Below, in pieces: positions 1 to 64,000 of a stretch of DNA of 64,000 nt. The notes beneath the pieces are model-generated. The model was not told the DNA's origin, made no database searches, and worked only from the letters and a program-made list of their open reading frames with translations. Source of the DNA: Roseateles sp. (GTDB lineage Bacteria > Pseudomonadota > Gammaproteobacteria > Burkholderiales > Burkholderiaceae_C); the NCBI RefSeq assembly GCF_965262435.1, contig NZ_OZ253537.1, positions 825,332 to 889,331 of the forward strand, read 5' to 3'. Within the stretch, counting starts at the first letter, position 1, and every line of letters begins with the position of its first letter. Made by a program: the position numbers and the translations under genes.

Positions 1-248
1 TGCCCTTGGTCACCTTGCTGACCCTGATCTGGTTGCAGCTGGAGCAGCAGCCCATGGACAAGATCGCCAACCACGCGCGCTACACCTTCTGGTACGTGCT
101 GCCGACCCTGCCCATGTTTCTGCTCTTCCCGGCCCTGCTGGCGCGCCTGGGTTTTTGGCCGGCCTTGCTGCTCAGCGCCTTGTTTGCCCTGCTGTGCTTT
201 GTGGCGTTCGCCGTGCTGATGCGGCGTTTTGGGGTGGAGCTGCTGTGA
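1..248 (+). CDS. DUF3147-family small membrane protein (5' partial)
   Basis: Hydrophobic ORF 'LTLIWL..KIANHARYTFWYVLPTLPMFLLFP..RFGVEL'; the frame is open to the window edge. Confidence 0.7.
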   Translation, partial: PLVTLLTLIWLQLEQQPMDKIANHARYTFWYVLPTLPMFLLFPALLARLGFWPALLLSALFALLCFVAFAVLMRRFGVELL

Positions 249-306
249 GGCGAGCCGCCGCTGCATTAAGCTGGCGCTTCATTTGCACTGACCTGTCGGC
301 TCGCTC

Positions 307-945
307 ATGTTCGGCACTCAAGACCTGACCCTCTTCATCATCTCCGGCCTGCTGCTCAATGTCGCGCCGGGCCCGGATTCCCTGCTCATCATGGCGCGCA
401 GTGCCAGCCAGGGTTGGCGTGCGGGCTCGGCGGCCGCGCTCGGTATCGGCACGGGGACCTTTGTTCATGTGCTGGCGGCGGCCCTGGGCCTGTCGGCCTT
501 GATGGCGGCTTCGAGCTGGGCCTTTGGTCTGGTCAAGCTCCTGGGCGCCGCTTACCTGGTCTATATGGGCCTGGGCTTGCTGCTCAAGCGTGCCGCGCCC
601 GAATCGAGCGATCAAGCGCCGGCGCTACCCACGCCACGGCCTTTGCGCAGCATCTATCTCCAGGGCTTGCTGACCAATGTGCTGAACCCCAAGGTGGCGC
701 TGTTCTTCCTGGCTTTTGTGCCTCAGTTCATCGCGCCCGATGCCGCCAGCAAACCGCTGGCCTTTGTCTTTCTGGGCCTGGTCTTCAATGTCAACGGCAT
801 GCTCTGGTGCCATTTTCTGGCCTGGTCCACGGCGCAGGCCAGCCGGCGCATCAGCGCCAGTCGGCGTGTGGTGAGCTGGTTGAACCGGGCCATCGGCGCC
901 TTGTTCCTGGGTTTTGGCCTCAAGCTGGCCCTGACCGAGCGCTGA
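307..945 (+). CDS. LysE/RhtB family amino-acid exporter
   Basis: N-terminal 'PGPD' motif, 'GAAYLVYMG', 'NVLNPKVALFFLAFVPQF'. Confidence 0.92.
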   Translation: MFGTQDLTLFIISGLLLNVAPGPDSLLIMARSASQGWRAGSAAALGIGTGTFVHVLAAALGLSALMAASSWAFGLVKLLGAAYLVYMGLGLLLKRAAPESSDQAPALPTPRPLRSIYLQGLLTNVLNPKVALFFLAFVPQFIAPDAASKPLAFVFLGLVFNVNGMLWCHFLAWSTAQASRRISASRRVVSWLNRAIGALFLGFGLKLALTER

Positions 946-949
946 AACC

Positions 950-1498
950 ATGGCCATGGCCCGCTTCAACACTCAACGCCTCTTGTGGGGCGCGGCTCTT
1001 GTATTCGGCCTGCTGCTCTATGCCAGCCCCTATCTGGCTCTGCTGCAGATGCGCCAGGCGGCTGGCGTCCGCGATGGTGCGGCCCTGGCCGCCTGGGTTG
1101 ACTTTCCCAGCCTGCGCGCCAGCGTCAAGCTTGGGGTGCAACAGCGTCTGGTCGGCCCGCGCAGCCCTGGTTCGGCGGAGCCGCCCAGCCCGGCGCGCGC
1201 CATGGGCGCGGCCGTGGCCAGTGCCTTGTTGGGCCCCATGGTCGATGCCCTGATCACCCCGGCCAGCCTGGCTCGCTTGCTGCAGGGCGTGCCGCCCGCC
1301 AGTGCGGCCCTGCCGCGCCCGCAAGGCAGCGAAGCGGCCGTGCCGCCGCCCCGGGTCGAGACGGCGATGGGTTATGAACACCCGCAGCGTTTTGTCTTCA
1401 GCATCCGCCAGGCGGGCGAAGACGAAGAGCCGGTCGAGCTGGTCCTGCATCGCCAGGGCTTGTTCGGCTGGCAGATTGCCGAGTTGCGCCTGCCCTGA
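950..1498 (+). CDS. DUF2939 domain-containing protein
   Basis: 'YASPY..L..A..DGAAL..WVDFPSLRASVK' pattern after an N-terminal TM segment. Confidence 0.8.
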   Translation: MAMARFNTQRLLWGAALVFGLLLYASPYLALLQMRQAAGVRDGAALAAWVDFPSLRASVKLGVQQRLVGPRSPGSAEPPSPARAMGAAVASALLGPMVDALITPASLARLLQGVPPASAALPRPQGSEAAVPPPRVETAMGYEHPQRFVFSIRQAGEDEEPVELVLHRQGLFGWQIAELRLP

Positions 1499-1513
1499 GC
1501 CCGAGGGCCGAGC

Positions 1514-3064
1514 TCAAACTTCCATGCGCTCCGGCGCCAGGTATTGCTGGCGGTAGGCCTCAAACGGCAAGGTGTCCGCTTGTTCGATGCGCGCCTGCTC
1601 CGCCAGTGAGGCGGCGGCTTGCTCGGCGAAGCGCTGCGCCAGCTCGGCGCTGTAGGGCAGGTCCAGCATCAGGGCGCGGGTGGCCTCGGACTGCTGGCGG
1701 ACAAAGCCGACGTAGGAGTTGTCAAAGCGCTCGGCCATGGCCGCCAGCACGCGGGCCGACGGGGTGCTGTCGGGCTCGGCCAGGGTCTGGCGGGCGGCGT
1801 CCAAGGCGGCGCGGTAGTCCTCGCCTCCATGGGCGGCATCGAGCGCGGCCGCCATGGGCGCGCAGGCTTCCAGCAGCTCCGTGCCCCAGTCCTGCAGCGT
1901 GCGGCTGCCACCGTCCGGGGTTTGCAGGCGCAGGCCCGGCTCGCGGCCGCGTGCGGCCACCAGGTGCTGGTTCTGGCCCAGGGCGCGGATCTCTTCGGGG
2001 GTGTCCGGCGGGCTGTCGCTGAGCAGGCAGTGCAAGAGGAAGACGTCCAGGAAGCGCACGGTCTGGGCGGCGATGCCCACCGGCACAAAGGGGTCGAGGT
2101 CCATGCAGCGCACTTCTACATACTCGACGCCGCGCTCGCGCAGCGCATGCAGGGGGCGCTCGCCCGAGCGGATCACGCGCTTGGGCCGGATGGTGCCGTA
2201 GAACTCGTTCTCGATCTGCAGCAGGCTGGTGCTGAGCTGGTTGTAGTCGCCGCCGGGGTTCTGCACGCCGATGGCCTCATAGGCCGGATACGGCCGCGTC
2301 AGCGCTTCTTGCAATGAATCGGCATAGCTTTCCAGGCAGTTGTAGCTGACCGCCAGCGAGGCCTGGGCATCGCTCTGGTAGCCCAGGCGGCCCATGCGCA
2401 GCGAGGTGCCATGCGGCATGTAGAGCGTGCCGCCATTGAGCGACTGCAGCTCATGCTGGCGCCCCTGCACAAAGCTGGAGCACAGGGCCGGCGAGGCGCC
2501 GAAGAGGTACAGCAGCAAAAAGGAGTGGCGACGGAAATTGCGGATCAGGGCGAAGTACTGCTCGCTGCTGACGCCGGGCAGGGACCAGTTGTAGTGGATG
2601 CCCGAGATCGTCTGCATGCGCCGGCCGTAGCGCTGGCCCAGTCCCATGCGGTAGACGCTCTTGCTGCGGCCGACATTGGAGTGGCCGTAGCGGCCCAGGG
2701 GGATGGTCTCGTCGGTGGGCAGGCCGCAGGGCATGGAGCCGACCCAGAGCCGTTCTTCCTCGCTGCTTTGGCCGCAACAGCTCATTTCGTGCAGGGTCTG
2801 GTAGACAGCCTGGTGCACCTCGGTCAATTCCAGCAGGCAGCTGTCCACGCCGGCGTGCACGCCGGTGATCAGCTCGACCTGGGATTCGCTGAAGTCGGTG
2901 GTGATGTGGGGGTGGGTCAGGGCTGAGCCCAGGGCCGCCGGGTGGGGCGTGAGTGCCAACTGACCGCCCGGGCGCGCGCGCAGGCTTTCTTTCTCGATGC
3001 CCCGGCGTATGCCCAGCAAGTCCGCCCGAGTCAAATGCTCCAGGCGCTTGTTTGCTTCGCTCAT
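1514..3064 (-). CDS. gshA: glutamate--cysteine ligase
   Basis: 'RRGIEKESLR', 'HPHITTDFSESQVELIT', 'LQIENEFYGTIRPK', 'GVEYVEVRCMDLDPF'; ATG at 3064 preferred over TTG at 3079. Confidence 0.95.
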   Translation of the reverse strand: MSEANKRLEHLTRADLLGIRRGIEKESLRARPGGQLALTPHPAALGSALTHPHITTDFSESQVELITGVHAGVDSCLLELTEVHQAVYQTLHEMSCCGQSSEEERLWVGSMPCGLPTDETIPLGRYGHSNVGRSKSVYRMGLGQRYGRRMQTISGIHYNWSLPGVSSEQYFALIRNFRRHSFLLLYLFGASPALCSSFVQGRQHELQSLNGGTLYMPHGTSLRMGRLGYQSDAQASLAVSYNCLESYADSLQEALTRPYPAYEAIGVQNPGGDYNQLSTSLLQIENEFYGTIRPKRVIRSGERPLHALRERGVEYVEVRCMDLDPFVPVGIAAQTVRFLDVFLLHCLLSDSPPDTPEEIRALGQNQHLVAARGREPGLRLQTPDGGSRTLQDWGTELLEACAPMAAALDAAHGGEDYRAALDAARQTLAEPDSTPSARVLAAMAERFDNSYVGFVRQQSEATRALMLDLPYSAELAQRFAEQAAASLAEQARIEQADTLPFEAYRQQYLAPERMEV

Positions 3065-3251
3065 TTTGTATGTCCCCAATCACCCTCTGTGCAGTCGCGC
3101 ACAGTAACAGAGCGCCGTGAATTCTGCCCGCGCCGGGCTCAAGCCGAACTTGTGTTAAGGCCGTAAGTTGGCCCGCCCACATCGGGTTTTCCCGCTCCCC
3201 CACAGGCAGGGCTGCCGCTGCGCTGGGCTCTGCGCTACGCTGCGCCCTCGC

Positions 3252-4742
3252 ATGAAAGCACGCAACGCCGACGCCGCCATCCGCTGGCTGCCCCTGACCG
3301 TCATCCTCGCCCTGGCTTTGCAGGTCGCGGTGCTCTGGTTCGACCGGCTCAGCGATGCCGAAACGTCCTGGCTGCCCGGCTTGGCCGAGGCCAGCCTGGT
3401 GGTCAATCTCTTGCTGGCGGCCCTGGCCACCTTGGCCCTGCGGCGCGCGCGTGAGCGAATTCGGGCCGCCAATCGCAGCCTGGAGGAGGCCATCGATGCC
3501 TTGCCGGCCAGCGTCGAAATCTTTGATCAGGACGACCGCCTGGTCGCCTACAACAAGCAGCTGGCCGCCAACTACCCGCATATGGTTCAGGCCTTCCAGC
3601 GCGGGGACAGCTTCGAAGCGCTGGTGCGCCGCTCGGTGCGCGAAGGCGCGATCCCGGCCGCCGTGGGCCGCGAGGAAGCCTGGCTGGCCGAGCGCTTCGC
3701 CGACCGTGCGCGTGGCCAGGAAGCGCTGCTGCAACGCCTCAGCGACGGCCGCTGGCTGCGCATCTTCGAGCGCCGCACGCCCTCGGGCGGTACGGTCGGT
3801 GTGCGTCTTGATGTCAGCGACCTGATCCTGGAGCAACAGCGCCTGGCCGCCAGCCAAGCCCACCTCAAGGCTTTTGTGCAGGCGGCGCCGAACGGCGTGC
3901 TGACCCTGGACACCGAAGGCCATGTGCTGGAGCTCAACCCGGCCGCCGAACGCTTGTTCGGCTTCCGCGCCGCCGAGCTGCGTGGCAGCCACATCGACCT
4001 GCTCTTCGGCATCTGCATGGGCGAGAGCCCGGCCGAGCTGCTGGGCGAATCACGTGAGCTGAGCACGCGCCGCCGCGACGGGCAAGAACTGACCCTGCAG
4101 CTCAATATGGCCGAGGTGCGCACCGACACCACCCACCGTTTTGTCTGCATCATCACCGACCTGACCGAGCGCAAACGCCAGGAAGTCGCGCTGCAGCTGG
4201 CCAATGCCCAGCTGGCGCGCCAGTCCACCACCGACGGCCTGACCGGTGTCGGCAACCGCCGCCATTTCGACCACCTGCTGCAGCAGGAATGGCTGAACAG
4301 CGCCAGTGAAGGCCGCAGCCTGGCCTGCTTGATGGTCGACATCGACCACTTCAAGCAATACAACGACCACTACGGCCATATCGCCGGCGACGAGACCTTG
4401 CGCCGCGTGGCCGAGCTCTTGCACACCTGCGTGGGCCGCGGCGGCGGCACGGTCTGCCGCTTTGGCGGCGAAGAGTTTGTGCTGCTGCTGCCCGACACCG
4501 ATGTGGCCGAAGCCCAGACCCTGGCCCAGCGCTGCTTGGACAGCCTGCGCTTGGCTGCCATCGAGCACGCCGCCTCGCCCCTGCGGCGCAGCCTGAGCCT
4601 GAGCATTGGCGTGGCGGCCTGCGTGGCTGAGGCCCATGCCAGCCCCTTGCGCCTGGTCGAGCAGGCCGATGCCGCGCTCTACGCCGCCAAGCAGAACGGC
4701 CGTGCCCGTCTGGTCAGCGCGCCTTTGAATCGGGCCGCTTGA
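3252..4742 (+). CDS. membrane-anchored PAS-PAS-GGDEF diguanylate cyclase
   Basis: Two N-terminal TMs, PAS_7-like and PAS domains, 'DGLTGVGNRR', 'DIDHFKQYNDHYGH..GD', 'RFGGEEF'. Confidence 0.92.
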   Translation: MKARNADAAIRWLPLTVILALALQVAVLWFDRLSDAETSWLPGLAEASLVVNLLLAALATLALRRARERIRAANRSLEEAIDALPASVEIFDQDDRLVAYNKQLAANYPHMVQAFQRGDSFEALVRRSVREGAIPAAVGREEAWLAERFADRARGQEALLQRLSDGRWLRIFERRTPSGGTVGVRLDVSDLILEQQRLAASQAHLKAFVQAAPNGVLTLDTEGHVLELNPAAERLFGFRAAELRGSHIDLLFGICMGESPAELLGESRELSTRRRDGQELTLQLNMAEVRTDTTHRFVCIITDLTERKRQEVALQLANAQLARQSTTDGLTGVGNRRHFDHLLQQEWLNSASEGRSLACLMVDIDHFKQYNDHYGHIAGDETLRRVAELLHTCVGRGGGTVCRFGGEEFVLLLPDTDVAEAQTLAQRCLDSLRLAAIEHAASPLRRSLSLSIGVAACVAEAHASPLRLVEQADAALYAAKQNGRARLVSAPLNRAA

Positions 4743-4825
4743 ACGGGGCGGCCTGAGCCCCAAGCCTGCTGCTCACCCGCCCGTTCGCTACCATTGGGCT
4801 CTCCCGCCCTCTGGATCATCTGGCC

Positions 4826-5383
4826 ATGCCCACCTCTGTCGACGCTTCGGTCTGCGCCTATCTGCGCAGCCACATCCGCACCGTGCCCGATTGGCCCAGC
4901 GCCGGCGTGCAGTTCCGCGACATCACGCCTCTGCTGTCTAACCCGCGTGTGTTCCGGGTACTGATCGACCAATTCGTGCACCGTTATTTCGATCGTAAGC
5001 CTGATGCCATCGCCGGGCTTGATGCGCGCGGCTTCATCATCGGTTCGGTGCTGGCCTATGAGCTGAACATCGGCTTCATCCCCATCCGCAAGAAAGGCAA
5101 GCTGCCCTTCACCACGGTGGAAGAAACCTATGAGCTGGAATACGGCAGCGCCACGGTCGAGATGCACACCGACGCGGTGCGCCGGGGCGAGCGCGTGGTG
5201 CTGATCGACGACCTGATCGCCACCGGCGGCACCATGGGCGCCGGCGCCAAGCTGCTGCAGCGCCTGGGCGCCGAAGTGGTGGAGTGCGGCGCCATCGTCG
5301 ACCTGCCGGAGCTGGGCGGTTCGGCCCAGTTGCGGGCGGCGGGGCTGCCTTTGTTTACTTTGGTCGACTTCGCCGGCCACTGA
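4826..5383 (+). CDS. apt: adenine phosphoribosyltransferase
   Basis: '[11 protein letters not shown]', 'ARGFI', 'RKKGKLP', PRPP motif '[12 protein letters not shown]'. Confidence 0.96.
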
Positions 5384-5412
5384 ACCGGGCTCAAGCAAGG
5401 GACAATCGCGCC

Positions 5413-5646
5413 ATGGCAAAACCCATCCCCCGTCTCAGCGCTGAAGAAATCAAGCGCGTCATCGCCACCGCCTGGACCGACCAACCGCCCTACAGCAAGG
5501 TGCTGATGGAGCATGGACTCGGCCAGGGCGAGCTGGTGCAGCTGATGAAGCGCGAGCTGACCTCGACCGCCTACAAGATGTGGGCCGCCCAAGGCAAGAG
5601 CGCCAAGGCGCCGACGCGTAAGGCCCAGTGGCCTTACGGCAAGTAA
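5413..5646 (+). CDS. TIGR03643/DUF2805-like small protein
   Basis: 'IKRVIATAWTD..P...GL...ELVQLMKREL...YKMW' resembles the family pattern. Confidence 0.65.
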   Translation: MAKPIPRLSAEEIKRVIATAWTDQPPYSKVLMEHGLGQGELVQLMKRELTSTAYKMWAAQGKSAKAPTRKAQWPYGK

Positions 5647-5656
5647 ATCAGCAGTC

Positions 5657-6484
5657 TCAGCCTCGCCCGGCCGGTGCCGGCGGGTCCAGCGGGAACTTGG
5701 TGCAGCCCAGCCGGGTCGAGATGTCGCGGCTGGCGGTGGTCAGCATGGCGATGATCTCCGGCGCCTTCTCCTCGTCGTAGCGGAAGGTCGGGAAAGAGAT
5801 GCTCATGCCCGCGATCGGCTGGTTCAGCCGGTCGAAGATGGGGATGCCCAGGCAGCGGATGTGGTCGTCGAACTCTTCGCGGTCTTCACCGAAGCCCTGG
5901 GCACGCACGCGCTCCAGCTCGGCCAGATAGGGGCCGCGTTCGACGATGGTCTTGTCGCGGAAGCGCTTGAACTCGGCGCCGTCGAGGATGCGCTCGCGTC
6001 GCTCCGGGTGTTCCCAGGCCAGCAGCACCTTGCCGATGGCAGTGCAGTGCAGGGGCGCGCGGCGGCCGACCTTGGAATACATGCCCAGGGTGTGGCGCGA
6101 GTCGATCTTGTGCACATAGATGATCTCGCTGTCGATCAAGGTGCCCAGGTGCACAGTCTCGCCGGTCTTGTCGGCCAGCATTTGCATGTGGTGCTTGGCC
6201 AGGTCCACCAGGTCGGGGTATTGCAGCGCCTTGGCGCCCAGCTCGAAGGCTTTCATGCTCAGGCCGTAGCGCTCGCTGTCGGCCTGCTGGCGCACATAGC
6301 CCAGGGTCATCATGGTCTGCAGGAAACGGTAGACCGTGGCCTTGGGCATGGCCAGGCGCACCGACAGCTCGGAGATGCCGGTTTCGCTGCGCTCTGACAA
6401 GGCTTGCAGGATGGCAAACACCTTGAGCACCGCGGCCACCGATTCGGGCTGCTTGCCGCCGCTGTCGACTGAATCGTCATCCAT
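5657..6484 (-). CDS. kdgR: IclR-family repressor KdgR
   Basis: 'QPESVAAVLKVFAILQAL', 'KATVYRFLQTM', 'HCTAIGK' and location in a pectin locus; ATG 6484 preferred over the longer ORF start. Confidence 0.9.
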   Translation of the reverse strand: MDDDSVDSGGKQPESVAAVLKVFAILQALSERSETGISELSVRLAMPKATVYRFLQTMMTLGYVRQQADSERYGLSMKAFELGAKALQYPDLVDLAKHHMQMLADKTGETVHLGTLIDSEIIYVHKIDSRHTLGMYSKVGRRAPLHCTAIGKVLLAWEHPERRERILDGAEFKRFRDKTIVERGPYLAELERVRAQGFGEDREEFDDHIRCLGIPIFDRLNQPIAGMSISFPTFRYDEEKAPEIIAMLTTASRDISTRLGCTKFPLDPPAPAGRG

Positions 6485-6549
6485 TGTTTTGTTTTCCCCG
6501 GGCTGGTGTTTCATTTGAAGTGGATTGTCCACGGCTTGGCGTTTGCGCT

Positions 6550-7854
6550 CTACCGGGCTAGCCCGGCCCCCGCTCCGGCGCGCACCCGGCCTTCGACCTG
6601 ATCGGCCGGCTCGACCGGCGCGGCCACGAGGGGCTGCCAGCCCAGGTCACTGGAAATCACCGCGCCCGGGTTGGCCGCGCGCAGTTCGGCCAGCAGGTCC
6701 AGCGGCTGGCCGTTGTGCAAGGAGCCGCGGTCGGCGAAATGCTGGCCCTTCCACCACTTCACCAGCTGCCGGCTCGACAGGCCCGGCGCGCTGCGCCAGA
6801 CATTGGCCTCGCTGAGGACGCGCGAATGCACGCCCACGCCGATGCTGTAGTCATAGGCCTTCAGGTCCGGCACGCTGAACAGATTGTTGTAGAGGTGCAC
6901 CTGGCCGTAGCGCACGCGCGGTGTGCGCGCCTGGGTGCGCTCCCAGTGGTTGTGGTGGAAGCTGACGCGCAGATGGCCGGCGTCTTCGCTGCGGCTGTCG
7001 CTGCTGCCGATCAGATGGGTCTTGTCGTGGTCGCGGAAATGGCTCCAGCTGACCGTCACCAGATCGGATTGCTGGGTGATGTCCAGCAGGCCGTCGTGGT
7101 GCTGCATGGGCCGGCCCAGGGCCCAGCGCTCGGTGCGGTCGGGGCGTTCGCCGTCGTCAAAGGTGCAGTGGTCCACCCAGACCCGGCGCGCCCCGCGCAG
7201 CGAGAGGTTGTCGTATTCGGAGTTCCACTCGCCGCTGGCATTGTCCTTGGGGTCCCAGGCGGGGAAAAAGTCGTAGGCATCGGAGAGATGCAGGCCGCGC
7301 ACGATGATGTTCTGCACCCCGTCCAGCAGCAGCATGCCGTTCTTGAAGCCGGCGTCCGGGCCCAGGCCGACCAGGGTGGTGTCGGACGGAATGCGCACCG
7401 TGGTGTGGGCCGATTGCCGGCGTGCCGAGCGCAGCCGCGCCTCTTCCTGCGGCCCGCTCGGTGGCACCTTGCCCCAGGTGGACGGGGCGTAGGCAGCCTC
7501 GTAGGCGGGCCAGCTGAAGGCGGGGTCGCGGAAGTCTTCGGCCTGCAGCGGCCGGCCCTGGGCATCGGCGCTGAGGTCGATGCGCCCGCGCACCTGGATG
7601 ATGCGCGGCCGGGCCGGGCCGGCCAATGCGGCCAGCAACTCGCTGCGGCTGCTGACGGTGACCACATCGGCTGCGGCGGCATCGGCGCCACCGCGCGTGC
7701 CGCCGTTCAAGGAGGCCCAGCCGTCGCCAGGCGCCAGCACGCTGCGGGCCCAGGGGCTGAGTTCGGTGTTGGCTCGCTCGACCGGCAGGACGCTGCAAGC
7801 GATCAAGGTGCAGGCCGGCAGGATGAGAAGAAGGCTGCGGCGGAGGGGCTTCAT
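6550..7854 (-). CDS. pectate lyase (PL1), probable lipoprotein
   Basis: 'GWAS..GGTRGG', 'VWVDHCTF', 'DGLLDI', 'HDKT.LIGSSD', 'RTPRVRYGQVHLYNN'; lipobox-like 'LIAC'; start overlaps the upstream stop (ATGA). Confidence 0.92.
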   Translation of the reverse strand: MKPLRRSLLLILPACTLIACSVLPVERANTELSPWARSVLAPGDGWASLNGGTRGGADAAAADVVTVSSRSELLAALAGPARPRIIQVRGRIDLSADAQGRPLQAEDFRDPAFSWPAYEAAYAPSTWGKVPPSGPQEEARLRSARRQSAHTTVRIPSDTTLVGLGPDAGFKNGMLLLDGVQNIIVRGLHLSDAYDFFPAWDPKDNASGEWNSEYDNLSLRGARRVWVDHCTFDDGERPDRTERWALGRPMQHHDGLLDITQQSDLVTVSWSHFRDHDKTHLIGSSDSRSEDAGHLRVSFHHNHWERTQARTPRVRYGQVHLYNNLFSVPDLKAYDYSIGVGVHSRVLSEANVWRSAPGLSSRQLVKWWKGQHFADRGSLHNGQPLDLLAELRAANPGAVISSDLGWQPLVAAPVEPADQVEGRVRAGAGAGLAR

Positions 7855-9032
7855 GGCAGATCCTGGTTGCGGTGTTCGAACAGGCGGTTCGCTGCGGCGC
7901 CCTCGGTCCGGTGCGGCCGGCGCGCGGTGGAGGGGCCCCAGACGCCCTCGCGCCGGGCGTGGATGTGGGCGCCGATGCGGCTTTCGCGCACCACGGCCAG
8001 GCCATTCGGTACCGCCGGGCCGGCGCGCCACTCGCCCTTGGCCACGCCCTGGTCCCAGGCGCGGCCGAGCCAGACGCTGCCCGGCGCCAGACCGGCTTCG
8101 GCCAGGAAGCGGCTGTCCTGCACGAGGAAGCCGATGGGCTCCTTCGCCGCCGTGCTCGGCGCCAGCACGATGCCGCCCTCGCCCGGCGTGCGCCGCCCGG
8201 CGCGGCTGAGCACGGTGCAGCGCTCCAGCAGCAGGCGGGCATCGCCGAAGATGAAATCGACGTCGCCGGCGATCAGGCTGTCATGCACCCAGACGCGGCT
8301 TAAGCCCTCACCCTCACGGCGGCGGCTGGCATAGAAGGTGTCCTGATGGCCCCAGAGCTGAACCCGGTCCAGCTCAATGCGGTCACCGCGCGTCATCAAG
8401 GCCACGGCCTGGGCGCCGCCGCCCTCGCCCACCTCGGGCGGGTAGCCCTGGCCAGCGCGCACGCCGTCCAGGGCGCTGTTGACGATGCTGAGTTGGCGCA
8501 GCGTGACCTCGTCGCTGAACACGGCCACGCTGGCGCTGCCGGCCGTGCCGTGGCGGGGTGCGCTGCTGGCTGGAAAGCAGGGCGAGGCGCCGCCGGCTTC
8601 GCGCGGCTGGGCGGCAAAGCGGCCTGCCACCAGGCGCACCTCGCCGGGCTCGCGGCCGGCGCCGTAGATCGTCAGCGGCGGCTTGTCGTGGATGCAGACG
8701 TTCTCGACGTAGCGGCCCGGCGCCAGGCGGATGAAGTAGCGTGCCGGCGCACCGGCCACCGGCGCAGCGCTGCGCGAGGGGATGGCGTCGAGGGCCGCTT
8801 GCAGGCTGCGGTGGCTGCCGCTGCCGTCGGCCGCCACGCTGAAATGGGCGGGCAGCTCGGCGAGTGGCGCGGCCGCTGCGGGCAGCCAATCTGCGAGGAG
8901 GGCGGCGCGGGTGTGCAGCCGGGCTTGTGCATCGGGGAGCTGCGGGCGCAGAGCCGGGCTGGCTTGCGCCTTGCCGGCCAAGACGAGCAGAGCCAGCGCT
9001 GCAGCACCGCGCGCTGAGAACAAGACGCTCAC
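7851..9032 (-). CDS. pectin methylesterase (CE8)
   Basis: 'VAADGSG.HRSLQAALD', 'QAVAL', 'GHQDTFY', 'GDVDFIFG', 'LGRAW'. Confidence 0.92.
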   Translation of the reverse strand: MSVLFSARGAAALALLVLAGKAQASPALRPQLPDAQARLHTRAALLADWLPAAAAPLAELPAHFSVAADGSGSHRSLQAALDAIPSRSAAPVAGAPARYFIRLAPGRYVENVCIHDKPPLTIYGAGREPGEVRLVAGRFAAQPREAGGASPCFPASSAPRHGTAGSASVAVFSDEVTLRQLSIVNSALDGVRAGQGYPPEVGEGGGAQAVALMTRGDRIELDRVQLWGHQDTFYASRRREGEGLSRVWVHDSLIAGDVDFIFGDARLLLERCTVLSRAGRRTPGEGGIVLAPSTAAKEPIGFLVQDSRFLAEAGLAPGSVWLGRAWDQGVAKGEWRAGPAVPNGLAVVRESRIGAHIHARREGVWGPSTARRPHRTEGAAANRLFEHRNQDLP

Positions 9033-10195
9033 TCCAGATCAACCAAATACAGCGCCGGCTCGCCCTCGGCGTCCGAGCTGAACAGCACCTGGCGCTGGTC
9101 GGGCGTGAACGAGGGGTGCGGGTGGGTGACCTGGCGGTTGCCCTTGTGCACGCGCCAGGAGCTGTTGTGCCGGGCGATGGGCCGGCTGCTTCCGGCGCGC
9201 AGGTCGAAGAGGTGGAGAAAGGGGTCGTTCTGGATCTCGTGGCCGCGCGTGTTGGCCACATCGGTGGGCGTGCCGCTGCCGTCGCCCACCAGCAGGCTGC
9301 CGTCGCTATTGCTCATCAGGTGCGAGCAGGGCGGCATGGCGCTGAGGCGGCGGCTTTCCAGCGTCACCGGGTCGAGCGAGCAGATCCAGCGGTCCGTCTG
9401 ACCTTCCAGGTAGGAAACAAACATCATGGACGAGCCATCGGGCACCCAGAACTCATGCGTGATGCTCTCGCCCGGTTCGTGCTCGCGGCCGCAGCGCAGG
9501 CCGCTCCCGTCCTCGTTGATGAACCAGATGCGGGCGTCGATCAGGTCGTGCGGGCCCTCGTGGCAAAAGGCCACCGTGTGGTCGTCGAAGGGGCGGTACT
9601 GCGGGTGGCCGAGCCAGCCCTTCTTCTCGAGGATCACCTGGCGCTCGCCGGTGGCCAGGTCGATGCGGAACAGGCGGCAGCGCGGCTGCGCGTGGTACAT
9701 CTGGTGGAACTTCTGCCAGTCCGACAGGGGGAACCAATCGTCGGCATGGATCTCGATGCCCACCATCTGCGTGCAGGCGCTGTTGGACACCCAGGTGCCG
9801 TAACCGACCCAGCCCTGGGGCACGGTGTAGACCACCTCTTCGCTGAGGTCGCCCAGGTCCAGGCGGATCAGCTGGCGCTCGGCGCGCACGAAGTAGAGGT
9901 GGTGGTCGTCGGGGCTGAGGAAGCCGCCGAAGGTGTTTTCACCCGCGCCATCGCTGAGCTGGGTGGCGACCTGGCTTTGCAGGTCCAGCAGGTGGTAGTT
10001 CCAGTCCGTGCCCGGGCCGAACTCGGCGCCGAAGATCAGGCGCTGGCCATCGTTGGTGAAGCACTTTTGATAGAAGTAGTTGCGATGGCAGGTGATGTCG
10101 GTCGGCGTCAGGCGGGTGACGCGGCCGCCCTCGCTGGCGCTCAGGCGCAGCTGGGGGCAGTCGGTGAAGTGGAGCTGGCGTTCGGTGCGTTTCAT
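9029..10195 (-). CDS. ogl: oligogalacturonate lyase (PL22)
   Basis: 'HRNYFYQKCF..DG', 'WLGHPQYRP.DD', 'FCHEGPHD', 'HPHPSFTPD'. Confidence 0.95.
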   Translation of the reverse strand: MKRTERQLHFTDCPQLRLSASEGGRVTRLTPTDITCHRNYFYQKCFTNDGQRLIFGAEFGPGTDWNYHLLDLQSQVATQLSDGAGENTFGGFLSPDDHHLYFVRAERQLIRLDLGDLSEEVVYTVPQGWVGYGTWVSNSACTQMVGIEIHADDWFPLSDWQKFHQMYHAQPRCRLFRIDLATGERQVILEKKGWLGHPQYRPFDDHTVAFCHEGPHDLIDARIWFINEDGSGLRCGREHEPGESITHEFWVPDGSSMMFVSYLEGQTDRWICSLDPVTLESRRLSAMPPCSHLMSNSDGSLLVGDGSGTPTDVANTRGHEIQNDPFLHLFDLRAGSSRPIARHNSSWRVHKGNRQVTHPHPSFTPDQRQVLFSSDAEGEPALYLVDLE

Positions 10196-10220
10196 CGGGT
10201 CGTTCCAGGCAGGGGCGGGG

Positions 10221-11561
10221 TCACTTGATGCGCTGCAGCAGGGCATTGCCCTCGGTGATCAGGCGGCGCGCGGCGTCTTCGTCGCCGGTCTTGCCGTAGG
10301 CGATGGTCTCGAACACCTCGCGCATGAATTTGTGCAGGCGGGCATGCTCGAACAAGGGCGCCGGCAGGGCGATCTGGCCGGCCGCGCGCTGCTGGCGGAT
10401 CTGCTCATGCGCTTGCAGCTCCAGCGGCGGCAGCTTCTTGGCGGCCAGCAGCACCTCGACCTGGGCCTTGGCGACGGGCACGCCGCGGGTGCGGCCGAGG
10501 ATCAGCGCCGCCTCGCGGCTGGTCAGCAGATAACTGAGCAGCTCGGCGGCCAGCGCGGCATTCTTGCTGTTGCGGCCCACGGCCAGCATCACGGTGGGGC
10601 GGCCGAACATGCCGCTGTTCTTGGCACCAGGCAGGGTCGGGTAGTCGCCCAGCACCAGGCGCTGCTTCTTGTCCAGCGTGGCAGCGCGCAGGCCGATCAC
10701 CGAATCCCAGGTGTAGTTGCCGGCCCAGTTGCCGACCACCCAGTCCTGCTGCTGCTCGGTGGCCTTGTCGGCGCCGCCCAGGCTGGCGCGGAGCTTCAGC
10801 GGCGTGGCGACATGGCCGTCCACCAGGCGGCGGTAGGTGCGCACCCAGTCCAGCGCGGCGGCGAAATCCATGGCCACGCGCGGCGAGGCCGGGTCGACGT
10901 AGGGCGTGCCGTGCTTTTGCTGCACATAACTCTGCGACAGCAGCATCATGTCGTAGAGCTCGCCGTCCAGCGGGTAGGCCTGCGGGCCCAGGCGGGCGCG
11001 CATGGTCTCGCCGGCCGCGAACAGCTCGTCCCAGGTCTTGGGCAAAGGCATGTTGGCGCGATCAAACGCCGCCTGGTTCCAGAGCAGCACGCGGGCGCTG
11101 TAGCTGACCGGCAAGGCGTTCAGGTGGCCGGCCACCATGCCGGTCTGCACGTCTTCGGCTTCGAACTGGTCCAGGGCCAGGTGCTGGCGCTGCTGCAGCA
11201 GGTCGGCAAAGCCATTGCCGCGCTTGGAGAACATGGCCAGCCAGGCCCAGTTGATCTGCATGAGGTCGGGCTCGGAGCCACCGGCGATCTGGGTCGTCAG
11301 GCGCTCCAGATACCCATTGAAACCCATGTACTCGCACTTGATCTTGACGCCCGGGTGCGCGGCTTCGAAAGCGGCGACGGCCTTGAGCGTGGCCTCATGC
11401 CGGCTGGCGCCGCCCCACCAGGCAAAGCGCAGCACGGTCGGAGCGCCTGTGCTGGCGCTGCCGTCCGGCCCGCTCGGCGAGCAGCCGGGCAGCAAGCTGC
11501 TCGCGGCACCGGCCATGCCGGCGGCCAGCACCGTTCGCCGTTGCAGCAGGGCGGGCTTCAC
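10221..11561 (-). CDS. togB: oligogalacturonide ABC transporter substrate-binding protein
   Basis: 'LRFAWWGG..RHEATLKA', 'QIAGGSEPDLMQINW.WL'; RR-containing leader ending 'LLPGC'. Confidence 0.85.
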   Translation of the reverse strand: MKPALLQRRTVLAAGMAGAASSLLPGCSPSGPDGSASTGAPTVLRFAWWGGASRHEATLKAVAAFEAAHPGVKIKCEYMGFNGYLERLTTQIAGGSEPDLMQINWAWLAMFSKRGNGFADLLQQRQHLALDQFEAEDVQTGMVAGHLNALPVSYSARVLLWNQAAFDRANMPLPKTWDELFAAGETMRARLGPQAYPLDGELYDMMLLSQSYVQQKHGTPYVDPASPRVAMDFAAALDWVRTYRRLVDGHVATPLKLRASLGGADKATEQQQDWVVGNWAGNYTWDSVIGLRAATLDKKQRLVLGDYPTLPGAKNSGMFGRPTVMLAVGRNSKNAALAAELLSYLLTSREAALILGRTRGVPVAKAQVEVLLAAKKLPPLELQAHEQIRQQRAAGQIALPAPLFEHARLHKFMREVFETIAYGKTGDEDAARRLITEGNALLQRIK

Positions 11562-12691
11562 AGCAGCAGGTTCGCGCCGGTGTCGGCGTCGAACAGGTGG
11601 GCGCAGGCCATCTGCAGGTGAAAGAGGTGGCTGTCGCCGCGTTGCTTGTCGGCCAGGCCGTTGAGCTGGTCGGCCGGCACGCGCGCCGTCAGCGGCTGAT
11701 CACCGATGGACAGGTGAACAAAGACTTCGCTGCCCATATGCTCCATGAAGCGCAGCGTGGCCGGCACGGCCAGGCTGTCGCCCTGCGGCCGGGCCTGGGC
11801 GCTGATGTGCTCGGGCCGCAGGCCGAACTTGATGGCGGCGCCACGGCCGTGCAGCTTGGCGGCCTTGGCGGGAGGCAGCGGCAGGCGCTGGCCGCCGAGC
11901 AGCACGGTCAGGCCCTCTGCGCCGGGCACTTGCTGCAGCTGGGCCTCGAGGATGTTCATCTCGGGTGAGCCGATGAAGCTGGCCACAAAGGCATTGGCCG
12001 GGCGGTCGTAGAGCGCGGTGGGTGTGTCCACCTGCTGGATCACGCCGTCCTTGAGCACGCAGATGCGCTGGCCCATGGTCATGGCCTCGACCTGGTCATG
12101 GGTCACGTAGATGACGGTGGCCGGCTGGCCCGATTCGCGCAGGGTGCGGTGCAGCTCGGTCAGGCGCACGCGCATGGAGGCGCGCAGCTTGGCATCGAGG
12201 TTGGAGAGCGGCTCGTCGAAGAGAAAGACCTCGGGCTTCTTGACGATGGCGCGGCCCACGGCCACGCGCTGGGCCTGGCCGCCGGAGAGCTGCTTGGGGT
12301 AGCGGTCCAGCAGATGCTCCATCTCCAGCAGCTGGGCGGCCTGGCGCACGCGCTGGTCGACCTCGGCCTTGGGCGTGCCGGCCAGCTTGAGGCCGAAGGC
12401 CAGGTTGTCGTACACCTTCATATGCGGGTAGAGCGCATAGTTCTGGAACACCATGGCGATGCCGCGCTGCTTGGGCGCCAGATCGTTGACGCGCCGGCCG
12501 CCGATTTGCAGCTCGCCGCCCGAGATGGTTTCCAGGCCGGCGATCATGCGCAGCAGCGTGGACTTGGCGCAGCCCGAGGGCCCGACAAAGACCATGAACT
12601 CGCCGTCCTGCACTTCCAGGTCCACGCCATGCACGGCCTTGAAGCCATTGGGGTAGACCTTCTCGATTTTCTTCAGGCTCAGGTGGGCCAC
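11558..12691 (-). CDS. togA: oligogalacturonide ABC transporter ATPase (MalK-like)
   Basis: 'GPSGCAKST', 'LSGGQAQRVAVGRA', 'DEPLSNLDAKLR'; GTG start with GGAGA RBS. Confidence 0.88.
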   Translation of the reverse strand: MAHLSLKKIEKVYPNGFKAVHGVDLEVQDGEFMVFVGPSGCAKSTLLRMIAGLETISGGELQIGGRRVNDLAPKQRGIAMVFQNYALYPHMKVYDNLAFGLKLAGTPKAEVDQRVRQAAQLLEMEHLLDRYPKQLSGGQAQRVAVGRAIVKKPEVFLFDEPLSNLDAKLRASMRVRLTELHRTLRESGQPATVIYVTHDQVEAMTMGQRICVLKDGVIQQVDTPTALYDRPANAFVASFIGSPEMNILEAQLQQVPGAEGLTVLLGGQRLPLPPAKAAKLHGRGAAIKFGLRPEHISAQARPQGDSLAVPATLRFMEHMGSEVFVHLSIGDQPLTARVPADQLNGLADKQRGDSHLFHLQMACAHLFDADTGANLLL

Positions 12692-12734
12692 TGTTGTCTC
12701 CGTCAGATTTCTATTCGGTCGATTTGTGAAAGGT

Positions 12735-12822
12735 CTGGACGGCAGGGCGCCCTATTCCGCTCATGTCCCCCGGCCTTCGGCCTCCTCCTTTACTTCGCTT
12801 CATAGGACCCCCTGCCGTCCAG
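12735..12822. repeat. REP/MITE-like palindromic element
   Basis: Perfect 13-bp inverted repeat ctggacggcaggg (12735-12747) / ccctgccgtccag (12810-12822) in the togN-togA gap. Confidence 0.6.
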
Positions 12823-12851
12823 CCCCGCCCCATGCTCCCGAAGCGCGCCAC

Positions 12852-13715
12852 TCATCCCTTCACCCCACTCGAAGTCGCCCCTTCGATGAAGTGCTTCTGT
12901 GCCAGGAAGAACACCGTCACCGAGGGCACCAGGGCCAGCACGGAGATGGCGATGACGCTGGCCCATTCGACCTCTTCGGTGGCGCCGATGCTCATCTTCA
13001 GTGCCAGTGAGACCGGGTATTTTTCGACCGTGGAGAGGTAGATCAGCGGGCCCATGAAATCGTTCATGGTCCAGATGAACTGGAAGACGATGACCGAGAT
13101 GATGGCCGGCTTGAGCAGGGGCACGATGATGTGCCAGAGCAGCTGCAGGGCGTTGCAGCCGTCGATCTGCGCGGCCTCTTCCATGTCGCGCGGGATGCCG
13201 CGCAGGAACTGCACCAGCATGAAGACGAAGAAGGTGTCGGTGGCGAAGGCCGAGGGCACGATCAGGGGCAGGTAGGAATCCAGCCAGCCCACCTCCTTGA
13301 ACACCAGGTACTGCGGCAGGCGCAGGATGATGAGCGGCAGCATCATGGTGCCCACCATCACCGAGAACAGCAGCTTCTTGCCCCAGAACTCGAAGCGGGC
13401 GAAGGCGTAGGCGACCAGCACGCAGGAAATCACCGTCACGACGATGCGCGGGATGGTGATCAGAAAGCTGTTCAGGAAGTAGGTGGCGAAGGTGTACTCG
13501 GTGCTGGTCTTCCAGCCCTTGGCGTAGGCGCCGAAATCAAAGCGGGCCGGCCAGAAGCCGATCTCGGTGTAGATCTCGGTGTTGCTCTTGAACGAAGCGC
13601 CCACCAGCCAGATCAGCGGGTAGAGCATGACGATGGCCACGGCGCCCAGGGCCAGGTAGCGCAGCCAGGGCCGGCCGCGCTCGCGCACCAGGATCAGTTC
13701 GGAGGCGCCGCTCAT
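12852..13715 (-). CDS. togN: oligogalacturonide ABC permease (MalG-like)
   Basis: EAA loop 'GIPRDMEEAAQIDGC'; start overlaps the togM stop. Confidence 0.88.
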   Translation of the reverse strand: MSGASELILVRERGRPWLRYLALGAVAIVMLYPLIWLVGASFKSNTEIYTEIGFWPARFDFGAYAKGWKTSTEYTFATYFLNSFLITIPRIVVTVISCVLVAYAFARFEFWGKKLLFSVMVGTMMLPLIILRLPQYLVFKEVGWLDSYLPLIVPSAFATDTFFVFMLVQFLRGIPRDMEEAAQIDGCNALQLLWHIIVPLLKPAIISVIVFQFIWTMNDFMGPLIYLSTVEKYPVSLALKMSIGATEEVEWASVIAISVLALVPSVTVFFLAQKHFIEGATSSGVKG

Positions 13716-14599
13716 CGCTTGCTCTCCTTCTCGCCGGCGTAGAACACCCAGTAGCGCGAGCTCCAGAAGGACAAGCCGCTCAAGGCCGCCACCAGGGCGA
13801 ACAGCACCCAGCTCAGCGCCGCGCCGTAGCCCAGGTTGAAGAAGCGGAAGCTCTGGTCGTAGATGTAGAGCGCCAGCACATAGGTGGAGCTCAGCGGCCC
13901 GCCCTCGGTGATCATGTAGGGGCCGTTGAACTCCTGGAAGGCGTGCACCATCTGCATGATCATGTTGAAGAAGATCACCGGCGTGATCAGCGGCACGGTG
14001 ATGCGGAAGAACTGCTGGCGCTTGCTGGCGCCGTCGCATTCAGCGGCCTCGTAGAGCGCGATTGGCACGTTCTGCAGCGCCGCCAGAAAGATCACCATGG
14101 CCGAGCCGAACTGCCAGGTGAAGAGCAGCACGATGGTCCACATCGAGAAGTGCTCGTCGGCCAGCCAGGAGATCGGCTCGATGCCGAACTTGCCCAGGGC
14201 GATGTTGACCAGGCCATGCTGGGAAAAGATGAAGCGCCATAGCACGGCCACCGCGATCGAGCCGCCCAGGATGGAGGGCAGGTAGAAGGCCGAGCGGAAG
14301 AAGTTGATGCCGCGCATGCGGAAGTTCAGCACATGGGCGATGAAGAGCGCGAAGCCCACGCGCAGCGGCACCGCCAGCATGGCGAACAGCAGGGTCACAC
14401 CCAGCGATTTGCGGAACAGCGGGTCCTGCGTGGCCAGCTCGCGGTAGTTGTCCAGGCCCACGAACTCGGGCGGGTTGATGATGTCGTACTGCGTGAAGCT
14501 GAGCGCCAGGCTCATCACGAAGGGAAACAGCTTGAACAGCAGCACGCCCAGCACAAATGGCAGGACGAACAGAAAGCCCAGCTTCTTGTTCTCATACAT
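13712..14599 (-). CDS. togM: oligogalacturonide ABC permease (MalF-like)
   Basis: 'MYENKKLG..F.LPF..G', 'LYEAAECDGAS..QQFFRITVPLITPVIFFN'. Confidence 0.88.
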   Translation of the reverse strand: MYENKKLGFLFVLPFVLGVLLFKLFPFVMSLALSFTQYDIINPPEFVGLDNYRELATQDPLFRKSLGVTLLFAMLAVPLRVGFALFIAHVLNFRMRGINFFRSAFYLPSILGGSIAVAVLWRFIFSQHGLVNIALGKFGIEPISWLADEHFSMWTIVLLFTWQFGSAMVIFLAALQNVPIALYEAAECDGASKRQQFFRITVPLITPVIFFNMIMQMVHAFQEFNGPYMITEGGPLSSTYVLALYIYDQSFRFFNLGYGAALSWVLFALVAALSGLSFWSSRYWVFYAGEKESKR

Positions 14600-14680
14600 A
14601 CACCGTGTCTCCGGCGGTCTCGTCGTCTGTCGCGACGGTTGGGGGGCAGGGCGCAGTCGCGCCCTGCGAGTGGGTCCAGA

Positions 14681-15442
<762 letters not shown>

Positions 15443-15472
15443 GAAGTGCTTTCGTATGAGGTGGCGTGGCGT

Positions 15473-16309
15473 TCAGCGCAGCGCAGTCATGGGCACATGG
15501 TCCATGTCCTTGAAGACCTGGTTCTCGCCCACCATGCCCCAGATGAAGGTGTAGGCCTGAGTGCCGACGCCGGAGTGGATGCTCCAGCTCGGGCTGATCA
15601 CTGCCTGCTCGTTGCGCACCACCAGGTGCCGGGTCTGGCTGGGCTCGCCCATCATGTGGAAGACGGCGGCGTTCTCGTTCATGTCGAAGTAGAAGTACAC
15701 CTCCATGCGCCGGTCGTGCGTGTGGCAGGGCATGGTGTTCCACAGGCTGCCGGGCTCCAGCTGGGTCATGCCCATCAGCAGCTGGCAGGTGGGCAGCACA
15801 TCGGGCACCAGGAATTTGTAGATGGTGCGGCGGTTGCTGGTCTCGGGCGCGCCCAGGGTCTCGGGCGAGGCCTCGGCCAGCGTCACCTTGCGGTGTGGGT
15901 AGGCGGTGTGGGCCGGCGCGCAGTTGAAGTAGAGCTTGGCCGGTTGCGCCGGGTCCACGCTGCTGAAAGCCAGCTCGCGGGCGCCCTGGCCCACGTACAA
16001 GGCCTCGCGCGGGCCGATCTCGAAGACCTGCTCGTCGACGCTGACACGGGCGGCGCCGCCGATATTGATGAGGCCCAGCTCGCGGCGCTGCAGGAAGAAA
16101 TCGGTGCCGGTGTGCTTGCCCAGCTCGGGTGCAAAGCGCACGGCCTGGCCGACCGGCATGATGCCGCCGACGATGATGCGGTCGATCTGGCTGTAGGTCA
16201 GCGTCGCTTGGTCGGGCTGGAACAGGTCCTCGACCAGGAAATGGCGGCGCAGGCCCTCGGTGTCCAGGGTTCGTGCGTGTTCGCTGTGGATGGGTTGGCG
16301 GATGTCCAT
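15473..16309 (-). CDS. kduI: 5-dehydro-4-deoxy-D-glucuronate isomerase
   Basis: '[11 protein letters not shown]', '[11 protein letters not shown]', '[19 protein letters not shown]', 'WSIHSGVGT'. Confidence 0.96.
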
Positions 16310-16472
16310 GGCTGGGGTCCTAGCGGTCGGGCGGGAGGCCGGCGAAGCCGCGCGCGTCAGGCGGCGGTCGGGGTGCGGGGTGGTGGGCAAGCCCAGGCAG
16401 AAGGCCTGTGGCGCTGCGAATGGGTGCAAGCCTAACGCAGCTCAGGACTTTCCTGGAATTATGGTTTCTATT

Positions 16473-16493
16473 TAGTGAACCGCTGTTTCATTT
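16473..16493. promoter_or_regulatory. KdgR operator between divergent kduI and kdgF
   Basis: tagtgaaccgctgtttcattt matches 16/20 positions of the enterobacterial consensus AAATGAAACAnTGTTTCATTT; -10-like TATAGT at 16508-16513. Confidence 0.8.
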
Positions 16494-16567
16494 ATTTGGC
16501 GGGGCGCTATAGTCTGAGCCATCGATGCGTGAAACGGCCGTTCGCGCCGCAGCAGGAGACGTCCCCG

Positions 16568-16903
16568 ATGAGCACACCGTACTTCGACAACGCCAGCAGC
16601 GCCTGGACCGAGCTGGGCGATGGCATCCGCCGCAAGATCGTGGGCCACACGCCGGAGTTGATGTCCGTGCTGGTGCATTTCGACCAGGGCGCCATCGGCA
16701 GCGTCCATGCCCATGATGCGCATGACCAGATCGCCTTTGTGGTCAGCGGCTCTTTCGAAGCCGATGTGGCCGGTATCAAGAAGATTCTGCGCGTCGGTGA
16801 TGCCTTCACCGCGCCGCGCCTGACCCCGCACGGTGTGGTGGCCCTCGAGGCCGGCAGCACCTTGCTCGACCAGTTTTCCCCTCCTCGGCAGGACTACCTC
16901 TAA
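16568..16903 (+). CDS. kdgF: KdgF-type cupin (unsaturated uronate ring-opening)
   Basis: 'GIRRKIVGHTPELM.V.V.F..GAIG..H.H..HDQ', 'LLDQFSPPRQDYL'. Confidence 0.85.
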   Translation: MSTPYFDNASSAWTELGDGIRRKIVGHTPELMSVLVHFDQGAIGSVHAHDAHDQIAFVVSGSFEADVAGIKKILRVGDAFTAPRLTPHGVVALEAGSTLLDQFSPPRQDYL

Positions 16904-17099
16904 GCCTCTGCCACCGGAGGCGGCCGCACTGCAGCGGCTCGCCCCGGCTCTCCCGATGTAGCGGTGCCCTGCGTGCGCCCTCCAAGCCAGACCCGAACCG
17001 GCCAAGCCGCACAGACGGCGCCGGGTCGTGCGAAACCCGCATCAGAGCGTCAGCCGGCCCCGACCGAGCGACGCCGCCCCAAACCATTGGAGACAAGCC

Positions 17100-20093
17100 A
17101 TGACCTCGCGCCCCGCTTCGCCGCAGACGCCCCAATTCACTTGCCGCCGCAGCCTGCTCTCGCTCGCCTCGCTGGCTGCCCTCAGCACTTTGGCCGCCGG
17201 CGCCCAGGCGCAGAGCGCGCCGCCACCGGCCGCCCCGGCTGCCGAACAGCCCGCCAAGGCCAACCTGGACACCGTCACCGTCACCGGCCTGCGGGCCTCG
17301 CTGGAAAGTGCGCTGCGCGCCAAGCGCGATGACAACAGCATCGTCGATGTCATCAAGGCCGAGGACATGGGCAAGTTCCCCGACACCAACCTGGCCGAAT
17401 CGCTGCAGCGCGTGCCCGGCGTGGTGATCGACCGCGACGCCGGCGAGGGCCGCAACATCACTGTGCGCGGCCTGGGCCAGGATTTCACCCGCGTGCGCAT
17501 CAACGGCATCGAGGGTCTGGCCACCACAGGCGGCACCGACAGCTCCGGCGGAGCCAACCGCTCGCGCGGCTTCGACTTCAATGTCTTCGCTTCCGAGTTG
17601 TTCAACTCGCTGACCGTGCGCAAGAGCAGTTCCGCCGATGTGGACGAAGGCTCGCTGGGCGCCACGGTGGACCTGCAAACCACCCGGCCTTTCGACCTGA
17701 AGGGCTTCAAGGGCATGGTCTCGCTCAAGGGCGGCTACAACGACCTTTCGGCCAAGACCACGCCGCGCGCTGCCTTCCTGCTGTCCAACACCTTTGCCGA
17801 CAACAAGCTGGGCGTGCTGATCTCGGGCGCCTACTCGCAGCGCAAGGTGCTGGAAGAAGGCTTCAGCACCGTGCGCTGGGACAACGGCCCCTCCTCGGGC
17901 GGCTGGTGCGCCCCACAGGGCGTGACGCCCGCCAACCCGACGAACTCGAGCGCCACCACCTGCGGCCCGGCGGCTCAGGGTGTGCTGCGCCTGCCCAACA
18001 CCGCCGCCAATATCGCGACCTACAACGAGGCCAGCAAGGCCGAGAACTTCCACCCCCGCCTGCCCCGTTACGGCCGCCTGACCCATGACCAAGATCGTCT
18101 GGGGGTGACCGCCGCCGTGCAGTTCAAGCCGGCCGATGGCACCTTGCTGACCCTGGACCTGCTCTACTCCAAGCTCGACGCCACCCGCCAGGAAGACTTC
18201 CTGGAAGTGATCTCCTTCAGCCGCAACGCCGGCCAGGGCGGCAAGCCGCAGACCAGCGTGGTCTCGGCCAGCTATGCGCCCAACGGCGCCCTGCTCAAGG
18301 GCGTGTTCAACGGCGTGGATGTGCGCGCCGAGTCGCGTTTCGACGAGCTCTCCACCACCTTCACCCAGCCCACCCTGACCCTGGAGCAGGACTTCGGCGA
18401 TCATGTGCGCCTGACCGCCCGGGCCGGCCGCGCCACCAGCAAGTTCCGCAACCCGGTGCAGACCACCACGACGCTGGACGCGCTCAATGTCAACGGCTAC
18501 AGCATTGACTTCAGCGCCGACGACCGCGCCCCGGCCATCAGCTACCCCTTCGACCCCACCCAGGCCGGCGGCGCCCTGACCCTGGTCGGTGTGCCGGTGG
18601 CCAGCAGCGGCACACAGGCCGGCACCATCGCCAACACCACCAGCAGCGAAATCCGCATCCGCCCGCAAGGCGCCAGCAACACCAACGATGTGTTCCATCT
18701 GGACCTGGCCTGGGACGTGGTGCCGAACAAGCTCACGTTCAAGGGCGGGGTGGACTACAAGAAGTACAGCTTCGACTCCTACGAGTTCCGCCGCGTCAAC
18801 CAGAACGACACCATATTCCCGGTGCCGGCCGGCAGTACGGTGGCCAGCCTGACGACCAGCCTCAGCGGCTTCGGCAAGGGCCAGAACCTGCCTGCTGGCA
18901 CGGCCACCAGCTGGGTCATCCCCAACCTGGCCGCCATCGCCCAGGCCTACGACATCTACTGCAATTGCATCAAGAGTGGCCCGGCCGGCGGCCCTGGTGA
19001 CTTCACGCTTTCGTCCATCACCAACGGCAATGCGCGCGGCAACAACCGCAGCGTCACCGAGCAGGACGAGGCGGCCTTCTTCCAACTGGATTTCAACACC
19101 CGCCTCGGTGACATCCCGGTGCGCGGCAATATCGGCACCCGCTACGTCAAGACCCGGCTCGCAGCCACCGGCTACCAGGCCACCAGCGGCGGCACCGCCG
19201 TGACCGTGGACCATCTCTACGACGACCTGCTGCCCGCCGCCAACCTGGCCGCGACGCTGAGCAAGGACGTGATCGTGCGCTTCGCCGCGGCCAAGGTCAT
19301 GGCCCGGCCGCAGCTGGGCAATCTGAGCCCGGGCGGCACGGTGTCCACCACTGGTACCTTGTCGGTCACCAGCGGCAACCCCCTGCTCAAGCCTTTCCGC
19401 GCCACCACCTTCGATTCCAGCATCGAGTGGTATTTCGCCAAGAACGCCTTCCTGGGCCTGGGCCTGTTCCAGAAGAACATCAGCACCTACATCCAGAGCA
19501 TCCGCAACAACATCCCCTTCAAGCAGACCGGCCTGCCCATGAGCCTGCTGCCGAGCAACTTCACCGGCGACGAGGTCTTCCAGGTCACCGCCCCCATCAA
19601 CACCGACGGTGGCAAGCTGCAGGGCTTCGAGCTCAACTACCAGCAGCCCTTCACCTTCCTGCCCGGCTGGGGCAAGAACTTCGGTGCCCTGCTGAACTAC
19701 ACCTATGTGAAGAGCAAGATCGAGTACGTGGTCTCGCCCACCAGCACGGCCACCATCACCGACGACTTGATCAACCTCTCGCCCAAGTCCTGGAACGCCA
19801 CGCTGTACTACGACGACGGCGCCTTCAGCGCCCGCATCTCCGGCTCGCAGCGCTCCGGCTTCGTCACCCGTGTGCCGGGTCAGAATAACAACGATGTCGA
19901 GGGCAAGAACAAGACCTTCAACGTCGATGTGTCCCTGAGCTACAAGTTCAATGACAAACTGGAAGTGACCCTGGAAGGTGTCAACCTGACCAACCAGGCC
20001 AACGACCAGTTCATCAGCCGGGCGCGTGACAGCGTGGTGGTCAACAACGTCACCGGCCGTGAGTTCCTGGTCGGCTTGCGTTACCGCTTCTGA
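17100..20093 (+). CDS. TonB-dependent receptor (carbohydrate uptake)
   Basis: Signal peptide, TonB box 'LDTVTVTG', plug 'GKFPDTNLAESLQRVPGV', C-terminal 'GREFLVGLRYRF'. Confidence 0.93.
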   Translation: MTSRPASPQTPQFTCRRSLLSLASLAALSTLAAGAQAQSAPPPAAPAAEQPAKANLDTVTVTGLRASLESALRAKRDDNSIVDVIKAEDMGKFPDTNLAESLQRVPGVVIDRDAGEGRNITVRGLGQDFTRVRINGIEGLATTGGTDSSGGANRSRGFDFNVFASELFNSLTVRKSSSADVDEGSLGATVDLQTTRPFDLKGFKGMVSLKGGYNDLSAKTTPRAAFLLSNTFADNKLGVLISGAYSQRKVLEEGFSTVRWDNGPSSGGWCAPQGVTPANPTNSSATTCGPAAQGVLRLPNTAANIATYNEASKAENFHPRLPRYGRLTHDQDRLGVTAAVQFKPADGTLLTLDLLYSKLDATRQEDFLEVISFSRNAGQGGKPQTSVVSASYAPNGALLKGVFNGVDVRAESRFDELSTTFTQPTLTLEQDFGDHVRLTARAGRATSKFRNPVQTTTTLDALNVNGYSIDFSADDRAPAISYPFDPTQAGGALTLVGVPVASSGTQAGTIANTTSSEIRIRPQGASNTNDVFHLDLAWDVVPNKLTFKGGVDYKKYSFDSYEFRRVNQNDTIFPVPAGSTVASLTTSLSGFGKGQNLPAGTATSWVIPNLAAIAQAYDIYCNCIKSGPAGGPGDFTLSSITNGNARGNNRSVTEQDEAAFFQLDFNTRLGDIPVRGNIGTRYVKTRLAATGYQATSGGTAVTVDHLYDDLLPAANLAATLSKDVIVRFAAAKVMARPQLGNLSPGGTVSTTGTLSVTSGNPLLKPFRATTFDSSIEWYFAKNAFLGLGLFQKNISTYIQSIRNNIPFKQTGLPMSLLPSNFTGDEVFQVTAPINTDGGKLQGFELNYQQPFTFLPGWGKNFGALLNYTYVKSKIEYVVSPTSTATITDDLINLSPKSWNATLYYDDGAFSARISGSQRSGFVTRVPGQNNNDVEGKNKTFNVDVSLSYKFNDKLEVTLEGVNLTNQANDQFISRARDSVVVNNVTGREFLVGLRYRF

Positions 20094-20100
20094 GGCGGCG

Positions 20101-20898
20101 ATGCGGCGGGTCTGGGGACTTGGGCTGCTGGCGCTGGCCAGCACCCACGCTTGGGGCGAGCCCGGGGCGGCTCAGGTGCTCCAGGCCCGCGTGGTCCTGG
20201 TGGGTGACTCCACCCTGGCCACGCGCAGCGGCTATGGCGACGCTTTGTGCGCCCGCTTCAGGCCGGAGCTGCAATGCCTGAACCTGGCGCGCGGCGGCCG
20301 CAGCAGCGCCAGCTTCCGGGCCGAGGGTTTGTGGGATGCCTTGCGCGAGCGCTTGCGCCAGGAACTGCTGCGGCCGACCTGGGTGCTGATCCAGTTCGGC
20401 CACAACGACCAGCCGGGCAAGCCCGGCCGCTCCACCGATCTGGCGACCGAGTTTCCCGTCAACCTGGCCCGTTACTTGAGCGAGCTGCGCGAGCTGGGCG
20501 CGACGCCGGTTCTGCTGACTCCTCTGACCCGGCGCAGTTTTCGCGAGGGCCAGCTGCTCAATGACCTGCGCCCCTGGTCCGAGGCCGCGCTGCGGGTGGC
20601 GGCTGAGGCCGCGCCGCCCGTCGCCGCCATCGACCTCAATGCCCTGAGTCATGCCCTGGTGCAAGCCATGGGCGAGGACGAGGCCGACCGCCTGGCCATG
20701 GCACCCAAGCCCAGCGCGGCCGAGCCGGTGGCTGCAGCCGCGTCGGCGGAACGTGCGGGCGCTGCCAAGAGCGCGTTTGATCGCACCCATGTGGGCGAGC
20801 GGGGCGCGCAGCTGTTCTCGGCCCTGGTGCTGCGCGAGTTGCTGCGAGTGCAGCCCGCGCTGGCGCCCTATGCCTTGAGCCCTGCCTCGGGCAATTGA
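20101..20898 (+). CDS. rhamnogalacturonan/pectin acetylesterase (SGNH, CE12-like)
   Basis: 'LVGDST', 'NLARGGRSS', 'LIQFGHND', 'FDRTH'. Confidence 0.88.
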   Translation: MRRVWGLGLLALASTHAWGEPGAAQVLQARVVLVGDSTLATRSGYGDALCARFRPELQCLNLARGGRSSASFRAEGLWDALRERLRQELLRPTWVLIQFGHNDQPGKPGRSTDLATEFPVNLARYLSELRELGATPVLLTPLTRRSFREGQLLNDLRPWSEAALRVAAEAAPPVAAIDLNALSHALVQAMGEDEADRLAMAPKPSAAEPVAAAASAERAGAAKSAFDRTHVGERGAQLFSALVLRELLRVQPALAPYALSPASGN

Positions 20899-21012
20899 GG
20901 CTTCGCAGGCAGACAGCCTCGCCGCCGATGCCGCCGCTGGCGCCGAGCACCAAGCCCGAGAACAGCCGCGCGCGGAACTGCCGACGATGTGCCAGCGGCT
21001 ATACAGTTCTGC

Positions 21013-21969
21013 ATGGACTCCAAGAACAAAGATCCCGAAAGCAGCGCCAGCAGCAACAAACTCGGCAAGGACATCGGCTGGGAGCTGTACCGAACCTTCC
21101 TCGGCGTGCTGCAGGAGGGCTCGCAATCGGGCGCCGCCCGCGCCCTGGGCCTGGCCCAGCCGACCGTGGGCCGGCATATCGAAGCGCTGGAGCAGGCTCT
21201 CGGCCTGCCGCTCTTCACCCGCTCGCAGCAAGGCCTCTTGCCCACCGAGGCGGCGCTGACCTTGCGAGAAGGCGCCGAGGCCATGGCCCGCCAGGCCGCC
21301 GCCCTGCAGCGTTTGGCACAAGAGCGCCAGCTCGGCGCCCAGGGCCAGCTGCGCGGCGTGGTGCGGGTGACGGCCAGCGAGGTCATGGGCGTGGAAGTGC
21401 TGCCGCCCATCCTGGCCCGGCTGGCGCAGGAGGAGCCCGGCCTTGTGATCGAGCTGGTGCTCAGCAGCCGCATGCAGGACCTGCTGCAGCGCGAGGCCGA
21501 CATCGCCGTGCGCATGACCGCGCCCACGCAGGAGCAGCTGATCGCGCGCCGCCTGGGCACGCTGGAGCTGGGCCTGTTCGCCCGCAGCGACTACCTGGAC
21601 CGCGCCGGCCGCCCGGCCATGCTGGAGGATCTGGCTGCGCACCGCCTGGTGGGCTATGACCAGGAAACGCCCTTCATCCGTGCCGCCCGCCAGGGCTTCC
21701 CGAGCTGGCGCCGTGAGGCCTTTGCCCTGCGCAGCGACAGCGATCTGGCCCAGCTGGCCTTGCTGCGCGCCGGCGCCGGAATCGGCGTCTGTCAAGTTGC
21801 CCTGGCGCGGCGCAGCCCGGGTCTGGAGCGCGTGCTGCCCGAGCAGCTCAGCCTGCCGCTGGAAACCTGGCTGGCCATGCACGAAGACCTGCGCCAAAGC
21901 CTGGCCTGCAAGCGCGTGTTCGAGGCGCTGGCCGAGGGCTTGAGTGAAATGATGGCGGCACCGGCCTGA
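21013..21969 (+). CDS. LysR-family transcriptional regulator
   Basis: wHTH 'EGSQSGAARALGLAQPTVGRHIEALE', 'READIAVR'. Confidence 0.9.
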   Translation: MDSKNKDPESSASSNKLGKDIGWELYRTFLGVLQEGSQSGAARALGLAQPTVGRHIEALEQALGLPLFTRSQQGLLPTEAALTLREGAEAMARQAAALQRLAQERQLGAQGQLRGVVRVTASEVMGVEVLPPILARLAQEEPGLVIELVLSSRMQDLLQREADIAVRMTAPTQEQLIARRLGTLELGLFARSDYLDRAGRPAMLEDLAAHRLVGYDQETPFIRAARQGFPSWRREAFALRSDSDLAQLALLRAGAGIGVCQVALARRSPGLERVLPEQLSLPLETWLAMHEDLRQSLACKRVFEALAEGLSEMMAAPA

Positions 21970-22006
21970 CGGGGCCGCTGCAAATCGCGGAAAATGCCGG
22001 CATCCA

Positions 22007-22032
22007 GCCCCGCCCGGGGCCTTTTGTTTTTT
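22007..22032 (+). terminator. putative intrinsic terminator
   Basis: GCCCC-GCCC-GGGGC hairpin followed by CTTTTGTTTTTT. Confidence 0.45.
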
Positions 22033-22048
22033 GACGATTGCTGCCGCC

Positions 22049-22306
22049 ATGACCGACACCGCCGCTCCCACCGACCGCCCTGCCATTCCCGACCACCTGT
22101 CCATCGACCCGCGCAGCCCGCACCACGATGCCGCCGTGTTCCAGCACGACATCGGCATCCGCCTGAACGGCAAGGAGCGCTTCGATGTGGCCGAGTACTG
22201 CATCAGCGAAGGCTGGGTCAAGGTGCCGGCCGGCCGCACCGTGGACCGCAAGGGCAACCCGGTGATGATCAAGCTCAAGGGCACGGTGGAAGCTTTCTAC
22301 AGCTGA
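22049..22306 (+). CDS. DUF3297 family protein
   Basis: 'PDHLSIDPRSP.H', 'IGIRLNGKER..VAEYCISEGWVKV', 'KLKGTVEAFY'. Confidence 0.85.
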   Translation: MTDTAAPTDRPAIPDHLSIDPRSPHHDAAVFQHDIGIRLNGKERFDVAEYCISEGWVKVPAGRTVDRKGNPVMIKLKGTVEAFYS

Positions 22307-22349
22307 AGCTCCGCCCGAGCCTGCCCCCGCCAGGCCGCGCGCTGCCCGC

Positions 22350-22871
22350 ATGCTGGACCCCGCGTATTTTTCTGCCGCGCAGATTTTTGGTTATGTCGCC
22401 TTCGCCTGCGGCGTGGCCTGTTTTGCGCAGACCGACGATCGCCGCTTCAAGGTCTTCATGGCCCTGGAGTGTTTCGCCTATGTGCTGCACTTCTGGCTGC
22501 TCGGCCAGCCTACCGCTGTTGCCAGCAGCCTGGTTTCGCTGGGCCGATCGCTGGCCTCGCTGCGCAGCCGCTCGCCCTGGGTGGGCCTGGGCTTCATCGG
22601 CCTGAGCGCCGGCCTGGGCCTGTGGCTCCAGCAGGGCTGGCTCTCGCTGCTGCCGATCGCCGCCTCCAGCATCGGCACGACGGCGCTGTTTTTCCTGAGC
22701 GGGCTGCGCATGCGCCTGCTGATGCTGCTGGGCACCTTGCTGTGGCTGGTCAACAACTTGGTGGTGGGCTCGGTGGGCGGCAGCCTGCTCGAAGCCACCA
22801 TCGCCCTGACCAACAGCTGGACGCTGTGGCGGCTTTGGCGCCGCCCGCCGGAGGCCGCTCAGGCCGTGTGA
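22350..22871 (+). CDS. ygjV: YgjV-family inner membrane protein
   Basis: 'AQIFGYVAF', 'F.Q.DD.R.K', 'HFWLLG..TA', 'LWLVNN..VGS.GG.L.E'. Confidence 0.8.
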   Translation: MLDPAYFSAAQIFGYVAFACGVACFAQTDDRRFKVFMALECFAYVLHFWLLGQPTAVASSLVSLGRSLASLRSRSPWVGLGFIGLSAGLGLWLQQGWLSLLPIAASSIGTTALFFLSGLRMRLLMLLGTLLWLVNNLVVGSVGGSLLEATIALTNSWTLWRLWRRPPEAAQAV

Positions 22872-22884
22872 GCTGCGATGCGCG

Positions 22885-24243
22885 TCAGCGCCCGCGGCGG
22901 AACAGCGAGGCCCAGCCGGCGCGGGGGCTCATGTCATCCAGATTCCAGGCCTCGGGCTGAAACGCCTGCTTGCTGGGCGCGTAGCGCGGGTAGCCGCTGG
23001 CGTTCTGCAGCTCGCTGTCGATGATCTGGCCACGGCCTTCGGCCACATCGGACAGCAGCTTGAAATCAATCGGGTCGCGGTCCCAGGGCCGGGCGCCCAC
23101 GGCCAGAGGCAGCTCCGCCTCCAGGCGCCGTGCCGGCAGGATGCGGCTCAGCGGCAGGCCGGCGGGCAGCTCGGGCGCCTGCAGTTGCAGGATGCGCGCT
23201 TGGCCGGCGCTGTAGATGCCGGTCTGGGCCACGGCGGCGCCGTACTCGTCCACCGCCAGGTTGTCGTGCAGGAACAGCGCCACGTCGCCGTGGCCGCCGA
23301 GTGCGAACAAGGGCGTGTTGGGCCGCGTGTCCGGCCCCTGGCGGTAGGCATTGCCGATCAGGCTGATGCGGCCGGTCTGCCAGGGGTGGGTGGCCCACTC
23401 GTGCGCGACCAGGTTGTAGTGCACCGCCTTGTTGCCGGGGTTGTAGATCAGGTTGTTGACCATGGCCGCCTGCACGCCGCCTTTGAACAAGGCATTGCGC
23501 TCGCGGTTGGAGGCGTAGAGATTGGCGTAGAGCAGGATGCCGCTGGCGTTGTCGTGCACCAGTGTGCCCTTGGAGTGCTCGCCCTTCTCGTGCACCGAAG
23601 TGCCCAGGCCCTCGTAGATCAGGTTGTGGCTGTAGGTGATGGCGTGCGAGGTGTTGCGGCGCCAGTCCTCAGGCGTGGCGCCCTCGAAACGCGGGCCGCC
23701 GACCGACAGGTTTTCGTCGCTGGCCCAGGACAGGCTGCAGTGGTCGACGATGATGTGGTGGGCCGCGCCCTGGGTGGAGATGCCGTCTTGGTCGGCGCCG
23801 CTTTTCTTGGCGCGGCCGAACTCTCCGGGCCGGAACATCAGGTGCTGGACGATCACCTGATGGGTGGCGATATTGGTCTCGCCCTTGATCACGGTGATGC
23901 CAGGCTTGGGGGCGGTCTGGCCGGCAATGGTCAGGTAGGGGTGGCGGATGTTGAGGGTCTGGCCGGCCAGGTCGATGACGCCGCCGACTTCAAACACCAC
24001 GATGCGCGGCCCCTCGGCCTCCAGCGCCTCGCGCAGCGAGCCGGGGCCGGATTCCTTGAGATTGCTGACCCGCAAGATGCGCCCGCCACGGCCGCCCACG
24101 GTGCCGGTGGCCCAGCCTTGCACGCTGATGCCGGCGGGGTCCAGCTGGGGTCTTGGCGGGCTCTCGGCGCTGGCAGGGAAAGGCAACAGGGCCAGCAGGC
24201 AGACGCTGGCGAGCAGATGTCGACGACGCATGGTGCTGCTCAT
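22885..24243 (-). CDS. pectate lyase (PL1), second type
   Basis: 'GGRGG.ILRVSNLKESGPGSLREA', 'LTIAGQTAP..GI', 'IIVDHCSLSWASDE'; RR leader; overlaps the kdgK stop. Confidence 0.88.
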   Translation of the reverse strand: MSSTMRRRHLLASVCLLALLPFPASAESPPRPQLDPAGISVQGWATGTVGGRGGRILRVSNLKESGPGSLREALEAEGPRIVVFEVGGVIDLAGQTLNIRHPYLTIAGQTAPKPGITVIKGETNIATHQVIVQHLMFRPGEFGRAKKSGADQDGISTQGAAHHIIVDHCSLSWASDENLSVGGPRFEGATPEDWRRNTSHAITYSHNLIYEGLGTSVHEKGEHSKGTLVHDNASGILLYANLYASNRERNALFKGGVQAAMVNNLIYNPGNKAVHYNLVAHEWATHPWQTGRISLIGNAYRQGPDTRPNTPLFALGGHGDVALFLHDNLAVDEYGAAVAQTGIYSAGQARILQLQAPELPAGLPLSRILPARRLEAELPLAVGARPWDRDPIDFKLLSDVAEGRGQIIDSELQNASGYPRYAPSKQAFQPEAWNLDDMSPRAGWASLFRRGR

Positions 24244-25229
24244 GACTGGGGCTGCAGCAGATCGGCCATCAGGGCCGGCTCGATCAAGGCGCCGCGATGC
24301 TGGATCACGCGCGCGGCCAGGCGGTTGCCGAAGCGTGCCGATTCCACCGCCGGGCGGCCGCGCAGGCGCTGGCTCAGATAGCCGCCGGCAAAGGAGTCGC
24401 CGGCCGCCGTGGTGTCGACCACGCGCTCGACGCGTTCGGTGGCGGCTTCCCGCCAGTCCGGGGCGCCGGCTTCGGGCGCGCGCACCAGGGTGGCTTCGGC
24501 GCCGCGCTTGATCAGCAGCTCGGGCGGGGCCAGGTCTTGCGCGGCGGCCACCGCCTCGGCCAGGCTGGGCAGCTCGAACAAGGCCTGGTGGTCGTCGGCC
24601 GTGATCAGGCCCACATTGGCCAGCTCCAGCGCGCGGCGGAAGACCGCCTGCGCCTCGGCGCGGCTGGCCCAGAGCCGCGGCCGGTAGTTGTTGTCGAACA
24701 CCACCATGGTGCCCCGCGCGCGCAGCGCCTCCATCAAGGCAAACACGCGCTCGCGCCCGGCCGGCGGCAGGATGGCCAGGCTGATGCCGCTCAGGTAGAA
24801 CAGGTCCCAGTCGGCGGCCTGGTCCTCCAAAGGCGTGCGCTCGCTCTCAAAGTAGGCCTTGGCGGCGCTGGTGTCGCGCCAGTAGTTGAAGCTCCGCTCG
24901 CCGCGCGCATCGACCTCAATCATGTAAAGCCCGGGCATGCGGCCGGGGATCTGGCGCACCAGATCCAGGGCCAGGCCTTCGGCCGCCCAGCGCTCCATCA
25001 GGCCACGGCTGAGGCCGTCCTCGCCCAGGCCGGTGGCGTAGTGCACGGTGTAGGGCGCGGCGGCCTCGGCCTCGTTCTTGCCTTGATCCGCAGCACAGCG
25101 CGCCAGATAAACGGCGGTGTTCAGGGTGTCGCCGCCAAAGCCTTGTTGCAGCGTGCCAAAGGCCGGGCCGACCAGCTCCAGCATGCATTCGCCGAGCACC
25201 GCCACCTGCTTTGTTGAAGCTACCCTCAT
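24240..25229 (-). CDS. kdgK: 2-keto-3-deoxygluconate kinase (PfkB family)
   Basis: 'VAVLGECMLEL', 'FGGDTLNTAVYLAR', 'FDNNYRPRLW', 'VVDTTAAGDSF'. Confidence 0.93.
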   Translation of the reverse strand: MRVASTKQVAVLGECMLELVGPAFGTLQQGFGGDTLNTAVYLARCAADQGKNEAEAAAPYTVHYATGLGEDGLSRGLMERWAAEGLALDLVRQIPGRMPGLYMIEVDARGERSFNYWRDTSAAKAYFESERTPLEDQAADWDLFYLSGISLAILPPAGRERVFALMEALRARGTMVVFDNNYRPRLWASRAEAQAVFRRALELANVGLITADDHQALFELPSLAEAVAAAQDLAPPELLIKRGAEATLVRAPEAGAPDWREAATERVERVVDTTAAGDSFAGGYLSQRLRGRPAVESARFGNRLAARVIQHRGALIEPALMADLLQPQS

Positions 25230-25243
25230 GGAATCCCTTAGTT

Positions 25244-25264
25244 ATTTGGAACGCTGTTTCGTTA
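25244..25264. promoter_or_regulatory. KdgR operator between kdgK and the TRAP operon
   Basis: atttggaacgctgtttcgtta matches 14/20 of the KdgR consensus and shares the core AC-CGCTGTTTC/ACGCTGTTTC with the 16473 site; lies just upstream of the kdgK start. Confidence 0.72.
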
Positions 25265-25376
25265 TTCTATTTGCGAGCGAACGAATTTCGAAACAAGGGC
25301 TGACCCTGATGCGCCGAGGCTGAGGCCGCGCGCGTGCCCGGGCAGACCCCCCCTGACTCGCCCGGAGACGCCCCCC

Positions 25377-26357
25377 ATGTTTTGCCCCCGCTTCAAGATC
25401 CTGCCCGCTGCTGCCTTGCTGGCCCTGGCGCTGACCCAGCCGGCCGCCCAGGCCCTGACTCTGCGCGCCGCCGATGTGCACAACAGCAATGAGTACCCGA
25501 CCGTGCTGGCGCTCAAACGCATGGGCGAGCTGCTGGAGCAGCGCAGCGCCGGGCGCATCAAGCTCAAGGTCTTCAACAAGGGCGCGCTCGGCACCGAGAA
25601 GGAAACCATCGACCAGCTCAAGATCGGCGCGCTCGAGCTGACCCGCGTGCACATCAGCCCCATGAACGCCATCTGCCCGCAGACCCAGGTGCCGACCATG
25701 CCCTTTTTGTTCCGCTCGGTCGCACAGATGCGCCGCGCGCTGGACGGCCCGGCCGGCGAGGAGATCCTGCGCGCCTGCGAGCCACAGGGCTTCATCGGCC
25801 TGGCCTTCTACGACAGCGGCGCCCGCTCCATCTATGCCCGCAAGCCGATCAAGATCCCGGCCGATGCCAAGGGCTTGAAGATCCGCGTGCCGCAGTCGGA
25901 CCTCTGGGTGGCGGTGGCCGCGGCCCTGGGCGCCAATGCCACGCCCATGCCGGTGGGCGAGGTCTACACCGGCCTCAAGACCGGCCTGGTCGACGCGGCC
26001 GAAAACAACCTGCCCTCGTTTGAAGGCTTCAAGCATTTCGAGGCGGTCAAGTTCTACTCCCGCACCGAGCACTCCATGGCGCCCGAGCTGCTGCTGATGA
26101 GCAAAAGGGTCTACGACGGCCTGCCGCCCGCGGACCAGCAGCTGATCCGCGCCGCGGCCAAGGAATCGGTCGCCTTCCAGCGCTTGCGCTGGGACGAGCA
26201 GGAGGCCAAATCGCTGGCCCTGGTGAGAGCCGGCGGCGCGCAGATCGTCGACGTGGACAAGAGCGCCTTCCAGGCTGTGATGCCGCCGGTCTACGCCCGC
26301 TTCATGAACACGCCCGAGCTGCAGCGCCTGGTCAAGACCTTGCAGGAGACACCGTGA
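25377..26357 (+). CDS. dctP: TRAP transporter substrate-binding protein
   Basis: '[13 protein letters not shown]', 'GLKIRV', '[17 protein letters not shown]'. Confidence 0.92.
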
Positions 26358-26854
26358 ACTTCACAGCACTCACGCGCTTGTGTGCCGCCCTGTCCAAGCT
26401 GGCGCTGGTGGCCGCCGTGGTCTGCCTGATCGCAGTGCTGCTGTGCGTGCAGTTGCAAGTGGTAGGCCGTTATGTCTTCAACGACACGCCCACCTGGACC
26501 GAGGGCCTGGCCATGCTGTTGGTGCTCTACGTCACCGCCTTCGGCGTGGCCGTGGGCGTGCGCGATGCCGGCCACATCGGCCTGGAGTCTTTGCTGGTGC
26601 TGCTGCCCGAGCGCTGGCGCCTGCGTCTGGAGCTGTTGGTCCATGCCCTGGTGGCGGGCTTTGGCGCGCTGATGGCGCAGTCGGGCTGGGTCTGGACGCA
26701 GCTGAAATGGAGCGAGCCCAAGCCCATGCTGGGCGTGCCCGAGGGGCTGGACTACCTGCCGCTGCTGATTGCCGGCGTGCTGATCGTGCTGTTCTCGCTG
26801 GAGCATATGCGTGCGCTCTGGCGCGGTGAGGCGGTGCTCCCGTCCTGGTACTGA
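26354..26854 (+). CDS. dctQ: TRAP small permease
   Basis: Four TMs, 'RYVFN.TP.WTE', 'HIGLE'. Confidence 0.9.
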
Positions 26855-26917
26855 ACCAAGCGCAGCACACCGCCTGGCGAAGCCTGCCCCCCTTTTGATT
26901 CACAAGGATTTGATGCG

Positions 26918-28207
26918 ATGGAACTCTGGGTTCTGGGTCTGAGCTTTGCCCTCTTGCTGCTGCTGGGCGTGCCGGTGGCTTTTGCCATCGGCCTGTCCTC
27001 GGTGGCCACCATGTTGGCGGCCGATCTGCCGCTGGCCCTGGTCTTTCAGAAGATGGTCGGCGGCATGCAGGTCTTCTCCTTCCTGGCCATTCCCTTCTTC
27101 GTGTTCGCCGGCGAGCTGATGCTCTACGGCGGCATTGCCGACCGCATCGTGCGCTTCGCCAACAGCCTGATCGGCCATGTGCGCGGCGGTTTGGGCATGA
27201 GCAATGTGCTGGGCTGCACCTTGTTCGGCGGCGTGGCGGGATCGCCGCTGGCCGATGTCTCGGCCATGGGCTCGGTGATGATTCCGCTGATGAAGAAGGA
27301 GGGCTACCACGCCGACTACGCGGTCAACGTCACCACGCATGCGGCCTTGGTCGGCGCCCTGATGCCAACCTCGCACAACCTCATCATCTTCGTGCTGGCC
27401 GCCTCTGGCATTGCCTCGGTCAGTGTCTTCGGCCTGATCCTGGCGGCGCTGATTCCGGCCTTGCTGCTGACCCTGGCCAATCTGGCCGCGGCCTACGGTG
27501 TGGCCGTGCGGCGCGGCTACCCCACGCACGGCGCCTTCCCGGGCTGGGCGGCGGTGGGCCGCGCTTTTGTCGGCGCCCTGCCGGGCCTGCTGGTGGTGGT
27601 GATCATCTTGGCCGGCATCCTCAGCGGCGTCTTCACCGCCACCGAGTCGGCCGCCACGGCGGTGTTTTGGGCCCTGGGGGTGACGGTCTTCGTCTACCGC
27701 TCGCTGAGCTGGCAGAACTTCCTCAAGGCCTGCGCCAAGGCCTGCAAGACCACGGGCGTGGTGCTGCTGCTGATCGGCATCTCCTCGGCTTTCGGCTACT
27801 TCATGGCCTTGTACGAGGTGCCGCAGCGCACCGGTGAGCTGATGCAAAGCGTGAGCCAGAGCCCCTGGGTGATCTTTCTGATGGTCAACCTGCTGCTCTT
27901 CGTGCTCGGCACCTTCCTGGACATGGCGGCCACCATCCTGATCTGCACGCCAATCTTTCTGCCCATTTGCCAGCAGTACGGCATGGACCCGCTGCAGTTC
28001 GGCATCCTGATGCTGATCAACTGCGCCCTGGGCCTGAACACGCCCCCGGTCGGCAGCACCCAGTTCGTCGGCTGCGCCATCGGCGGCATCTCGGTCGGCC
28101 AGGTCATGCGCTCGATCTGGCCCTTCTACGGTGCCTTGCTGGCCACGCTGGCGCTGGTGACCTTTGTGCCGGCGATCTCGCTCTGGCTGCCGACGCTCAT
28201 GAAGTGA
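26918..28207 (+). CDS. dctM: TRAP large permease
   Basis: 'LLLLGVPVAFAIG', 'FLAIPFFVFAGELM', 'GLNTPPVG'. Confidence 0.93.
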   Translation: MELWVLGLSFALLLLLGVPVAFAIGLSSVATMLAADLPLALVFQKMVGGMQVFSFLAIPFFVFAGELMLYGGIADRIVRFANSLIGHVRGGLGMSNVLGCTLFGGVAGSPLADVSAMGSVMIPLMKKEGYHADYAVNVTTHAALVGALMPTSHNLIIFVLAASGIASVSVFGLILAALIPALLLTLANLAAAYGVAVRRGYPTHGAFPGWAAVGRAFVGALPGLLVVVIILAGILSGVFTATESAATAVFWALGVTVFVYRSLSWQNFLKACAKACKTTGVVLLLIGISSAFGYFMALYEVPQRTGELMQSVSQSPWVIFLMVNLLLFVLGTFLDMAATILICTPIFLPICQQYGMDPLQFGILMLINCALGLNTPPVGSTQFVGCAIGGISVGQVMRSIWPFYGALLATLALVTFVPAISLWLPTLMK

Positions 28208-28216
28208 GCGGCTCCC

Positions 28217-29599
28217 TCACTTGCCAATACAAAACTTGCTGAAAATTTCTCCGAGCAAGTCGTCGGCCGAGAAGGCCCCGGTGATCTCGCCCAGGGCGTC
28301 GTGGGCGAGGCGCAGTTCTTCGGCCAGCAGGTCCAGCGCCGGCGGCTGCTGGTGGGCCACGGCTTGGGCCATATCGAGATGCTCTCGAGTTCGGCGCAGG
28401 GCCTGCACATGGCGCTCGCGGGCGATGTAGAGGCCTTCGGGCGTGGCTTGCCAGCCCACTTGCTGCAGCAGGCGCTGGCGCAGGGCTTGCAGGCCGGCGC
28501 CGGACTTGGCGGACAGGCTCAGCGCGCCCTCGGGCACCGGCGCGGCATTGGGCGCATCGCTCTTGTTGAAGACTTGCAGGATGCGCTCGGCTGACACGTT
28601 AGCCAGTCGGGCTGAAATCAGACGGTCTTCGGCCTCGTAGTCGGCCTGGCCAACGCGGGTCAGGTCGTGCAGGAAGAGCAGCACATCGGCATCGGCAATC
28701 GCCTCCCAGCTGCGCGCCACGCCGATGCGTTCGACCTCGTCTTCGGTGTCGCGCAGGCCGGCGGTGTCGCTGATGTGCAGGGGCACACCTTCGATCTGTA
28801 TGGTCTGGCTGACCTTGTCGCGCGTGGTGCCCGGGATGGGCGTGACGATGGCCAGCTCGGCGCCGGCCAGGGCGTTCAGCAGCGAGCTCTTGCCCACATT
28901 GGGCTGGCCGGCCAGCACGACCTTGATGCCCTCGCGTAGCAAGGCGCCCTGGCGTGTGCGGTCCAGCACGGCGTCCAGGCGCTGCTGCAGCCGGCTCAGG
29001 CGGCCGAGTGCATCGGCTTGCTGCAGGAAATCAATCTCTTCTTCCGGGAAGTCCAGGGTCGCCTCGACCAGCATGCGCAGCTTGATCAGGGCGTCGCGCA
29101 GCTCGCCCACCTCGCCCGAGAGCGCGCCGCCCAGCGCCCGGCTGGCGCTGCGGGCCGCGGCCTCGGTGCTGGCGTCGATCAGGTCGCTGACGGCCTCGGC
29201 CTGGGCCAGGTCCAGCTTGCCATTGAGAAACGCGCGCTGGGTGAACTCACCCGGCTCGGCCAGGCGCAGGGCCAGGCCCTGCTCACGCCCCGCCTCCAGG
29301 CAGCGCGCCAGCAGCAGCTGCAACACCACCGGGCCGCCATGGGCCTGCAGCTCCAGCACATGCTCGCCGGTGTAGGAATGCGGCGCCGGAAACAGCAGGG
29401 CCAGGCCCTGGTCGATGGCCGCGCCGGCTGCGTCGCGAAAAGGCAGATACGTCGCCTCGCGCGCCTTCAGGGCTTTGCCGCAGACGGCGGCCACCAAGGG
29501 GGTCAGGTCTTGCGGGGAGGACACCCGGACGATGCCGACGGCCCCTCGACCCGGGGCGGTGGCGATAGCGGCGATGGGGTCGTGGTGGCGGGAGAGCAT
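28217..29599 (-). CDS. mnmE: tRNA modification GTPase MnmE
   Basis: '[18 protein letters not shown]', '[10 protein letters not shown]', 'GTTRD', 'DTAG', C-terminal 'FCIGK'. Confidence 0.98.
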
Positions 29600-29801
29600 G
29601 CCGAATTATCGGTGGCCTGTACCAAGCGAAGACGCCGGCGTTGCTTTGGGCAACGTCGGCGTCAAGTCTTCAGTATGTGGCGCGGGGGAGGCCGGGGCCC
29701 AGCGCTCGCGTGAGCCTGGATCTCGGGCCTGGGTCCATCGTCCGGAGTCGGCGATGAAACTCTGCCCCGCATGATCGGATTGGAGGCTTATCTCGCTCAA
29801 G

Positions 29802-29836
29802 AAAAAAGCCCCCAGCTATGGGGTAGCTGGGGGCTT
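29802..29836 (-). terminator. intrinsic terminator of the rpmH-yidC operon
   Basis: Minus strand AAGCCCCCAGCTA-CCCCA-TAGCTGGGGGCTT followed by a U-run. Confidence 0.85.
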
Positions 29837-29883
29837 CGTGAACTATTGCAAGTGCCGGGCACTTGCGAGGGGCTGGAGCAGAC

Positions 29884-31596
29884 CTAGTTCTGCACGCCCA
29901 GTTTCTTGTTGATGTACCACTGCTGGGCGATCGACAGGATGTTGTTCACCAGCCAGTACAGCACCAGGCCCGAGGGGAAGATGAAGAACATGAAGCTGAA
30001 GGCCAGCGGCATGATCCACATCATCTTGGCCTGCATCGGGTCCGGCGGCGTCGGGTTCAGCCAGACCTGGAACAGGCTGGAGGCCGTCATCAGCAGGGGC
30101 AGGATGAAGTAGGGGTCCTTGACCGACAGGTCGGTGATCCAGCCCAGCCAGGGCGCGCCACGCATTTCCACGGTGGACAGCAGCACCCAGTACAGGCCCA
30201 TGAAGAAAGGCATCTGCAAGAAGATGGGCAGGCAACCGCCGATGGGGTTGACCTTCTCCTCGCGGTAGATCTTCATCATCTCCTGCTGCATCTGCTGCGG
30301 CTTGTCCTTCAGGCGCTCGCGCATTTCCTGAATCTTGGGGCCGACGGCCTTCATCTTCGCCATGCTCTTGTAGGCGCTGGCGTTCAGCCAGTAGAAGGCG
30401 ATCTTCAGCAGCACGACCAGGGCGATGATGGCCCAGCCCCAGTTGCCCAGGATGGAGTGCAGCTTTTCCAGCAGCCAGAACAGAGGCTTGGCCAGGATGG
30501 CGAAGATGCCGTAGTCCTTCACCAGCTCCAGGCCCGGGGCCAGAGCGGCGAGCTTGTTTTCTTCCTGCGGGCCAACGAAGAGCTGGTCCACCTTGGTGGC
30601 GGTGGCGCCCGGAGCCAGCTGGGGCAGGGTGAAGACCATGCCGACGGCGAACTGCTCGGGCGCGGCACCCTTGATCTTGTTGACGAAGAACTCGCGCGGC
30701 GCGGCATCGGTGTGCAGCCAGGCGCTGGCGAAGTAATGCTGGACCATGGCCACCCAACCGTCGTTGGCGGTCTTGTCGTGCTCGGCCTTGCCCTTGGCCA
30801 GGTCGCTGAACTCGAACTTCTGGAACTTGTTCTTGTCGGTGTAGATGGCCGGGCCGGTGAAGGTGCCGGTGAAGGCCGTACCGCCGGGGCCTGCCACGCC
30901 GTCACGCACCAGCTGCACATAGACCTGCGGGGTCAGGGCGGCTGCGCCCTTGTTGATGACCTCGTGCTTGACGCCGATGACATAGTCGCCGCGCTTGAAG
31001 CTGTAGGTCTTCACATAAACCACGCCGCCGACTTCGGCCGACTCCAGGCGCACCAGCAGCTCATTGGCGCCATCGGCCAGCTTGCGCTCGGGCGTGGTCA
31101 CCGTCATCAGCGTGTTGTGCGTGGGCAGCTGTTCGCCGCGCGTGCCGACCAGGCCTGTCTGGGCCTTGTAGCTTTGCGCGGCCGCGTCCATCAGCACGAT
31201 GGGCTTGGGCTCGACCTTGGGCTTTTCCTTCAGGCCCACGGCTTGCAGCAGCGGGTCGAACAGGCCGGGCTCGGGCGAAGCCAGGTACTTGGGCAGCTCG
31301 ACATGGGTGACATCACCGCCCTGGGTGTCCAGGGTGATGGTCATGACATCGGTGCTGATGTTCAGCTTCTCGCTGCGGGCGGCGACGGGCGCACCCGGCA
31401 CGGCCGTGGCGCCAGCGGCCAGGCCCGCGGCAGCGGGCACACCCGGCTGCGCGGCCGAACCGGCGGCGGCCACCGGCTTGGCGGCCGGCGGGCTGAACAT
31501 CGACGGATGTCCGTTGTGCTTTTGCCAGCCGTCCCAGAGCAGGACGAGGGACATGGTGAACACCACCCACAGGACGGTGCGGCGAATATCAGTCAT
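29884..31596 (-). CDS. yidC: membrane protein insertase YidC
   Basis: 'MTDIRRTVLW', 'GNWGWAIIALV', 'NP.GGCLP', 'GLVLYW..NN.LSI.QQ'. Confidence 0.97.
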   Translation of the reverse strand: MTDIRRTVLWVVFTMSLVLLWDGWQKHNGHPSMFSPPAAKPVAAAGSAAQPGVPAAAGLAAGATAVPGAPVAARSEKLNISTDVMTITLDTQGGDVTHVELPKYLASPEPGLFDPLLQAVGLKEKPKVEPKPIVLMDAAAQSYKAQTGLVGTRGEQLPTHNTLMTVTTPERKLADGANELLVRLESAEVGGVVYVKTYSFKRGDYVIGVKHEVINKGAAALTPQVYVQLVRDGVAGPGGTAFTGTFTGPAIYTDKNKFQKFEFSDLAKGKAEHDKTANDGWVAMVQHYFASAWLHTDAAPREFFVNKIKGAAPEQFAVGMVFTLPQLAPGATATKVDQLFVGPQEENKLAALAPGLELVKDYGIFAILAKPLFWLLEKLHSILGNWGWAIIALVVLLKIAFYWLNASAYKSMAKMKAVGPKIQEMRERLKDKPQQMQQEMMKIYREEKVNPIGGCLPIFLQMPFFMGLYWVLLSTVEMRGAPWLGWITDLSVKDPYFILPLLMTASSLFQVWLNPTPPDPMQAKMMWIMPLAFSFMFFIFPSGLVLYWLVNNILSIAQQWYINKKLGVQN

Positions 31597-31925
31597 GAGG
31601 AGGCTTCTGATTGGGTGGAATTGCGGGAGGGAGAAGAGGCATTCGGCGCGCACAGCCCGAGTCGGCTGAACAGCGCAGGCGGATTGTCAGGCACAGCGTC
31701 ATGGCCGCCGGCACACAAAGGGTGGCAGCGCAACAGACGGTGCACGGTCAGATAGCTGCCGGCGGCGGCGCCATGGCGCTGCAAGGCCTCGATCGAGTAG
31801 ACCGAACAAGTCGGCTCGAAACGGCAGGCGCTGCCCAGCCAGGGGCTCAGCAGCAGGCGGTAGCCACGCACCAGGCCGACCAAAGCGCGCTGCGCAATCG
31901 AAGGGGCGGCGGGGTCGTGGGCCAT
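31593..31925 (-). CDS. yidD: membrane protein insertion efficiency factor
   Basis: 'CRFEPTCS.Y..EAL..HG', 'RLLRCHP.C.GG.D'. Confidence 0.95.
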   Translation of the reverse strand: MAHDPAAPSIAQRALVGLVRGYRLLLSPWLGSACRFEPTCSVYSIEALQRHGAAAGSYLTVHRLLRCHPLCAGGHDAVPDNPPALFSRLGLCAPNASSPSRNSTQSEASS

Positions 31926-31952
31926 GGCGGCTGGCAGGAATGCGGCAGCCGC

Positions 31953-32414
31953 TCAGGGCTGAGCCGGCGTGTTGCGTGGCAACAGGCGGTTCAGCAACTG
32001 GGCGAGTTCGGCGTGCGCAGCAGCACGCAGCGCATCGGAGGCGGCGCTGGGGAACTGCTTGCGATCAAAAGGCGTGCGCAAACGCACCACCCACAGACCC
32101 GGCGGCAAAAGCGGCTGGTCGGCAAAGGCGGCGCGGATTTGGCGCTTCAGCAGGGAGCGCGTGACGGAGCGGCGGGCATGGCGTTTGGGCACGATGACCC
32201 CCAACCACTGGCCGTCCGGCAGTGCTTCATCCACAGGGCTGTGGGCTTCTTGTGCATCGCCTGTTGATAACTTACCTGCAGCGGTGGATAAGACCTTGGC
32301 AGGCAGGCTCGGCGAGGCCGACAGATGGTGCACGGCGAAGTGACTGCTGCGCACGCGGCTGGGGCGACCCAGCACGCGTTCAAAGTCGGCCGATCGCACG
32401 ATGCGGCCGATCAT
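31953..32414 (-). CDS. rnpA: ribonuclease P protein component, with an internal insertion
   Basis: 'DFERVL', 'WLGVIVPKR.ARRSVTR.LLKRQIR'; canonical position between rpmH and yidD. Confidence 0.93.
   Translation of the reverse strand: MIGRIVRSADFERVLGRPSRVRSSHFAVHHLSASPSLPAKVLSTAAGKLSTGDAQEAHSPVDEALPDGQWLGVIVPKRHARRSVTRSLLKRQIRAAFADQPLLPPGLWVVRLRTPFDRKQFPSAASDALRAAAHAELAQLLNRLLPRNTPAQP
32227..32291. promoter_or_regulatory. cluster of DnaA-box-like 9-mers inside rnpA
   Basis: TCATCCACA (32227-35, +), TTATCAACA (32262-70, -) and TTATCCACC (32283-91, -), each 1 mismatch from TTATCCACA. Confidence 0.6.
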
Positions 32415-32437
32415 GATTCAGGAAGAAAGAACCTGAA

Positions 32438-32572
32438 TTAGACAGCCAGACGCTTGCGGCCCTTGGCGCGGCGCGCGGCGATGACGGCACGGCCACCGCG
32501 GGTCTTCATGCGGACCAGGAAGCCATGGGTGCGGGCGCGACGGGTCTTGGATGCTTGGTAAGTACGTTTCAT
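32438..32572 (-). CDS. rpmH: 50S ribosomal protein L34
   Basis: Translated by hand: [44 protein letters not shown] (44 aa, below the ORF-track cutoff). Confidence 0.98.
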
Positions 32573-33067
32573 GATGGAGGCCTCTTGAGAAGGTCTAAGG
32601 TCGTCGGATGACGCTTTAGCTGTGGTTGGCGATCAATCGCCGGGTGCAAAACGAGTTGCGGATTGCACCTCAAGCGTCGGCTGGTTCAGGGCTGGTGCTC
32701 TGCAGGGCGATGGATCGCCCGGCGGTTTACAGCTCTTTCACCAACAGCCACTGATGTGTGCCGCGCCGGGGCGCCGCTCATGCGTTGGCAACATCGAAAC
32801 CCTGAGCCGTCAGCGGACCTGTGTACAAGTCGCGCCGCCGGTGGCAGAAATTCGATGCTGCGTTCATTGCCAAGTTCGGCCAAAGCCGAAGTCAGCCATT
32901 GTCGCAAGGATGATTGCCTGGCGCCGGGTATGGGCTCACGGTTTTCGGATCCGCTGCTTTGGCTGGCATTTATGCAATGCAGCTCGCCAAGGCAGCAGGC
33001 CCAAGGAATGTGCCCACCTGTGCACCAAACACCCGACCCAAGGTCCGCAGCGTCCGGAAAACCCGCG

Positions 33068-33096
33068 ATTACACCAAAGAATGCGGCCGCGGTCAA
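33068..33096 (-). promoter_or_regulatory. sigma70 promoter pointing toward rpmH
   Basis: Minus strand TTGACC-N17-TGTAAT. Confidence 0.7.
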
Positions 33097-33149
33097 TGCC
33101 CGGGCATTTGCTAGCGGGGTTTACCGGGGATTGACCGCGCCGAAAAATC

Positions 33150-33218
33150 TGTGGATAACCTTGGATCCGGCGGCCTTGAACCCGTACAATCTGGCCGCTC
33201 TAGAACAAGTTTTCCACA
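33150..33218 (+). promoter_or_regulatory. dnaA promoter region with DnaA boxes
   Basis: Perfect box TGTGGATAA at 33150-33158, TTTTCCACA at 33210-33218 abutting the ATG, and -10 TACAAT at 33185-33190. Confidence 0.8.
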
Positions 33219-34775
33219 ATGAGCGCAGACATGTTTGGCGCTGAGGGCATGAGCCCGCAGCCGGTGCCGGAGCAGGGCTTTGACCAGGGGTTCGACCTCT
33301 GGCAACGCGGCTGCGAGAGGCTGGCCGCCGAGTTGCCCGAGCAGCAATTCAACACCTGGATCCGCCCCTTGCCGCCCGCCGTGGTGGCCGATGGCGCGGG
33401 TGCCGAAGGCCTGGTCGTTTCCCTGCGGGTGCCCAACCGCTTCAAGCTGGACTGGATCCGCAACCAGTACGCCGGCCGCATCGAATCCATCCTCAGCGAA
33501 CTCGCCGGCAAGCCAGCCCGCCTGGAGCTGGCCCTGGCCGCCCGCGAACCGATGGCGCCCATGGGCCGCCCGGCCACCTTGAGCTCGCCGTCCAGCCCGG
33601 CCATCTCGGTCGGCCAGGTGCTGCACAACGGCCTGCGCCCGGTTTCTCACCCAGCCGACCCGCGCCCTGACTCCCGCAGCGCCGCGGCCGGCGCGTCGCC
33701 CGCCCAGGCTCAGCAGGTGGCCATGCCGGCTGCCAACCTGCCGCCGAGCGCCAGCCGCCACCGCATCAACAGCGCGCTGACCTTTGACAACCTCGTGCCC
33801 GGCCGCGCCAACCAGATGGCGCGCACCGCCGCCCTGCACGTGGCCGGTGCGCCCGGTGCCATGTACAACCCGCTGTTCATCTACGGCGGCGTCGGCCTGG
33901 GCAAGACCCACTTGATCCACGCCGTGGGCAATGCCTTGCTCAAGGACAAGCCCGATGCGCGCGTGCTGTATTTGCACGCCGAGCAGTTCATCTCCGACGT
34001 GGTGAAGAATTACCAGCGCAAGACTTTTGACGAGCTCAAGGCCAAGTACCACTCGCTCGACCTGCTGCTCATCGACGATGTGCAGTTCTTCGCCGGCAAG
34101 GAGCGCACGCAGGAGGAGTTCTTCAACGCCTTCGAGGCCCTGCTGGCCAAGCGCGCCCACATCATCATGACCAGCGACACCTACCCCAAGGGTCTGGCCG
34201 ATATCGATGAGCGCCTGACCAGCCGCTTCGACGCCGGCCTGACGGTGGCTATCGAGCCGCCCGAGCTGGAGATGCGCGTCGCCATCCTGATCAAGAAGGC
34301 GGAGGCTGAAGCCACGCCCATGCCCGAGGACGTGGCCTTCTTCATCGCCAAGAACGTGCGCGCCAATGTGCGCGAGCTGGAAGGTGCCCTGCGCAAGGTC
34401 TTGGCCTACAGCCGCTTCAGCCACAAGGAAATCAACATCCAGCTGGCGCGCGAGGCGCTGAAAGACCTGCTCTCGATCCAGAACCGGCAGATCTCGGTGG
34501 AGAACATCCAGAAGACCGTGGCCGATTTCTACAAGATCAAGATCGCCGACATGTACAGCAAGAAGCGCCCTGCCAGCATCGCCCGGCCGCGCCAGATTGC
34601 CATGTACCTGGCCAAGGAGCTCACGCAAAAGAGCCTTCCCGAGATCGGCGAGCTGTTCGGCGGCCGCGACCACACCACGGTGCTGCACGCCGTGCGCAAG
34701 ATCGGCGGCGAGCGTCAGAAGAACACCGAGCTGAACCAGCAGCTCCACGTGCTCGAGCAGACCTTGAAGGGTTGA
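33219..34775 (+). CDS. dnaA: chromosomal replication initiator DnaA
   Basis: 'FNTWIRPL', '[16 protein letters not shown]', 'LLLIDDVQF', 'RDHTTVLHA'. Confidence 0.99.
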
Positions 34776-35011
34776 AAAACCGCCGGGAGCAGCCAGCTCT
34801 TCAGGGCCCAGCCCCTCCCGGTGCGCTCACTGTGCAAAGACAGGGTTCCCACCCCCGGGAAACACCCCATTCCTGGGTCAAAATGCGGGTTGTTTCCGCG
34901 CGCGCGGTCTGAATGAAGCGTGCCCGTGGACTTGGGTTTGATCTCAGCGCCGCTGAACAGACCGACGTACGAACAAATAAGCAAGCAAACAAGCGACAGA
35001 GCGAGGTTGAC

Positions 35012-36148
35012 ATGATTGTGTTGAAAGCCACCCAGGACAAGGTGCTGAGCGCCCTGCAGGCGGTCGCCGGCATTGTGGAGCGGCGCCACACCCTGCCCAT
35101 CCTCGCCAATGTGCTGATCCGCAAGACCGGCGGCCAGCTGGAGCTGACCACCTCCGACCTGGAAATCCAGGTCCGCACCTCGGCCGAACTCGGCGGCGAC
35201 GCCGGCGACTTCAGCACCACGGTCGGCGCCCGCAAGCTGATCGACATCCTGCGCTCCATGCCAGCGGACCAGACTGTCTCGCTGACGGCCAACGGCTCCA
35301 AGCTGACCCTGCAAGGCGGCAAAAGCCGCTTCACCCTGCAGACCCTGCCGTCCGACGACTTCCCCCTGGTCCAGGAAGCGGCTGACTTCGGCCCCGCCTT
35401 TGCCGTGCCGCAGAAGACCCTCAAGCACCTGATCAACCAGGTGCACTTCTCCATGGCCGTGCATGACATCCGTTACTACCTGAACGGCATCCTGTTCGTC
35501 GCCGAAGGCAAGAACCTGACCCTGGTCGCAACCGACGGCCACCGCCTCGCCCTGGCCCAGGCCGAGCTGGAAACGGAAATCCCCAAGCAAGAAGTCATCC
35601 TGCCGCGCAAGACCGTGCTGGAGCTGATGCGCTTGCTGAAAGACGGCGCCAAGGCCGACAAGGGTGGCGAGGGCGAAGAGGCTCCCATCGAAATGCGCTT
35701 CGCCGGCAACCAGGCCAAGTTCAGCTTCTCGGGCATGGAGTTCGTGACCAAGCTGGTCGAGGGCAAGTTCCCCGACTACAACCGCGTCATCCCCAAGAAC
35801 CACAAGTTCAACGTCACCCTGGGTCGCCTGCAATTGCTGTCCAGCCTGCAGCGCGCCGCCATCCTGACCAGCGAGAAGTTCAAGGCTGTGCGCCTGTCCT
35901 TCGAGCCGGGCCTGCTGAGCATCGCCTCCAGCAACGCCGAGCAAGAGGAAGCCAAGGAAGAAATCGAAATCGATTACGGCGGCGACCTGATCGAAACCGG
36001 CTTCAACGTGACCTACCTGATGGACGCGCTGCAGAACATGAGCCAAGACATGGTCAGCATCGACCTGAACGACAGCTCCGCCAGCGCCCTGATCACCATC
36101 CCCGAGCAGAGCGGCTTCAAGTACGTCGTGATGCCCATGCGGATCTAG
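35012..36148 (+). CDS. dnaN: DNA polymerase III beta clamp
   Basis: 'VERRHTLPILANVL', 'DIRYYLNG', 'ATDGHRLA', 'YVVMPMRI'; ATG 35012 with GAGG RBS. Confidence 0.98.
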   Translation: MIVLKATQDKVLSALQAVAGIVERRHTLPILANVLIRKTGGQLELTTSDLEIQVRTSAELGGDAGDFSTTVGARKLIDILRSMPADQTVSLTANGSKLTLQGGKSRFTLQTLPSDDFPLVQEAADFGPAFAVPQKTLKHLINQVHFSMAVHDIRYYLNGILFVAEGKNLTLVATDGHRLALAQAELETEIPKQEVILPRKTVLELMRLLKDGAKADKGGEGEEAPIEMRFAGNQAKFSFSGMEFVTKLVEGKFPDYNRVIPKNHKFNVTLGRLQLLSSLQRAAILTSEKFKAVRLSFEPGLLSIASSNAEQEEAKEEIEIDYGGDLIETGFNVTYLMDALQNMSQDMVSIDLNDSSASALITIPEQSGFKYVVMPMRI

Positions 36149-36240
36149 GCCACAGCAAGAAAACCAACAGCGGGCGTGGGCTTCAGAAGCCCAGCCCGCT
36201 TCAGTGCTTTTAAGGGGCGGTATTTTTGCCCCGTGAGTGA

Positions 36241-38808
<2,568 letters not shown>

Positions 38809-38831
38809 GCTGCCTGTCCAAGCGAGATGGG

Positions 38832-38855
38832 TTGCGGTGCGGCCATGCACCGCAA
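38832..38855. terminator. hairpin between convergent gyrB and the island fusion gene
   Basis: ttgcggtgc-ggccat-gcaccgcaa, 9-bp stem, no clear U-run. Confidence 0.45.
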
Positions 38856-38877
38856 GCTGACTGGTCACCTCATTTCG

Positions 38878-41800
38878 TCAGGGCAGTTCAAAAACCACGC
38901 TCATAGGCCCACTGCTCTCGTGTGACTGGTACCGTACTCGACCGTGGTAGACAAACGGCGCCGCTTTGCCACCTGCCAATTTGCCATCTCTGACGAACAA
39001 GTGAATGGCAATGCTTTTGGCTTCGTGATGAATGATTTCCTGCCCGCGCTTGCTTTCAGGCGTTGTTGAGTTCTGACTTTGCCAATGGAATCGCTCATCA
39101 CTGATCCAGTGGTCCAGGTACTTGTGTTCCTCAGCCTTGCCCTGCTTGTTCAAGGTCACCAGCAGGACATGTGCCTTGAGGTCATTCAACACGACATGTC
39201 CAACGTTCCATATGCCAGGATTGAACGCAACTCCAAATAGGGGTGGAATCTGCTCGCGCTGGAACGATTGACCTACTGCAAGGTCGAGTGGATCTAACAC
39301 GTTGCGCAATCTCGCCAGCGTGCGCATGTCATCGGTTGCGACCATGTCTCCATACTCGGGATTGTTGGCCCTGAGCACGTATTGACCGTTGCCATCCTTC
39401 AGGACAACACGCAGCAGATACTGACTATCCCCGCTATCGTCCTGGCGTTCGATGGCGACGATATGTCCAGTTATGGATCCAGCTCGTTGAGGGCTGATGA
39501 GTTCTAGAAGCAGGAAATCGCCATCGTGAACGGGCTGCTTGCCGCCGTCCATAGAGTTGCCGTTAGCCCTTGCAATGAAGTGGCGGGCTGGGTCCAACGC
39601 ACCGTAGGCTGCTGGAAGTACGCGATGCTCTTCAACGTCAGTGCGCCCCGTCTTGAAGTGCCCGCAGGCAATCCTGAGATTGGGAAAGTAAGGCAACTCC
39701 ACCACATTGCCTTTACGGCCATGGAAAGGCAGCACGTTGTCCGGCCTAACTTCTGCTGCACGGCGAACTTCATATGCTGCAAGGCGGAAGTTCACAAGCT
39801 CCTGCAACATGCTGGATACAGCAGAAACCAACAAGGTCGGCACTGGCTTCCTGAGAGCGAACTGATCATTGATCAGATGGAAGTGTGTCGGCACATCTGA
39901 AGGCCGATTGCCTCCAACCCAGGCGTTGACTGGGTTGTCACGCCAGTAGCGGGCCCACCCAGCAGAAGCCGCAGACAAGGCGCGCGTTTCGGCGCTCAGA
40001 TCAAGCAACAGAGGACGGCGCCGGTCCATAACGTCCCGCGACCGCGCCGATAGCATCTGGAGTGAGACCGGCTCCTCTAGTCCGTTGAGCTCTAGCAGCG
40101 CCTCTAGCAAAACCATTTTGAAGCACTTTGTCATCTGCGTAATCTCAACGTCACGCAGCAAGGCGCTGAATTGCTGCGCAGCAGCTTCTTCCTCTGGGCC
40201 CAGGTCTTCCATGGACCGCACTAGCTCAAACCAGTGACCTTCCTGATTGCGCATTGCTTGGATACTGATGCCAGACCGGTAGAACTCACTGAGTGTTGGT
40301 CGGCGGCCTAACGCGCTGCGTAGTGCTTCGTAGTCTTTTCTCGGGCCGGTGCTGTCGAGGGCCTTCAGGAAGTCAATGATGATCAGGTCGTAATTGACAT
40401 AGCAGCCCTCTGGCAAAGTCAATGTTCCTTGTTCAACACTACGAGCGAACCTCGCCAGCGCTTGGTAGCTGCTACCCACCTCGAACAGCGCCTGTGGTTT
40501 TCGCAAGAAGCTGTGGTGATTGCCGATGAAGTCGAGCACTACTAGATGTGTCTTCGCATCATGACGGCGCAACCCACGCCCAAGCTGTTGCAGAAACATA
40601 ATCTTGGATTCAGTGGGCCGAAGCATCATGACAGTGTCAATGCTCGGTAGGTCTACGCCTTCATTGAAGAGGTCCACTGAAAATAGCACCTGTACCGTTC
40701 CTGCATCTAGCATTTCAAGCGCTTGGGTTCGGCCTACTGCAGAGCCGGAATACACCGCAGCAGCGGCCACTCCCGCCAAACTGAACTGTTCAGCCATGAA
40801 ATCGGCGTGCCGCGTGGAAACGCAGAACGCCAAGGTGCGACGCTGCGCCCGAGCGCGCCACTCCCGTAGCACATGGCGAGCGCGCGCCAACGTCGCAAGC
40901 CTGTGAGACAACTGCTCTGGGTCGAACCGGCCATTTCGCCAAGGTACCTCAGAGTAGTTCACGGATTCGTCAGCGATGCCAAAGTAGTGAAACGGCGCGA
41001 GCAGCCGTGCCTCGATGCCTTCGAAGAGGTGGCAGGAGTAGACAAGGTTGTCATCACACAGCGACAAGATATCCGACTGGTCGGTTCGATCTGGCGTGGC
41101 GGTAAGACCCAGCATGAACCCAGGCGCGAAGTGACTCAGCAAGCGCCGATATGTGTCGGCAGCTGCGTGGTGAAACTCGTCAATTACCACATAGTCGAAG
41201 TGCTGCGGTGAAAAGCGCTGCAGATGCTCGGCTTTGGCTAAGGTCTGCACAGACGCGCAAAGTACGTCTACTTCAGCATCCCGGTTGCGGCCCGTGTAGT
41301 AACCCACTCGCTTGGACGGCAAAATCCGAATGAAGGTCGCTGCAGCCTGCCCTAGGATTTCTTCCCGGTGCGCCACGAAAAGAATGCGCCTGGCCCCGAC
41401 GCGCACCGCGTCAAAGGCCGCGAGCCATGTCTTGCCTAGGCCCGTGGCCAGAACGACCAGCCCTCGCCTGAAACCTTCATTTCGGCTCAAGTCCAATTCA
41501 GCAAGTGCTGCATTCTGGATGGCAGTGGGTTCAGGCGGGTCTTCCTGTTCGTGGCTTCCGGGTGCGACAGCACGAGAAGGCGGTAGGCGCCTTCTCTCAT
41601 AGGCCTCGATCCACGCGTCCGTAAGTGCCACGCAGTTTGGCAGCGCGAACAAATTTTCGAACCCCTGGCTAGCCTCCAGGAATCCTTGGTCGCTAGGGAA
41701 GACGACTCGGTAGTTCCACTCCAGACCATTTTGAAGTGCCTGCCTGCTGATATTGCTCGATCCAATAAATGCAGTGCCGGCAACAAGTCGGCCGGCTTCG

Positions 41801-42708
41801 TGCCGGCCGAAGATGTAAGCCTTCAGATGAAAGCTCCCAACTTCAGTCGTAAAGACCCGGACGTCGGCCCCACGCTCGACCAACAACAAGAGCAAGCGCA
41901 GCGCTTCTGGGTCGGTGATGTCCAGGTAGTCACTCGTCAAAACACGCAGTCGATAACCCTCACCTGCGTCTGCGACTGCCTGCAACTCAGGCAACAGCAG
42001 GCGCAGGCCGGTTGCTTTAATGAAAGCTACCGCTAAGTCCACATGGGTGGATCGAGAGAAGGCTTCAGACAAATGCGGCAAGAAGTGGTCTGTTCCCCCT
42101 GTCACCAAACGCTGAGCTGTCACTGGCTCACGTCTTGCAATGACGTTTATCCAACTGTCGTCTCGATCAGGCCGCTGATCCTTGGTCAGCCAAACATCAA
42201 TGCCCAGCACACCTGGCAAGGTGGCAAACCACTGGCGAATTAACTCTTCATTGGCGTCAGTGAATCGCCGGCCGTTGTGGATTCGCTCACCCGAACCGCT
42301 TTTGAAGCTAAGGTACACGCGGCCACCAGCGCGCAGCGATTGCCAAAGGCGCGCGAGAGTTCCGGGCAATGCTGTCGGCGGTACATGCAGCAGGCTTGCG
42401 CAGCACCAAATGGCATCGTACTGAGCGACCTCACACAGGTCCTCGAACCGGCGAAGTTGCACATCAAAGCCACAGTGATCGCTTGCCAAACGTACCAACT
42501 CAGCTGATGCGTCAAAAGCCGTGACGCGATAGCCTAAGTCGGCAAAGGCCCGGGCATCTCGTCCCGATCCGCAACCTGCATCAAGAATATGGGCCTGGGG
42601 CGCCAATCCCTGTAGGAAGCGGTGGTGCAGCGGCTTCATATCTACACCGACAGTCTCAGCAAAAAAATTAGCGGCGTACCGCTCGTAGTAGCTGGCAGTG
42701 ATGTCCAT
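38878..42708 (-). CDS. multidomain SAM-methyltransferase / PLD nuclease / SF2 helicase / S24-like / DUF3427 fusion (putative defence protein)
   Basis: 'ILDAGCGSGRD'; 'FHLKAYIF...FIGSSNIS'; 'ATGLGKT', 'DEFHH', 'GLTATPDR', 'LFNEGVDLP', 'QQLGRGLR'; 'IACG..GNSM..DGD..L.ANNP.Y'; 'FHWQSQNST...HLFVR...F.Y.G'. Confidence 0.88.
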   Translation of the reverse strand: MDITASYYERYAANFFAETVGVDMKPLHHRFLQGLAPQAHILDAGCGSGRDARAFADLGYRVTAFDASAELVRLASDHCGFDVQLRRFEDLCEVAQYDAIWCCASLLHVPPTALPGTLARLWQSLRAGGRVYLSFKSGSGERIHNGRRFTDANEELIRQWFATLPGVLGIDVWLTKDQRPDRDDSWINVIARREPVTAQRLVTGGTDHFLPHLSEAFSRSTHVDLAVAFIKATGLRLLLPELQAVADAGEGYRLRVLTSDYLDITDPEALRLLLLLVERGADVRVFTTEVGSFHLKAYIFGRHEAGRLVAGTAFIGSSNISRQALQNGLEWNYRVVFPSDQGFLEASQGFENLFALPNCVALTDAWIEAYERRRLPPSRAVAPGSHEQEDPPEPTAIQNAALAELDLSRNEGFRRGLVVLATGLGKTWLAAFDAVRVGARRILFVAHREEILGQAAATFIRILPSKRVGYYTGRNRDAEVDVLCASVQTLAKAEHLQRFSPQHFDYVVIDEFHHAAADTYRRLLSHFAPGFMLGLTATPDRTDQSDILSLCDDNLVYSCHLFEGIEARLLAPFHYFGIADESVNYSEVPWRNGRFDPEQLSHRLATLARARHVLREWRARAQRRTLAFCVSTRHADFMAEQFSLAGVAAAAVYSGSAVGRTQALEMLDAGTVQVLFSVDLFNEGVDLPSIDTVMMLRPTESKIMFLQQLGRGLRRHDAKTHLVVLDFIGNHHSFLRKPQALFEVGSSYQALARFARSVEQGTLTLPEGCYVNYDLIIIDFLKALDSTGPRKDYEALRSALGRRPTLSEFYRSGISIQAMRNQEGHWFELVRSMEDLGPEEEAAAQQFSALLRDVEITQMTKCFKMVLLEALLELNGLEEPVSLQMLSARSRDVMDRRRPLLLDLSAETRALSAASAGWARYWRDNPVNAWVGGNRPSDVPTHFHLINDQFALRKPVPTLLVSAVSSMLQELVNFRLAAYEVRRAAEVRPDNVLPFHGRKGNVVELPYFPNLRIACGHFKTGRTDVEEHRVLPAAYGALDPARHFIARANGNSMDGGKQPVHDGDFLLLELISPQRAGSITGHIVAIERQDDSGDSQYLLRVVLKDGNGQYVLRANNPEYGDMVATDDMRTLARLRNVLDPLDLAVGQSFQREQIPPLFGVAFNPGIWNVGHVVLNDLKAHVLLVTLNKQGKAEEHKYLDHWISDERFHWQSQNSTTPESKRGQEIIHHEAKSIAIHLFVRDGKLAGGKAAPFVYHGRVRYQSHESSGPMSVVFELP

Positions 42709-42745
42709 CCGCGATCAGTCCGATTCCGTAGGAAGCCTGTGGAGG

Positions 42746-43720
42746 CTAAAAGCTGCTTTGATGCTGGCGGCAGTATTGCAGCCCGCCGTACCGTGCGGCT
42801 TGGTTCCAGCAGAACCGCCCTTCGGCATAGCTGAGCTTTGCTTGGCAGTTTGCGCAAACCAGCTTGCGGTAGAGCGGATGCCCTGTTGCATCCGTGATCT
42901 CAATTGCAGCCGCCCGTGTGACCGGAGGGGCGGATACAGACGGACTTGCATTGCCTGCAGCCTTTGGCTGATTGAATGTTGGCGCGGTCACTTTGGGTTT
43001 CATGAACTCGGGCAGTTCCAGCGGGTTCTCTGGCAGATGTTCGCGCGCCAACTTTTCCGCCCAGGCTTTGAGGCTACCCTCGCTGTGTAGTTTCAACAGG
43101 TTGCCAAATACCTGGACGGCGTTTAGGCCTTCTACGTACTCATCATGCCAGCGGGCAATCATGTCCGCCTTGATCACGTTCCGCGTATCAAAGCGCTTGG
43201 CATCCGGCCGATGTATGACGGCTTTTGGATGCACGAGGACGATATGGTGAAAGCTGAAGGCGCCACCCGCGCGAGCGTTGATGCCCAAACGATCTAGCAC
43301 CTTACTCAAGATTCGCTCGTGCCGGCGGCTTTGCTCCAAGGGAGATGGCACGCCAAAAACGCGTTCGCCGGGATACTCGACGGAAAACTCTCCCTGTTCG
43401 TTGATGTGCATCTGGCCGTTGAAGCACTTCGTCTCAAACAGGTAAAAGCGTTGAGTGCGGCTGATCACCAGATGATCGATCTGGGCGGTTTCTCCATCGG
43501 CCAGCAAGCGCAAATCATGCAAAACGGCGTGGGTGTCGCTGTCCCTTTTCCAAGAGTCGATGTAGAAGGCGGCGTCTCTTTCACCCTGCCAGCCACGCTG
43601 TTGCCGCTGCAGCTCGGATTTGAGCCAGTTCTCCTGGAAGGTATCGAGCAAGGCTGACTGTCGAAGCTCGGTCAACAGCTTGAGTCGGGGACTCTTGTCG
43701 TCAATGGATTTGATCAGCAT
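42746..43720 (-). CDS. NERD-domain nuclease-related protein with C-terminal Cys/His zinc-ribbon-like tail
   Basis: 'G.QGERDAAFYID', 'HDLRL', 'QIDHLVI', 'ETK.F.G', C-terminal 'C..C...FC.....YGG..YC..HQ'; ATG 43720 preferred. Confidence 0.85.
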   Translation of the reverse strand: MLIKSIDDKSPRLKLLTELRQSALLDTFQENWLKSELQRQQRGWQGERDAAFYIDSWKRDSDTHAVLHDLRLLADGETAQIDHLVISRTQRFYLFETKCFNGQMHINEQGEFSVEYPGERVFGVPSPLEQSRRHERILSKVLDRLGINARAGGAFSFHHIVLVHPKAVIHRPDAKRFDTRNVIKADMIARWHDEYVEGLNAVQVFGNLLKLHSEGSLKAWAEKLAREHLPENPLELPEFMKPKVTAPTFNQPKAAGNASPSVSAPPVTRAAAIEITDATGHPLYRKLVCANCQAKLSYAEGRFCWNQAARYGGLQYCRQHQSSF

Positions 43721-43856
43721 GACATGGAATGACGTTTTACCTGTACGGCATTCTGCCTGCTGCGTCCTGTAGTGCCATGCTGGCTCATCTGGTGAGCCAG
43801 CTGTCGCCGAAACTTCGCCACACCCCAGCCAAACCAGAGCCATGAAGGGATATCCA

Positions 43857-44114
43857 ATGAGCCACCAGAACGACCCCAGCGAAACCTCCACCCCCCGCGG
43901 CAAGTACGACGACCTCGCCATCGAACTGGCCGATCGCCTGGAGGCCCAGTTCAGCCTGCTCTATGTGCTGGGCGGAAACAAGGGCAATGGCATGTCCGTC
44001 CAGCACCTGTACGCCGAGGAAGAAAAGCCCGAGAAGATGCGGCTCATTGCCAAGACCTTCGACTTCCTGGCAGATTGGGCGCGCAAGGAAGCGGGTGATC
44101 GGGCCTCGCATTGA
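43857..44114 (+). CDS. hypothetical protein
   Basis: AAGGGA RBS, host-like codon usage, 'GKYDDLAIELADRL..SLLYVLGGNKGNGMSVQ'. Confidence 0.6.
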   Translation: MSHQNDPSETSTPRGKYDDLAIELADRLEAQFSLLYVLGGNKGNGMSVQHLYAEEEKPEKMRLIAKTFDFLADWARKEAGDRASH

Positions 44115-44146
44115 ACATGAGCGGTGGAGCAAGCGCCTTGAAATCA

Positions 44147-44374
44147 ATGAATACGAATACGCCAACCCTGAAGTTGCGCTGCCCGGCCTGCGGGCAGATC
44201 GAGGGCGTGGAGCTCCTGTTCGGCATGCCGTCTAAGGAGGCGATGGCCGCGGCAGAGCGCGGCGAGATCGCGCTCGGTGGCTGCTGCATGCCTTGGGAGC
44301 CGTTGAACTATCGCTGTCTGAATTGCGAGTTTGAATGGGGCAAGCCGGAGGAGCCCGGTGAGCCGGGTCGGTGA
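44147..44374 (+). CDS. small Cys-rich zinc-ribbon-like protein
   Basis: 'CPACG...FGMP....AERGEIALGGCC..P.NYRCLNC.FEW' (two CxxC); start could be 44111. Confidence 0.65.
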   Translation: MNTNTPTLKLRCPACGQIEGVELLFGMPSKEAMAAAERGEIALGGCCMPWEPLNYRCLNCEFEWGKPEEPGEPGR

Positions 44375-44472
44375 TGCCTGCCAGTGAGCCCCGCGACGAG
44401 CCCCAAGCGCCATCTCAGGATAATCACGAGATCCGTCCATCCACCGTCCCACCCCAGCCGCCCAAGCCACCC

Positions 44473-44835
44473 ATGAGCGAATCCCCACTCCCCGAACGCC
44501 TGCACGCGCTGCTGGATGAGCGCGTGTTCAATTTTGCGCAGGCGGCGCAGCGGCACTTCAAGACCAATGACTTGGTGGTCTTGCTGGATTTCCGAGCCGA
44601 GACGCCGGAACTGGAGGCCGTGCCGCGCCAGGCGCTGGCCGAGGCCGAGGAGCTGTCGCTGGAGGTCAAGCTGAAGCTCGCGCGGCCGGCGTCAGCCTTG
44701 AGCCCGGTGTTCGGTGCGCCCGAGCAGCAGTTCTGGTTCTTGGTGATTTATGAAGATGAGGACTCCGACTGCAGCGCCATCAGCGCCGCAGAACAGGGCG
44801 CTGCGTTTGCGGACAAGCTCTCGCCCGGCGCTTGA
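44473..44835 (+). CDS. hypothetical protein
   Basis: Acidic globular-looking ORF, co-oriented with its neighbours; start uncertain (44371 or 44473). Confidence 0.55.
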   Translation: MSESPLPERLHALLDERVFNFAQAAQRHFKTNDLVVLLDFRAETPELEAVPRQALAEAEELSLEVKLKLARPASALSPVFGAPEQQFWFLVIYEDEDSDCSAISAAEQGAAFADKLSPGA

Positions 44836-44900
44836 TGCTCGCTCAGGGCGCTTTTCTTTTTTGCCTTCATGGTTGACGGCCCGTCTTCACTGCGGGTTGA

Positions 44901-45248
44901 ATGGCGGACATGGACGACAGCACTCAGGCCTCTCACTTTTCATTCTTCATCACCAGCCGCCGGCCGCAGCTTGCTGAACTGTGCCAGCGCCACCACGCCC
45001 GCACGCTCCATCTCTTTGGCTCCGCCACGCGGGCCGATTTCAGGCCTGCTGACAGCGACCTGGATTTTTTGGTGGACTTTGACGGGGCTTTGCCGCCAGC
45101 CGCTTATTCCCAGGCCTTTTTCGCACTCAAGCAAGGGCTGGAAGATTTGTTCAATCGCCCGGTCGACTTGCTGACGCCGGATGCTCTGCGCAACCCCTAT
45201 CTGCGGCGCCGCATCGAGTCGGAACAGCTTGCTTTGTATGGCGCCTGA
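44901..45248 (+). CDS. minimal nucleotidyltransferase (MNT; MNT-HEPN antitoxin type)
   Basis: 'LHLFGSATR.DF....SDLDFLVDF', 'LEDLFNRPVDL', 'NPYLRRRI'. Confidence 0.9.
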   Translation: MADMDDSTQASHFSFFITSRRPQLAELCQRHHARTLHLFGSATRADFRPADSDLDFLVDFDGALPPAAYSQAFFALKQGLEDLFNRPVDLLTPDALRNPYLRRRIESEQLALYGA

Positions 45249-45294
45249 TTCAGCCAAATACCTTGGGGATGCCCCGCTGAGAATGGCAGGCTAG
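45238..45294 (+). pseudogene. truncated HEPN/DUF86 toxin remnant
   Basis: ATG overlaps the MNT end by 11 nt and reads MAPDSAKYLGDAPLRMAG*, resembling the 'KYLWD' N-terminus of DUF86 HEPN toxins. Confidence 0.6.
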
Positions 45295-45391
45295 TCCGCA
45301 CTGCGCGCATCACACGCCAATCCGGAAACCCCGAAGAAGTCCTTGCCCGACAAGGACTTGTTATCACATTGCCAGCGTCATACGGCTCCAA

Positions 45392-46015
45392 ATGAAACCC
45401 TCAGCCCTGCGTCGCCTGCTCGCCTAGCGCTTCCTCTTCTTCCTCGCCACCTGATGTACACCCTTCGCTGCACTCGAAAACTGCTCGACCGCGGCCTTGC
45501 TCCGAGCTCTGGTCCTGAGCAGGCGCCGACCACGGTGTTGGGCGATTGGTACGCGACTTTGCTGCCCCTCCGGCCCCAGCAGCTGGTGCTGTGTGTCAGT
45601 GAGCGCAGTCTGCTGCCTCTGGTGCTGCCGGCGCGCGAAGCTCGCTCGTTGCCGCAGCGGCTGGCCCAGGCTCTGCCCGAGCTGCTGGCCGCCATCGAGG
45701 TGCCCAAGGCATCCATCGAAGCAGAGTTGCTCGCCATGCAAGACGCTTCGCGCATCGGCACGACCGCCAGCCGCAGTGTGCTGGGCTCCTTGAACCAACT
45801 GAGCTATTTGCTGGAAGGCTATGCAAGGCAGTACCCGGGCCGGACATTGCTGGAACACAGCTTGCATTTGGCCGGGACGCCGATGACGGCATTGGGTCGC
45901 GACGCGCCATTTCCGGATATCGCCACACGTGCAGCCTTCAGCGCTGCCGGCTTGTTTGCTCGCATCGCGGCCCGCACATGAAACCCTCCCCCCTGCGCCG
46001 CCTGCTCGCCCAACG
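45392..46015 (+). repeat. 38-bp direct repeat (33/38 identical) flanking a gene
   Basis: 45392-45429 atgaaaccctcagccctgcgtcgcctgctcgcctagcg versus 45978-46015 atgaaaccctcccccctgcgccgcctgctcgcccaacg. Confidence 0.85.
45454..45981 (+). CDS. DUF6933-like protein
   Basis: 'LRCTRKLL', 'LGDWYATLL', 'LCVSERSLLPLVLP', 'T.SRSVLGSLN'; family call from memory. Confidence 0.65.
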   Translation: MYTLRCTRKLLDRGLAPSSGPEQAPTTVLGDWYATLLPLRPQQLVLCVSERSLLPLVLPAREARSLPQRLAQALPELLAAIEVPKASIEAELLAMQDASRIGTTASRSVLGSLNQLSYLLEGYARQYPGRTLLEHSLHLAGTPMTALGRDAPFPDIATRAAFSAAGLFARIAART

Positions 46016-46244
46016 GGCAGCCTCCGCCGCCACACCCGGGGCTGCCGCCGCGGCGCCGGACCTGCCTCCCGAGCTGGCGCAGGCTCGCGCCTTGATCGCC
46101 GCCATCGACGCCGGCGGCATTCCGCTCTACCCGGGCAAGGTGAACCAGATCGCGCGGGCGCTGGGGTTGGAGGTGTCGCGCGAAGCGCCGGTGGAGGCGA
46201 CGGTGGCGCGGATACGGGCGCTCTTGCAGGCTGAGGGCGGCTGA
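45978..46244 (+). CDS. conserved hypothetical protein
   Basis: 'ARALIAAIDAGGIPL.P..VNQIARALGLEVS..AP.E.T.ARIR'; ATGA overlap with the upstream gene. Confidence 0.7.
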   Translation: MKPSPLRRLLAQRAASAATPGAAAAAPDLPPELAQARALIAAIDAGGIPLYPGKVNQIARALGLEVSREAPVEATVARIRALLQAEGG

Positions 46245-46291
46245 GGAGACGGCCCTGCCTTAGCCCCAACCGCATCCCCGCCGCCAGCCCG

Positions 46292-47593
46292 TCACGGCTG
46301 CAGGGCGCCGCTGGGTTCGGGCACGGCCCGGCTCCAAATGTCTTGCCAGCTGCGCAGGGCGGCGTGGTCGCCGCGGCGTTCGGCGGCGGCCATGCCTTCG
46401 CTGATCAGGGGCTGGACCATCTCGCGGGCGAGGGCGCGGCCGTGCACGGCTTGCAGGGCGCCGCAGTAGGCGCGCACAAAGCGCTGCTGGGTTTCGGCGT
46501 CATCTGCGCCTTGCACCTTGTCGAGCGCCAGCAGGCGCTCGGCCAGGGCCGGGGTGACGCGGCCGGCTTGCACCTCCATGTAGATGACGGTGGCGGCGAG
46601 CTCGGTCATCAGATTGCGGTCGTTGTTGCGCGGGTTGTGCGGGCTTTGCCAGCGCGCGTCGAGGAAATGATCGAGGTAGAAGCGGTAGAGCGGCAGGTGG
46701 CCGCTGCGCGTGCCGCCGGCGCTGAGGCGCATGGCCATGGCCTGCGGGTCGGCGCGCTCGCGCAGCATCAGCGCGTGGTCCAGCTTGTAGTGGCCCTGGG
46801 CCTGGCCGGGCCTGCCGCCCGCGTCCAGGCGCTGGCGGTGGCGGGCGATGGCGTCCGGGTCGGCGCTCAGCGGGTCCATGCCCTGCCAGGACAGCTGCGA
46901 CCACCACCAGGGCCGGGGCGCGGCGGCTTCCAGCTCGGGCCAGGCGGGCCAGCTTGCTTCGATGCGCTGGTCTTCGGCACGAGCGGCCTGGGCGCGCCAG
47001 ACGGGCAGCTGGCCGATCAAGGGCGGCAGCAGCAGGGCGGCCAGCAGCAGCACATACAGGCGGCGCGGCCTTTCGCTGTGTTGGTAGGCGGCCCGGCTCA
47101 TGGCCCACAGCCCCAGCAGCCAGCCGCCCGCCAATACAAAAGGCAGGGCCAGCTGCGCGGGCGCGGCCACCAGCAGGGGCTCGTCGGCGCGGCGCAGCGG
47201 CGCCAGCAGCACGGGCAGGCGCTGGCCGGTTTCGACCCAGAGGTGCAAGACGGGCGTCAGCTCGCGAAAGCGCAGGGTCTGGCCAGGGTGATCGGGGTCG
47301 GGCACTTGCACGATCACATCGAGGCGGGTGGCTTGCCGGGTGCTGCCGGGGTGGCTGCCGGCGATGCGCTCGTCGCTCACCGGCATGGCGATCACCGTGC
47401 CCTCCAGGCGCAAGCCGCTTTGGAACAGGCGCAGCCGGTCATGGATCAGCCAGCCCAGCAGCAGGGCGCTGATCAGCAGCGCGAGGGTGAAGCCCTGTTG
47501 CAGGGCGCGCGAGTCGCCGCCCGGCTGGGGCGCTGGCACGGATGCTGATTCAGGGGCGAGCTTGGCGCGGTGCAGGGGGTGCTTCCGGTTCAT
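46292..47593 (-). CDS. membrane protein of unknown function (DUF3592-like N-terminal region)
   Basis: TM - beta-rich loop - two TMs - helical C-terminal domain; only coherent long ORF in the interval. Confidence 0.6.
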   Translation of the reverse strand: MNRKHPLHRAKLAPESASVPAPQPGGDSRALQQGFTLALLISALLLGWLIHDRLRLFQSGLRLEGTVIAMPVSDERIAGSHPGSTRQATRLDVIVQVPDPDHPGQTLRFRELTPVLHLWVETGQRLPVLLAPLRRADEPLLVAAPAQLALPFVLAGGWLLGLWAMSRAAYQHSERPRRLYVLLLAALLLPPLIGQLPVWRAQAARAEDQRIEASWPAWPELEAAAPRPWWWSQLSWQGMDPLSADPDAIARHRQRLDAGGRPGQAQGHYKLDHALMLRERADPQAMAMRLSAGGTRSGHLPLYRFYLDHFLDARWQSPHNPRNNDRNLMTELAATVIYMEVQAGRVTPALAERLLALDKVQGADDAETQQRFVRAYCGALQAVHGRALAREMVQPLISEGMAAAERRGDHAALRSWQDIWSRAVPEPSGALQP

Positions 47594-47771
47594 GGCGGCG
47601 GGCCACACAGAGGTGGCACAAATGAGGGCGCCACGCTGGGCGCCCTCCGGGGGGGGGGCAGACTGGGTGGCGCATGATAGCTAACCATCCAGCGCGACGG
47701 ATGAGCGCCGCGCCGCCCTCGCCCGCCGTGGTGCCCGATGCCGCCGCACCGGGCACCACGGCCGGGCTGGC

Positions 47772-49619
47772 TTACCAGCTCAGGCTCAGCGAGTAGGGCA
47801 CGGCTGTGCTGCCGCTGTAGTAGACGACCCGGACGAAGAAGTTCTGCGTCGTCGCGCTCGCGTTGCGGTAGCTGGTGCTGTCGGTCGCGCCAACATCGAG
47901 TTCGCTGCGTGCCACCACGGTGCCGGCGTTGTTGTAGATCTGCAGGTCGTAGTCGGTGCTGCCGTTGGGCATGGGCAGGCTGGCCCTCAGCGTGCGGCCG
48001 GCCGGCAGGCTGACGCGGAAGTAGTCGGTGTCGCTGCTGGTGCCCAGGGCGGCGCGCAGGGTGCGCGGTGCCGCCACGGCGTTGGCTTGCGCCCGCGTGT
48101 TGTTGGGCTCGGCTTCATCGAATGGCGGTGGCGGGGTGTCGGTCATGGCCAGCACGGCGGCGTTGGCGTCGAGCAGGCCGGTGCCGCATTGGCTGCAGCT
48201 GCCCGGGAAGGGGCGGGCGCTGCTCTTGAGCTTGCTGGCGATTTCATCGGGCGTGGCCGTGGGCTTCTTGCTGAACATCAGCGCGGCGACGCCGGCCACG
48301 TGGGGCGCGGCCATCGAGGTGCCTTGGTAGAAGGCGTAGCTGTCGGCGCCCGGCGAGCTGGTGCCGGCGTTGAGCGTGGACAAGATGCCGTTGCTGGTGC
48401 CGGCGCCGGTGTTGCCGCCGGGCGCGGCCAGGGCCACCACCGCGCCGTAGTTGGAGTACGGGGCGCGGGCGCCGTAGCGGTCGGTCGCGGCCACGGTGAT
48501 GGCGCCGGGGCAGTTGGCCGGGGTGAAGTTGGCGGCGTTGGCATTGGAGTTGCCGGCCGCCACCACCACCACCGCGCCGCGCGAGCGGGCGCCGTTGATG
48601 GCGTTCTGGCTGGTGTTGTCGCAGGCGCCGCTGCCGCCCAGCGACAGGTTCAAGACCTTGGCCGGCGTGGCATTGGCCGGCACGCCCGGCACGCTGCCGC
48701 CCGAGGCCCAGATCATGCCGTCGGCAATGTCAGAGTTGTAGCCACCGCAGCGGCCCAGCACGCGCACGGCCTGCACTTTGGCGTTGAAGGCAATGCCGGC
48801 GATGCCGGTCGCGTTGTTGGTGCGCGCCGCGATGGTGCCGGCCACATGGGTGCCGTGCCAGGAGCTGTTGCGCGCACCGCCGCCGCCGCATTGGCCAGAG
48901 GTGTTCCAGTCGCCGGGGTCGCTGGGGTCGCTGTCGCGGCCATTGCCGTCGTTGGCGGTGGCCACGTCGGCAATCATGTCGTAGCCGGCCACGGTTTGGC
49001 CGGCCAGGTCGGCGTGCGGGCGGATGCCGGTGTCGATCACCGCCACCACCACGCCGGTGCCGGTGGCTTGGTCCCAGGCGGCCGGGGCGCGGATGCCGCC
49101 GGTGGCTTCAGACAGATCCCATTGCTGGTTGTACTGGCTGTCGTTGGGGGTCAGCAGGGCGTACATCTTGCGGTCGGGCTCGGCGTATTCGACCGTGGCG
49201 TCTTCGGCCTTGATGCGGGCGGCCAGGGCTTCCACCTCGGCCACGGGCAGGGCGCGGTCCAGGCTCAGCACATGCGAGCCCAGGCCGCTCTGGCGCACCA
49301 GGCTCAGTTGCAGGCCGCGTTGCGCAGCCAGCTGCTTGGCCCGGTCGACACGCTGGTTCAGCGCGTTCGCGTCCAGGGCGCGGGCCCGAATCACCTTGCG
49401 GCCGTCTTCCATCGCAGCTTCGCTGGCGTCGAAGTACTTGACGATCAGTCGGTCGGTGTCGCTGCTCTGGACGACTCGGGAGCCGGGCGCATCAGCCTCG
49501 GCGACCGATTGGCCGGCCTGGGCGGCGCCGGCCGCTGCCAGCAGGGCCAGGGCGAGGGTCACCGGCTTGGGGCTGAAGCGTTGGGGGCGGCGTGAGGAGG
49601 AAGAGGAATGGGAAGTCAT
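47772..49619 (-). CDS. extracellular S8 subtilisin-like serine protease with C-terminal PPC-like domain
   Basis: Signal peptide and propeptide; triad 'VAVIDTG', 'HGTHVAG', 'GTSMAAPH'; 'DTDYFRV', 'DYDL'. Confidence 0.95.
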   Translation of the reverse strand: MTSHSSSSSRRPQRFSPKPVTLALALLAAAGAAQAGQSVAEADAPGSRVVQSSDTDRLIVKYFDASEAAMEDGRKVIRARALDANALNQRVDRAKQLAAQRGLQLSLVRQSGLGSHVLSLDRALPVAEVEALAARIKAEDATVEYAEPDRKMYALLTPNDSQYNQQWDLSEATGGIRAPAAWDQATGTGVVVAVIDTGIRPHADLAGQTVAGYDMIADVATANDGNGRDSDPSDPGDWNTSGQCGGGGARNSSWHGTHVAGTIAARTNNATGIAGIAFNAKVQAVRVLGRCGGYNSDIADGMIWASGGSVPGVPANATPAKVLNLSLGGSGACDNTSQNAINGARSRGAVVVVAAGNSNANAANFTPANCPGAITVAATDRYGARAPYSNYGAVVALAAPGGNTGAGTSNGILSTLNAGTSSPGADSYAFYQGTSMAAPHVAGVAALMFSKKPTATPDEIASKLKSSARPFPGSCSQCGTGLLDANAAVLAMTDTPPPPFDEAEPNNTRAQANAVAAPRTLRAALGTSSDTDYFRVSLPAGRTLRASLPMPNGSTDYDLQIYNNAGTVVARSELDVGATDSTSYRNASATTQNFFVRVVYYSGSTAVPYSLSLSW

Positions 49620-49933
49620 GGGGCAACTCTCTCAATCAAGCAAGACCGGCGCGCAAGGGCAGTTCAAGTCGATGGTTGTGCCGAACGCGTCGTGGCGCTC
49701 CCGGTTGGGAGCCTGAACCCGCCAGCACGAGCGGGGGCTCGGCGGCGGCACCACTTGCGGCGTGCAAGTTCTCGAGCACCTGCAGCCGGAAGCGGGCGCA
49801 GTTTAGGCAGGGCTGCCGCCGAAAAACCGCCGACCTGTCAGAGCTCTCAGCTAGGGCAATCCCATGTCAAAAACTGGCACATAGGCCTTGACATCGGCGT
49901 TCTGAGTCATTGCTCTGCGGAGCAGCGCGTGCA

Positions 49934-50587
49934 TCAAAGCGGCTTGAAGAAAGGCCCCAAGCCCTGTTCTGCCTCGCTCATGAGCTGGACTTCAGGACGG
50001 CGCAGAAAGCGCCGGTCGAGGGGGCGGGCCTGACGGATGCGGTCCAGGCGGAAGCATCGGGTGGCTTGTTTGTTCACATCCCAGGCCAGCAGGTACCAGG
50101 CTGGTGCGTTGATCAGCAGGTAATGGGGCTCGATCTCGCGCTCGCTGCTCTGGCTGGTGCCGTCCTGGTAGCGAATGTGCAGGCATTGCTGGGCGAAAAA
50201 GGCTTGCTGCACCTCGGCCAGCGCGGCCGGGCGCGGCGGGCGCCAGTCGGCGCGCACGGCTTCGGAGGCGGCGGCGCCTACACGCACACGCTGGCGCAGC
50301 GCTTGTTGGGCGCCGCGTTCAGCGCCGCTGAAGACCAGGCCCATCATCACGGTGATCAGCTCGCGCTGGCTCAGGGCCGTGCGAGGCAGGCTGCTGCGCC
50401 GCGCCAGGCGCACGCCACCGCCACGTCCGGGTTCGCTGTCCAGAACACAACCTTCCTGCTGCAGCTGGGCCAGCCCACGCCGTACGCTGCGCACGCTCAG
50501 GCCCAGCTCCTGCGCGAGCAGGGCGGCCGTCCAGCGTTCGCCATTGGCCAGGAGGCCCAGCAGGCGTTCGCTGCTACGACTGCTCAC
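49934..50587 (-). CDS. HTH-WYL (YafY-like) transcriptional regulator
   Basis: 'TAALLAQELG.SVRSVRR.L..L', 'PGRGGGVRL', 'REIEPHYL....WYLLAWD....RCFRLDRI'. Confidence 0.92.
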   Translation of the reverse strand: MSSRSSERLLGLLANGERWTAALLAQELGLSVRSVRRGLAQLQQEGCVLDSEPGRGGGVRLARRSSLPRTALSQRELITVMMGLVFSGAERGAQQALRQRVRVGAAASEAVRADWRPPRPAALAEVQQAFFAQQCLHIRYQDGTSQSSEREIEPHYLLINAPAWYLLAWDVNKQATRCFRLDRIRQARPLDRRFLRRPEVQLMSEAEQGLGPFFKPL

Positions 50588-50610
50588 CGGGCACTCGCCG
50601 CGGGCAAAGG

Positions 50611-50625
50611 TGACAGTTTTTGGCA
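50611..50625. promoter_or_regulatory. putative WYL-regulator operator
   Basis: TGACA-GTTTT-TGGCA, an imperfect palindrome between the divergent WYL and ABM-like genes. Confidence 0.45.
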
Positions 50626-50767
50626 GCTTAGCTTTTCAGAATGGAAACCCAGGCGCTCGGTACAGGACCGGTCGCCGCTTGAGGGCAAGCCCGGCTCTGC
50701 CGTTGAACCGCTTCGCGGGGCGGCAGCGTTCAGCCCGCTGGGCAGTTTTGAAAGACAAGAGGAACTG

Positions 50768-51061
50768 ATGATGAGTGCAGCCATTGAAGTGGTTATGTTT
50801 GCCGGTGTGAACGGCGTGTCCAGGCAGCAGATGCAAGCCGCGGCCGCCGCGGTGACGCCCAGCTTGCAAAAGCTGGCCGGTTTTGTTTCGCGCAGCTTTG
50901 GTGTGAGCGCCGACGGGCGCTATGTTGACATCGTCTATTGGCATGATCAGGCGGCGGCGCTGAGTGCTGCCGAGCAGGTCATGAGCCTGCATGATTTCCG
51001 CAGCTTCTTCGCCTTGATCGAGCCGGGCTCGGTGCAGATGATGCATTTCGAGCAGGGTTGA
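50768..51061 (+). CDS. ABM-like (dimeric alpha/beta barrel) small protein
   Basis: 'IEVVMF...GV....L....GFVSR.F....DGRYVDIVYW....AL.AA'; GAGGA RBS. Confidence 0.7.
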   Translation: MMSAAIEVVMFAGVNGVSRQQMQAAAAAVTPSLQKLAGFVSRSFGVSADGRYVDIVYWHDQAAALSAAEQVMSLHDFRSFFALIEPGSVQMMHFEQG

Positions 51062-51083
51062 GTCGCTGCCCAGAGGCGACGCC

Positions 51084-51560
51084 TCAGTTTGCGGCCTGTG
51101 TGACCGGCAGGCTGGTGCGCGCAATCACCTGCTGCAGCACAAAGCTCGAGTGCACGCCGGTGACGCCCTGGATGCGAGTCAGCTTGCCCAGCAGCAGGCT
51201 TTGGAAATGGTCCATGTCGCGGACGATGATCTTGAGCTGGTAGTCGGCCGCCTGGCCGGTGATGAGCAGGCATTCCAGCACCTCGGGCAGCACCCGCACC
51301 GAGGCCTCGAAATTGGCAAAGCGCTCGGGCGTGTGCTGGTCCATGGAGATGTGCACCAGGGCCATCAGCGCCAGGCCCAGCTTTTTGGCGTCCAGCAGGG
51401 CGCGGTAGCCGGTGATCAGGCCGCTTTCTTCCAGCGCCCGCACCCGCCGCAAGCAGGGCGAGGGCGAGAGGCCCACGCGCTCGGCCAGGTCCTGGTTGGC
51501 GATGCGGCCGTCTTCCTGTAGTACATCGAGAATCTGGCGGTCAATGCGGTCCAATTCCAT
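51084..51560 (-). CDS. Lrp/AsnC family transcriptional regulator
   Basis: 'LDRIDRQILDVLQEDGRIANQDLAERVGLSPSPCLRRVRALEE', 'ITGQAADY.LK'. Confidence 0.95.
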   Translation of the reverse strand: MELDRIDRQILDVLQEDGRIANQDLAERVGLSPSPCLRRVRALEESGLITGYRALLDAKKLGLALMALVHISMDQHTPERFANFEASVRVLPEVLECLLITGQAADYQLKIIVRDMDHFQSLLLGKLTRIQGVTGVHSSFVLQQVIARTSLPVTQAAN

Positions 51561-51586
51561 GGTGATGCTCTTGTTGATTTGAATGG

Positions 51587-51640
51587 CGCAATTTTCTGCC
51601 AAACAAAGACAGAAGTCTGCCATCTTCGCAATTTTCTGCC
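51587..51640 (+). promoter_or_regulatory. 14-bp direct repeat, candidate Lrp-binding sites
   Basis: cgcaattttctgcc at 51587-51600 and 51627-51640, upstream of a -10-like TACACT at 51654-51659. Confidence 0.55.
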
Positions 51641-51666
51641 CGAGCCCGCGGCCTACACTGAAAGCA

Positions 51667-51832
51667 CTGCGAGAGATCGCGACACACCACCGCCGAGCCG
51701 GACCCCGGCCCGGCGGACATGCAGCCCCGCGGCATCCCCGCGCGGTGCAGGGCCGGCGCCAAGAGCGCCGCAACTTCAGCCCCTGCAGCCCCGAGAACCC
51801 CGAGCACCACAAGCGCTTGGGGTTTTTTCTTT
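51667..51832 (+). ncRNA. putative structured sRNA or attenuator leader
   Basis: Successive hairpins (ccgccgagccgg-acc-ccggcccggcgg; ggcgc-caaga-gcgcc) ending in terminator aaccccgagc..gcttggggtt plus a U-run. Confidence 0.45.
51796..51832 (+). terminator. intrinsic terminator
   Basis: 10-bp stem (one G-U pair) followed by a T-run then CTTT. Confidence 0.75.
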
Positions 51833-52032
51833 GCGGCTGACTCTTTCATTCACTTCCCTAGGGCGTGCGCTTTGCGCAGAAGCCCAGCCCAGCCGTGCCC
51901 GGGCCGGCCCCGAAGCTGGGCACAATGGCGAGCGCGCAACCGTTTGCGCGTGGATGGCGAGCCGCTTCGGGCCGTGCATCCTGGCCCTCCCTTTCTCTCT
52001 GTTTCTCTCCGTTTCTTTGAGCTGGATTCCTC

Positions 52033-52902
52033 TTGCAGATCGCTTTCCGCCCCCTCGCCTCCCTCGCCTCCCTCGTTTCTTCAGCTCCTTCCGCCTCCTC
52101 CCTCCCACGCTTTCGCCCGCTGGCGCTGCTGGCCGGCTTGGCCCTGGCCGCGCCGCTGCTGCTGAGCAGCGCGCCGGCCCAAGCCTGGGGCGCCGAGGGC
52201 CACCGCCTGGTGGCCAGCGTGGCCGAGCAGGGCCTGAGCCCCGCCGCCCGCGCCGAGGTGCAGCGCCTGCTGGCGCTGGAGCCCGGCAGCACCCTGGCCT
52301 CCATCTCCACCTGGGCCGACGAGCACCGCTCGCCGCAGACCGGGCCCTGGCATTACGTGAACTTCCCGCGGGGCGGCGACTGCAGTTTTGAGCCAGCGCG
52401 AGACTGCGAGGACGGCGCTTGTGTGGTCGGCGCGATCGAGCGCCAGGTCGAGGTGCTGAAGAACGCCCGCGCCACGGACGAGGCGCGCCTCAAGGCGCTC
52501 AAGTACGTGGTCCATCTGGTGGCCGATGTGCACCAGCCCCTGCACGCCGGCTTTGCCGACGACCGCGGCGGCAACAGCTACCAGGTGCAGGGCTTCGGCC
52601 GCGGCTCGAACCTGCATTCGCTCTGGGACTCGGGCTTGATGCGCAACCGCGCCGGTGGCGCCGAGGCCTTGCAGCAAGAGCTGAGCGCCGGCCAGGGCAG
52701 CCAGCGCATGCCCGCCGCCGAGAGCCGCGCGGCGGCGCTGTGGGCGGGCGAGTCCTGCCGCCTGGTGGCCGCGCCGGGCTTTTACCCGGACGGCCACAAG
52801 GTCGACCAGAGCTATGCCGATGCCCATGAGCCGGCCCTGCGCCAACGCCTGAGCGAGGCCGCGCGCCGCTTGGCCGGGGTCTTGAACAGCAGCCTGCAGT
52901 AA
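52033..52902 (+). CDS. S1/P1 nuclease
   Basis: 'WGAEGH', 'STWADE', 'WHYVN', 'HLVADVHQPLH', 'NLHSLWD'; start uncertain. Confidence 0.93.
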   Translation: MQIAFRPLASLASLVSSAPSASSLPRFRPLALLAGLALAAPLLLSSAPAQAWGAEGHRLVASVAEQGLSPAARAEVQRLLALEPGSTLASISTWADEHRSPQTGPWHYVNFPRGGDCSFEPARDCEDGACVVGAIERQVEVLKNARATDEARLKALKYVVHLVADVHQPLHAGFADDRGGNSYQVQGFGRGSNLHSLWDSGLMRNRAGGAEALQQELSAGQGSQRMPAAESRAAALWAGESCRLVAAPGFYPDGHKVDQSYADAHEPALRQRLSEAARRLAGVLNSSLQ

Positions 52903-52908
52903 GGCGGC

Positions 52909-54102
52909 CTATTTGCCGACGCGCAGCTCCACCAGGTCAGAACCCTGGTGCCGCTGGGCGCTGAAGTGCAGGCGCAAGCCGCCGAGATCGAGCGCGCCCA
53001 GGGACTCCAGCGCCGGCGCGACGCTCTCGCGTGTCAAGGGTGGCTTGGCCCGGCGCAGGCCCTCAGCCAGGACGCGGGCTGCCACATAACCTTCAAGGCT
53101 GATGGAGTCAAAGTCATGCTCGCCGGCCGCCAGCATGGCTTGCTGGTACTCGGCCACGAGGGGTAGCTTGCGGTTCTCGGCATCGGGCATGACCTGGGCC
53201 AGGGTCAGGCCCTTCATGCCGGCGCCCAGCGCCTCGCGCAGTGGCTCCAGGCCGGCAAAAGAAAGGGTGTAGAAGCGGCCGCGAAAGCCTTGTTGCCGCG
53301 CTTCCCGAACGATGGCCGCGCAGCTGGCATAGCTGCTGACCATGAAGATGGCCTGGCTGCTGCCGGCGCTGGCGCTGCTTCGCTCCAGCAGCTCGCGCAC
53401 CGGGCTGGCGACATCGGCGCTGTTGCGCTTGACGGTGATCACCTGGCCCAGCTGCAGCTTGGCCTTCTGGGCGGCATCGCGGATAGCTTCCAGGCCGGAG
53501 CGGCCGAACAGATCGGCCTGGTAGATCACGTCGACCCGACGCACGCCGTCGCGGCGCATGGCCTGCGCCAGCGCCACGCCTTCCTGGGCATAGCTGGCCC
53601 GGACATTGAACACCTGGGCGTTGATGGGCTCGCGCAGCGCATCGGCGCCGCTGTAGGCGCCGACAAACGCCAGCTTGCTGCGCTTGACGAAGGGCAGGGC
53701 CGCCAGAGACGTCGGTGTGCCGACATAACCGAACAGCGCCAGGGTGCGGGCCTGTTCGATCAGCTGTCGGGTGTTGGCCTCGGTGCGCTCGGGTTCGTAG
53801 GCGTCATCGAGCAGGTCCAGCACCAGGCGTGAGCCATGGATGCCGCCATGCTGGTTGAGCTGCTTGAAATAGGCTCGCGCGCCGGCGTGGTAGCGCAGGC
53901 CCAAGGCGGCCGCAGGGCCGCTGAGTGCGGCCGAGGCGCCAATGTGGATCTCGGCCTGGCTGGGATCGCTGGCCCCGGCCGGCAGCGCGGCCAGCGCCAG
54001 TGTGCCGATCAGCGCGCCCAGCCCGGCCAGCCAAGCGCGGCGTGGAGACGCAAGAGGCCCGGAGGTCGAAGCAAGGTTGCGAGGCGAGTGGGCAAAGAGC
54101 AT
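52909..54102 (-). CDS. orphan ABC-type (branched-chain family) substrate-binding protein
   Basis: 'IHIGASAALSGPAA.LG', 'LDDAYEP', 'FGYVGTPT', 'EGYVAA'. Confidence 0.85.
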   Translation of the reverse strand: MLFAHSPRNLASTSGPLASPRRAWLAGLGALIGTLALAALPAGASDPSQAEIHIGASAALSGPAAALGLRYHAGARAYFKQLNQHGGIHGSRLVLDLLDDAYEPERTEANTRQLIEQARTLALFGYVGTPTSLAALPFVKRSKLAFVGAYSGADALREPINAQVFNVRASYAQEGVALAQAMRRDGVRRVDVIYQADLFGRSGLEAIRDAAQKAKLQLGQVITVKRNSADVASPVRELLERSSASAGSSQAIFMVSSYASCAAIVREARQQGFRGRFYTLSFAGLEPLREALGAGMKGLTLAQVMPDAENRKLPLVAEYQQAMLAAGEHDFDSISLEGYVAARVLAEGLRRAKPPLTRESVAPALESLGALDLGGLRLHFSAQRHQGSDLVELRVGK

Positions 54103-54420
54103 GGCTGAGGCGGGCGGCTCGGTCGGGTTCAGCTGGCCTGGAACCGCTGGATCCAGTCTAAGCGCTCGCTCGCCCGCTTTCGGGGCAGCCCGGCAGGGAA
54201 ATTGCTGCTTGGCCCCTGCTGCCCGCGTCAATCGAAACCCGTCACTCGCTCCGTCTTTCGTTTCCCCGCCCGCCCGTGCTCCCTCATTACCGGGCCCGGT
54301 GAAAGACGCTGGTGGAACGCCGCCATGCCCAATTCAGTCTTTGACGCCCGAAGCCGCTGCTGAGCAAATCTGCTTGGCCTTGGCGTTTGCCCGGCTGCCG
54401 TGCGGCCCGGCTTCACGCCA

Positions 54421-54960
54421 TCACGGTGCCGCAAACTCCTGCTCGTGCAGCCATGCAGCGTGCTTGACGGTGCGGCGGGTGCGGCTCCACTCCTCGATCA
54501 TGGCCGGTGCCAGCTCGCGCAAGCGCTCCAGCTGACCCGGCTTGACCGTGTTGGCCGCCAGCTCGATGCGGTGGCCGTTGGGGTCGTGCAGGTAGATGGA
54601 CTGGAAGATCTCGTGGTTGGTCGGGCCCACCACGTCGATGCCCAGGGCCACGAGCTTGGCCTTGGTGCGCTCCAGCGTGGCCACATCCTCGACCTGGAAA
54701 GCCAGGTGCTGCACCCAGGCCGGGGTGTTCTCGTCGCGGCCTTGCGGCGGCGACTCGGGCAGCTCGAAGAAGGCCAGCACATTGCCGCGGCCGGCGTCGA
54801 GGAAGATGTGCATGTAGGGGTTGGCCTCCTTGGTCGAGGGCACGCGGTCCTCGGAGATGGCCAGCAGCAGGTCCATGTCCAGCGCCTCTTTGTAGAAGCG
54901 GATGGTTTCCTGAACGTCGCGGCAGCGGTAGGCGACGTGGTGAATGCCTTGGGTCAACAT
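54421..54960 (-). CDS. VOC/glyoxalase family protein
   Basis: 'GIHHVAYRC', 'YMHIFLD.G.GN.LAFFE', 'QHLAF', 'SIY..DPNGHRIELA'. Confidence 0.9.
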   Translation of the reverse strand: MLTQGIHHVAYRCRDVQETIRFYKEALDMDLLLAISEDRVPSTKEANPYMHIFLDAGRGNVLAFFELPESPPQGRDENTPAWVQHLAFQVEDVATLERTKAKLVALGIDVVGPTNHEIFQSIYLHDPNGHRIELAANTVKPGQLERLRELAPAMIEEWSRTRRTVKHAAWLHEQEFAAP

Positions 54961-54989
54961 GATGGTTGTGGCTCCGTCAAGTTTGTGAG

Positions 54990-56033
54990 TTAGATAACGC
55001 CGCGGCGTTCCTGGTCTTTTTCGAGGGAGCGAAAAAGGGCACCGAAGTTGCCTTCGCCGAAACCGAGGTTGTTGCTGCGCTGGATGATCTCGATAAAGAT
55101 CGGGCCGATGATGTTTTTGGTGAAGATCTGCAGCAGATAGCCCTGCTCGTCGCCATCGACCAGCACCTGGTGCTGCTGAATGCGGGCATGGTCTTCTCGC
55201 ACACCTTGCACGCGGTCGAAGACCTCCGCGTAGTAATCGGCGTCGATTTCCAGGGTCTCGATGCCACTGCCTTGCAGCTGGTCCAGCGAGCCGAGGATGT
55301 CGTTCGTCAGGAAGGCCAGATGCTGAACGCCCGGGCCCTTGTACTCGCGCAGGTATTCGGCGATCTGGTCTTTGTCGTCCTTGGGCTGGTTGATGGGGAT
55401 GCAGAAGCTGCCATCGGGCGAGCGCAGGGCGAAGCTGGTCAGGCCGGTCTTGGCCCCCTGGATGTCGAAGTAGCGCACTTCCGTGAAGCCGAAGATGCCT
55501 TTGTAGAAGGCGGCCCACTTGTCCTGCTCGCCCGGGGGCACGTTGTTGGTCAGGTGGTCCACGGTCAGGAAGCCCTTGTCCGGCTGGATCACCGGAGCAT
55601 CGAGTGCCACGAAATCGCGCTCGTAGATGCTGGCGCCGGCCGGGTGGGCCTCGATGAAATAGATGATGGATTCGCCGATGCCCCAGACGGCTGGGTAGGC
55701 ATGGTCTTTCATGGCAGCGGGCACGGCCACGGCGCCGCGGGACACGGCGGCGGCCAGGGCAGTAGCGGCGTTCTCGACACGCCAGCCCATGGCGCTGATC
55801 GAGGGGCCGTGGCGGCGCGAGAACTGGGCCGAGTGGCCCGCGCGTTCGCCGTTGAGCAGGAAGTGGATGTCGTTCTGGCGGTAGTAGCTGATGGCCTTGC
55901 TCGGGTGGCGGCGCAGCTTGGAGAAACCAAAAGAAAGGAAGAGCGCGTCCAGCTGCTCCAGAGTCGGGCCGCAGAATTCGGTGAATTCGATGCCGGTCAG
56001 GCCGACGGGGTTGCTGGGGCTGATGATGCTCAT
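54990..56033 (-). CDS. hppD: 4-hydroxyphenylpyruvate dioxygenase
   Basis: 'GIEFTEF', 'VDHLTNNV', 'GPGVQHLAF', 'LLQIFT', 'FIEIIQR...GFGEGNF.ALF.SLE.DQ.RRG'. Confidence 0.95.
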   Translation of the reverse strand: MSIISPSNPVGLTGIEFTEFCGPTLEQLDALFLSFGFSKLRRHPSKAISYYRQNDIHFLLNGERAGHSAQFSRRHGPSISAMGWRVENAATALAAAVSRGAVAVPAAMKDHAYPAVWGIGESIIYFIEAHPAGASIYERDFVALDAPVIQPDKGFLTVDHLTNNVPPGEQDKWAAFYKGIFGFTEVRYFDIQGAKTGLTSFALRSPDGSFCIPINQPKDDKDQIAEYLREYKGPGVQHLAFLTNDILGSLDQLQGSGIETLEIDADYYAEVFDRVQGVREDHARIQQHQVLVDGDEQGYLLQIFTKNIIGPIFIEIIQRSNNLGFGEGNFGALFRSLEKDQERRGVI

Positions 56034-56161
56034 GACGCGGGTCTCCAGGTGTTGGTGTTGGCTTGTGGCTTCGCCCCTCGTGGCGATGGAGCGCATTCTT
56101 CGCTCGCCGATGCTTCAAAGAAAGCGAATTTCTTCGTCGTTCTTGATCAATAATTTCGAAC

Positions 56162-57049
56162 ATGAAGTTGGATCTCGAAGCCTTGTCTGCACTGGACGCG
56201 GTGGTGCGCCATGGCAGTTTTGCGCGCGCCGCCGAGGCCTTGCACAAGGTCACGTCGGCCGTCAGCTACCAGGTCAAGAAATTGGAAGAGCAGCTGAACC
56301 TGACCTTGGTCGACCGCAGCGCCTACCGTGTTCGCCTGACGGCCGAGGGCGATGCCGTGCTGGCTGAGGGCCGGCGCCTGCTGCGCCAGGCCTACCAAGT
56401 CGAGGCCCTGGCCCAGCAACTGGCCTCGGGCTGGGAGGCTCGCCTGCTGGTGGTGGTGGACGGCATCCTGCCTCTGGCCGACACCTTGCGGGCGCTCAAG
56501 CAACTGGTCGACGAAGGCGTGCCGACCCGGGTGCAGCTGAAGATCGAATTTCTGGGTGGCGTGCAGCACCGCTTCGAAAAGGAGCAGGCCGATCTGATGT
56601 TGGTCAAGGAGTACCAGCCCTCGGCGCTGCTGCAAGCCCAAGCGAAGGACGACGTGGAGTGCGTGCTTTGCGTGGCGCCCGAGCATGCGCTGGCCCGGCT
56701 GGCCGCGGACGCCGGGCGGCCCTTGCGGCTGGAGGAGTTGCAAGACCATGTCGAGCTCAGCGTGCAGGACAGCAGCGACCAGGGCAGCGACCGCCAGATG
56801 TTCGGCGGCGAGCGGGTGTTCTACCTGTCTGGCTTTGTTGCCAAGCGCCAGGCCTTGCTGATGGGCATGGGCTTTGGCTGGATGCCTCGCTACCTGGTCG
56901 ACGAGCCCTTGGCCGCTGGCCAGCTGGTCGAGCTGCCCTACCAGGGCGGCTCTCGATTTCGCTTCACCCCCTGGCTGGTCCAGCGCCTCGACCGCCCACC
57001 CGGCCGCGCTGGTCAGCGTCTGATCGAGCTGCTCAGCCGGGCTGCTTGA
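56162..57049 (+). CDS. LysR-family regulator divergent from hppD
   Basis: 'GSFARAAEALHKVTSAVSYQVKKLE', 'GMGFGWMP'. Confidence 0.92.
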   Translation: MKLDLEALSALDAVVRHGSFARAAEALHKVTSAVSYQVKKLEEQLNLTLVDRSAYRVRLTAEGDAVLAEGRRLLRQAYQVEALAQQLASGWEARLLVVVDGILPLADTLRALKQLVDEGVPTRVQLKIEFLGGVQHRFEKEQADLMLVKEYQPSALLQAQAKDDVECVLCVAPEHALARLAADAGRPLRLEELQDHVELSVQDSSDQGSDRQMFGGERVFYLSGFVAKRQALLMGMGFGWMPRYLVDEPLAAGQLVELPYQGGSRFRFTPWLVQRLDRPPGRAGQRLIELLSRAA

Positions 57050-57165
57050 TTGGATCGTTAGTTCCTGGCGACTGGAAGCAGCACACAGCAGCCTCCTAGT
57101 TTTCCCTCGTGAGGCCCTGCAGTCCGGGCCGCCGCCGAGCTCATGGTTCCGGGGTTGGCCCTCAC

Positions 57166-57320
57166 GGGCCGACTGCCTTGCGCTGCTCGCGCCTCGGGGC
57201 CGGCGCATAACTCACTGCACTCACTGCGCTCGTTCCGTTCAAACAGACGCGCCAAGTCAGAGCTTGAAGCGCGCGGGTACGCGCGCGCCCCGAGCCGCTG
57301 CGCTGCTCAGCCCTTCACAA
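57166..57320. repeat. structured interspersed repeat (REP/MITE-like)
   Basis: ctcggggc..gccccgag and ggcgc..gcgcc pairings, direct repeat tgcgctgctc at 57179 and 57299, core 'ataactcactgcactcactgcgctcgttccgttcaaacaga'. Confidence 0.55.
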
Positions 57321-57532
57321 ATCGCCCGGCGGCGGGCCGAGCCACCGCAGCGCGCAAACCCGGATACCGAACTTCCGCTATGTGCTGCGACCTGCCACTC
57401 GCGCTGCCCAAAAAAAGAGGCGCAAGCCGCCTGAAGCTGCTTGCGCCTTGTAAAACCGGGCAGGTGAGGAGTCGGGCCGGAGCCCGGCCCGCCCGGGCCA
57501 GGGAAAGTCGAAATCGAGTTCTGTGAAGCGGA

Positions 57533-58102
57533 TCAGGACTTGGCCGGCGTGGCTTCAGTCTTGGCCGCAGCTGGGGTGGCGCTGGGCGTGGTCACCGCAG
57601 CAGCAGCCTCCGTGGCAGGCTTCTTGGGCGTGGCCGGGCCGGCACCGTCGGTCTTGTTCACCGGGCTGGGCATGGCTGTTGCTGCCACCGGGGCGGCGGT
57701 AGCGGCCGGCGTGGCTGCAGCGGTGGTGGCCGGCTTGGCCGTGGGGGCTGCTGTCACAGTCGGGGTGGCAGTCGCGGCAGCCGTGGTCACAGAGGCTGCT
57801 GCTGGCGTGGCTTGGCTGGTCTTGGCAGCGGCCGGGGCAGCTTTGTGGGCGTGGGCCTTCTTGTGCTCGGCCTTGTGCTCCATCTTCGCTGCACCGGTAT
57901 GCTGCTCGGTTTTTGCGTTAGCCTCCTTGGTGGCAGGTGCCGCGGTCGTTGCGGTGGCAGCCGGTGCCGTGGTGGTGGCTGCGGTGGCCGTGGGGTTGGC
58001 GCTGACCGGCTTGGTAGCTTCGGCGGCCATGGCGCTACCCAAGGACAGAGCCAGCAGCGCGGGGATCAGAGCGGTCTTCAGAGCGTTGGACTTGGTGTTC
58101 AT
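57533..58102 (-). CDS. exported Ala/Thr/Pro/Lys-rich low-complexity protein
   Basis: Signal peptide 'MNTKSNALKTALIPALLALSLGSAMA', GGAGA RBS, AT-rich promoter gap upstream. Confidence 0.75.
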   Translation of the reverse strand: MNTKSNALKTALIPALLALSLGSAMAAEATKPVSANPTATAATTTAPAATATTAAPATKEANAKTEQHTGAAKMEHKAEHKKAHAHKAAPAAAKTSQATPAAASVTTAAATATPTVTAAPTAKPATTAAATPAATAAPVAATAMPSPVNKTDGAGPATPKKPATEAAAAVTTPSATPAAAKTEATPAKS

Positions 58103-58229
58103 CAGGATTTCTCCAAGGGTTGCGAAAGGTACCTGCACAACGACGCCCGATGAGCCGTCGTTGACCCTGTTTCCTCTTCCTTGCAAAGCGTTACACGTGT
58201 CACATATCGGCACTTCGATGGGTCGGGGT

Positions 58230-58258
58230 AAATAAAAAGGGGCGCAAAACGCGCCCCT
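58230..58258 (-). terminator. intrinsic terminator after the M13 peptidase
   Basis: Minus strand AGGGGCGC-GTTTT-GCGCCCCT-TTTTATTT. Confidence 0.8.
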
Positions 58259-58284
58259 GTGGGTGTTGGCCGCCGCTGCGCTGA

Positions 58285-60417
58285 TCACCAGATCTTGCAG
58301 CGCTTGCTCTCTTCCTTGACCATTTTTTGACCCGGCTTGCATGCGAAAGCCTGGGCAAACTCCGGCATGTTCACGGCCACACCGTTGATGCGGTAGCGGC
58401 CCGGCGAATGCGGGTTGGTCAGGGCTTGCACGCGCAGCGCCTCGGGGCGGGCGGTGTTGCAGTCCCACTGACCGAAGCCGATGAAGAAACGCTGCTCGGG
58501 CGTCAGGCCGTCGATGGGCGCCAGCTTCTGCGTGGCGGTCTGCTCGCGCCAGGCGGCCAGGGCCAGCACCATGCCGCCCAGGTCGGCCAGGTCCTCGCCC
58601 AGGGTCAGGCGGCTGTTGATCTTGATGTCATCGACGATGGTGTACTGCGCATATTGCTCGACCACGCAGGCGGCGCGCTTTTCAAACGCGCGGCCGTCCT
58701 TCTTGGCCCACCAGTCCTTGAGATTGCCCTTGGCATCGAACTGGCGACCCTCATCGTCGAAGCCGTGGATCAGCTCATGGCCGATGGTGCCGCCGGTGTT
58801 GCCATAGCTGGGCGCGTCGTCGAGCTTGGTGTCGAACAGCGGCGGCTGCAGCACGCCGGCGGGGAAGTTGATGTCGTTCATCTGCGGGTTGTAGTACGCG
58901 TTCACCGTCTGCGGCGTCATGCCCCACTCGCCGCGGTCCAGCGGCTTGCCGATCTTGTTCAGCTGGCGCCGCGCTTCGAAGGCATTGCCGCGCTGCACAT
59001 TGCCCAGGAAGTCATCGCGCTTGATCTCCAGCGCGCTGTAGTCGCGCCAGACATCGGGGTAGCCGATCTTGTTGACGATGCTGTGCAGCTTCTCCAGCGC
59101 ACGCGTTTGCGTGGCCGGGCTCATCCATTCCAGCGCCTTAACGCGCTGGGCCATGGCGCGCTCGATCTGTTCGGTCATCTGCTGGGTCTTGGCCTTCAGC
59201 TCGGGGCTGAAATTGCGTGCCACGAACTCCTGGCCCAGGGCTTCGCCGATCTGGTTGTCCACCAGCTCGACACAGCGCTTCCAGCGTGCCTTGAGCTGGG
59301 GCACGCCGTTGAGCGTCTGGCCAAAGAAGTCGAAGTTGGCCTGCACCACGGCCTGGTTCAGATGCGGCGCCTGGCTGCTCAGGGTCTGCCAGCGCAGGTA
59401 GGTCTTGATGTCGTCCAGGCTGCTCTTCTTGAGCAGGCCGGCCAGGGCCTTGAAGAAGGCCGGCTCGGTGACGTTGAAGACCCGGGTGGAAGCCGGCACG
59501 CCCAGGGCCTGCTGGTAGGCCGCCCAGTCGAAGCCGGGGGTCAGGGCTTGCAGGCCGCGGGCGTCGAACTTGTGGAAAGTCTTGTAGGGGTCACGCTTGT
59601 CCACACGGCTCAGGGTGGCGCGGGCCAGGGTGGTTTCCATGGCCAGCACGCGGGCGGCGGCCGCCTGAGCCTGGCTTGCGCTGCTGCCGCCAAGCTCGAA
59701 CATGCGGGCGATGTGGGCGCTGAACGCTTTCCGCATCTTGAGCGATTTCGCATCGCTCTTCAGATAGTAGTCGCGGTCCGGCAAGCTGATGCCACCGGCC
59801 ATGGCAAAGGCAATCAGCTGGCTGGAGTCGGCCAGGTCCTGGCTCGATGTGAAGGCAAAGAACAGGCGCTCGTTGTTGCTGGCCAGCTGCAGGGCGGCCA
59901 GCAGGGCCGGCAGCTCCTGCTTGCTGCTCAGGCCGTCGATGCGGCTCAGCAGCGGTTGCAGGGCTTGCAGGCCACGGCGCTCGGCCGCGCCTTCGTCCAT
60001 GCAGGCGGCGTAGTAGTCGGCCATCTGAGCCTGGCTGGCGTTCAGCTGCGCGGCCGGGCTGCTTGCCAGACGCTCCAGGATGCCCCAGAGATAACGCTGG
60101 TTCTCATCGGCCATCTTGGCATAGACCGACCAGCGCGACTGGTCGGCCGGCACCGGGTTCTTTTCCATCCAGCCGCCGCAGACGTACTGGTAAAAGTCTT
60201 CGCAGGGGTCGACGCTGCGGTCCATGGCCTGCAGGTCCAGGCTGGGCGTGTAGGGCAGGCTGGTCAGGGGCTGTTCCTTGGCGGCGCTGTTGTTGCCATC
60301 ACTGGTCTGGGCCTGGGCCAGCAGACTCAGCGTCCCCAGGCTCAGGGCGCTCAACAGGGCTTTGAAGGGCGCACTGCGGCGCATGGGCTGGGAGATCTTG
60401 GGCATGGGGGGCGGCAT
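58285..60417 (-). CDS. M13 family metalloendopeptidase
   Basis: 'PCEDFYQYVCGGW', 'VNAYYNP..N.I.FPAG.LQPP', 'HELIHGFDDEG', 'GEDLADLGG'. Confidence 0.96.
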   Translation of the reverse strand: MPPPMPKISQPMRRSAPFKALLSALSLGTLSLLAQAQTSDGNNSAAKEQPLTSLPYTPSLDLQAMDRSVDPCEDFYQYVCGGWMEKNPVPADQSRWSVYAKMADENQRYLWGILERLASSPAAQLNASQAQMADYYAACMDEGAAERRGLQALQPLLSRIDGLSSKQELPALLAALQLASNNERLFFAFTSSQDLADSSQLIAFAMAGGISLPDRDYYLKSDAKSLKMRKAFSAHIARMFELGGSSASQAQAAAARVLAMETTLARATLSRVDKRDPYKTFHKFDARGLQALTPGFDWAAYQQALGVPASTRVFNVTEPAFFKALAGLLKKSSLDDIKTYLRWQTLSSQAPHLNQAVVQANFDFFGQTLNGVPQLKARWKRCVELVDNQIGEALGQEFVARNFSPELKAKTQQMTEQIERAMAQRVKALEWMSPATQTRALEKLHSIVNKIGYPDVWRDYSALEIKRDDFLGNVQRGNAFEARRQLNKIGKPLDRGEWGMTPQTVNAYYNPQMNDINFPAGVLQPPLFDTKLDDAPSYGNTGGTIGHELIHGFDDEGRQFDAKGNLKDWWAKKDGRAFEKRAACVVEQYAQYTIVDDIKINSRLTLGEDLADLGGMVLALAAWREQTATQKLAPIDGLTPEQRFFIGFGQWDCNTARPEALRVQALTNPHSPGRYRINGVAVNMPEFAQAFACKPGQKMVKEESKRCKIW

Positions 60418-60482
60418 CGTTGGCGACCGTCATGGGTCGAAGCCTCGGATTCTCCGCCAAGCGCGACGCGCGCTGGCGCAGT

Positions 60483-61577
60483 TCAGCGCGCGGTCTGCTT
60501 GAGCACTTCGTCCTGCCAGGTCTCGCGCAGCTTCTTCATCTCCCAGGCCCAGACAAAGGGGCGCAGGGCGCGGGCGCGGCTGTACTGGGCCGGGTCCAGC
60601 AGGCGCTGGCGCAGCTCGGGCGGCAGGTCCAGGTGAGCGATGCGAATCGGCCGGGCATAGCCGCGCGCCAGCTGCAGCTGGCCGGCGTCGCTGAAGATGT
60701 ACTCGCGTGCCAGCTGCGCGGCATTGGGGTGCGGTGCGTGGCGGTTGATGAGGGTGGTGTAGCCGCTGGTGACCGAGCCGTCGGTGGGAATCAGTACTTC
60801 GTAGTCGGCAGGCTGCGTCAGGCGGCTGCGATGGCCCAGGGCGACGAAATCCCAGAGCAGGAAGACATCGGCCTTGCCGCGCTGCAAGTCGTCCACCGTG
60901 GCATTGCTGTGAATCAGCCGGCCCTGCCGGGCCAGCTTGGCAAAGGCCTCCAGCGCCGGCTGCAGGCGCACTTCATCGCCGCCCAGTGCGATGGCGGCCG
61001 CCAACACATTGGCGCTGGCCTGGGCCGAGCTGCCGACGCCGCCGACCTGCACCGTGTAGGGGCCATCAAACAGCTCCTGCCAGCTGCGCGGCACCCGCCC
61101 GCCGTGCCGCTTCTTGTTGACGGCAAAGGCAATCGTGCCGGTGTAGGCCAGGGCCCAGTAGCCATCTTCGTCGCGCGCCCAGGCGGGGATCTGCTCCCAA
61201 TACTTGGGCTTGTGCGGCCGGCTGATGCCACGCCCGCGCGCCACCGCGCCATATTCGAAGCCGACATCGCCCAGGTCCACGGTGCCGCGGCTGCCGTCGC
61301 GCGCCATGCGCTCGATCTCGTCGGCGCTGTTCATGTTCTCGTCGCTGTGCTCGATGCCGTAGAGCCGCTTCAGGTCGGCCCAGATGCCCGCCCAGTTGGC
61401 CCAGCTGTCGGGCATGCCCAGGGTGTGGAGTCGGCCCTCGGCACGGGCCGCGGCTTCCAGCTGGCGCTCTGCGCTCAGCGCCGGCAGGCCGGGTGCGAGC
61501 GGTGCGGACGCCGCCAGCTGCGCCAGCGCCTGCCCGGTGGGCAGGCTCAGGGCGGTGAGCAGTAGGCGGCGTTGCAT
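60483..61577 (-). CDS. orphan ABC substrate-binding protein (PotD/AfuA-like superfamily)
   Basis: RR leader, 'LGMPDSWANW', 'YTGTIAF', 'P.SWQEL', 'APHPNAAQLAREYIFSD.GQ'. Confidence 0.8.
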   Translation of the reverse strand: MQRRLLLTALSLPTGQALAQLAASAPLAPGLPALSAERQLEAAARAEGRLHTLGMPDSWANWAGIWADLKRLYGIEHSDENMNSADEIERMARDGSRGTVDLGDVGFEYGAVARGRGISRPHKPKYWEQIPAWARDEDGYWALAYTGTIAFAVNKKRHGGRVPRSWQELFDGPYTVQVGGVGSSAQASANVLAAAIALGGDEVRLQPALEAFAKLARQGRLIHSNATVDDLQRGKADVFLLWDFVALGHRSRLTQPADYEVLIPTDGSVTSGYTTLINRHAPHPNAAQLAREYIFSDAGQLQLARGYARPIRIAHLDLPPELRQRLLDPAQYSRARALRPFVWAWEMKKLRETWQDEVLKQTAR

Positions 61578-61628
61578 ACGTAGATTGTTACAGTTTGTGC
61601 CCGCGCGACCCAGGGCACAGCGCACGGA

Positions 61629-63509
<1,881 letters not shown>

Positions 63510-63560
63510 CGAGTCCGCAATGGTACGCCCCCGGCTCGCCATGATCCGTTAGGCCTTTTG

Positions 63561-63578
63561 CCGTCATCGCGCTGTCGC
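63561..63578 (+). promoter_or_regulatory. putative Pho box
   Basis: CCGTCAT-CGCG-CTGTCGC resembles CTGTCAT-N4-CTGTCAC and lies about 100 bp upstream of phoX. Confidence 0.5.
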
Positions 63579-63675
63579 TTGAGTTCTGCACATTTCGCGC
63601 TGCGCTGGCGGAAGCCGGCCATCACCGCCGTGAATTTCCGTAAGTTACCCCCAACGACAGCAGCAGGAGCCATCC

Positions 63676-64000
63676 ATGAAGGGCATCAAGCACCCCCGCA
63701 ATGACGAGACGATCAATCCGTCCGGCAATGCATCGATTTACGACATCATCGACGGCATCGACAGCAGCCGCCGTACCTTCATCAAGGGCTCGGTCGGTAC
63801 CACCGCCCTGGCCGCCGCCGGTGGCCTGACCCTGTCGGGCCTGGTTGGTACCGTGCAAGCCGCGCCCGTGCCCGCAGGCCTGGGTTTCCCTGGCATTGGT
63901 TTTGAAAGCGTGCCCGCCAGCGTGTCCGTCACCACGGCGCCTGCAGCGTCGGCCGTGGCCGACAAGATCACCGTGCCGGCCGGCTACACCGCCGAGTTGT
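63676..64000 (+). CDS. phoX: PhoX-family alkaline phosphatase (3' partial)
   Basis: Translated by hand: 'NPSGNASIYDII..SRRTFIKG' (Tat signal), 'GFESVPAS', 'DKITVPAGY'; GGAG RBS; runs off the window. Confidence 0.8.
   Translation, partial: MKGIKHPRNDETINPSGNASIYDIIDGIDSSRRTFIKGSVGTTALAAAGGLTLSGLVGTVQAAPVPAGLGFPGIGFESVPASVSVTTAPAASAVADKITVPAGYTAEL

Follow-up and report, generated by a model that had tools for sequence, protein, structure and literature searches.

The window analysed here, a stretch of 64,000 nucleotides from Roseateles sp., contains the rpmH-rnpA-yidD-yidC-mnmE transcription unit beside dnaA (Table 1). The rnpA gene lies 23 bp behind rpmH on the same strand. The product of rnpA falls into the Pfam family Ribonuclease_P (PF00825, E 1.6e-10) and matches solved RnpA structures, e.g. 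1a6f, in a profile comparison. An insert in this protein had been proposed in an earlier note on the same DNA, and it is present in the translation at about residues 33–68. In the AlphaFold2 model the core of RnpA has pLDDT values above 90, and the inserted loop, placed between the strands 26–31 and 69–74, has values of 54–71 and carries no secondary structure; the loop peptide is thus predicted to be disordered. Among genera the loop is hypervariable in both length and sequence.

Table 1. Genes and DnaA boxes of the rnpA-dnaA region, with positions in the window.
Feature	Position	Strand	Basis or remark
mnmE	28217-29599	-	Pfam TrmE_N, MnmE_helical; downstream of boxes
yidC	29884-31653 (ORF limits)	-	Pfam YidC_periplas, 60KD_IMP; downstream of boxes
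yidD	31593-31925	-	Pfam YidD; downstream of boxes
rnpA (RNase P protein), 153 aa	31953..32414	-	ORF and translation
Loop-coding DNA hosting boxes, RnpA residues about 32-69	32206..32321	-	AlphaFold2 model and variability
Box 3 (anchor B) TCATCCACA, inverted	32227-32235	+	one-mismatch DnaA box
Degenerate box AAGCCCACA, 2 bp past weak box, 4 bp from inverted box	32240-32248	-	sequence
Weak box CGATGCACA, 2 bp past box 2, 'double box' arrangement	32251-32259	-	sequence
Box 2 (anchor A) TTATCAACA, codons L49-S50-T51	32262-32270	-	one-mismatch DnaA box
Box 1 TTATCCACC, codons L42-S43-T44	32283-32291	-	one-mismatch DnaA box
rpmH (L34), first gene of operon transcribed through boxes	32438..32572	-	ORF; tblastn matches to relatives
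dnaA-proximal pair, perfect TTATCCACA	33150-33158	-	
dnaA-proximal pair, TTTTCCACA	33210-33218	+	abutting dnaA ATG
dnaA	33219..34775	+	ORF; tblastn matches to relatives

DnaA boxes were defined as 9-mers with at most one mismatch to TTATCCACA or to the known high-GC variant TTGTCCACA. Three of them are located in rnpA within 65 bp, at the places given in the earlier note, and the weaker fourth box that it listed is present as well. The cluster lies 928–992 bp from the dnaA ATG, in agreement with the claimed distance of about 0.9 kb. The degenerate site AAGCCCACA did not appear in that first list. Boxes 1 and 2 share one orientation with 21 nt from start to start. The inverted box 3 reads cc-T GTG GAT GA on the coding strand and encodes P60-V61-D62-E63 (pattern nT GTG GAT GAn). 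The stretch 32251–32270, consisting of TTATCAACA, gg and CGATGCACA, has the form of a double box, i.e. two boxes of the same orientation 2–3 bp apart, and the 26-bp gap between the two anchors in Roseateles holds two weak boxes at 2-bp spacing.

This clustering exceeds chance. The window contains 7 boxes with at most one mismatch versus 2.6 expected, and 3 of the 7 fall in the 65 bp of rnpA. The 260 such boxes of the 5.66-Mb genome form no more than two triples within 100 bp, of which the rnpA triple is the tighter; by arithmetic from the genome box density, about 0.001 triples within 65 bp would be expected per genome. The same consensus is used elsewhere in the genome, with perfect boxes and TTGTCCACA occurring at AT-rich modules and at the dnaA start. 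The DnaA-box consensus of E. coli is TT[A/T]TNCACA, with C at position 6. The commonest anchor, TTATCAACA, departs from it at this position and may be a low-affinity site.

The boxes that abut the dnaA start form a separate, older operator. The two are 60–62 nt apart, start to start, in about 48 of the 53 loci of the clade carrying the rnpA boxes, and in the box-less clade a corresponding pair, about 48–50 nt apart, occurs at 11 of 12 loci. The idea that the rnpA boxes stand in for missing promoter boxes was dropped, since the proximal pair is kept in nearly all family members.

The rare codons of the boxes were inspected in orthologues. The earlier note described TTA, TCA and ACA as rare, which holds true: they account for 0.1% of Leu, 2.2% of Ser and 3.8% of Thr codons, respectively, in a proxy of 845 long high-GC3 ORFs, whose shares lean towards highly biased genes. 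CCT makes up 7% of the Pro codons in the same proxy. TTA TCA ACA of box 2 is identical in all 23 species of the genus. Box 1 is encoded by TTA/TTG TCC ACC/ACA/ACT in 22 of the 23 species, the remaining one (L021) having TTG TGC ACC, and the His codon CAC of the degenerate box is invariant within the genus. Single-codon columns amount to 15 of the 93 conserved-residue columns within the genus; the boxes hold 7 of the 15, and 4 of these 7 are the genome-rare codons TTA, TCA, ACA and CCT. The same preference extends over 56 genus representatives, in which the Leu codon of box 2 is TTA (32) or TTG (24) and never CTN, the Ser codon is TCA (34) or TCC (21) and never AGC or TCG, and the Thr codon is ACA in 55. 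In box 3, GTG is found in 54 of 54 genus representatives and GAT in 46 of 52. Control columns within the same rnpA genes are occupied by CTG, AGC and ACC/ACG. An alignment of orthologues had been suggested as a check, and its outcome is that the boxes are held through rare synonymous codons as the spacer residues drift. The rare codons fixed across orthologues, versus common codons in the controls, support the view that the 9-mers are under selection as DNA rather than as peptide.

The earlier claim that the insert exists because of the DNA is borne out in part. Within the RnpA loop, the DNA dictates L-S-T and V-D(E/D) and no other residues. However, a box-less sister clade of the same family also has a loop at this place in RnpA, comparable in size, and hence the tolerant loop hosts the boxes and was not created by them.

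Comparison of the genus representatives reveals two sharp islands of invariance in the otherwise variable rnpA loop. The core consists of two convergent boxes, TTRTCMACA and TCATCCACA, with a constant gap of 26 nt in the 54–56 genus representatives, so that boxes 2 and 3 are always 35 nt start to start in the relatives compared. The spacer sequence and the flanks of the loop (8–33 and 4–24 residues) are free to vary. Box 2 carries 2 bits of information at 5 of its 9 positions and at least 1 bit at all 9, and TGTGGA of box 3 is invariant in 54 of 54 genus representatives and in 59 of 59 rows of alignment A3. Box 1 can be recognised with at most two mismatches in 10 of 54 genus representatives versus a background of 0.3%, and is a lineage-specific addition. 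The auxiliary 9-mers at 2-bp spacing are also enriched over background. The 9-mer at the weak-box position (+11) has at most four mismatches in 25 of 54 genera versus 2.9%, with the profile positions G15 and C18 each kept in 80% of genus representatives, and the 9-mer at the degenerate-box position has at most three in 12 of 54 versus 0.7%. In most genera the middle of the 26-bp gap is only weakly box-like.

The exact composite was found in 74 of 201 family genomes (59 of 166 genera), versus none of the 201 for a reversed control pattern, and lies inside rnpA in at least 69 of the 74 carriers when coordinates were compared by hand. On the tree the carriers form one clade with two losses, spanning at least 53 sampled genera. 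In a scan of the whole order, matches outside the family were rare and none of them was near rnpA or dnaA. Some of these out-of-family matches are perfect inverted pairs that share the 26-bp gap and are situated in AT-rich intergenic regions with many boxes.

Readings that do without DnaA, in which the conserved letters are explained by a peptide motif (LST...VD), by a hairpin in the mRNA, by an internal promoter or by some other DNA-binding protein, are very improbable. L-S-T and V-D are indeed conserved as residues too, yet a peptide motif leaves the exclusive use of rare codons unexplained, and it was rejected on account of this exclusivity and of the disorder of the loop in the model. The two inverted 9-mers are able to pair, with standard pairs in 89.8% of cells. 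However, the covariation in the hairpin does not exceed that of shuffles, 220–441 of 500 attaining it, and in 40 of 59 sequences A is opposite G at the central position of the stem. In folding energy the sequence has no advantage over shuffled versions (z = +0.19), and the stem is absent from the minimum-energy fold; the hairpin was dropped on these results. No sigma-70-like promoter site was detected within 31500–33300, which removes an internal sigma-70 promoter from consideration. It also counts against all these readings that both islands fit the consensus of the origin-like modules and of the dnaA start of the same genome. Still less probable, to the point of being nearly negligible, is the bipartite oriC that the earlier note had suggested. 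On this reading the module would be one half of an origin of the Helicobacter or Bacillus type, and the DNA between rpmH and dnaA would be where the strands unwind. The box cluster does adjoin dnaA, and the genes at the locus are divergent, with rpmH on the minus and dnaA on the plus strand. Nevertheless, the gap has 59% G+C and 47.5% in its lowest 40-bp window, the loop DNA of rnpA is GC-rich, and no AT-rich unwinding element was seen near the boxes in either. The cumulative GC-skew minimum is at 805–808 kb and rnpA at 857 kb, about 50 kb apart. Two AT-rich modules with perfect boxes lie near that minimum at 801.3 and 804.9 kb, and their homologues in four other genomes are 46–264 kb from rnpA. 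A skew switch about 90 kb from dnaA has a reported precedent in Cupriavidus, a related bacterium (PMC2864759). The bipartite oriC was rejected because of the GC skew, because no AT-rich element is present and because the origin-like modules are not linked to rnpA; the rnpA module is very probably not part of the origin.

Readings that invoke DnaA are harder to separate, as titration or a nucleotide-state function would predict an identical sequence pattern. The module could be a DnaA reservoir or a nucleotide-state switch like datA, DARS1/2 and the Bacillus clusters, which tunes the timing of a distant oriC by titrating DnaA or by promoting ATP hydrolysis or ADP release; its location in rnpA would then be incidental, or would merely keep the module beside dnaA. 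This is a possibility of some weight, though on balance unlikely. It suits a tight box cluster outside the origin, the presence of other clusters in the genome outside oriC, e.g. in the minC-metG gap, and the fact that newly made DnaA meets the site beside its own gene. The tandem boxes of Roseateles at 2-bp spacing, with an inverted box 4 bp away, also recall the DARS core (PMC6868365). However, 26 bp and not 5 bp separate the conserved anchors, only about one genus in five (12 of 54) has a recognisable box at 4 bp from the inverted one, and no IHF- or Fis-type site was seen, the IHF consensus being searched by eye only. Moreover, a pure sink could occupy any non-coding DNA, including the adjacent 200–650 bp between rpmH and dnaA, yet in a single clade with 53 or more sampled genera the module has stayed in a coding loop. 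Alternatively, DnaA may loop the rnpA site to the pair at the dnaA start, so that the module acts as a distal operator and strengthens autorepression. In favour of this, nearly every member of the family has a conserved pair abutting the dnaA start codon, and the rnpA module is always about 0.45–1 kb from that pair, a constancy that follows from the fixed rnpA-rpmH-dnaA synteny. Nevertheless, from genus to genus the distance between the two sets of boxes differs about twofold and shows no helical phasing, the box-less clade has no boxes other than the proximal pair to rely on, and non-coding DNA much closer to the promoter is available; the distal operator is a rather poor prospect.

The reading that we prefer, tentatively and at slightly less than even odds, is that the loop DNA of rnpA is a dual-coded DnaA-binding module, held by selection at the DNA level, with a role coupled to transcription. 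The module sits in the sole sequence-tolerant DNA of the rpmH-rnpA-yidD-yidC-mnmE unit despite free intergenic region nearby, and this placement suggests the coupling. The boxes are also inside the transcription unit and past its promoter, the position expected of a DnaA roadblock to transcription. From the arrangement of the sites we infer DnaA binding, filling of the gap by an oligomer, and a roadblock or gating of transcription. DnaA would nucleate on the two anchors and oligomerise across the 26-bp gap, which is long enough for two 9-mers phased at 11 bp and a further 4 bp, to yield a complex of perhaps 4–6 protomers. Such a complex on the DNA would hinder RNA polymerase once it has passed rpmH and tie the output of RnpA, YidD, YidC and MnmE to the status of DnaA. 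Conversely, transcription of the rpmH operon could strip DnaA off the site. Against this reading, intragenic boxes need not be occupied, as the single perfect box of guaB is without DnaA binding in ChIP-seq of E. coli (PMC11317965). The possibly low affinity of the commonest anchor and the weak resemblance of the middle of the gap to a box also count against it. A bolder form of the idea, which we regard as unlikely, is that the module is a DnaA switch gated by transcription, i.e. an origin-like oligomerisation array without an unwinding element inside a ribosomal-protein operon, where growth-rate-dependent transcription of rpmH would periodically evict DnaA or alter its nucleotide state. If this were true, ribosome synthesis would be coupled directly to initiation at an origin at least 50 kb away, the output of RNase P, YidC and MnmE would be DnaA-dependent, and a cell-cycle sensor would be made of coding DNA, a function so far known only for non-coding loci of the datA/DARS type.

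DnaA-box clusters outside the origin, such as datA, DARS and the Bacillus clusters, are central to the timing of bacterial replication. To our knowledge, the well-studied clusters of this kind are all non-coding and come from few model species. No description of DnaA boxes inside rnpA was found in full-text literature searches. With a fixed-geometry array in an essential gene and selection at synonymous sites, the rnpA module is among the cleaner natural examples of dual coding. It is also easily testable, as synonymous recoding of five codons deletes the DNA signal and leaves the protein intact. Annotators and users of origin-prediction tools should not take a box cluster next to dnaA for the origin in the carrier clade. 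Similarly, in codon optimisation, rare codons in a loop that looks like 'junk' can be functional DNA.

In E. coli, datA and DARS1/DARS2 are non-coding clusters of DnaA boxes that reset the nucleotide state of DnaA. The rnpA module resembles them as a short box cluster outside the origin that mixes tandem and inverted boxes and uses the oriC consensus, and differs from them in lying inside an essential protein-coding gene. In the DARS core, box II faces the opposite way to box I at a distance of 5 bp and is in tandem with box III (PMC6868365). The Roseateles version, with one inverted box close to tandem boxes, recalls this core, whereas the conserved inverted anchors of rnpA are 26 bp apart and no IHF or Fis sites were recognised. 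Double boxes 2–3 bp apart are the in vivo binding unit of DnaA in E. coli (Stringer, Fitzgerald and Wade 2024, PMC11317965). TTATCAACA, gg and CGATGCACA reproduce such a unit, and a third, degenerate 9-mer follows after 2 bp more. However, the strong box is usually downstream in the double boxes of E. coli and upstream in rnpA, where roughly half of the genera have inner sites that are weak or cannot be recognised. The 26-bp gap, which can be written as 2+9+2+9+4, is also reminiscent of the low-affinity arrays of E. coli oriC, except that the rnpA array has no adjoining unwinding element.

Boxes within transcribed or coding DNA have parallels in E. coli. Where PMC11317965 cites them (references 28 and 29), asnC and guaB are precedents for DnaA complexes that block RNA polymerase in transcribed DNA. 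The asnC terminator region and guaB are like rnpA in that the boxes are within the transcription unit and the action is proposed to be on elongating RNA polymerase. The intragenic DnaA ChIP peaks in dnaN and yceQ likewise have boxes in coding sequence. Nevertheless, these cases of E. coli are single boxes or unconserved sites, unlike the multi-box array of rnpA with its fixed geometry and synonymous-codon conservation in at least 53 sampled genus-level lineages.

Clusters near the origin offer a further comparison. As with oriC1/oriC2 of Helicobacter pylori and incAB/incC of Bacillus subtilis, the rnpA cluster is on one side of dnaA, near the conserved rnpA-rpmH-dnaA-dnaN block. In contrast to these bipartite origins, rnpA lacks an AT-rich unwinding element and is about 50 kb from the skew switch and the origin-like modules. 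In Pseudomonas aeruginosa, DnaA regulates the gidAB-parAB operon through oriCII, which lies upstream of gidA (PMC13438810). The rnpA module is akin to oriCII as a box cluster in the neighbourhood of the origin that acts, as proposed for rnpA, on transcription of the adjacent housekeeping operon and not on initiation. The two differ in placement, oriCII being intergenic and upstream of its promoter, and the rnpA module intragenic and downstream of the promoter.

The loop-coding part of rnpA carries three DnaA boxes, which lie exactly where the earlier note placed them, together with two weaker 9-mers (see table). On the coding strand, box 1 is followed after 12 nt by box 2, which is separated from the weaker box by 2 nt; a further 2 nt lead to the degenerate 9-mer, and the inverted box lies 4 nt beyond that. 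It is embedded in a minus-strand gene series with the order rpmH, rnpA, yidD, yidC and mnmE. When up to one mismatch is allowed, the window contains 7 boxes where 2.6 would be expected, and this cluster accounts for 3 of them. Throughout the genome (5.66 Mb) 260 such boxes are found, yet only two triples fall within 100 bp; from the box density, triples within 65 bp are estimated at about 0.001 per genome.

Features of the rnpA-dnaA region and related DnaA-box sites (window coordinates unless a genome, G, and contig, C, are named; G000 is the genome of the window; L, locus)
Feature	Position	Strand	Remark
rnpA (153 aa)	31953-32414	-	Pfam Ribonuclease_P match; profile match to solved RnpA structures
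rnpA codons 2-7	32394-32411	-	direct repeat of ATCGGCCG also here
rpmH	32438-32572	-	upstream of rnpA, same strand
dnaA	start 33219	+	opposite strand to rnpA
Box 1, TTATCCACC	32283-32291	-	
Box 2 (central), TTATCAACA	32262-32270	-	
Weaker box, CGATGCACA	32251-32259		
Degenerate 9-mer, AAGCCCACA	32240-32248		
Box 3 (inverted), TCATCCACA	32227-32235	+	
rpmH-dnaA gap	32573-33149		
Perfect TTATCCACA	33150-33158	-	dnaA start pair
TTTTCCACA	33210-33218	+	dnaA start pair; adjoins dnaA ATG
AT-rich module, 801.3 kb	G000:C1:801200-801500		L028:4240-4480; intergenic
AT-rich module, 804.9 kb	G000:C1:804700-805000		L028:7740-7980; intergenic
minC-metG gap	G000:C1:4600097-4600380		L029:4098-4381
Inverted pair, L064	G479:C6:183342		
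Inverted pair, L065	G033:C3:16786		
Inverted pair, L066	G286:C1:3178203		

Among 23 species of the genus (Roseateles/Paucibacter; NCBI family Sphaerotilaceae), TTA TCA ACA and CCT GTG are the same in all, and the next codon is GAT in 20. Box 1 is TTA/TTG TCC ACC/ACA/ACT in 22 species and TTG TGC ACC in the other (L021), and the residues between the boxes differ from species to species. A single codon is used in 15 of the 93 columns that combine a conserved residue with a choice of codons. Seven of the 15 fall in the boxes, four of them with codons rare in the genome (TTA, TCA, ACA and CCT); those outside the boxes use preferred codons, except for one rare CGA at codon 7. The rarity of TTA, TCA and ACA, claimed previously, is borne out in the long ORFs of the genome, where they make up 0.1% of Leu, 2.2% of Ser and 3.8% of Thr codons, respectively. 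Separately, synonymous sites at the 5′ end of rnpA (codons 2-7) hardly vary in the genus; codons 3-7 each have a single form, one of them the rare CGA (3% of Arg). This end could be a translation-initiation signal or a signal for coupling with rpmH.

The bias extends to the family Burkholderiaceae_C, which was sampled in two steps with 27 and 40 additional genus-level lineages, the sample being skewed toward lineages with a query-like RnpA. Among 56 genus representatives, the Leu of the central box is encoded by TTA (32) or TTG (24) and never by CTN, while control columns use mainly CTG or CTC. Its Ser is TCA (34) or TCC (21) and never AGC or TCG, against mainly AGC, TCC or TCG in the controls; its Thr is ACA in 55/56, against 5/55. 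In the inverted box Val is GTG in 54/54 (GTG and GTC mixed in controls) and Asp is GAT in 46/52 (about 40-45% in controls). The rare box codons are thus kept across genus and family while spacer residues change, the outcome that the earlier note had anticipated for orthologues. The information profile consists of two sharp islands, AG-TTRTCMACA-G and C-TGTGGATGA, in uninformative surroundings. Their distance is 26 nt in every carrier. Loop length ahead of the first island ranges from 8 to 33 residues, and 4 to 24 residues follow the second. Of 201 family genomes, 74, from 59 of 166 genera, contain the exact composite TTRTCMACA-N26-TGTGGA; none of the 201 contains the reversed control. By coordinate comparison the composite lies inside rnpA in at least 69 of the 74, and a scan of 401 genomes spanning the order Burkholderiales found it within rnpA only in Burkholderiaceae_C.

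An unrooted tree was built from the RnpA core and the first 300 DnaA residues, with the insert columns excluded (386 columns). It separates a clade of 53 carriers with 2 non-carriers from another made up of 10 non-carriers (SH-aLRT 100% for the split). Depending on the root, this topology fits a single gain or a single basal loss, followed by two later losses. The two non-carriers inside the carrier clade, L085 (G102) and L098 (G107), have lost the composite and are natural knock-outs; L085 retains TTGTCCACA, and its inverted box is gone. In other families, three loci (L064, L065 and L066) have perfect inverted box pairs with a 26-bp gap, in AT-rich intergenic regions with several more boxes and an origin-like look. 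Within Burkholderiales, the convergent 26-bp pair may represent a DnaA-binding unit that is older and reusable.

The insert was proposed earlier to exist because its DNA is functional. This holds for the 9-mers, which are selected as DNA, but not for the loop itself, since in the sister clade, which lacks boxes, a similarly long loop occupies this position. In an AlphaFold2 model the RnpA core is confident, and the loop (pLDDT 54-71) lies without secondary structure between the first two long strands. On both counts the loop is a tolerant stretch in which the boxes came to lie, and the DNA dictates no residues other than L-S-T and V-D-(D/E).

A role as part of a bipartite oriC, also put forward in the earlier note, finds no support: the rpmH-dnaA gap is GC-rich with no AT-rich stretch, and the cumulative GC skew minimum lies at 805-808 kb of the genome, rnpA at 857 kb. 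At the minimum, some 20-24 kb before the window begins, are two look-alike AT-rich modules 3.5 kb apart, each combining perfect TTATCCACA and TTGTCCACA boxes with a common GGTAGTCnTAGTA word. The two together are probably the true oriC, in apparently duplicated form. G011, of the same genus, has two module copies 5.5 kb apart. Four genomes besides that of the window have module homologues, at distances from rnpA of 46, about 100 (two copies), 113 and 264 kb; in other genera a homologue is 46-264 kb away from dnaA. In Cupriavidus the skew switch is reported to lie about 90 kb from dnaA (PMC2864759). The box pair at the dnaA start is conserved: its boxes are spaced 60-62 nt start to start in about 48 of the 53 loci of the box clade, and 11 of 12 box-less-clade loci have a corresponding pair with about 48-50 nt spacing. 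It is likely an autoregulatory operator. The rpmH-dnaA gap is unusually long in the genus (646 bp here, 296-745 bp in the genus); rough estimates for most other family genera are about 110-490 bp, mainly 200-350. Elsewhere, the minC-metG gap holds five DnaA boxes in one orientation over about 280 bp, with two pairs close together, and could be a datA/DARS-like or regulatory cluster.

An mRNA hairpin between the inverted 9-mers was rejected: covariation is not above that of shuffles, 40 of 59 sequences have a mismatch at the central pair, and folding of the region is no more favorable than that of shuffled sequence (z = +0.19). A promoter was likewise rejected, no sigma-70-like site occurring in 31500-33300. 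At the level of sequence, the comparisons establish a module of two anchors at fixed spacing, selected as DNA, within a transcription unit and far from the origin. In length, the 26-bp gap corresponds to two 9-mers in phase (2+9+2+9+4), and those at +11 and +22 are box-like far above background frequency; we therefore infer that DnaA fills the gap cooperatively, starting from the two anchors. E. coli DnaA in vivo is found chiefly on box pairs 2-3 bp apart, can occupy sites inside the genes dnaN and yceQ, and forms DnaA-box complexes described as roadblocks (PMC11317965).

Although a flexible non-coding gap lies adjacent, the module occupies the one tolerant stretch of DNA downstream of rpmH, and a transcription-coupled role is therefore favored. 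Bound DnaA would act as a roadblock for rnpA-yidD-yidC-mnmE, and transcription of the rpmH operon would evict DnaA from the module. Titration, or a DARS/datA-like function, is a serious rival, as it predicts the same sequence pattern; DARS cores comprise an inverted box and a tandem pair (PMC6868365).

A full-text literature search turned up no account of DnaA boxes within rnpA. By its sequence features we class the module with the known extra-origin DnaA-box clusters and intragenic DnaA sites, to which it adds dual coding, a fixed geometry and breadth of conservation.

Follow-up and report, generated by a model that had tools for sequence, protein, structure and literature searches.

A probable SauUSI-family Type IV restriction enzyme from Roseateles with a fused methyltransferase head and an S24 domain before its reader

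In a 64,000-nucleotide stretch of Roseateles sp. DNA (hereafter the window), one gene encodes a 1276-residue protein. We consider it probable that this protein is an ATP-dependent, modification-dependent Type IV restriction enzyme of the SauUSI family, provided with an S24 domain that serves as a fuse or latch and with an accessory methyltransferase not directed at DNA. The SauUSI-type core is known. The methyltransferase head and the S24 domain before the reader are added to it, and our literature search did not find these additions, or the full architecture that they form, in any paper; an earlier note on this DNA had likewise known of no characterised system that matched it.

The gene is a single intact open reading frame on the minus strand (38878-42708), with an ATG start and zero internal stops; the earlier note had given the same span and length. 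From the N- to the C-terminus and all on the minus strand, the protein contains a class I SAM-dependent methyltransferase of the small-molecule type (residues 1-195, 42124..42708), a PLD-family nuclease domain (residues ~196-375, 41584..42123), a linker with an SF2 DExH helicase-like ATPase (residues ~376-770, 40399..41583), an alpha-helical coupler (residues ~771-1000, 39709..40398), an S24 domain like those of LexA, UmuD and lambda CI (residues ~1001-1140, 39289..39708), and a C-terminal DUF3427/SRA-like reader of modified bases (residues ~1141-1276, 38881..39288). Pfam matches, counted above the curated cut-offs, confirm the order of domains that had been claimed: Methyltransf_25 (residues 41-129), PLDc_2 (246-335), ResIII (394-541, E 5e-33), Helicase_C (618-715), Peptidase_S24 (1012-1130, E 5.5e-7) and DUF3427 (1142-1264), the last restricted to the reader half of its model (positions 126-246 of 280). 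The motifs that had been named are all present, with DAGCGSG at residue 43, (F)HLK at 293-296, GSSN at 316, GLGKT at 423 and DEFHH at 510. Clustering at 90% identity yields at least 120 clusters of proteins with the identical domain set, 1272-1319 residues long and 67-76% identical, and an assembly or fusion artefact is therefore ruled out as the source of the architecture. All six modules are under purifying selection among 48 full-length relatives.

The closest characterised match is SauUSI, a crystallised Type IV enzyme (PDB 7CLG; sequence E 2e-89), of which residues 28-662 and 808-900 are aligned. These span the nuclease and motor, a stretch of the coupler, and the reader, and apart from the two additions the alignment extends from one end of the protein to the other. 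DefenseFinder and PADLOC had been suggested as a check; PADLOC was run, and it matched the protein to its mREase_IV model for Type IV methyl-directed restriction enzymes (371 bits). Both matches support the Type IV-like nature proposed earlier. The accompanying view that PLD-helicase-DUF3427 enzymes are merely predicted was wrong, since SauUSI has been characterised both biochemically and structurally (PMC3141236, PMC7913695, bioRxiv 2025.10.16.682607).

The nuclease domain is identified by its PLDc_2 match and by its alignment to the nuclease domain of SauUSI; H294, K296, G316-S-S-N319 and E330 show no variation among 51 relatives. Where the canonical HxK(x)4D/E spacing, which we take to be that of the PLD nuclease BfiI, calls for an acidic residue, a Gly or Ala is found instead, and E330 may substitute for it. 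The SF2 motor carries its full set of motifs (GLGKT, DEFHH, TATP and QQLGRGLR), all of them invariant in the relatives, and its best Foldseek match is again 7clg (E 1.6e-37). The coupler, all-helical in the AlphaFold2 model, is conserved less than any other part of the protein (mean identity 58%), and the sequence alignment with SauUSI stops inside it, at residue 827.

The reader aligns with the target-recognition domain (TRD) of SauUSI (residues 808-900). Of the pocket residues in SauUSI, Asp858 and Trp868 have their counterparts in D1199 and W1209, and His1171 is found in place of Tyr831, which in SauUSI contacts the methyl group (PMC7913695). Foldseek matches of the reader model include the SauUSI TRD, the SRA domains of SUVH6, SUVH5 and UHRF1, as well as MspJI and AbaSI. 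The idea that DUF3427 is an SRA-like reader agrees with the SRA matches and with the conserved Asp and Trp of the pocket. By homology to the mechanism measured for SauUSI, we expect base flipping by the reader, with modified cytosine as the most likely target. Its binding would switch on the SF2 motor, which would translocate along double-stranded DNA, and dimerised PLD domains would cleave the modified foreign DNA and in the end shred it. Host DNA would be spared because no cytosine DNA methyltransferases are recognisable in the complete host genome, where PF00145, PF01555 and PF02086 have zero matches; its sole PF02384 N6 methyltransferase is sited away from the locus.

AlphaFold2 models the S24 domain together with the reader as one compact unit (pLDDT 89.5, pTM 0.80). 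The Foldseek matches of the S24 domain are lambda CI (2hnf, 1f39, 8gmu), LexA (3k2z, 6a2t) and UmuD (8gmt), and alignment with the host's own LexA places RIACGH on RVAAGH, GNSM on GMSM and LLRVV on TVKRF. The scissile-type A1014-C1015-G1016 falls on the A-A-G of LexA, ~35 residues before the serine, and S1052 (GxSM) falls on the Ser nucleophile; both are invariant in the family. The general-base Lys is absent, R1100 being found at its position in all 51 relatives. Few parts of the protein are as well conserved as the S24 domain (76% identity, 36% of columns invariant), whose scissile region is modelled as a moderately confident helix (pLDDT ~69), not as a docked strand. Among 62 diverse S24+reader modules, 61 keep the Ser and 61 keep A-[C/A]-G; at the general-base position 41 have R and 21 have K, a split explained by 1-2 changes on the tree. 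Lys1057 lies five residues past Ser1052, and a K or R at this position occurs in 37 of the 41 R-type modules vs 4 of the 21 K-type modules. The Arg at the general-base position argues against LexA-like chemistry at neutral pH. Since it is found throughout the clade, LexA-type cleavage is not assured here: the S24 module that had been noticed is present in fold and motifs, but the switch ascribed to it is not assured.

S24+reader units occur in many SauUSI-like enzymes and also as separate proteins. In sister clades the Ser-Lys dyad of the S24 domain is complete and an Ala/Cys-Gly scissile site is present, and there the domain is probably a self-cleavage fuse that would sever the 261-residue S24+reader unit from the motor-nuclease. 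By analogy with other S24 proteins, the domain may respond to RecA*; a DNA damage signal would then trigger the fuse, and the outcome would be a built-in alleviation of restriction. In the clade studied here, the change from Lys to Arg and the new Lys five residues after the Ser suggest that cleavage has been re-wired and is slow or conditional, or else that the domain survives as a latch. If the domain were a pseudo-peptidase, it would couple reader and motor as a latch, whether structural or allosteric, or as an element for dimerisation, and the former scissile strand would remain as an intramolecular ligand. We see this as a real possibility, somewhat short of an even chance. The Arg for the catalytic Lys, both in the 51 relatives and in 41 of the 62 diverse modules, fits such a latch, as does the compact S24+reader model. 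Moreover, the covalent link to the motor is not essential, because S24+reader exists as a separate polypeptide. However, the Ser nucleophile, GxSM and A-C-G are still invariant though the Lys is gone, which is unexpected for a dead enzyme, and the Lys at 1057 co-varies with the Arg and could act as the base instead.

The methyltransferase head matches the Pfam families Methyltransf_25, 11, 23 and 12. Its best solved relative is RPA2492 (PDB 3e23, E 3e-21), and weak matches are TehB, UbiG and BioC. DAGCGSG and the block I100-H108 are invariant or near-invariant in the family; outside the SAM pocket, S134-x-K136-x-G-x-G and R147-x-F-T-D151 are invariant. A pattern search of the whole protein found no (D/N/S)PP(Y/F/W/H) and no PCQ/ENV DNA-methyltransferase motif, in agreement with the earlier assignment to a non-DNA type lacking DPPY/NPPY, and the 1276-residue protein has no match to Pfam DNA-methyltransferase families, including N6_Mtase. 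The nearest PADLOC model for the head is 'mad2', listed under 'mads_2' (E 6e-15). As 'mad2' is named for a methylation-associated defence system, we keep a DNA-directed role open. Stand-alone homologues of the head (~192 aa) adjoin HNH nucleases, and in one genome (G051) the HNH partner has an N-terminal region resembling a Type IV reader.

We think it quite improbable that the protein is a complete restriction-modification fusion of the Type ISP/IIG kind, in which the methyltransferase marks host DNA and the nuclease-helicase attacks unmarked DNA. The fusion of a methyltransferase to a nuclease-helicase-reader chain does recall the Type ISP enzymes LlaGI and LlaBIII, and both the 'mad2' model and the pairing of the family with HNH nucleases in restriction-modification-like cassettes point the same way. 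On the other hand, amino-methyltransferase motif IV and the C5 motifs are absent, the nearest relatives are the small-molecule methyltransferases just listed, the reader is of the SauUSI/SRA type that binds modified bases, sister enzymes have a HIT head or none at all, and the HNH partner in G051 bears a region that resembles a Type IV reader. It is also unlikely that the domain is not an enzyme at all and instead senses SAM, either as a guard against phage SAM-degrading enzymes or by making restriction SAM-dependent as in Type I/III systems. Other ATP-dependent restriction enzymes use SAM as an allosteric cofactor, and the SAM-binding motifs of the head are conserved with no substrate evident. 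Yet the invariant residues past the SAM pocket suggest a defined second substrate, and a stand-alone form of the head exists. Within the Type IV enzyme that we favour, the head probably has a nucleotide or another small molecule as its substrate, or else serves as a SAM sensor; it would not mark DNA for self-protection. It could add extra chemistry in the form of small-molecule, nucleotide or protein methylation, as the earlier note had inferred.

In the relatives, the N-terminal slot holds a methyltransferase, a HIT hydrolase or nothing, and HIT-PLD-helicase-S24-DUF3427 sister proteins have HIT in the place of the methyltransferase; forms with a methyltransferase and no S24, and with S24 and no methyltransferase, also exist. 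The single-polypeptide defence machine proposed earlier is indeed one polypeptide and Type IV-like, but it is not a one-off: it is one combination of interchangeable modules. A NUDIX gene is linked to SauUSI-like enzymes in at least 60 loci (PMC3141236), and the methyltransferase head takes the slot of the fused HIT hydrolases and of the linked NUDIX hydrolases, the latter found with SauUSI itself. It is tempting to propose, if only tentatively and with some doubt, a general two-part design of SauUSI-type enzymes that joins an S24 SOS fuse, its base in this clade possibly moved from the canonical Lys to Lys1057, to an interchangeable head enzyme. RecA* would report damage to the cell's own DNA, and S24 would in response detach the modified-base reader from the motor-nuclease. 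The head, be it methyltransferase, HIT or NUDIX, would serve to neutralise either a small-molecule by-product or a countermeasure of the phage; modified nucleotides set free when DNA is shredded, or SAM-related metabolites, are examples.

The system is carried by a lower-GC island downstream of gyrB (38809..46068; 57-59% GC vs 65-70% around). The gene is missing from a genome of the same genus (G019), in which the interval from gyrB to the right-hand anchor common to both genomes holds a Type I restriction-modification system, an Mrr-type enzyme and a Schlafen AlbA_2 protein. The site is a defence hotspot. Full-length or near-full-length copies are found in about 5 of 200 genera of the family, and the neighbours of homologues differ from case to case, with many toxin-antitoxin genes, integrases and further restriction genes among them. 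The gene forms a mobile unit by itself, with a sporadic distribution. Pseudogenised copies are present in some lineages. We regard it as very improbable that the protein is a helicase-nuclease for DNA repair or housekeeping with a link to the SOS response: the motor also resembles RadD and XPB, and the S24 domain and the gyrB neighbourhood could hint at DNA metabolism, but the sporadic distribution with absence from the same-genus genome searched, the lower-GC island with its defence and mobile-element neighbours, the SauUSI match along the whole chain and the decayed copies all speak against such a role.

Upstream of the fusion, on the same strand and 37 bp away with no terminator-like site in the gap, lies a gene for a NERD nuclease-related domain with a C-terminal Cys-rich tail (42746..43720, minus strand; Pfam NERD, E 2e-18). 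The listed open reading frame runs to 43921, and the true start is probably Met68 at 43720. This gene, pointed out earlier, is real but facultative as a partner: a 49% identical NERD protein stands directly upstream of a 71% identical homologue of the fusion (P0057), its one recurrence, and no NERD partner was found in five other genomes with homologues. We expect the restriction unit to move as a single gene, with NERD optional.

Gene transfer is held back to a large extent by Type IV restriction enzymes, which become dangerous to the host once its own DNA gains the target modification. If our reading is correct, a self-cleaving LexA-type domain between reader and motor would amount to restriction alleviation intrinsic to the enzyme. 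The recurrence of a small-molecule methyltransferase, HIT or NUDIX at the same place points to an unexplained chemical side-task of this enzyme class, and the invariant change from Lys to Arg with its co-varying nearby Lys offers a natural experiment on S24 catalysis.

Compared with known systems, the protein is most like SauUSI: in both, a PLD nuclease is followed by an SF2 DExH motor, then by a helical coupler and last by an SRA-like DUF3427 reader, and both lack a cognate DNA methyltransferase. SauUSI differs in having neither the 195-residue methyltransferase head nor the 140-residue S24 domain between coupler and reader, its coupler is shorter, and it has a linked NUDIX gene where the Roseateles protein has a fused head. 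The Type ISP enzymes LlaGI and LlaBIII (5ffj, 4xqk) also unite nuclease, SF2 translocase, methyltransferase and target-recognition domain in one polypeptide, with matches to our protein confined to the motor (E ~0.005). However, their nuclease is of the Mrr type, their methyltransferase is a gamma-class N6-adenine DNA methyltransferase that sits between motor and reader, and they cut unmodified DNA, whereas the Roseateles protein has a PLD nuclease, an N-terminal non-DNA methyltransferase and an SRA-like reader. RPA2492 (3e23) and the stand-alone 192-aa methyltransferases are 40-55% identical to the head, but they are small separate proteins without an assigned substrate, and the stand-alone ones sit in HNH cassettes (PADLOC 'mad2', 'HNH') while the head is fused to a SauUSI-type enzyme. 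LexA, UmuD and lambda CI share with the S24 domain the fold, the Ala/Cys-Gly scissile motif and the GxSM Ser at equivalent positions; they use a Lys general base where this clade has Arg, and in LexA-type proteins S24 is borne on a helix-turn-helix repressor or forms a polymerase subunit, whereas here it lies within a restriction enzyme. Finally, in MtsD of MANTIS a SauUSI-like PLD-ATPase module has been put to use in a different defence system, but MtsD has no coupler, reader, S24 or fused methyltransferase, needs MtsABC for its targeting, and acts against unmethylated DNA (bioRxiv 10.64898/2026.09.23.753747).

The fusion is encoded by a single unbroken ORF of 1276 aa on the reverse strand of the window (38878-42708). 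Pfam matches, every one above its curated cut-off, place Methyltransf_25 (class I methyltransferase) at residues 41-129, PLDc_2 at 246-335, ResIII at 394-541, Helicase_C at 618-715, Peptidase_S24 at 1012-1130 and DUF3427, represented by its reader half only, at 1142-1264. All the motifs quoted from the protein in the earlier note were found at their places. The N-terminal head (residues 1-195) had been read there as a methyltransferase of non-DNA type, and this agrees with a pattern search over the whole protein, in which DNA-methyltransferase motif IV and the C5 motif are absent. The same domain set occurs in at least 120 clusters at the 90% identity level (1272-1319 aa, 67-76% identical to the fusion), all those with an organism name coming from Comamonadaceae, Ramlibacter, Limnohabitans, Rubrivivax, Piscinibacter and Leptothrix. 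Consequently, the fusion is not an artefact. The earlier observation is sound. Every module is conserved in 48 full-length relatives. Mean identity to the query is highest in the motor (80%), followed by S24 (76%), the C-terminal reader (75%) and PLD (72%), and falls to 61% in the methyltransferase and 58% in the helical coupler between motor and S24.

The closest solved relative found by sequence search is SauUSI (PDB 7CLG; E 2e-89), query residues 197-827 aligning on SauUSI 28-662 and 1148-1241 on 808-900. SauUSI is a dimer composed of a PLD nuclease, an SF2 motor, a helical coupler and an SRA-fold reader (PMC7913695). Its cleavage of DNA containing 5mC or 5hmC depends on ATP (PMC3141236), and it translocates from a methylated site, shredding the DNA (bioRxiv 2025.10.16.682607). 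7CLG is also the top fold match (E 1.6e-37) of an AlphaFold2 model of residues 190-1276; this model has a pLDDT of 71 and a pTM of 0.38 and is poor in the S24 region, and its inter-domain geometry was left out of all readings. PADLOC, proposed in the earlier note as a check of novelty, recognized the core with its Type IV methyl-directed restriction model (371 bits). Relatives show no variation in H294, K296, GSSN, GLGKT, DEFHH, TATP and QQLGRGLR. The fusion is thus a SauUSI-family Type IV restriction enzyme, the core mechanism of which is known. Two residues of the SauUSI pocket, Asp858 and Trp868, are kept as D1199 and W1209, whereas His1171 takes the place of Tyr831, the residue in contact with the methyl group (pocket residues from PMC7913695). 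This combination suggests that the target is likely a flipped cytosine derivative of one kind or another. No C5 (PF00145), N4/N6 (PF01555) or Dam-type (PF02086) methyltransferase was found in the complete 5.66-Mb host genome, which contains one N6_Mtase, located elsewhere. The missing C5, N4/N6 and Dam-type enzymes fit with an enzyme attacking modified cytosines.

Compared with SauUSI, the fusion contains about 175 additional residues between coupler and reader. A phmmer search of the S24 segment against PDB sequences gave no meaningful match, and fold comparison was used in its place. The model of residues 1000-1276, built from a more diverse alignment, reached a pLDDT of 89.5 and a pTM of 0.80. 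In the PDB, the best matches of its first half are 2hnf, a lambda repressor fragment that includes the cleavage site, the RecA-filament-bound lambda CI and UmuD (8gmu, 8gmt) and LexA (3k2z, 6a2t); those of its second half are the SauUSI reader, the SRA domains of SUVH5, SUVH6 and UHRF1, and MspJI and AbaSI. In a MAFFT alignment with LexA of the same host genome, R-I-A-C-G-H of the fusion falls on the LexA cleavage site R-V-A-A-G-H, G-N-S-M on the motif of the Ser nucleophile, and L-L-R-V-V on T-V-K-R-F, so that Arg1100 occupies the position of the general-base Lys. None of the residues A1014, C1015, G1016, S1052, M1053 and R1100 varies among 51 relatives. A LexA-type cut at Cys1015-Gly1016 would release a 261-residue S24+reader fragment from the 1015 residues of methyltransferase, nuclease, motor and coupler. 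The LexA K156R mutant reportedly shifts its autodigestion to higher pH.

As a unit, S24 plus reader is widespread: residues 780-1276, used as the query of an exhaustive search, retrieved 676 representatives at E <= 1e-10, among them headless PLD-helicase-S24-DUF3427 proteins (P0124, P0126) and proteins with HIT in front of the same arrangement (P0163, P0171). Shorter S24-DUF3427 proteins are also present and are genuine on long contigs: at one locus (L024, 4173-8149) a HIT-PLD-helicase gene of 869 aa is followed by a separate S24-DUF3427 gene of 382 aa, and at another (L025, 7001-11818) an S24-DUF3427 gene of 533 aa lies close to a PD-(D/E)xK (MTES_1575)-helicase gene. Among 62 diverse modules, the Ser is kept in 61, as is A-[C/A]-G, and the general-base position is occupied by Arg in 41 modules and by Lys in the other 21. 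The two states are split by one or two changes on the tree. A LexA-rooted S24 tree was dropped due to its long branch, and the tree gives no direction for the change; Lys is taken as ancestral because the rest of the S24 family has it. Position 1057, five residues past the Ser, is Lys or Arg in 37 of the 41 Arg-type and 4 of the 21 Lys-type modules, a co-occurrence to be read as a pattern and not as a statistic, since the module sequences are related. Modules of the Lys type seem competent for LexA-type autoproteolysis. For the S24 of the query's clade, a Ser-Arg variant, either the base has moved, or cleavage takes place under special conditions only, or the fold is kept as a latch.

The head is most similar, among solved proteins, to RPA2492 (PDB 3e23; E 3e-21), the substrate of which is unassigned, and its other matches are small-molecule methyltransferases. 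Besides the SAM motif, S134-x-K-x-G-x-G, R147-x-F-T-D151 and I100-H108 are invariant, and this invariant second block suggests that the head likely has a genuine second substrate. The head is modular. One relative (G370, 1147 aa) is a methyltransferase-PLD-helicase-DUF3427 protein that lacks S24, another (G164, locus L014, 991 aa) is a methyltransferase-PLD-helicase that lacks both S24 and reader, and in other relatives the head slot is occupied by HIT or empty. SauUSI has a conserved linked NUDIX gene (PMC3141236). Homologues of the head also commonly stand alone, as proteins of about 192 aa with 50-55% identity. The one in Erwinia aphidicola is flanked on both sides by HNH-type genes, and that of Citrobacter freundii directly follows the same 337-aa HNH-like gene, both in variable islands. 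In a further genome (G051), the gene after the homologue encodes an HNH_2 protein, the N-terminus of which matches a Type IV reader model, and the next one a Schlafen-type helicase (PADLOC PDC-S41). The head's family repeatedly accompanies nucleases dependent on modified DNA, which argues against this family making the mark that those nucleases read. These methyltransferase and HNH cassettes, conserved in Erwinia and Citrobacter, lie in L037/L038 (4988-7399), L035 (4988-6582) and L017 (5142-9055), and PADLOC labels the methyltransferase/HNH pair 'mad2' and 'HNH'. A "stand-alone" methyltransferase match in G198 was rejected as a contig-end fragment.

The fusion gene is convergent with gyrB and lies in a 7.3-kb low-GC stretch (38809-46068; 57-59% vs 65-70% around). 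Further genes in this stretch (44901-45248 and 45343-45981) code for an MNT-like small nucleotidyltransferase (NTP_transf_2) and a DUF6933 protein; a similar nucleotidyltransferase was observed near a fusion homologue in L034. The fusion gene is absent from the same-genus genome G019, where the same site, from gyrB to the shared anchor (L032, G019:C2:47500-59800), is occupied by the HsdR/S/M genes of a Type I restriction-modification system together with an Mrr_cat enzyme and a Schlafen AlbA_2 protein. The region downstream of gyrB thus qualifies as a hotspot of defence genes. A full-length or near-full-length copy occurs in about five of the 200 genera of the family; one such copy has an in-frame stop, another lacks S24 and reader, and several other genera have plain SauUSI-like genes. 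As for decay, the copy in L013 (G171:C63) has an in-frame TAG, and Piscinibacter L039 retains a 331-aa methyltransferase-only remnant (6001-6996), flanked by HipBA in surroundings that closely resemble those of the intact L005 homologue. Neighbours of the homologues vary by genome and include HipBA, integrases, transposases and another Mrr-helicase. HipA/HipB toxin-antitoxin genes adjoin fusion or methyltransferase homologues in four loci (L003, L005, L017 and L039).

The NERD gene (42746-43720, reverse strand) is upstream of the fusion gene, separated by a 37-bp gap containing no terminator-like site. A NERD protein 49% identical to this one accompanies one fusion homologue, whereas a search of five other genomes carrying fusion homologues gave none. 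It is therefore an optional partner; an obligate role was rejected, NERD being present in two of about nine contexts. A 290-aa gene upstream in L001 was considered as a divergent NERD and discarded, as it has no similarity. The ORF as listed extends to 43921 (391 aa), its first 67 residues have no counterpart and the L034 homologue begins at Met68, which is probably the true start, at 43720.

The most valuable point of this analysis is an idea that can be tested: a fuse built into the enzyme and triggered by damage, by which self-cleavage of S24 would free the reader. The earlier note knew of no characterised system with the full architecture, and no paper was found in our literature search linking DUF3427 or SauUSI to an S24 domain or to the head methyltransferase. 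In summary, the two added modules, head and S24, are modular across the superfamily and appear undescribed in the literature, whereas the core to which they are attached is of the characterised SauUSI type.
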